Virus record (IMG/VR): IMGVR_UViG_3300036715_001160
Length of the DNA: 20,000 nt
Source: an uncultured virus (IMG/VR IMGVR_UViG_3300036715_001160)
Taxonomy: Duplodnaviria > Heunggongvirae > Uroviricota > Caudoviricetes
Reading direction: 5' to 3' (one strand)
The position numbers and the translations under genes are program-made. A model generated the notes under the pieces. It worked only from the letters and a program-made list of their open reading frames with translations. It had not been told where the DNA came from and did no database searches. Shown here piece after piece: positions 1 to 20,000 of this stretch; positions within the stretch are counted from its first letter, which is position 1, and each line of letters starts with the position of its first letter.

Positions 1-2445
1 TCTATCTTTTTCTCCTCTAATGTCTTCTGAATCTCTTTTAAGTTTTTCATCTTGAGCTTTTGCTTGTAATGCTTGATCTTGCATATCTTGTTGATGTTTC
101 ATTTCTGCATCTTTCTGTGCTTTAACTTTTTGCTCAGAATCTTTAAGTACACTGTTTAATTCAGATATACTTTCTGATTGCATTAATCTTCCTAAGTCAT
201 ATATTGAAGCTCCCGTAGTGTTATTAGTTATGGCCATATTTTTTAATTGCTCTAATACTGCTCTATAGTTAGCTTTAGTAGTTGCAAATATATTAAGATC
301 TCTCATTAATAAATCTGTACCATTAATCTGGAAGTTTACTTTTTCATCTGCAGAAGTCATATATGATAACCTAGCAGAAGGTTTAGTAGATTGATAAAAC
401 TGTGCAAGATCTGTTCTCATCTGATGTACTCTTGGCATTAAGTAATCTGAGTGTTGTATGAAGTACATTTCTGTTTGAGCATAAGATGATCCAACTGCTT
501 GTTCTACACCTGTTGCAGTTTGTTGAGATAACTGCTGACCCATTCTTTGTGGATTAATACCTATAACTTCATATGCTTGTTGTTTCATATATGTAGCTAA
601 TTGTATTCTTGACATTAACCTATTAGTCTGTTCTAAGTCTAATTTCTGAAAGTGTTGGAAGTTAAGAGCATTCTCTGTATTAGTAATACTGGTATCTAAA
701 GGCAGCATCTGAAAATTCTTCATTGCTACATAAGCTTTAGCTAAATTGTTTTTACCCCAGTCTTCACCCATAGAGTGTCTTGGTAATGCATTCTGATCTA
801 ATAAAATAACTGTACCTAACTCATCTACTAAAATATCTGCTATTTGGTTATTAACAATATTATATCCTATTTGAAAAGGTTTCATTAAATCTATTAATGC
901 AGTTGACTTAGTATTTCTATCTGAGAATACTGCACCTTCTACTGGTAGTTTACATCCGTATAAACTATTATCACCTTTAAATTGAAATCTAAGTGGTCCT
1001 ATGTTTTGTTTATCAACACCAATATATATAGGAGTAAATCCACCAGGGTTATTCATACCCCAAAAAGAAGGAATGTTTGGTCCAATTTTAATACCACCCC
1101 ATACCTCATTAATCCAAATCCAGTCTATATGCTCACCATATACAATATTGTCTTTAGTTTTATTTTTAAAGAGTCTTGTATCATACACGGGTGAGTCTGT
1201 TACTTTATAGTCTTCAGTAATAATTTCTGTAATTACTTCACCTGAGTCAGTAACTTTAGTTAAGTGACCTACTTTTCTTTGAGATTTCCAGTATGCTGTA
1301 GTACAACGTAATAAATATGCAGTACCTTGATCATAATAATCTTCTCCTTCTCTAAGTATTTGGTTAACAATATCACCACTGTTAAATTCATTATTAGCTG
1401 CAGCAGTAGAATATTGTCTCATTCCTAATGAAGGCATGTTAGTATTCCATTCATGTGATTTAGTAGCATCATAAAATGATCCGTCATTCTGCACACCTCC
1501 AATGTTATATCCTGCTGATCTGATAGGATAAATAGCTTCTAATGATGCCATCTGATCTTCATTCATCATATATCCATATTTGTCAATAACATCAGCTACA
1601 GTTAACATGTCTGTTTTACCAACCCAATTAGATTGTGATATATATCTTGCATCAGGAGACTTGTGATAAAATGTAAGTACAGGATTCCATAATTCTACAT
1701 CATAATCATCTTCCATCATACGCATGTGCCAGAACTCTCTATCTGTAATAAGCATATCTCTGAATCCTCTTTCTTCTAACTCATCTATTCTAAATCTTTC
1801 AGTATCAACTTCATGTTGATGAGAAGCCCATTGTTCTACTATAGATCTATAATCTTTTTTAAAGAATTGTTCTATTTCAGGTAATGTTTTAAGTTTTTCT
1901 GGATTTAATTGTTCTTGTGCTTCTGGAGATTCTGGATTAAGACCTTGTTCTACTAATGCAGATGTTATCTTCATCTGTGCATCTTGCATTAATGTGTCTT
2001 CTACCATCTGTCTTTTTTGCTCCATCATTTCATTATATGATCCTTCATCAACAGCACGGTATGTTAACTTACTTGATCTTTTAGCAAACTCAGCTACAAG
2101 AACATTAATTACATTGGGTATAATTGGATAAAATTTAAGTTCAAGTGCAGAAGAATCTTCTTTAGTAAGAGTCTCAATTATATCTCTATAATCATTATCT
2201 TCCTCTACAATGTAGTCAGACTTATCAATAACACCTTTAGCTAACTTATAGTTTTTCATTAACCTACGGGCATTTCTCTTAATCTGTTTAAGACCATTCC
2301 ACTCTAACCAGTCAAGATTCCAAGCTGCCCACTTATCATCTTTTTCTACTTTAGGAATAAACTGTAAAGGTTGAGTTATACTACCTAACCTGTTATGTTC
2401 TGTCTTTGCACCATTCTTAATTTGTAAAGCGTTATATACTTGCAT
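1..2445 (-). CDS. Portal protein, crAss-like (C-terminus runs off the window)
   Basis: Not in the ORF track because it has no stop in the window. ATG at 2445 (MQVYNALQIKNGAKTEHNRLGSITQPLQFIP...LKFYPIIPNVINVLVAEFAKR...RDMLITDREFWH); the frame appears open to base 1 (815 codons). Lies 6 nt downstream of TerL, matching the TerL-portal order of crAss-like phages. Confidence 0.85.
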   Translation of the reverse strand, partial: MQVYNALQIKNGAKTEHNRLGSITQPLQFIPKVEKDDKWAAWNLDWLEWNGLKQIKRNARRLMKNYKLAKGVIDKSDYIVEEDNDYRDIIETLTKEDSSALELKFYPIIPNVINVLVAEFAKRSSKLTYRAVDEGSYNEMMEQKRQMVEDTLMQDAQMKITSALVEQGLNPESPEAQEQLNPEKLKTLPEIEQFFKKDYRSIVEQWASHQHEVDTERFRIDELEERGFRDMLITDREFWHMRMMEDDYDVELWNPVLTFYHKSPDARYISQSNWVGKTDMLTVADVIDKYGYMMNEDQMASLEAIYPIRSAGYNIGGVQNDGSFYDATKSHEWNTNMPSLGMRQYSTAAANNEFNSGDIVNQILREGEDYYDQGTAYLLRCTTAYWKSQRKVGHLTKVTDSGEVITEIITEDYKVTDSPVYDTRLFKNKTKDNIVYGEHIDWIWINEVWGGIKIGPNIPSFWGMNNPGGFTPIYIGVDKQNIGPLRFQFKGDNSLYGCKLPVEGAVFSDRNTKSTALIDLMKPFQIGYNIVNNQIADILVDELGTVILLDQNALPRHSMGEDWGKNNLAKAYVAMKNFQMLPLDTSITNTENALNFQHFQKLDLEQTNRLMSRIQLATYMKQQAYEVIGINPQRMGQQLSQQTATGVEQAVGSSYAQTEMYFIQHSDYLMPRVHQMRTDLAQFYQSTKPSARLSYMTSADEKVNFQINGTDLLMRDLNIFATTKANYRAVLEQLKNMAITNNTTGASIYDLGRLMQSESISELNSVLKDSEQKVKAQKDAEMKHQQDMQDQALQAKAQDEKLKRDSEDIRGEKDR

Positions 2446-2451
2446 ATTTTT

Positions 2452-4656
2452 TTATTTTAAATTTTTAAATGGTGATCTGTTAAATTTTTGATTTTCACCT
2501 AATCCACTTCTACCCATATGTCTAAAAGGACTACTCTTTAAGGTATACAAATTTTTTGAATTTTCCAATTTTTTACTTGCCTCATCTCTCACAATTCTTT
2601 TTGTGTAACCCATATTGGCTTGTTGAATTTTAAGAAATGAAACTAATGCAGCAAAAGCTACTAACCTATCCACGTTGAGTCCATCTTGATAAGCCTGCAT
2701 TTCTTTCATTAACATTATATCCGGTATTCTTTCTACACCATAATGTATTTTTACAGTAGTACCATCATCTTTCTGTATATGATCTATCTCTTCAGTTAAA
2801 AAATCTTGAGTATAACTGATCATATGATTCTTGAATAGCACACCTGTATTTCTCCATCCGTATTCCTGGAATACATTTGCATTAGATCCTAAATCTTTTA
2901 AGAATACTATTTTGTTTCTTGGTACAAGATATCTTTGTTTCTTTCTTGATATCATGTGATTTATAAATTGAGATATGTTATTCTCTACTATAGTCCATGC
3001 ATTATACCATTCTATTATTAACTCTAATCTCTCATGTGTTTTATTAATATCATCAAATCTTCCGCACCATGCTGCTACAATTTTATCTCTTTCTATAAAT
3101 GTCTCAGCCTCACCATTAGTAACCTTAGTTACTTCAACTGGAGCTTTCATTATATATATGGAACATAGTGAGTCTGAGGTAGTTGTCTTTCCCTCTGCAA
3201 CAGGGTCAATACTACCATAGTACATTCCAAATGTAGGATCTGGTACCGGTCTTTCCCATACTACTAATGTACCTGTTTTATCTTCTGTCTTTTTAGATAT
3301 AGGAAACTCTGCTATTGGTAATTTATTAGTAGCTTTTACTTTTACTTTACCAGTTTCATCTCTAGATATATCAAGAAACTCTGAAGAGTATTCTTTTTCT
3401 TCTATTCTTTTTATCTGAGCATTTACAAGATGAGGTGGGAACTTAGCCTCTTTTCTAAATGCAAATGCCTCTTCTATATTTCTTGGATGTTGAGATACCT
3501 CAAGTTGATAATCTTTAGGTTCTTTATTTTTCTTGATTTCTTCAAAATATTCATCTAAAGCAATTAATGCTTCTTGGACAAGTGAATTACCATAGATATC
3601 TATATAAGGAGGCATAGACCATTGTTCAGGTATAAATAATCCTGATTCTCCCCATGTATTATCTTTATCTATTAGATTAGTTTTAACTGGATATATATCA
3701 TTACTGATTGGATCAAGTATCATTTTTTTTAAAGGACCACATTGATCAAGATCTCCTACTGATCCTGCAGCAATAAATAATCCTGTAGTAATCATACCAG
3801 ACTTAAGTGCTGGTTTAATATATCCAAAGGTTGTATCCATCTTGGGAGCAATTCCTGCTTCCTCATGAAAAAAGAATTTTACCGGACCCCCTACACCATT
3901 TGTTGGATCTTTTTCAAAAGACATACCTTGCATAGTACCTTTAAGTCCTATTTCAGCTTTTCTATCTCCTTTTCTTATCTCAATTTTTTGTTGCCACATC
4001 ATTATTTTATCTGGAGACATAGGTCTATACCATGCAGTATGTTCATTTAAGAATGCTGCATACTCAGATAAAAACTTCCATGTACCTTTCTCATTGATAT
4101 AATCTTTAAGTGATGCACCCATTTTTAATGTGACCCCTGCTTCAAACCATAACTGATTAATGAGTTTACCTGCATGAAAATATGAACTAGCTATCTGTCT
4201 TTTTTTAAGAATAGCTACGTGCATGTAGTTTATTTCTGCAAGTATCTCATATAAAGCCATATGATATTGTGCATCTCTTATCTTAGCAAATCCAAATTTT
4301 TGTTCTTCCTTATCAAAAATAGGTAAGAAGTTTAACCACATATAATAATCTCTTGTAAGGAACCAGGTTTTAGGTCCTGATTTAATTATCATACCTAATC
4401 TGCATTTAGCTTTTTGGTCTTCCCAATAGTTAATAAAATCTTTAGATTTAAATGGAGCTACACAATATACTTTTTCTATATTAAATCTTGTTGACTCAGA
4501 TATAAATACTTTATTACTGACATCATCAAAATCATATTCACCAGGCTCTTTAAATAATGCAAACACAAACTCACCAAATTCTTTTCTTGTACCAAAAGAT
4601 GTAGTAGTCCATGTTCCATTATCCCAGGTGGGAATATCCGTGTACATATTTTCCAT
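2452..4656 (-). CDS. terL: Terminase large subunit
   Basis: 734 aa. ATPase motifs LKKRQIASSY (Walker A-like) and FFHEEAG (Walker B); RNase H-like nuclease motifs GSIDPV, IVENN, DRLVAF; adjacent to portal. Confidence 0.93.
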   Translation of the reverse strand: MENMYTDIPTWDNGTWTTTSFGTRKEFGEFVFALFKEPGEYDFDDVSNKVFISESTRFNIEKVYCVAPFKSKDFINYWEDQKAKCRLGMIIKSGPKTWFLTRDYYMWLNFLPIFDKEEQKFGFAKIRDAQYHMALYEILAEINYMHVAILKKRQIASSYFHAGKLINQLWFEAGVTLKMGASLKDYINEKGTWKFLSEYAAFLNEHTAWYRPMSPDKIMMWQQKIEIRKGDRKAEIGLKGTMQGMSFEKDPTNGVGGPVKFFFHEEAGIAPKMDTTFGYIKPALKSGMITTGLFIAAGSVGDLDQCGPLKKMILDPISNDIYPVKTNLIDKDNTWGESGLFIPEQWSMPPYIDIYGNSLVQEALIALDEYFEEIKKNKEPKDYQLEVSQHPRNIEEAFAFRKEAKFPPHLVNAQIKRIEEKEYSSEFLDISRDETGKVKVKATNKLPIAEFPISKKTEDKTGTLVVWERPVPDPTFGMYYGSIDPVAEGKTTTSDSLCSIYIMKAPVEVTKVTNGEAETFIERDKIVAAWCGRFDDINKTHERLELIIEWYNAWTIVENNISQFINHMISRKKQRYLVPRNKIVFLKDLGSNANVFQEYGWRNTGVLFKNHMISYTQDFLTEEIDHIQKDDGTTVKIHYGVERIPDIMLMKEMQAYQDGLNVDRLVAFAALVSFLKIQQANMGYTKRIVRDEASKKLENSKNLYTLKSSPFRHMGRSGLGENQKFNRSPFKNLK

Positions 4657-4658
4657 AA

Positions 4659-5174
4659 TTAACTATCATAAGATAAACCAATTCCTCCTCTAACTTTACT
4701 AGATTGTTCTTCCTGTAAATCTTTATATACTCCCTTAAAAGAAGCTCTAATAAGATCAAAGTTCTTTGCTGCAGCAACTAATGAATTTATATTACCATCT
4801 CTTCCTGCAGTAATTGGAGTAGTCTCCATATATCTAGCTAATCTATCTAACATAGATGCCATACCTTTATATGCTCTATATGTAGGAGTCTCATATAATC
4901 TTTGGCAGAATACTAATGCTTGATATATTGTTTTATCCTCAGTAGAAAATTCAGCTTTTATCTCAGCTAGAATTAAATCTTCTTTATCTATCTCTGGTGT
5001 GTGAAAGAATGGATTCATATCAGGATTAGGACATGTCATATAAAACAAGTACTGATATATCTTAATGTAGTTTTCCGGATATTCATCCATAACATCCTTA
5101 AGTGCATGTAGGGTATAACAATGTTCAGTTGGTATTACTACATTATTTTGTACATCAAATAGTTTTATTAACAT
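4659..5174 (-). CDS. Hypothetical protein directly upstream of terL; candidate terminase small subunit
   Basis: 171 aa, helical with C-terminal coiled-coil-like segment, 2 nt from the terL start. The TerS call is positional only. Confidence 0.45.
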   Translation of the reverse strand: MLIKLFDVQNNVVIPTEHCYTLHALKDVMDEYPENYIKIYQYLFYMTCPNPDMNPFFHTPEIDKEDLILAEIKAEFSTEDKTIYQALVFCQRLYETPTYRAYKGMASMLDRLARYMETTPITAGRDGNINSLVAAAKNFDLIRASFKGVYKDLQEEQSSKVRGGIGLSYDS

Positions 5175-5175
5175 G

Positions 5176-5469
5176 TTAAAAAGGATTTATTACTTTTGGT
5201 TTAGACTTTATATTAAATAGTTTTTTAAAGCCATCTATAAATCCAGTAGCAAGATATGGATTAAGAAATAAATGATCATTGTTAACTACAACATATCCTT
5301 TTAAATACTCTTCTTCAATTTCTGAATAGTTTTTACTTATTTTTTGATTAGGTTTAATCTTTACAAGTATTTTACCTTTATATCTAAATAATACTAAACC
5401 TGAATAACCTAATATAACTGTTCTACCTGGGTAGTTCTTGTCATAATTTCTTACTTCATAAAATTTCAT
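5176..5469 (-). CDS. Hypothetical protein
   Basis: 97 aa, tightly packed (1-2 nt gaps) in the operon, A-rich start context. Confidence 0.7.
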   Translation of the reverse strand: MKFYEVRNYDKNYPGRTVILGYSGLVLFRYKGKILVKIKPNQKISKNYSEIEEEYLKGYVVVNNDHLFLNPYLATGFIDGFKKLFNIKSKPKVINPF

Positions 5470-5471
5470 AA

Positions 5472-6278
5472 TTATAAATTTTTAATTATAGCAATTACTT
5501 CTTCTTTTAAATATGGTATCTCCATTGGTATTACTTGTTTAATTTCTGGATCTCCTTGATCAGTATATTTAGTAATAGGATATCCCCATTCATCTACTCC
5601 ATCTAAGTCAAATGTAACATGATGTATAAACAATTTACCCGGTTTTAATTTTGGGTTATGCTTTAACATAATATACATATATATACTTAATTGTAGTGCA
5701 TAGTGGTTAAAATTACAATCATCCAAATGTGATACAGGTTCCTGTAATTTGTCACTAATCCCATCCCAATCCTTATATGATTCAACATCAATCTTCTTAT
5801 TTGTCTTGTAATCAATGATATTTATCCTATCATTAACTACTTCTACTAAATCTGATTGACCACATATACCTGCAGACTTTAAATAAACCATATGTTCAGG
5901 ATATACACCTTGTTCTAATTTCTGAGAAGGAGCATACTTTAAATTGTTTACTTCAGGTACCGGAGTTATGATTGGTATTATCACACCATCTACTTCCAAT
6001 GAAGATAGACTGCATAGATCTGATTCTCTTTGATTATGATAAAAGGTCCCTAATGATGTAGCTCTTAGTGCTTCACTATCCCAGATTTGAAGTATTTTTT
6101 CTGGTGCTATACCAAACCATTTTGATTTTTTTTGTTTAGAGCATCTAGCAGCTACTTTAACTTTATCAAATGGCTTTTTTAATTTTGATATAAGACTTGT
6201 TACACTAGTCCATTTGATAGATTCTTCACCTTCAGTACTAGTATAACTATGGTCATCTGCTTTAAATACTATACTCAT
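5472..6278 (-). CDS. PD-(D/E)XK nuclease superfamily protein (RecB/Cas4-like exonuclease)
   Basis: 268 aa. LGTFYH...PEHMVY...GICGQSDLV...IIDYKT and HYALQLSIY motifs typical of phage PD-(D/E)XK nucleases. Confidence 0.85.
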   Translation of the reverse strand: MSIVFKADDHSYTSTEGEESIKWTSVTSLISKLKKPFDKVKVAARCSKQKKSKWFGIAPEKILQIWDSEALRATSLGTFYHNQRESDLCSLSSLEVDGVIIPIITPVPEVNNLKYAPSQKLEQGVYPEHMVYLKSAGICGQSDLVEVVNDRINIIDYKTNKKIDVESYKDWDGISDKLQEPVSHLDDCNFNHYALQLSIYMYIMLKHNPKLKPGKLFIHHVTFDLDGVDEWGYPITKYTDQGDPEIKQVIPMEIPYLKEEVIAIIKNL

Positions 6279-6280
6279 CT

Positions 6281-6580
6281 TTATAATTTTTCTAGTTTAT
6301 CTTCATCTTCTTCTGTAATAACTGCTTTCCATCTTAAGTCTGGACAGTCTGATGATAATGATCTTGTTTTAAATGTAAGTGAACATCCACATAAATTACA
6401 ACATGGTTGCGTCCCTGGCATTACACATGATGAACCTTTAGTATCTTTTCTTATACATACATTACATAACTCCATTCTATCTGCTGAAATCTTTTCTACA
6501 AAGGCATCTCTTATTACAGAGTTCTTAATACCTTCCATAATCTGTTTTCTATTGTTCCAAATTTCCTTTAGCTTTACCAT
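6281..6580 (-). CDS. Cys-rich putative zinc-binding protein
   Basis: 99 aa with CNVC...SC...PCCNLCGC...CPDLRW pattern. Confidence 0.7.
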   Translation of the reverse strand: MVKLKEIWNNRKQIMEGIKNSVIRDAFVEKISADRMELCNVCIRKDTKGSSCVMPGTQPCCNLCGCSLTFKTRSLSSDCPDLRWKAVITEEDEDKLEKL

Positions 6581-6938
6581 CTGCTTTATCCTTTAAAAAT
6601 TTATCTTTAATTTCTTTATCTGCTTTTAGCATTTTATCTGCTTTCTCTAATAATATAACTTTAGCTTCTATTCTTTTCTTATAGTTATAATTGGCCATAG
6701 TATCAGTATTTAGTGTTTCAATACTATTATGATACTTATCCAAGAGTGCAGTAACTAATCTAGGTTTAATTGACATGATTCCTAAACCATCTAAGTTTAT
6801 TCTGATATGATTTAACTCAGTTAGATTCTTTCTTATCTCTTTATAGTAGAAAGTCATGAAATTATCTACAAGTGTTTCTGAGACATTTAAATCTTCAGCA
6901 ACTTGTTTATATAGTATATTAGGTTTTTTTGGGATCAT
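6549..6938 (-). CDS. HU/IHF-like DNA-binding protein
   Basis: LYKQVAEDLNVSETLVDNFMTFYYKEIRKNL...INLDGLGIMSIK resembles the HU/IHF helix-helix-strand core; IHF-like genes are known near crAss-like capsid modules. Confidence 0.7.
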   Translation of the reverse strand: MIPKKPNILYKQVAEDLNVSETLVDNFMTFYYKEIRKNLTELNHIRINLDGLGIMSIKPRLVTALLDKYHNSIETLNTDTMANYNYKKRIEAKVILLEKADKMLKADKEIKDKFLKDKADGKAKGNLEQ

Positions 6939-7297
6939 CTTCCTAAAAATTTATAATCTAATAATATATCTCCTTCTGTTTGTACTTGCAAGATAGGATT
7001 TAATCTGATAAGTTTTTTATCTACATCATCTTTAATTACTAACATAGTCTTCATTGCTTTATTAATTGCATTTCTAACTGTTTGTGGAGACTTAAATATC
7101 ATCTGTTCATCAGAAGAAGCATCATAACAAAAATGAGTTAATTCAATAGGTCCTGACATGCTCAATAATGTTAAACAGTTTAAGTCAGAATCACTCACCA
7201 CTATATGATTAATATAGCAGTGAGATAATATCTGAAATTTAACAATTTCCCATTTAGGCATTACAGCACGTTTCTGTACTTGATTTACTAATGCCAT
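6935..7297 (-). CDS. Putative winged-HTH DNA-binding protein
   Basis: 120 aa. SPQTVRNAINKAMKTMLVIKD resembles a recognition helix plus wing; ATGA overlap with the next gene. Confidence 0.5.
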   Translation of the reverse strand: MALVNQVQKRAVMPKWEIVKFQILSHCYINHIVVSDSDLNCLTLLSMSGPIELTHFCYDASSDEQMIFKSPQTVRNAINKAMKTMLVIKDDVDKKLIRLNPILQVQTEGDILLDYKFLGR

Positions 7298-7303
7298 AAG
7301 TTC

Positions 7304-7579
7304 TTATTGAGTTTTAAGTTTTCTTTCTTGTTCTGGTGATGGTGCATTAATTTCTTCTTCACCTTCAGTAGGTGGGTTCATCATCATTGCAAGTTGATAG
7401 TTAATACTTGTTCTTTTGAATCTAGCCTCATCAATTTCACATAGTACTTTCTCATACTCTAGTTGTGCTGTTAAATAAGGAATTGATTCTGTGTAAAATT
7501 TAAGCATATCAGCCTTTCTTTCTGCTAATTCTTCTGCTGTTAACTCTACTTCTTCTTGATGTTGGTTTTCTGTACTCAT
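7304..7579 (-). CDS. Acidic coiled-coil hypothetical protein
   Basis: 91 aa, first gene after a TATATTTG promoter. Confidence 0.75.
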   Translation of the reverse strand: MSTENQHQEEVELTAEELAERKADMLKFYTESIPYLTAQLEYEKVLCEIDEARFKRTSINYQLAMMMNPPTEGEEEINAPSPEQERKLKTQ

Positions 7580-7602
7580 AATATATATTTTAAATGTTTA
7601 CA

Positions 7603-7610
7603 CAAATATA
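7603..7610 (-). promoter_or_regulatory. Bacteroidota-type sigma-A -7 promoter element (TATATTTG)
   Basis: Exact TAnnTTTG about 23 nt upstream of the 7579 ATG and just downstream of a terminator. Confidence 0.6.
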
Positions 7611-7639
7611 CAAAATAAGTTTAAACTTTTAGTATTTAA

Positions 7640-7673
7640 AATAAAAAACTCAGGTACGTTAATTACCTGAGTT
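7640..7673 (-). terminator. Intrinsic terminator ending the lysis transcript
   Basis: Perfect 10-bp stem AACTCAGGTA/TACCTGAGTT (7647-7673) followed by a T-rich tract on the minus strand. Confidence 0.8.
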
Positions 7674-7695
7674 CTATATTATATATGTGTAGTTA

Positions 7696-7854
7696 TTATC
7701 TATTTTTAATTGTAAAGTTTAATATGGTCAACATGTAAAAGCTTCTATCAATATCAAATTCAATAGTGAATAAGTCTAAAGCTCCAAGACGGATTCTTAC
7801 ACAGGCTTTATCCCATTGTTTATTTTTTATCTTCCAAGCATTTCTTAATTTCAT
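7696..7854 (-). CDS. Small hypothetical protein (52 aa), not in the ORF track
   Basis: MKLRNAWKIKNKQWDKACVRIRLGALDLFTIEFDIDRSFYMLTILNFTIKNR; ATGA overlap with the stop of 7851..8453; fills the gap up to the terminator. Confidence 0.7.
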   Translation of the reverse strand: MKLRNAWKIKNKQWDKACVRIRLGALDLFTIEFDIDRSFYMLTILNFTIKNR

Positions 7855-8453
7855 ACTATTACTAGATCTTTAGATTCTATTAGTGTATAAGTAAAGTGAT
7901 TACCGTGTATTTTTTCTGCTATTTTACAGATCTTCATAAACTCATCAAAGTCTCTTACTCTTTTAAATACTTGACATCCTTCTGACCAGTTTTCTACCCA
8001 TGTAGAATTTTGACCTGCTTTGTGGATATTAATACCAAACATACCATTATCTCTTATTACTTCATCAAATGTAAGATCTTTATTATGATCTCTAAAAATA
8101 GTTACAGTACCATTTCTTTGACATAAGGCTTCATATTTACCTTGATGTTTATCAATTGAATATACGCCTCTGTATTGTCCTGGAATAAGTTTTGCTGCAC
8201 CTTTTGGGTTATGATACTCCATTACACCTTTTTTACCTGGCTCAGTTGTATTCATCCATTCATGATATTTCCAAATACCTTTATCATCTTTATATGATAT
8301 TGTAATTAAATCATCAAATACATTAGTTACTTTTTTACCAGTAGAACTATTACGGACACCAACAATATTAACATCATAACCTTTATTTGCATTATCTTCA
8401 AACCATTTATAACCTTTTGAAATAACAGCATTTCTAATTTGACTTAATATCAT
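7851..8453 (-). CDS. YkuD/L,D-transpeptidase-like peptidoglycan enzyme, putative second endolysin
   Basis: 200 aa. GINIHKAG-x8-WSEGCQV matches the H...SxGC catalytic signature of the YkuD/Tlde1-like fold; PGQY motif; sits in the lysis region. Confidence 0.6.
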   Translation of the reverse strand: MILSQIRNAVISKGYKWFEDNANKGYDVNIVGVRNSSTGKKVTNVFDDLITISYKDDKGIWKYHEWMNTTEPGKKGVMEYHNPKGAAKLIPGQYRGVYSIDKHQGKYEALCQRNGTVTIFRDHNKDLTFDEVIRDNGMFGINIHKAGQNSTWVENWSEGCQVFKRVRDFDEFMKICKIAEKIHGNHFTYTLIESKDLVIV

Positions 8454-8761
8454 TTTGTACTTTTAAGGTGAAAACTAATTAGTTTACCAACTGTATCAGA
8501 TAACTCACCAATTTTAGCAGCCATATTCTTAATCTCTTGTTGAGTTGTTTCTGTGATCAACTGATATTTAAGTCTATGTTCTTGTTCAAGTAATTCTATT
8601 TTACCTTTTAATCTACCCTCCTCTTCTGTATGAGCATGATCATTAGTTTTAAGAACTTGTACATCTGCAATTATTGATGTGTGTGTTGTTTTTAAAAAGT
8701 ATCCTATAAGTGTTATTATAAAACCTATAACAAATAAACCTATTGTAAGTATTGAATCCAT
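8450..8761 (-). CDS. Single-TM coiled-coil membrane protein (holin/XhlA-like or i-spanin-like)
   Basis: N-terminal hydrophobic helix ILTIGLFVIGFIITLIGYFL followed by a heptad-rich region; overlaps the putative endolysin start. Confidence 0.55.
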   Translation of the reverse strand: MDSILTIGLFVIGFIITLIGYFLKTTHTSIIADVQVLKTNDHAHTEEEGRLKGKIELLEQEHRLKYQLITETTQQEIKNMAAKIGELSDTVGKLISFHLKSTK

Positions 8762-8782
8762 GGTAATAAAAATAAAAAATAA

Positions 8783-8799
8783 TATATATTCTAATATAG
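8783..8799 (-). promoter_or_regulatory. Putative phage late promoter CTATATTA-GAA-TATATA
   Basis: One of three STATATTAnnnTATATA copies, each 14-22 nt upstream of a late-gene start. Confidence 0.5.
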
Positions 8800-8834
8800 T
8801 AATATTTTACTAGATACAGTGCACCTTTTTAAAA

Positions 8835-9047
8835 TTAATTTGTTGATTCCACGGTTAACTGTGATAATGTGGCAGTTACAGTTCCAGCTAATAATAAATA
8901 TCCACTAGCTGATACCAATAATGCAGGTAATGCTACAGGAGAAGCAATAATAATTCCTCCTATTGTTCCTGCTATGATACCAATTTTTTGCATTTTTTTC
9001 CAAAATGTTGGTGTCTTAGTGTTCCATCTTTGTTGTAAATTTTTCAT
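8835..9047 (-). CDS. Holin-like protein with two TM helices
   Basis: 70 aa. Basic N-terminus with KTPTFWKK, two hydrophobic helices, immediately after the lysozyme. Confidence 0.7.
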   Translation of the reverse strand: MKNLQQRWNTKTPTFWKKMQKIGIIAGTIGGIIIASPVALPALLVSASGYLLLAGTVTATLSQLTVESTN

Positions 9048-9051
9048 AATC

Positions 9052-9498
9052 TTATTTTTTAATGTATAAATCTGCTTCTTTTCTTCTTCTTTTTAATAAT
9101 CCAGGAAGTAACTTTCCACCTCCTGTAACATAATGGTTTATCCACCAATCATAGATAACCTCATCAGTAGCCTTTTGATTAATTAATCTAAATAAAGCTT
9201 CTGAACTACCACAATTCCAGCAAAAAGATACTAGTGCATCAAATTGGTTTTGGTTTAAAATAACCTTTATATTCCTATCTACAGTAGCTTCATACTTAGG
9301 AAGCAACTCTAAAAATAATTCATTAGCTCTTTCTTGAGTAATCTTATCACCTAATTTAAATTTGCTGCCATCTTTCCTAGCTGTGTTTCCATACCCAATA
9401 GTTATTGGTAATCCACCAGTTCCAGGATCAACATAAGCTTTTAACTTACATCCTTCAAATCCCTTAATTAGGTCTATGCCTTGTTGTGAAGTTTTCAT
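9052..9498 (-). CDS. Endolysin, GH24 phage lysozyme
   Basis: LIKGFEGCKLKAYVDP...TIGYGNT (E-x8-D...T triad), NQNQFDALVSFCWN, LPGLLKRRRKEA. Confidence 0.95.
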   Translation of the reverse strand: MKTSQQGIDLIKGFEGCKLKAYVDPGTGGLPITIGYGNTARKDGSKFKLGDKITQERANELFLELLPKYEATVDRNIKVILNQNQFDALVSFCWNCGSSEALFRLINQKATDEVIYDWWINHYVTGGGKLLPGLLKRRRKEADLYIKK

Positions 9499-9510
9499 AA
9501 ATTATAATAC

Positions 9511-9747
9511 TTACATTATGTTACCCGGTGCATCCGGGGGAACAGGAAATTCTGTTTTATCTTGCACTACACCACCCTCTTCAAAAAAATGATTTAACAT
9601 TGCCTCATCTGCAGGAGTTAAATCTGCAGTAGCTTTATCAATCTTTATAGTGTCATCATATTCACTATCTGCTATCCATTTTAGGACAGTCCAGTCTACA
9701 CCCTCTTTATTTGTGTAAACTTCATATTTATAAAAAAAATGTGACAT
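9511..9747 (-). CDS. Small acidic hypothetical protein (virion/tail-associated?)
   Basis: 78 aa, packed in the structural operon. Confidence 0.65.
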   Translation of the reverse strand: MSHFFYKYEVYTNKEGVDWTVLKWIADSEYDDTIKIDKATADLTPADEAMLNHFFEEGGVVQDKTEFPVPPDAPGNIM

Positions 9748-9748
9748 A

Positions 9749-10276
9749 TTAATTACGTTCTACTGGTCTAAATACTATACTTCTTAATCCTGTTGTTGTT
9801 GCTGCAGCATCTACATATAAAGCAAATGTTCCTGCTCCTGCTGCTGCAGTATTTGCATATCCATTACTTGTAGTGTCATTTTTTACAAAATCTCCTGGGT
9901 TAGAAGGGTTTACACCCGTAGCAACAACTAATGCTTTTACAGTACCATGATATGTCATAGGAACAGTTACTCCTATAACATTTCCTTTACCATTTTCTAC
10001 AATTCCTATAATTCCTTCTGTATCTGCTGCTAATGCTTGAAATCCAATTTGATTATTGACAGTAGAAGAAGAAACACCAACTCCTCCATCTAAAAAACCT
10101 GTAGTAGTTACCATAGATTTTTGATTTGCATGTACAAAGTTATTACCATCCCACTCACGTTTTTTAGCATAAGTTGTGTCCCATACAGTATCACCTGCAT
10201 TAGCTCCTGTAATAAGGATAATGTTAGCCCAAGTTTGGCTACCATAAGTAAAATGTCCTCTAGTTAATACTCCCAT
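9749..10276 (-). CDS. Virion decoration/fibre-like protein, paralog 3
   Basis: Likely start MGVLTRG at 10276 (just after the upstream stop) rather than 10288; shares FTYG...GDTVW...WDG motifs with the two upstream genes. Confidence 0.6.
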   Translation of the reverse strand: MGVLTRGHFTYGSQTWANIILITGANAGDTVWDTTYAKKREWDGNNFVHANQKSMVTTTGFLDGGVGVSSSTVNNQIGFQALAADTEGIIGIVENGKGNVIGVTVPMTYHGTVKALVVATGVNPSNPGDFVKNDTTSNGYANTAAAGAGTFALYVDAAATTTGLRSIVFRPVERN

Positions 10277-10278
10277 AA

Positions 10279-10833
10279 TTAAAAACATTCTGCTGAATTA
10301 ATCCAACAATTTACTAATCTGTCTGCAGGCATTGTTGCAAATGCTTCTGCAATAACTCCAATTGAACCTGTTCCTCCAGTTTTTGACGCTGTTGAACTTG
10401 CTTCTCCGTTTGTTATAGTAAGTTGAACAATATGTTGTCTTGTTGTAGTTGTGGTAGCGGCAGTAAATTTTATTTTGTAAAAACCTTTACAAGCTACAAT
10501 TACTTTTGCTCCATTTATTCCACCTCTGTAAACAACACCTATATGCCAATTATCTGCAAATGTATCAGCAAGTTCTACTGTAGCTTGACTAGCTGCAGGT
10601 AAAACATTATCTATATTAACTACCTGTCCTACTGATACTGTAGCTCCTGCATTGTTTACTACTTCTACACAATCATCATTTATCCAATTGGTTCCTGTCC
10701 AATATTCTTCTTTATTAATATCTGTATTGTACACATTATCACCTGCTACTAATGTATAAGTACCGGATAGTGCATCTATCTGTGTTTTGGTTTTATTACC
10801 AAACTTTGTAAATTTATTTGAGTAAGTTGCCAT
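10279..10833 (-). CDS. Virion decoration/fibre-like protein, paralog 2
   Basis: 184 aa. GDNVY...YWTGTNW then VVNNAGATVSVGQVV...IGVV...GFYKI, a DUF2190/capsid-cement-like pattern. Confidence 0.6.
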   Translation of the reverse strand: MATYSNKFTKFGNKTKTQIDALSGTYTLVAGDNVYNTDINKEEYWTGTNWINDDCVEVVNNAGATVSVGQVVNIDNVLPAASQATVELADTFADNWHIGVVYRGGINGAKVIVACKGFYKIKFTAATTTTTRQHIVQLTITNGEASSTASKTGGTGSIGVIAEAFATMPADRLVNCWINSAECF

Positions 10834-11354
10834 TAGAAATATTCAGGTTTAGAACGTATTAAACACTTAGTAAGTCCTGCCACAGCATTTTGCTGAACAT
10901 ATACTCCAAAAAATCCATCTCCCATTGTTGTGGTAGAATCTCCTGCTCCAGTAGTAGTACTTGTTAAAGCATAATCTCCTGCATTAGTAGAACCATTTGT
11001 TCTTACATCATATATTCCTGATATAGCAACTGCAACAGGTCTTGTAGTATCATTACCGAATACAACAGGACCTAATACTAATGGGTTTCCTTGAGTAGTA
11101 GTTCTAGTAACAGAATTAGTAGCTGCTGTATTAATAATTACTACATCACCTTTAGATAAAGTTACCCCACTGTCATTTGTAATTTGTACAAAATCATTGC
11201 ACATCCAAATAAAAGAACCATTATAAGACATTAATCTATTGTTCTCTAAACAGAACACAGTATCTCCAATAGAAGGTCCACTAATTGCAGCTACCGCTGC
11301 TAAAGTGTTTACAACTCCATAAGTATAATTTCTACCATTTGCAATATAAGCCAT
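10833..11354 (-). CDS. Virion decoration/fibre-like protein, paralog 1
   Basis: 173 aa. GDTVF...YNGSFIW then ITNDSGVTLSKGDVV...LGPV...SGIYDV...AGDY. Confidence 0.6.
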   Translation of the reverse strand: MAYIANGRNYTYGVVNTLAAVAAISGPSIGDTVFCLENNRLMSYNGSFIWMCNDFVQITNDSGVTLSKGDVVIINTAATNSVTRTTTQGNPLVLGPVVFGNDTTRPVAVAISGIYDVRTNGSTNAGDYALTSTTTGAGDSTTTMGDGFFGVYVQQNAVAGLTKCLIRSKPEYF

Positions 11355-11358
11355 AATA

Positions 11359-12993
11359 TTATCCTATTATCCACCAGTTAGTACCATCAGACACAAATGT
11401 GTATGCATCATATTGATTAAATATCGGCATACCTGTAACAGACCTATTTGTACCATCAATAGTAATTCCTGCTGAAGGTGTAAGTACTCTAATATTTGTT
11501 ACTGTAGAATTAATCATTTTAACTCCTACTTTAATACCATTTGCAGCAGCAGGTAAAGTTACAGTATGTGTAGCTGCATTTACAAGTACATAGTCATTGC
11601 TTACTGCTGTATAACTTGCACCTACTTGTGTAGTAACAGTCCATGCAGATGATGCTCCTGAATATTGTGGTATATTTAATGTAGCTCCTACTAAAGTAGC
11701 AGCACCGCTAGTACCAGTAGTTGTTAATGTTATTGCATCTTGTTTTGAATTAAAAGTACTCCAGTCTGCAGCACTTAATGCACCTCTATTAGCTGCACTT
11801 GCTGTTGGCACTTGCAAAGTAATAACTGGAGTAGATGTTCCTGTAGCTACTGTTGAACTTAAATCTGTTCCCGTTGTACCTAATGTTAATGCTGCTACAC
11901 TTGTTACTGTTCCGTTACCCTTATTATTAAATGTTGTCCAATCTGTTGAAGTTAAATAACCATTAACAGAAGTTGTTGCAGCAGGTATTGAAACAGCAGG
12001 AGTATTACCACCACTAGAAACCACTGGACTTGTGCCTGTAACAGAAGTTACTGTTCCTTGTGGATTAGCAGCAGTTGTAATAGCAGTAACTCGCCCATAA
12101 GTGTCAATGGTAACTACAGGAATTAAACTAGAAGATCCCGTTGTACCTGCACTTGCCACACCACTTACAAGATCAATTACAGGAGTTGTACCACCTGTAC
12201 TAGTTATACGACCAGCAGTTCCACTTACTGATGTAATTGTTCCTGTTGTTGGAGTAACCCATTGTGCCTTACCATCTGCAGTCATTGAAGTAAGAACTTT
12301 ACCTACTCCTTCTGTACCATCTCGTAGTTGTACTGAATAATTTGAAGTAGCACCTGTTCCAACAAATTTACCTCCTATATTTTCAATACTTGTACCTCCA
12401 CTTTGTCCGTAAACTCCAATATTTTGAGTTGTGGAACTTTGAGCTGTTCCTGATGCACCATAATTAGTAGATGCACCTACTCCTTGATTAACTCCTGCAA
12501 TACCTACAGCACCATTAACTGTAGTATTACCATAAATATTATAGTTTTCTCCAGCTGTTGTACTATATACAGCAAATTTATATACTGAAACTATTGCACC
12601 ATTAACTGCTATTTTAGAACCATTATCTCTTATTTGACTATTTCCTAATGAGTCTATTCCTGTCCATTTGGATACAAAATTCAATGCACCACTACCACTT
12701 ACTGCATCAACACTTACTAAAGGGTCCATGGGAGTTCCTGAACCTGTAATTGTAACACCATCAACACTTATATTAACTATTGGATTTAATGGATCAGTAT
12801 TATCCGTATCTAATCCTGTTACAGATGCAACTCCTGAACTAGATCCACCAGGAATAGTAACAGTAACATCTTCTCCTATTGAACTTGCTACTACACCTGC
12901 TCCTACAAAATTAATAGTACTAAGATCTTTGGTTAATATTACAGATTCATCAAGAGCTGTAATTTTTTTCTTTATGTTTATTTCTGTACTCAT
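11359..12993 (-). CDS. Tail fibre protein
   Basis: 544 aa, G/S/T-rich, repeated GT(I/V)TSV...GTTPVI modules and duplicated G(Y/A)L(T/S)xxDWxTFNxK; C-terminal VTLPAA...IDG...SDGTNW knob-type motif. Confidence 0.8.
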   Translation of the reverse strand: MSTEINIKKKITALDESVILTKDLSTINFVGAGVVASSIGEDVTVTIPGGSSSGVASVTGLDTDNTDPLNPIVNISVDGVTITGSGTPMDPLVSVDAVSGSGALNFVSKWTGIDSLGNSQIRDNGSKIAVNGAIVSVYKFAVYSTTAGENYNIYGNTTVNGAVGIAGVNQGVGASTNYGASGTAQSSTTQNIGVYGQSGGTSIENIGGKFVGTGATSNYSVQLRDGTEGVGKVLTSMTADGKAQWVTPTTGTITSVSGTAGRITSTGGTTPVIDLVSGVASAGTTGSSSLIPVVTIDTYGRVTAITTAANPQGTVTSVTGTSPVVSSGGNTPAVSIPAATTSVNGYLTSTDWTTFNNKGNGTVTSVAALTLGTTGTDLSSTVATGTSTPVITLQVPTASAANRGALSAADWSTFNSKQDAITLTTTGTSGAATLVGATLNIPQYSGASSAWTVTTQVGASYTAVSNDYVLVNAATHTVTLPAAANGIKVGVKMINSTVTNIRVLTPSAGITIDGTNRSVTGMPIFNQYDAYTFVSDGTNWWIIG

Positions 12994-13005
12994 TAGTATA
13001 TAGTA

Positions 13006-13611
13006 TTATGAATTATAAGTAATAAGTAATTCAGTACCTGTTCCGTCATATGTAAATGTAGAAGCAGCATAAGAATTATTAATACCATCAGCTCCAAAAT
13101 TTACTGATTCTCCTGGTTTAATTGTAGCACCTAAGAAAGTTCCATTACCTGTTCCTACATTTGCTATAGAAAGACTATATGTTATTGGAGCAACTGTACC
13201 TGATGTAGATGTTCTAATATAATTAGGAGTTCTAGTAACAGCTGATGTATTACTTACTATTTGAGCTAAGTAAGTATTAGGATTGATATAAGTAATTGGT
13301 GCAAGTGGTGTACCTGGAGTATTTGTTCCTGCTAAATAATAAACTGGTGGATCAAATGTTCCCGTACCTGCATTATAAATTCTTATCTCTAACCAAGTAA
13401 CATCATTAGCATCAACAACTAAAGCTGCTTCATATTCAGTTCCTGCTTGAATTGCAGCAAGTATTTGGTTAAGTAATGAATCAACATTAACAGTATTAGT
13501 GTTAATATCTATTAAATTGTCACAGGCACACTCTTGACCATATAACATTTTTAATTGCCATGGCATATTGGTACCCTTGCCACCATATGTTTTTAAATTT
13601 CCTACAGACAT
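13006..13611 (-). CDS. Putative virion structural protein
   Basis: 201 aa, Thr/Gly-rich beta-type C-terminus, follows a late-promoter motif. Confidence 0.6.
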   Translation of the reverse strand: MSVGNLKTYGGKGTNMPWQLKMLYGQECACDNLIDINTNTVNVDSLLNQILAAIQAGTEYEAALVVDANDVTWLEIRIYNAGTGTFDPPVYYLAGTNTPGTPLAPITYINPNTYLAQIVSNTSAVTRTPNYIRTSTSGTVAPITYSLSIANVGTGNGTFLGATIKPGESVNFGADGINNSYAASTFTYDGTGTELLITYNS

Positions 13612-13624
13612 AATAATTTGATTT

Positions 13625-13641
13625 TATATATAATAATATAC
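13625..13641 (-). promoter_or_regulatory. Putative phage late promoter GTATATTA-TTA-TATATA
   Basis: Second copy of the motif, 14 nt before the ATG at 13611; a host-type TATATTTG lies just upstream at 13661-13668. Confidence 0.5.
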
Positions 13642-13667
13642 GCAAAAGATTCTAGATATACAAATAT

Positions 13668-13698
13668 AAAAAAGAAAAGCCACATTACTGTGACTCTT
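13668..13698 (-). terminator. Intrinsic terminator
   Basis: AAGAGTCACA-GTAA-TGTGGCTTTT with GNRA loop and G-U pairs valid on the minus strand, followed by CTTTTTT. Confidence 0.75.
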
Positions 13699-13710
13699 AC
13701 TTTTTAATTT

Positions 13711-14028
13711 TTATTCAGCAAAACTATGTGTGTTAATTTCTAAAAATACTTTTTTAATCTTAGCAGGAAGATCATTAAAATTAATTTCAACAGATGCATC
13801 AGTTACTGTTGATGTTACTGAACTTATTAAATTGATATTAGCCCAATATGGTGCATCTATAATTATAGTAAAGACATTAGTATTAAAATAAACAATAAAA
13901 TCAGTTAATGCTTTTGCATTTGTTTTATTTTCTTTAGATGGTTTATAATCAAGTTCTATAGCACCTAAGTCTACTATAATTGTTTCTTCTATTTCGTTAG
14001 AAGTATTATTTGTTATTGTAATATTCAT
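13711..14028 (-). CDS. Hypothetical protein (possible tailspike accessory/chaperone)
   Basis: 105 aa, 3 nt after the tailspike stop. Confidence 0.6.
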   Translation of the reverse strand: MNITITNNTSNEIEETIIVDLGAIELDYKPSKENKTNAKALTDFIVYFNTNVFTIIIDAPYWANINLISSVTSTVTDASVEINFNDLPAKIKKVFLEINTHSFAE

Positions 14029-14031
14029 GGT

Positions 14032-15726
14032 TTAATAAATTGGTAGTGTGAATAATGGTTCAACTTCTAAATTGTTTGTTGCATATTTTTGTGTTAATAC
14101 ATCTGATATATTCATATTAGAAACACAATTTTTAAGGGCTATAGTTACAGCATTTCCATTAGTATTAACTACAAATCCTCCACCACCAACTAATACAGCA
14201 TCAGTTCGTATCATGGATAATTTTGCAGTAATTGCAGTAACACTAATAATATCTATTGTTGCATCATCTTGGATTATTTTACATTTATCAAATCCAATTT
14301 CATTATTTAAAGATACTAGAAATGCATTAGTTAATGTACCAACTAACTTATTAAATGTTGTGCCATTAAAAAATAATTTTACAACATTACCTGCATTTGC
14401 AAATATAGTTAATGAAGTATTAAATAAACCATTAATACCTTTTATTTTTTTCGAATTGAATACAATTGTCATAACAGAATTATTATGGGAATGAATTCCT
14501 CTAGCAATTGATAAGTCTATATCTCCATTAATGGTTACTAGACCACCAAATGTTTGATTATTCTGAATTAACTGGCTACTTGTATTTGTAGCTTCATTAA
14601 TAATATCTCCATGAATTGTAAATTTAAAATTTGAATCTGTTTGCTGAAAATAGAGTGCATTTTTAAAACTTTGTCCAAATCCCCCTCCAGTTTTCCATAT
14701 CCAACTAGGTGCAGTAAAAATCCACGTTCCTGTACAGTTAACACTACCAGCTGAAATGGCAGTTAAGGTAATTGCGTAGTAAAAGATTACAGGTGTTTTA
14801 CAAGTAAAATTAAAATCACAATCACCTCTTACAGCAATATCCTGTGCCCTATTTCCTAATGTACATTTTTCTAAAATAACCGTTAATTTAGCTTTACCTA
14901 CTGACGTTGTTGGGTTATGTGCTATGCATCTTGTATTGTATAATGATGGTATTGGCATTTTATATACTTCAAATGCTTCAATATGAATATCAGATGCAAA
15001 TAATCCGGAATACAATAATGCATCTTCTTTAAATGTTGCATATCCCAAAACAACAGCTTTCACAGTGTTTACATCATCAATAAATCCACCCGATGTAAAT
15101 ACTACACCTGGTTCGCAATAAGTAATTATATTAGTTTTTAAAGTTATAGATACTGTATAAATACCACTTCTTAAATAAATACATCCTGGTTGGGATTCTG
15201 ATACACCAAATGCAATTAATGCTATTTGTGCTGCGGCAACTGTTATATATGGTTTAGTTACATTTCCTAATATTGCTGTTGAATCATCACCATTTACTAA
15301 ATCTATAAAAGCATAATGAGTATGTAATACAGAACTAACTGATACTAGTGGGTTTCCAGGTGTTCCATCACCTGTTATAGTAGTTCCATCAACAGATAGT
15401 TGAATAATAGGATTAAGTGGATCTGTGTTATCAGTATCTAATCCAGTAACTGAAGCAACACCAGTACTAGTATAATTAGGAATGTTTAATACTGTACCAA
15501 TTAATGTTGATGCACCTGATGTACCTGTTGTAGTTAAAGTAAAAGGAAATGGTAACAAACTAGCAATACTATTAGCTAAATTAGTTGAGGTTATTAATAC
15601 TGGTTGGTAATTACCAATAAAGTTTGGATCTCTTACACCTACCGTAAATAAATCTGTTGCATCCAAGAGTGTTCTAATTTTACCATTACTAATAAGATTA
15701 GAATAATTAGTTATATTATTTAACAT
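14032..15726 (-). CDS. Tailspike/receptor-binding protein with putative beta-helix (pectate-lyase-like) domain
   Basis: Likely start MLNNITNY at 15726 (the track's 15762 extension lies inside a hairpin). FIDLVNGDDSTAILGNVTKPYITVAAA...IYLRSGIY is the typical cap preceding right-handed beta-helices; long I/N/T-rich beta region. Confidence 0.7.
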   Translation of the reverse strand: MLNNITNYSNLISNGKIRTLLDATDLFTVGVRDPNFIGNYQPVLITSTNLANSIASLLPFPFTLTTTGTSGASTLIGTVLNIPNYTSTGVASVTGLDTDNTDPLNPIIQLSVDGTTITGDGTPGNPLVSVSSVLHTHYAFIDLVNGDDSTAILGNVTKPYITVAAAQIALIAFGVSESQPGCIYLRSGIYTVSITLKTNIITYCEPGVVFTSGGFIDDVNTVKAVVLGYATFKEDALLYSGLFASDIHIEAFEVYKMPIPSLYNTRCIAHNPTTSVGKAKLTVILEKCTLGNRAQDIAVRGDCDFNFTCKTPVIFYYAITLTAISAGSVNCTGTWIFTAPSWIWKTGGGFGQSFKNALYFQQTDSNFKFTIHGDIINEATNTSSQLIQNNQTFGGLVTINGDIDLSIARGIHSHNNSVMTIVFNSKKIKGINGLFNTSLTIFANAGNVVKLFFNGTTFNKLVGTLTNAFLVSLNNEIGFDKCKIIQDDATIDIISVTAITAKLSMIRTDAVLVGGGGFVVNTNGNAVTIALKNCVSNMNISDVLTQKYATNNLEVEPLFTLPIY

Positions 15727-15749
15727 GATTATTATTTTTAGTTTAATGT

Positions 15750-15784
15750 AAAAATACCACAAACATATTATATCTGTGGTATTT
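15750..15784 (-). terminator. 15-bp hairpin (terminator/attenuator or processing stem)
   Basis: AAATACCACAGATAT-AAT-ATGTTTGTGGTATTT on the minus strand (two G-U pairs), ending in a short T run. Confidence 0.6.
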
Positions 15785-15807
15785 ATATTTTTTTATTTTT
15801 TTTTTAA

Positions 15808-16041
15808 TTACGGTACTATTGTAGGTACGTGTGTAGTTTTAATATCACCTGATCCTTCTTCACGAAAATATACCCCTAATCCAAATGTGTTATATACATT
15901 AGTATTACTATTTGTATTAACAAAAAAATCATATAATGCAGTTAATGCTACTGCTTTTTCATCTAATGATACTGAGTTATTCATCAATACTGATGCATAT
16001 ACTTTAATATCTGCTTCTTTTAATGCTGGTGCTGCTGCCAT
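15808..16041 (-). CDS. Small hypothetical protein
   Basis: 77 aa, A-rich start context, same strand as the operon. Confidence 0.7.
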   Translation of the reverse strand: MAAAPALKEADIKVYASVLMNNSVSLDEKAVALTALYDFFVNTNSNTNVYNTFGLGVYFREEGSGDIKTTHVPTIVP

Positions 16042-16067
16042 GTTATTTATTTTTTATAGTTAATTAA

Positions 16068-16274
16068 TTAATTTTTTACTGGTTTTACATGATCTTGTTT
16101 TCTACTATCCAATAAAGCTTTTTTCATTTCTTCAATTTTTTTTCTAATTCCTGCTTTACGTGGATTTTCTTTTTCTTCTGTTGCTACTGCTTCAGCTGCT
16201 TTAGCTTTAGTCAATTTTGGAGCAACTGTTTTACCCCATCCTTCTGGTGTTTTACCAAATGTTTTTCTTTCCAT
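16068..16274 (-). CDS. Small basic Lys/Ala/Glu-rich protein (possible internal virion/DNA-binding protein)
   Basis: 68 aa, low complexity, A-rich start context. Confidence 0.65.
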   Translation of the reverse strand: MERKTFGKTPEGWGKTVAPKLTKAKAAEAVATEEKENPRKAGIRKKIEEMKKALLDSRKQDHVKPVKN

Positions 16275-16292
16275 GATAAATATTTTTTAAAA

Positions 16293-16970
16293 TTAATAAA
16301 TAGTAAATTTAATTGGTTCACCTTCAATTTCTAAGAACTCATATTCAAATGAAATTAAAGCTTGCATACCATCTACTGCTGTGTTACTTACAACTACTAA
16401 ATATAAATCTACAGCATCAGGTGCATAATAATCAAGTGCAATAGTCATAAGTTCTGCAGGTGCAGCATCTCCAAAACCATCTGCTACCATAGCACCATTT
16501 GCAAAAGCACTTGTAAAAGGACTTGGAAAAGGAGCACTAACAAATGCACCAACACTACCTGAAGTTTTCCAAGGTAAATTAAATAAATCATCACCATTAA
16601 CTGATTCAACTGTACCAATATATTCTACAGTAACATTAACACCTTCTAGTAAACCATATGATCCACCTACTTTATACCCAACTAAATTTGCTGCAAATGC
16701 TGTAGGAAAAGCAGGAGTATCTTCAATTCTTGTACAAGTAGATAACATTGATGGTGTAATATACCAAGGATAATCATCTAAGATACCTGTCTTATAAGTA
16801 CTATTAACTTGACAACCTGCAGCAACTGCATCATTTAATGTCATTGCTACTGTAAGATACTTGTCATCTCTTTTTGTTGACGGTGCACCTACAGCAATTA
16901 GAGATCCATCTGGAGGTGTAGTAGTTACACGCTTTGCTTTAATCCAGGAAATAAAATTTAAAATGTCCAT
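16293..16970 (-). CDS. Putative virion protein sharing an N-terminal domain with the tailspike
   Basis: 225 aa; gapless 42-aa similarity to the tailspike N-terminus; follows a late-promoter motif. Confidence 0.65.
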   Translation of the reverse strand: MDILNFISWIKAKRVTTTPPDGSLIAVGAPSTKRDDKYLTVAMTLNDAVAAGCQVNSTYKTGILDDYPWYITPSMLSTCTRIEDTPAFPTAFAANLVGYKVGGSYGLLEGVNVTVEYIGTVESVNGDDLFNLPWKTSGSVGAFVSAPFPSPFTSAFANGAMVADGFGDAAPAELMTIALDYYAPDAVDLYLVVVSNTAVDGMQALISFEYEFLEIEGEPIKFTIY

Positions 16971-16990
16971 GTTTATTTATTTTTAATATA

Positions 16991-17007
16991 TATATACTAT
17001 AATATAC
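16991..17007 (-). promoter_or_regulatory. Putative phage late promoter GTATATTA-TAG-TATATA
   Basis: Third copy of the motif, 21 nt before the ATG at 16970 and just downstream of a terminator. Confidence 0.5.
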
Positions 17008-17020
17008 AAAATAATTATAT

Positions 17021-17053
17021 AAAAACAAAATCCTTAAAAATAATTCAAGGATT
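17021..17053 (-). terminator. Intrinsic terminator
   Basis: AATCCTT...AAGGATT stem followed by TTGTTTTT, just after the HEXXH gene. Confidence 0.7.
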
Positions 17054-17065
17054 CTTTTGAGTAAT

Positions 17066-17527
17066 TTATCTTTTAAAGAATTGTTTTTTAGGACTTTCCT
17101 TTTTATCAAAGTCTAACTTCTTAATAATCTTATTAGCTTCATCCTCTGCAAAAGTAATAACCTCTTCTTCTTTATCTTTTATATTCCAGTTATTAAGTAA
17201 GATAGCCATATGCATAGTCTCATGCATAACTGCTGTAGCTTTTTCAGTAGTATTATATCTTTTAAATGTACCAAGGTTTATAAACAAGAATGGTTTGTAT
17301 GGATCCTTTGCAGTTAACTTCTTATCTGCAGGATCATAGTTAGTTAATCCATAAAGATAAACACCATTACCTTCATCTCCTTTTTTAGGAGTAGTCTTAT
17401 CTACCTCTTCTGCTTGTGCATCCTTCCTATTCAACCCATGCATTTCATCAACCTTATAGTAATCAAATATCTCTGTAGCATTATTACCTGCAAACAGTAT
17501 ATATTTTCCCATGTCAAATTTTTTCAT
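17066..17527 (-). CDS. Zincin-like HEXXH metallopeptidase-motif protein
   Basis: 153 aa. VMHETMHMA followed by EEE; own promoter (TATATTTG 17551-17558) and terminator. Confidence 0.7.
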   Translation of the reverse strand: MKKFDMGKYILFAGNNATEIFDYYKVDEMHGLNRKDAQAEEVDKTTPKKGDEGNGVYLYGLTNYDPADKKLTAKDPYKPFLFINLGTFKRYNTTEKATAVMHETMHMAILLNNWNIKDKEEEVITFAEDEANKIIKKLDFDKKESPKKQFFKR

Positions 17528-17563
17528 AAAATAAATTTAAATCATCATTACAAATATATATAT

Positions 17564-17652
17564 AAAAACAAAATCCCAGATTAATTTTCTGGGATTTCCT
17601 TACCTAGCTAGTCAAATAAATAGCTTAAATCAGAGAATGGTTGTTTTAGCTA
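17564..17652 (-). ncRNA. Candidate small RNA 1 (AGGTAAG + terminator scaffold)
   Basis: Promoter-like TATATTGC (17655-17662), no ORF, GCTAGGTAAG, then hairpin AAATCCCAGA/TCTGGGATTT and TTGTTTTT-type tail. Ends approximate. Confidence 0.55.
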
Positions 17653-17677
17653 ATGCAATATATAAATAATATTTTAA

Positions 17678-17899
17678 TCAAATATACTTTTTTAATTTTT
17701 TATTTTTAATTTTTTTTGCTTTATGTATACTCTTTTTAGCAGAGCTTCTTGTATTAATCATTTTGTTTTTAACTCTTAAGTCTTCCTTAAATACAATCTT
17801 ACTACGCATTGCCATATCATCATTGTGACTTCCTCCTTGATTATAGTTAGGACCAACTGATGCACATGAATACAATAATAATATCAAAAGCCATTTCAT
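17678..17899 (-). CDS. Small lipoprotein
   Basis: MKWLLILLLYSC lipobox signal; very basic C-terminus. Confidence 0.65.
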   Translation of the reverse strand: MKWLLILLLYSCASVGPNYNQGGSHNDDMAMRSKIVFKEDLRVKNKMINTRSSAKKSIHKAKKIKNKKLKKYI

Positions 17900-18192
17900 T
17901 TCTTTAACTCAGCTATTCTTCTTTTTAAATATACTTCAGCTTTTTCCAGATCCTCTAACTCTTTAGCAGCATCTTTTTTTCCAGTTCTTGCCAGATACTT
18001 AATTACATTACCTAAGTAAAAATCTTTATCAAGTCCCCATGCTTCTAGTACATCAAATAATGCATATTCATTATTTGGTTTTAGTACAGGCTTAGGAGTT
18101 GTATACTTAAAAGAATTTGGTAATGCATTATCATAATATCTATTACTTCTTTTCTCATTATAGAGATCACAAAGTTTATCTATATCTACCAT
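17896..18192 (-). CDS. DUF3310 (SaV-like) domain protein
   Basis: FYLGNVIKYLARTGKK...EDLEKAEVYL signature. Confidence 0.8.
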   Translation of the reverse strand: MVDIDKLCDLYNEKRSNRYYDNALPNSFKYTTPKPVLKPNNEYALFDVLEAWGLDKDFYLGNVIKYLARTGKKDAAKELEDLEKAEVYLKRRIAELKK

Positions 18193-18476
18193 ACTATTGC
18201 AATATCATATTCACTTACCATCAACTTAATACCTCCATCAACTTCAATTGCTTCTGCATTCTTGATAGAATTAACACCAATGTAAACTACATCACCTGCC
18301 TCTAAAGTTTTAACTTCTTCACCAACTGCATACACTGTTAACTTGGTCCACTTCTTCATGTCCTCAGTATCCATGTGTGCTTTATCAGCTTCACTTAATT
18401 CAATCACAGATTCTTTTCTTTCTGGCTGACTGATTAATACTCTACGTCCCTTAAGACTTTTAATTGCTTTACTCAT
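18186..18476 (-). CDS. groES: GroES/Cpn10-like co-chaperonin
   Basis: 96 aa. LKGRRVLI...VYAVGEEVKTLEAGDVVY...LMVSEYDIAIV matches the Cpn10 pattern. Confidence 0.8.
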   Translation of the reverse strand: MSKAIKSLKGRRVLISQPERKESVIELSEADKAHMDTEDMKKWTKLTVYAVGEEVKTLEAGDVVYIGVNSIKNAEAIEVDGGIKLMVSEYDIAIVW

Positions 18477-18537
18477 AATATTATGTTTTAATTATCCAGT
18501 AAAGATAATAAATTTATTAAACAATTAAAGTTTAAAC

Positions 18538-18625
18538 AAAAAAATAAGTCTAGATTTTTAAACCTAGACTTACCTTAATAACCAATTAAAACAATAACCA
18601 TTATAAATCGCAAAACAATAATGAT
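18538..18625 (-). ncRNA. Candidate small RNA 2
   Basis: TATATTTG promoter 18630-18637, U-rich body without a credible ORF, AGGTAAG running into hairpin TAAGTCTAG/CTAGACTTA and a T7 tail. Ends approximate. Confidence 0.55.
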
Positions 18626-18641
18626 ATCACAAATATAAGTA

Positions 18642-18905
18642 TTATTCAAATACTTTATACATTCTATTAAATTTTTTTTCTGGCATAAAAGAAAATGTAC
18701 CGGCCCAATCCTGTATCACATAGTCCCCCGGTGCTAATCTAATCTCACCATTCATAGTAGTGAGAAAAAAGCTATCAAATTTATGATTGATATAATTAAT
18801 GTGTCCCTCAAAATCCTCATACCCGGAAATCTTAATAGCACATTCTTCTGTACCATCATACTGTATAGCCTCAACACTCTTAGGCCTTTCTCTATATAAC
18901 TGCAT
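18642..18905 (-). CDS. Conserved small phage protein (VEAIQYDG...PGDYVI family)
   Basis: Likely start MQLYRERPKSVEAIQ at 18905 (87 aa), preceded by TATCTTTG at 18925-18932; the track's longer start crosses a terminator. Confidence 0.75.
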   Translation of the reverse strand: MQLYRERPKSVEAIQYDGTEECAIKISGYEDFEGHINYINHKFDSFFLTTMNGEIRLAPGDYVIQDWAGTFSFMPEKKFNRMYKVFE

Positions 18906-18937
18906 AATAAATAATTTTAAGATACAAAGATAATAAT

Positions 18938-19004
18938 AAAAACAAAACCTCCAGATTACTCCAGAGGTTTTCTTACCTAGCAAATTATGAAATGTTATTT
19001 TACT
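18938..19004 (-). ncRNA. Candidate small RNA 3
   Basis: TATATTTG promoter 19009-19016, GCTAGGTAAG, hairpin AAAACCTCTGGA-GTAA-TCTGGAGGTTTT, then GTTTTT. Ends approximate. Confidence 0.6.
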
Positions 19005-19186
19005 AATACAAATATATAATAATTCCCCGGAATACACCTTACCTATAATAAATAAATGCACTTACGGATTTATTGTATGCAGAATGAGGTGTACACATTT
19101 TGTATATGCATGAGATGGAGGTGGGCCCTTATTCAACAACCCCCCGGCCCTTCAGGCCTAGCTGGTACCCCCCATTGTTTAAAGGA

Positions 19187-19205
19187 ATTCAGCTCACAAC
19201 CATTA
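19187..19205 (+). promoter_or_regulatory. Repeated cassette motif 1, ATTCAGCTCACAACCATTA (putative phage early promoter)
   Basis: One of three near-identical 19-mers, each preceding a plus-strand ORF. Confidence 0.6.
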
Positions 19206-19223
19206 TGAAAAATACTAAAAATT

Positions 19224-19421
19224 ATGCGTACAGATATTAAAATTGTACTAGTGTTGGTAGATCCAACACTAGCTACTGCTGCACCTGAAGGTAGCAGAGT
19301 AATTGCTATGAGCCAAGCTCAAGCAATGATCAACACCTGGATAACACAAGGTGTGCTTGTTAAATATAAAGTTGGCCCTTGTAATGACCACTTATTATTT
19401 GAGATTATAAGAACTAAGTAG
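19224..19421 (+). CDS. Small hypothetical (early) protein
   Basis: 65 aa, AAAATTATG start context, between the repeat motif and a terminator hairpin. Confidence 0.65.
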   Translation: MRTDIKIVLVLVDPTLATAAPEGSRVIAMSQAQAMINTWITQGVLVKYKVGPCNDHLLFEIIRTK

Positions 19422-19447
19422 GGGTTATACCCTTACTTATTTTTTTT
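19415..19447 (+). terminator. Intrinsic terminator-like hairpin
   Basis: TAAGTAGGGG-TTATA-CCCTTACTTA plus T8; overlaps the TAG stop. Confidence 0.75.
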
Positions 19448-19452
19448 AATAT

Positions 19453-19471
19453 ATTCAGCTCTTAACTATTA
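19453..19471 (+). promoter_or_regulatory. Repeated cassette motif 2, ATTCAGCTCTTAACTATTA
   Basis: Second copy, 266 nt after the first. Confidence 0.65.
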
Positions 19472-19497
19472 TTAATTATTAATTTAAACTAAAGATT

Positions 19498-19701
19498 ATG
19501 GACACAGAAACAGTATTACAAATTATTGCTATGATAGACAGTAGATTAGCTATCATAGAAGAAACATTTATAATTGACTTTGATAAAGAAGAACGCTATG
19601 ATACAGGTCAACAAATAGGTAAAGAAAAAGCTCTTGAAGAGTTAAGAAACCACTTACAAGACTATATTGAATTACAAGTATTACAAATAGAAGGGGTGTA
19701 A
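19498..19701 (+). CDS. Small acidic helical hypothetical (early) protein
   Basis: 67 aa within a cassette unit. Confidence 0.75.
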   Translation: MDTETVLQIIAMIDSRLAIIEETFIIDFDKEERYDTGQQIGKEKALEELRNHLQDYIELQVLQIEGV

Positions 19702-19716
19702 TACCCTTTCTTTTTT
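19689..19716 (+). terminator. Intrinsic terminator-like hairpin
   Basis: AGAAGGGGTG-TAA-TACCCTTTCT plus T run; the TAA stop codon forms the loop. Confidence 0.75.
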
Positions 19717-19735
19717 ATTCAGCTTTTAACTATTA
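19717..19735 (+). promoter_or_regulatory. Repeated cassette motif 3, ATTCAGCTTTTAACTATTA
   Basis: Third copy, 264 nt after the second; 18/19 identical to copy 2. Confidence 0.65.
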
Positions 19736-19754
19736 ATAATTAAATTTATATATT

Positions 19755-19988
19755 ATGGATTGTACAATAATTGGAGTAGGTAACACAATATCATATGAAC
19801 ACGGTTTTATAAAACATGAGGGTGTTGTAATTGGTGCTGTAAAAAATGTTTTATACACTGAAGCAGTTGAGTGTAATATAAAACTAATAAATGATATCTA
19901 TAATCAACCAAGACCTATCACTGATGATAGCTTTGATATTATGGATAGTTTAATAAATGTAACATACAGTATGATACACTGGTTGTAA
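19755..19988 (+). CDS. Small hypothetical (early) protein
   Basis: 77 aa within a cassette unit. Confidence 0.7.
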   Translation: MDCTIIGVGNTISYEHGFIKHEGVVIGAVKNVLYTEAVECNIKLINDIYNQPRPITDDSFDIMDSLINVTYSMIHWL

Positions 19989-20000
19989 TTAAGAGTGGGT

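Follow-up and report, generated by a model that had tools for sequence, protein, structure and literature searches.

Results

Three short transcription units in a crAss-like phage

The window, by which we mean the whole 20,000-nucleotide stretch analysed here, is part of a low-GC crAss-like phage. Its terminase gene (2452-4656) matches PHROG 6681 and shares 22-25% identity with the terminases of crAss-like phages, and a complete relative (G003, 121.5 kb, with terminal repeats) carries ORFs of 3307 and 1915 aa, the very large virion genes expected of this group. By sequence the phage is thus a distant member of the crAss-like phages, having the crAss-type terminase, the ~100-120 kb genome and the very large virion proteins. 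Searches for cultured relatives by blastn of unit 1 and by tblastn of the target protein (both described below) found none.

Three short units lie at the head of a minus-strand gene block, adjoining a strand switch at ~19.2 kb, and early-type small genes are oriented opposite to this block (Table 1). Among the genes of the block, the 96-aa gene falls in an Atlas cluster at 0.96, 14% of whose members carry Cpn10, and had no match in a Pfam search. The sequence TTTTGTTTTT is present also after the gene-end terminator at 17020-17055.

Table 1 Features of the unit cluster and its neighbouring genes (positions in the window).
Feature	Position	Strand	Basis
Unit 3 promoter, Bacteroidota -7 element TATATTTG	19009..19016	-	sequence; kept in relatives
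Unit 3, putative class A small RNA comprising a variable 5' part (which has UUUCAUA), TAGGTAAG and a terminator (predicted ends)	18937..19004	-	
Unit 3 TAGGTAAG motif, single-stranded, adjoining the stem	18972..18979	-	
Unit 3 intrinsic terminator	18944..18971	-	hairpin and covariation across the class A family
Promoter-like element TATCTTTG of the 87-aa gene	18925..18932	-	
87-aa gene, PHROG 419/1810, function unknown	18642..18905	-	
Unit 2 promoter, Bacteroidota -7 element TATATTTG	18630..18637	-	
Unit 2, putative class B small RNA, predicted antisense to an early gene for a putative OB-fold (SSB-like) protein (predicted ends)	18538..18625	-	
Unit 2 candidate seed TTTTGCGATT, loop of a weak 5' hairpin	18606..18615	-	
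Unit 2 intrinsic terminator; left arm is the TAAG of AGGTAAG	18545..18572	-	
Promoter-like variant TATCTTTA ahead of the 96-aa gene	18500..18507	-	
96-aa gene, GroES/Cpn10-like (lead only); synteny anchor	18186..18476	-	
98-aa DUF3310 gene	17896..18192	-	
73-aa gene, function unknown; end overlaps the unit 1 promoter region	17678..17899	-	
Unit 1 promoter, variant -7 element TATATTGC	17655..17662	-	
Unit 1, putative class A small RNA (predicted ends)	17563..17650	-	
Unit 1 ATTCTCTG, best-kept part of the 5' region, candidate seed	17631..17638	-	
Unit 1 TAGGTAAG motif	17599..17606	-	
Unit 1 intrinsic terminator	17570..17598	-	
153-aa gene promoter element, contiguous with the U-tract of unit 1	17551..17558	-	
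153-aa variable gene	17066..17527	-	
Terminator like the class A hairpin, without TAGGTAAG, behind the 153-aa variable gene	17020..17055	-	partial covariance-model match, 27.8 bits, model positions 13-49

An earlier note on this DNA had described the promoters, the terminator hairpins and the promoter-like sites ahead of the downstream genes, and all are present as listed in Table 1, as is AGGTAAG on the minus strand at 17599, 18569 and 18972. Its description of the units as ORF-less holds in that they contain no ORF of at least 40 aa, with one exception, a GTG-extended form of the 87-aa gene which reads across unit 3.

Taken singly, AGGTAAG occurs at chance level in the window (5 copies vs. 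3.04 expected, with 34 of 200 shuffles reaching 5), as does the promoter sequence TANNTTTG (35 vs. 32.8 expected), and a fourth copy of TAGGTAAG at 19038-19045 has no terminator behind it. Terminator-like sites number 15 in the window, 5.9 being expected. In three long relatives, 10 of 11 intergenic terminators directly behind a promoter fall in the unit cluster (3, 4 and 3 per relative), the eleventh coming after a gene; the combination of promoter and terminator is therefore not a product of chance. Metatranscriptome contigs from two runs (7 and 6 on the neighbouring genes, 0 on the units) are neutral here, since contigs are unable to show RNAs so short.

Relatives were gathered using the 96-aa gene as anchor, initially as 39 loci; two larger sets followed, the best 80 of 176 loci from viral sequences and the best 80 of 106 from metagenomes, reaching down to ~50% protein identity. 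These loci yielded 133 distinct promoter-to-terminator units, the motif being left unused in the selection. No Rfam family matched the window at gathering, nor was there a family match at E up to 10; the sub-threshold matches, which came from 18 and 6 related loci as well as the region itself, were of the terminator type only. The three units are real and conserved, and they represent two kinds of predicted RNA instead of the single AGGTAAG-hairpin family put forward in the earlier note, a grouping which stands for units 1 and 3 (class A) and fails for unit 2 (class B). The accompanying picture of stand-alone short RNA genes whose 5' parts vary and whose 3' scaffold is constant likewise fits units 1 and 3, while the conserved part of unit 2 is its 5' half.

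Class A RNAs share an invariant motif beside a covarying terminator

The class A end consists of TAGGTAAG followed by the terminator. Among the anchor-gathered loci (best 80 of 176 and best 80 of 106), AGGTAAG stands ahead of 49 of 101 stand-alone terminators vs. 5 of 79 gene-following ones, and those 5 have the class A hairpin; the Fisher P of 1.5e-10 for this comparison overstates independence, because the sequences are related. We chose 48 distinct class A ends on AGGTA[A/C/G], and the unselected T ahead of it was present in 48/48, with the full AG behind it in 44-45/48. The scaffold alignment comprised the two window units and 42 of the 48 ends, the 6 left out being two identical to the window and four near-duplicates or odd ends. 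In the alignment 98.2% of stem cells are paired, with 40 both-side changes vs. 9.9 in shuffles, so that the terminator stem covaries while TAGGTAAG stays fixed, single-stranded and at a constant place. Conservation of the motif, on which the earlier note had staked its proposal, is hence borne out among class A relatives.

A covariance model of this scaffold recovers unit 3 (18937-18983, 56.7 bits) and unit 1 (17563-17610, 61 bits), each a row of the model's own alignment. It detects two strong class A copies each in the window, G002, G003 and G004, which are rows or close kin of that alignment, and its scan of the window did not find unit 2. The 5' ATTAG(C)TAAAA which the earlier note had seen in units 1 and 3 is present and able to pair with GCTAG ahead of the motif, and is not kept in all relatives. 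The 5' parts are exchanged between relatives, where units often stand two in tandem with no gene between. The unit 3 slot holds other 5' parts in relatives, sometimes as two tandem units, and the unit 1 slot in more distant relatives contains two tandem units, the first with TTCTCWG as in unit 1.

Host counterparts, a candidate protein handle and class A targets

In species-representative genomes, TTAGGTAAG precedes a terminator-like pattern at 56 loci, 19 of them in Bacteroidota by record title, and several of the latter stand alone behind a promoter (Fibrella group; Crocinitomicaceae). The class A model matches 26 of 61 genomes of the family with the Crocinitomicaceae and Fluviicola records, mostly at ordinary terminators, and the five best matches in that family have TTAGGTAAG. 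Also in this family are RNAs in which TTTTCATAAGTAGTAG is followed by TAGGT(T/A)AG and a terminator. Other stand-alone host RNAs carry tandem AGGTTAG ahead of the terminator, and 11 of 201 Flavobacteriales genomes have a promoter-to-terminator RNA in which AGGTT is repeated 3-4 times in tandem. Among the loci scanned, neither the TTTTCATAAGTAGTAG-type nor the tandem-AGGTT RNAs matched Rfam. One phage class A terminator and one host terminator also have the loop GATGCCAGTC in common. Looser host patterns, with counts at or below those of reversed controls, served only to pick examples. At the level of sequence, units 1 and 3 resemble host small RNAs, and predicted stand-alone RNAs that end in this way are present on Bacteroidota chromosomes.

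RbpB, an RRM protein of Bacteroides, is described as binding the UAGG-containing GUAGGAUA with a KD of 5.1 uM (10.1101/2021.04.27.441718). RRM_1 genes were present in 3/3 Bacteroidota genomes of the candidate family and in 0/2 phage records. By likeness of motif, the class A end is a plausible handle for an RRM protein.

Among the class A and class C units tried, none scored above shuffles on a leader of its own genome, an exact-seed self-target scan gave nothing convincing, and the unit 3 seed had no conserved target across 151 candidate host genomes (of 30 loci, one lay at a plausible start). In the viral contigs, the FopS-like seed pattern had a terminator behind it in 0 of 80 loci. TCAT lies within the first 12 nt behind the promoter in 7 of 24 non-redundant units vs. 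1.4 expected, a post hoc enrichment drawn from five motifs tried at two thresholds. Three further ideas were rejected: that all 5' parts mirror start codons (scored across each whole 5' part, CAT in 14/32 vs. 12.2 expected; start-region score in 2/32 vs. 1.1), that the TAGGTAAG motif itself is the seed (its complement plus ATGA was rarer than the reversed control in 5/5 genomes), and that the one conserved host match to the motif complement is a target (it is intergenic, with a 13-codon frame).

The class A RNAs might be decoys only, soaking up a host RRM or other UAGG-binding protein with their 5' parts as mere spacers. The invariant single-stranded motif at a fixed place would suit such a role, as would the searches of their own genomes and, for unit 3, of the candidate hosts, which found no targets, and the tandem AGGTT host RNA looks decoy-like. 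A single motif per RNA would however be a poor sponge design, and clade-specific 5' cores are kept (e.g. TTCTCWG and TTTCATAATTTG), with TCAT enriched near the 5' end. We treat this as a tentative alternative, rather doubtful on balance, to class A RNAs whose 5' parts act as seeds.

The class B RNA is complementary to the leader of an early gene

Unit 2, which the earlier note had placed in the AGGTAAG family, has a terminator that differs from class A, and in its own family the 5' half is nearly invariant. Its AGGTAAG is incidental, because the TAAG lies in the terminator stem, the 7-mer occurs in 1 of 8 aligned variants and the invariant T is absent.

Class B RNAs are complementary to a conserved early gene for a putative OB-fold protein, matching its leader and start over 25-47 pairs from about -50 to +5, this gene lying 6-8 kb away on the other strand. 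For unit 2 of the window the target gene falls outside the window and was read from G002, a 98%-identical relative; against its clade's leader it forms 38 pairs (-47 to +4) at -27.9 kcal/mol, where the median of 55 leaders is -14.1. These 55 distinct target-gene leaders came from the best 80 of 473 viral loci, and the duplex energies were computed without accessibility. In the complete G003 genome the class B RNA scores best on the early-gene leader among its own start regions, and the leader of the G002 orthologue differs from that of G003 and matches the window-type RNA.

The same correspondence holds across relatives. Of the 8 same-contig pairs, which comprise 7 distinct RNAs, 6 had their own leader at rank 1/55 and the remaining 2 had it third and fourth, where only same-seed leaders scored better, and 0 of 200 shuffles reached the observed energy in each of the 8. 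Two pairs linked by dataset number only ranked their own leader first and third. A 9x9 cross table is block-shaped, the window clade scoring -27.9/-34.7 on its own leaders and -11.7 to -20.3 on others. Between clades, seed and tag switch together: TTTTGCGATT occurs with AATCGCAAAA and TTTACGGTT with AACCGTAAA, AAGGTT with AACCTT in a pair that shares a dataset number only and not a contig, and a fourth, unrelated seed/tag pair is found in L768. The pairs are not independent, as they come from relatives with about four seed types. The start codon is covered, by span, in 9/10 pairs, and in 9/10 pairing is stronger between the transcribed strands than between their opposites, G-U pairs being retained in the transcribed orientation. 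G002 (106.7 kb) has two copies of the 10-mer tag, opposite the RNA gene and in the target leader 10 nt before the start codon; a single tag ahead of many genes was not seen, the tag standing once before a gene start in G002. For class B and other units on contigs without an early region of their own, scores on the 55 leaders were mostly weak, an outcome that carries no information either way.

When all leaders of a genome were scored, the early-gene leader ranked 1/153, 1/143 and 1/134 in three genomes (0/12 shuffles each), 2/126 in a fourth (2/12 shuffles reaching the best score, the count recorded for G582) and 2/123 for window unit 2 on G002. In this last case the leader of another gene scored best (-30.6, reached by 3/12 shuffles) and the SSB-like leader second (-27.9), and once the leader window was cut to -35..+20, this second leader fell outside the top 3 for the RNA of G002 itself. 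The pairing energy of window unit 2 alone is not significant. Since single energies are not significant in 2/5 genomes, what carries the antisense case is the recurrence of one and the same gene through about four seed types, and not one energy. On these sequence comparisons, the unit 2 RNA is probably a brake on an early gene of the phage itself.

The target protein (P0039, 156 aa) gives a beta-barrel model at pLDDT 81. The top Foldseek matches are SSB/PriB (best E 0.016, none at or below 0.001), VIA gave Z up to 5.1 over residues 1-71, and the nearest named Atlas cluster is Phage_SSB at 0.88; sequence searches gave no Pfam, PHROG or PDB match. From the model it is probably an OB-fold single-stranded DNA-binding or DNA-replication protein, its likeness to SSB being weak. 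It is not a known antirepressor.

Discussion

A virion polymerase transcribes the early genes of crAss-like phages, and the host enzyme transcribes the later ones. We propose that the unit cluster would be read by the host housekeeping RNA polymerase, and that it encodes a self-directed antisense brake (unit 2) next to host-style RNAs (units 1 and 3), a joint reading we hold to be fairly probable. The unit 2 RNA would act in trans, its hairpin loop first meeting the clade-specific tag ~10 nt before the start codon and the pairing then spreading along the 5' leader and AUG, so that translation of the SSB-like protein would be turned down; the likeliest purpose would be to time or dose DNA replication after the host-type promoters become active. 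In units 1 and 3, a 5' part open to exchange would be joined to a constant UAGGUAAG-terminator end, whose most likely roles are to dock a host RRM protein and to stabilise the RNA. The 5' parts of these units would probably pair with host mRNA start regions, as FopS does, or the RNAs may instead titrate the RRM protein.

The class A design has its closest described counterpart in the FopS/GibS RNAs of Bacteroides thetaiotaomicron, of which FopS RNAs block the start regions of susC-type mRNAs and bind RbpB (PMC11697453). They share with our units a housekeeping promoter, a single-stranded 5' part and an intrinsic terminator, and they pair with translation start regions, as is predicted in silico for unit 2, no such pairing having been found for units 1 and 3. 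In the oligonucleotide rows of that source FopS-10 begins GTGTTTTTCATAGTATTAG with the seed TTTTTCATAG, to which TTTCATA in unit 3 is similar, and it has AAGGTT ahead of its terminator, like the AGGT(A/T)AG ends. FopS RNAs are however chromosomal with a constant 5' seed, whereas the class A units of this crAss-like phage vary at the 5' end and are constant at the 3' end; the common 5' R1 sequence of FopS/GibS has no equivalent in the units, whose 5' parts vary, the 7-nt likeness being confined to unit 3. FopS also targets susC-type mRNAs, whereas the predicted target of unit 2 is a phage gene.

For unit 2 the nearer precedent is the C4 RNA of phages P1 and P7, which acts in trans on the ribosome-loading region of a gene of its own phage and whose specificity loop differs between related phages, much as the unit 2 RNA and its leader change together between relatives (PMC5320573). 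C4 has three stem-loops and is cut out by RNase P, whereas unit 2 is a predicted primary transcript with one weak hairpin plus a terminator and is predicted to pair along the whole leader; the three-stem structure and the Rfam match of C4 are absent in unit 2. C4 moreover controls an antirepressor in a temperate phage, and the predicted target of unit 2 is an SSB-like gene. In analogy to C4, unit 2 might be an immunity RNA made from a resident carrier-state genome, blocking the SSB-like gene of both the resident and incoming phages with the same seed. The clade-specific seed/tag switches resemble the specificity loops described for C4 (PMC5320573), and a host-type promoter would need no phage protein. 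Nothing, however, points to a resident state, there is one target only, and such covariation also arises by plain drift with compensation; we consider immunity unlikely. Little probability also attaches to the wider scheme of a two-part RNA layer run from host promoters, in which the clade-specific antisense RNA against the phage's own SSB-like gene would be an RNA-only carrier-state brake giving same-clade superinfection immunity, and swappable seeds on a host-derived UAGGUAAG-terminator end would silence host genes via the RRM system.

Class A ends could alternatively be cassettes like the PeSLs of T4-like phages, i.e. insulators or recombination joints, with the short RNAs as by-products of emptied cassettes. 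Both systems show repeated fused terminator-promoter joints between exchangeable modules (PMC2839356; PMC4122927), and PeSLs act in this way in T4-like phages (PMC2839356). Here too a terminator is fused to the next promoter, with genes and units gained or lost between, which would explain the modular swapping: 11 of 16 close relatives lack the 153-aa gene, which is flanked by the motif-less hairpin copy, and in those 11 a late-promoter-like site directly follows unit 1, unlike in the other 5. PeSLs, however, border on protein genes and have a Shine-Dalgarno site at their end (PMC2839356), whereas several of the phage modules are ORF-less and in tandem, and the units, unlike PeSLs, bear an invariant RNA-level motif or an antisense region. 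A joint would not require a single-stranded octamer to stay invariant next to a stem that covaries freely. Ordinary terminators lack the motif, and unit 2 would be left unexplained; we regard this reading as very unlikely.

Equally, the match between unit 2 and the leader could be a functionless relic of an old inverted duplication or an AT-rich coincidence, both RNA and leader being A/U-rich and two of the five single-genome energies not significant. It nevertheless tracks the same orthologous gene through four seed types, the leaders of other clades score near the median and G-U pairs are kept in the transcribed orientation, so we find coincidence highly improbable. That the units are micropeptide genes or attenuated leaders of downstream genes is scarcely credible: the 8-codon ATG frame from 18601 in unit 2 loses its stop codon in close variants and is absent from other clades, while the downstream genes have their own promoter-like sites and tandem units occur with no gene between.

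Among the phage small RNAs already described, VpdS, 24B_1, OOP and aQ regulate genes of their own phage or of the host, and VpdS competes for a host RNA chaperone, these being RNAs of proteobacterial, mostly temperate phages with Hfq, whereas the units lie in a crAss-like phage; the available sections of that review mention neither crAss nor Bacteroid- (PMC12197685). In the published literature, surveyed in outline, we found no small regulatory RNA of crAss-like phages. The principle is thus known from FopS/GibS and C4, and what is new is the covarying target within the phage itself and the host counterparts of the scaffold.

These RNAs bear on how crAss-like phages switch off their early genes and persist beside their hosts. 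Unit 2 offers a named candidate RNA-target pair with natural compensatory alleles, testable by reporters without phage culture. The TAGGT(A/T)AG-terminator end, common to phage and bacterial RNAs, is a candidate docking site for RRM proteins standing in for Hfq in Bacteroidota, and it points to host small RNAs that are as yet uncatalogued.

Small RNA units in other viruses and a second candidate target

Promoter-TAGGTAAG-terminator units were found in other viral contigs independently of the anchor gene (the 96-aa gene used to collect relatives), and one contig, L152, carries two of them in tandem. In some relatives a longer structured unit, which the window lacks, occupies the slot 5' of the 87-aa gene. 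Units of a third RNA class, class C, begin with a pyrimidine-rich 5' end, which we take to resemble the anti-Shine-Dalgarno end of 16S rRNA, and which might pair with those few host mRNAs using a Shine-Dalgarno-type site; no target within their own genomes exceeded shuffles. For unit 2, the upstream region of a second early gene (MFSAKF...) in G002, the 106.7-kb relative, pairs with the window-clade RNA (−30.6), and the RNA of G003, the complete 121.5-kb relative, showed no match to this gene. Judged by predicted pairing, the gene may be a second unit 2 target, or the pairing may be due to chance.

Features of the window, its relatives and bacterial genomes
Feature	Location	Strand	Remarks
ATTCAGCT element	window 19187, 19453, 19717	+	5' of each of three small + strand genes
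ATTCAGCT element	G002:25185, 25464, 25980		
G-run-rich segment	window 19115-19175		GGGGGGTACC...GGGGGGTT read on minus strand; at strand switch
Fourth TAGGTAAG copy	window 19038-19045		immediately 5' of unit 3 promoter; no terminator behind
TGTATATTATAG-type element	window 16997-17008		precedes structural block
153-aa variable gene	window 17066-17527		contains HETMH (HExxH-type) stretch
Two lysis-type genes	window 7851-8453 and 9052-9498		PHROG 3000/33083 and phage lysozyme; near each other
MFSAKF... early gene	G002:38981-39367		
Longer structured unit	L005 ~2270-2370; L035 ~1500-1620; L037 ~1500-1620		about 130 nt; end CCCCAGGAAAG...CCTGGG
Class C units	L021:2197, L026:3973, L290:3460		5' end CACCTCCTTTT, CAACTCCTTTTT
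Promoter-TAGGTAAG-terminator units	L070, L071/L152, L078, L079, L082, L102, L104, L136, L146, L167		other viral contigs
FopS-like RNAs	L497, L500-L503, L516, L517, L527; L205, L207, L246, L256; L696, L722		bacterial loci
Tandem-AGGTT RNA	G008, G035, G057, G067, G133, G153, G157, G173, G194, G203, G209		bacterial genomes; L485-L495

Promoter-like elements and variable genes

The ATTCAGCT element recurs in G002, is absent at the corresponding place in G003, and is on sequence grounds a candidate promoter for the phage's own early polymerase. Relatives retain the G-run-rich segment, which may mark an end of the genome, a site for packaging or an origin. The TGTATATTATAG-type element, kept among close relatives, is a candidate late promoter. 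The fourth TAGGTAAG copy is perhaps the leftover of a lost unit. Pfam and PHROG searches returned no match for the 153-aa gene, a possible metalloprotease cargo by its HExxH-type stretch, and in the region of the two lysis-type genes G003 has a different enzyme-like gene.

Bacterial counterparts

FopS-like RNAs, with a TCAT-type seed and a TAGGT(T/A)AG end, occur in Crocinitomicaceae-family and Fibrella-group genomes, and are uncatalogued. A second, stand-alone bacterial RNA of ~70 nt, conserved, carries AGGTT repeats in tandem followed by a terminator; the three loci scanned had no Rfam match, and we regard this RNA as a candidate decoy of an RRM protein.

Follow-up and report, generated by a model that had tools for sequence, protein, structure and literature searches.

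What are three short promoter-to-terminator units on the minus strand of a phage genome for, and would RNAs made from them act on start codons? The stretch analysed here, the window, is 20,000 nucleotides of DNA from an uncultured virus (IMG/VR record IMGVR_UViG_3300036715_001160). The first-pass annotation had taken all three units as small RNAs that pair over the start codons of host or phage mRNAs and together form a class of programmable repressors. That reading is supported for unit 2, with a gene of the phage itself as the target, but not for units 1 and 3, not for host targets and not for a programmable class. We consider it likely that unit 2 encodes a trans-acting phage small RNA that blocks translation of the phage's own mRNA for an SSB-like protein, and perhaps that of a NinB-like protein too. 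On the sequences compared, its complementarity, its specificity and the joint change of RNA and leader are supported.

Portal and terminase of the window match PHROG 6547 and 6681 and mark it as part of a crAss-like phage; the 20 terminase relatives listed are mostly crAss-type records, at 22-25% identity. Structural genes lie on the minus strand, and small plus-strand genes run from 19224 onward. The record nearest to the window, G001, ends just beyond unit 3; G003, which is 90% complete with 106,750 bases, is ~91% identical to the window over 17552-19022. The ORF starts of six related phage records (n=714) have A at -3, -6 and -13 to -11, with little G. In Flavobacterium johnsoniae A-12/A-13 and A-3/A-6 raise translation (PMC6847099), and because the phage starts resemble those of F. 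johnsoniae a Bacteroidota host is inferred.

The units have a common layout on the minus strand (Table 1), in which a TAnnTTTG-type box is followed by a U-rich segment of 30-55 nt and then by the hairpin of a terminator. TAnnTTTG is the consensus of the Bacteroidota promoter box. By itself such a box is no commoner in the window than expected (35 vs 33); what matters is where it stands. Of the 9 terminator-like sites in 15500-20000 (1.4 expected), the 3 with the longest stems are the minus-strand hairpins of the three units. Rfam gave no match over any of the three units. A survey of IMG/VR and metagenome contigs yielded at least 63 distinct box-bearing units in at least 27 clusters. In RNA runs X1 and X2 (contigs; 5-6% of words shared) the flanking genes are covered and the units are not, an absence that is uninformative. 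The 96-aa protein downstream of unit 2 resembles, as we take it by eye, the GroES co-chaperonin; Pfam and PHROG searches with it gave no GroES match. On the plus strand, the small early-type genes of 19170-20000 are arranged as cassettes that share a recurring leader motif, TTCAGCT, and have GC-rich terminators of their own (19415-19439, 19689-19711). Sister-clade genomes have ACCATTTT(T)ATAACT where the window has TTCAGCT, so that the motif is a candidate for a clade-specific promoter of a phage polymerase.

Table 1. Features of the three units and of their surroundings, in window coordinates
Feature	Position	Strand	Remark
Proposed unit-3 target, start of 97-aa gene	5463..5473	-	Probably chance
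Unit 1, predicted small RNA	17565..17652	-	UAGGUAAG-terminator class
Unit 1 UAGGUAAG signal before terminator	17599..17606	-	Hairpin 17570-17598
Unit 1 probable box TATATTGC	17655-17662	-	Alternative box 17679-17686
96-aa gene	18186..18476	-	Downstream of unit 2; synteny marker; no family match
Unit 2, predicted ~88-nt small RNA	18538..18626	-	5' end assumed 4 nt after box
Unit 2 intrinsic terminator	18541..18576	-	GGUAAG is part of the stem, not invariant
Unit 2 seed UUUUGCGAUU	18606..18615	-	Complementary to AAUCGCAAAA upstream of target AUG
Unit 2 anti-start-codon CAU	18621..18623	-	In register with target AUG
Unit 2 promoter box TATATTTG	18630..18637	-	
88-aa gene	18642..18908	-	Directly upstream of unit 2; synteny marker; PHROG 419/1810
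Unit 3, predicted small RNA	18938..19005	-	UAGGUAAG-terminator class; box 19009-19016
Unit 3 hairpin	18944-18971	-	
Unit 3 UAGGUAAG	18972-18979	-	
Unit 3 core	18981-18996	-	

Do the units, taken as a class, look like translation starts? The plus-strand ATGs from which that likeness was drawn are present at 17637, 18621 and 18987 and, as had been noted, start no long ORF (10, 5 and 10 codons opened). The further claim, that all three variable regions read like Bacteroidota start regions, does not rise above chance. Under a weight matrix from the 714 real starts of the six records their ATG contexts score -2.6, -1.6 and -0.5, which among real starts corresponds to percentiles 8, 11 and 17 (p against shuffles 0.73, 0.74 and 0.21), and shuffled regions yield an ATG with at least 5 A in the preceding 12 nt in 36%, 20% and 19% of trials. 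Over the 27 unit clusters among the matches listed, CAT has a count of 14.0 vs 10.6 expected (p 0.11), and of 6.4 vs 3.9 within the first 12 nt (p 0.08). Start-centred complementarity, set against shuffles, is far beyond chance for unit 2, but in their own genomes 19 of the 22 rows other than unit 2 have p >0.05; of the 3 with low p, one is a self-orthologue, one a cis overlap and one a match in a coding region that relatives have not kept.

Start tests in their own genomes found no target for unit 1 or for unit 3. Unit 1 has CAT in 2/6 orthologue sequences, its ATG being missing in 4/6; the core of unit 3 is kept in 4/4 variants, and in close relatives the unit is replaced by unrelated fronts or stacked with them. 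A target had been named for unit 3, the start of the phage's own 97-aa gene, and the complementary 11-mer does exist there, but its significance is marginal and it is probably chance: a match of at least 11 nt over a start codon arises in 4% of unit-3 shuffles and in 9% of the ATG-holding ones (206 phage starts), p among the window's 34 ORFs is 0.016, or 0.037 given the ATG, and the site is kept in G002, G003, G006 and G011, all of them without unit 3. A 14-nt match of unit 3 in G001 was rejected; it falls in the 3'-terminal part of a reading frame upstream, and five relatives have not kept it. By exact match the unit-3 15-mer was found in 4 of 401 genomes of one order, that of a Flavobacteriaceae genome, vs 6 control matches. 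Against their own loci 7/8 of the UAGGUAAG rows are null, and one has a gapped match at p 0.01 among 41 rows. Over their own genomes and the 401 genomes of one order, neither unit combines a conserved anti-AUG with an above-chance target, and the start-codon look of both is, as far as tested, chance.

What units 1 and 3 share is an ending, UAGGUAAG ahead of a common type of terminator. Among the matches listed, UAGGUAAG directly before the terminator recurs in about 60 units of relatives while the fronts swap, a constancy that is partly built in because UAGGUAAG was the search motif. Several of the unrelated fronts begin GUAUCAU. A GTDB scan for UAGGUAAG plus terminator returned mixed taxa, with 0 loci in the box-bearing set among the matches listed. 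Units of this kind are also carried by G022-G026 (L303, L289, L292, L277, L428; ~30 kb estimated genome, CheckV), and since these are records with far smaller estimated genomes the module may cross phage groups. A fourth AGGTAAG, at 19037-19043 (-) just upstream of unit 3, has no hairpin; it may be a remnant, because in L005 and L182 unit 3 is immediately preceded by one more complete unit.

Unit 2 belongs to a family separate from the UAGGUAAG class, because its GGUAAG lies in the terminator stem and varies. It has what a small RNA gene calls for, a promoter box, TATATTTG, which we take to fit the Bacteroidota TAnnTTTG box, together with an intrinsic terminator and no ORF. In its family (11 sequences, one alignment) the core TTT.CG.T is invariant in 11/11, and TAT.TTT of the box is kept in 11/11 members (alignment A2). 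The terminator has 12 consensus pairs, 6 of them with both sides changed, and no conserved structure was found in the family outside it. In fold predictions the seed sits in the loop of a weak 5' hairpin and part of the CAU is paired within the RNA itself; several sister-clade members have CGU, a wobble, for the CAU.

To which mRNA would such an RNA pair? In close relatives the reverse complement of unit 2 aligns with -46 to +4 of an early SSB-like gene on the opposite strand. This 156-aa gene lies outside the window, and the RNA of the window's unit 2 was tested on the G003 leader. When 9 units were run by duplex folding against all G003 starts unit 2 was singled out, at -34.2 vs -25.5 +/- 2.2, and the 8-mer ATCGCAAA has just two occurrences in G003 (106,750 bases), one within unit 2 and one at position -18 of the 156-aa plus-strand gene. 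On the -40..+20 windows proposed in the first-pass annotation RNAduplex ranked the NinB-like gene first; the SSB-like gene was absent from the top three and was recovered by a wider window with composition-aware scoring. Searching own and related genomes for exact matches turned up nothing but AT-rich stretches of 11-15 nt; the gapped target escaped it. Composition-aware alignment makes the 156-aa gene the best of 119-160 starts in 5/5 unit-2 rows (p 0-0.01), with the 128-aa NinB-like gene second in 5/5 (p 0.015-0.07); the five rows share the G003 leader or an identical one, and G003 starts were added for fragmentary genomes. Within whole loci the pairing with the SSB-like leader is the best match (L659 27.1 vs 20.8; L661 32.1 vs 20.1; 0/20 shuffles each). 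When 41 units were set, unselected, against their own loci, 4/4 unit-2 rows and L760 came out at 0/200 shuffles, all on the SSB-like gene; four other rows had p 0.01-0.04.

The sister clade offered a test by prediction. In G005 (121 kb, complete; target-orthologue protein 55% identical) and in G018 the orthologous gene has a different leader. Genome-wide, the best match of the G005 leader is a syntenic promoter-terminator unit (36.6 vs 24.1 +/- 2.3, 10 shuffles); the G018 leader likewise finds the syntenic unit (33.5 vs 23.4 +/- 2.6, 10 shuffles), and both units sit just behind the orthologous 88-aa gene. For the G019 leader the syntenic unit is again the best match genome-wide, not clearly above shuffles (24.9 vs 22.8 +/- 1.5), and tested alone that unit scores 24.9 against 11.7; the best match of the G011 leader is also not clearly above shuffles (27.1 vs 23.4 +/- 3.2). 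Among the starts of its own genome the SSB-like gene ranks 1/156, 1/146 and 1/133 in G005, G018 and G019 by duplex energy, alignment and co-folding, and in G003 (120 starts) 1 by alignment and 2 by energies. The target gene is present in 1/10 further fragments, and G006-type unit 2 goes unpaired with a leader of its own because the fragments are too short or unrelated. The imperfect complementarity of unit 2 to a distant mRNA start region exceeds chance, as is looked for in a small RNA acting in trans.

For the 156-aa protein, with 509 near relatives and 619 cluster representatives, there is no Pfam or PHROG match, and PDB sequence and profile searches gave nothing useful; the Atlas lead is SSB (0.88). 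A first structure model, from 12 sequences, had pLDDT 38.8 and was rejected, and on the model used (pLDDT 92) SSBs head the Foldseek lists, weakly (E 1.3e-3 to 0.06), while VIA reaches Z 5.0 at most, with an SSB at Z 4.7, rmsd 4.9 and 63 residues aligned. A C-terminal tail ending EF.F/EF.I is conserved in 12 rows. Going by the model, the protein is probably SSB-like. The 128-aa second target resembles an Atlas NinB-family cluster (0.95; 217/256 features) in which 24% of members have PF05772, and has itself no direct Pfam match to PF05772. NinB binds single-stranded DNA in recombination. The 128-aa gene fits unit 2 only in the window's clade, at -24 to -29 vs -15 to -18 with sister-clade leaders. 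In L673, L675, L678, L693 and L689 a near-copy of the SSB-like leader, in sense orientation, precedes a further early gene, a hint that early leaders are co-regulated.

RNA and leader have changed together. Own-clade duplexes come to -27.9 to -38.3 kcal/mol in 7/7 family rows (at most 1/300 shuffles), cross-clade ones to only -13.9 to -18.0 kcal/mol, and the energy matrix is block-shaped. Two seed positions differ between the clades, on both sides (mRNA AAUCGCAAA with RNA UUUGCGAUU vs mRNA AACCGUAAA with RNA UUUACGGUU); the pair at +4 is A/U in one clade and G/C in the other, and in G019 the base at -1 has become C and faces a G. The target-protein tree places the two clades on separate starred (well-supported) branches. 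Pairing is kept by both-side changes and by wobble pairs, as in small RNAs that act by pairing, over few independent clades; the independent events are few because the family is confined to the two clades and the diverged G019. Ten distant units, hand-picked and partly with other terminators, were also compared with their own SSB-like leaders: 4 pair and 6 do not. The four are shorter units (L760 ~2754 and L762 ~305 at 0/300 shuffles; L749 ~3694 and L675 ~2173 at 3/300) that pair with -30..-5 of the leader through G:U, and are possibly separate solutions to the same regulation.

Might the likeness be a matter of DNA only, with unit 2 the relic of an old early-gene leader copy, kept alike by descent or gene conversion and of no function as RNA? 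A leader-like sequence does stand on the early strand, with the ATG retained in the window, and sense-orientation sharing of leaders is seen among early genes of relatives (L673, L675, L678, L689). A DNA copy, however, predicts symmetric transitions, and under symmetric scoring there are 30 of G:U type vs 4 of A:C type (11 pairing rows of 17), or 11:2, 13:3 and 14:3 with one row per lineage (p 0.006-0.011), for which reason RNA pairing is favoured. The ATG, moreover, is ACG in G005, G018 and G029 and still pairs as RNA, the box of the minus-strand promoter is retained and the terminator shows covariation, so that a relic seems very unlikely. No better placed is the proposal that all three units are interchangeable guides, silencing host start codons by way of a common protein handle. 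The UAGGUAAG units do behave as cassettes that are acquired, lost and stacked (two stand in tandem in L005 and in L182), and the GUAUCAU with which several units begin is matched by an early CAU in the FopS consensus; but neither CAT (in the clusters among the matches listed) nor the start-like score is in excess, the ATG of unit 1 is not kept, the unit-3 15-mer has no excess in the 401 genomes of one order, and unit 2, whose GGUAAG is a variable part of a terminator stem, has a phage target. We regard such guides as quite improbable.

A different doubt accepts the pairing with the leader as real and disputes its effect: instead of repressing initiation, the RNA might activate by opening a leader hairpin, or cleave or stabilise the early transcript. 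Leaders of G005 and G019 are predicted to fold near the AUG, and a 50-nt interrupted duplex would be long enough for a double-strand nuclease. The G003 leader is nevertheless predicted to be mostly open, the -13/-12 adenines lie within the duplex, which extends to the AUG (as far as +4 in six family rows and +1 in G019), and in Bacteroides GibS, MasB, BatR and FopS pair near start codons, with FopS-10 blocking translation in vitro (PMC11697453). On balance an effect other than repression of initiation is unlikely.

How, then, would unit 2 repress? It would be an independent small-RNA gene, lying on the strand of the structural genes and equipped with a promoter of host type and a terminator of its own, perhaps transcribed at middle or late times by host RNA polymerase. 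The timing is suggested by an early strand nearly without host-type boxes (0, 1 and 0 in 6.5 kb) and by the arrangement in phi14:2, where the replicative module is transcribed early by the virion polymerase and the opposite strand later by host polymerase (10.1101/2020.03.07.982082); counting against it, the same source describes the phi14:2 middle promoters as -35/-10-like, not TAnnTTTG. The seed, held in its loop, may make first contact with the leader, and the largely single-stranded 5' part would pair in trans with ~50 nt of leader and start codon of a target ~6-9 kb away on the opposite, early strand. With the A-rich -13/-12 region and the AUG covered, 30S loading would be blocked and the replication protein turned down once packaging begins; in the window's clade the RNA may act similarly on the NinB-like gene, whose start it also fits. 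Because the RNA mirrors the start of its target and both have changed together, unit 2 probably turns off the phage's own replication protein later in infection. A grander scheme would make the island a post-transcriptional control panel, with unit 2 shutting off single-stranded-DNA proteins at the switch from replication to packaging and the UAGGUAAG units as re-aimable host-silencing guides on one phage or host protein, a modular small-RNA array in SD-free Bacteroidota; we would give this a small chance of being right.

For crAss-like phages, temporal control has so far been explained in terms of two polymerases (10.1101/2020.03.07.982082). In what is accessible of PMC8375218 antisense or small RNA goes unmentioned, and titles and abstract beginnings from the literature on crAssphage small RNA or transcriptomes and on Crassvirales noncoding RNA, from a collection that leaves out most subscription journals, have nothing on such an RNA. 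Unit 2 would add a candidate translational layer, reaching from the late strand back to the replication module, for which RNA and target can both be named and nature has supplied compensatory variants. It also indicates that, when SD is not used, a small RNA may place its seed immediately 5' of the -13/-12 adenines. A natural cross-specificity pair of RNA and leader is provided by the two clades.

Among known systems FopS and GibS of Bacteroides thetaiotaomicron resemble unit 2 in having a promoter, a single-stranded 5' stretch and a Rho-independent terminator, and in pairing close to start codons in a host that makes no use of SD; the FopS consensus has its CAU early as well (PMC11697453). 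FopS is, in the same text, a 12-15-copy host family that acts on susC-type mRNAs through one shared seed and binds RbpB, whereas unit 2 is single-copy and phage-borne, its target is a gene of the same phage, and its seed changes along with that target. The FopS structure is stated there to be deposited in Rfam; our comparison of the FopS consensus with the units was by eye only. In distant relatives, promoter-terminator units at L054 ~2575, L083 ~2652, L086 ~1152 and L692 ~1109 have, by eye, FopS-like fronts (early UCAUA, later AAGGUU/GGUUA).

Phages themselves supply further parallels (PMC12197685). The c4 antisense RNA of P1 and P7 is, like unit 2, a trans-acting phage RNA of ~80 nt that pairs with the phage's own mRNA; c4 controls an antirepressor in temperate immunity, while unit 2 would reach from structural strand to replication strand in a crAss-like phage, covers leader and AUG and has no sequence likeness to c4. 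Lambda OOP, P22 sas and BTP1 STnc6030 are pairing phage RNAs that dampen a phage gene, as is proposed for unit 2. Those three are described in that source as antisense RNAs to their target genes, unlike unit 2, which lies kilobases from its target and would find it through imperfect pairing, with bulges and G:U.
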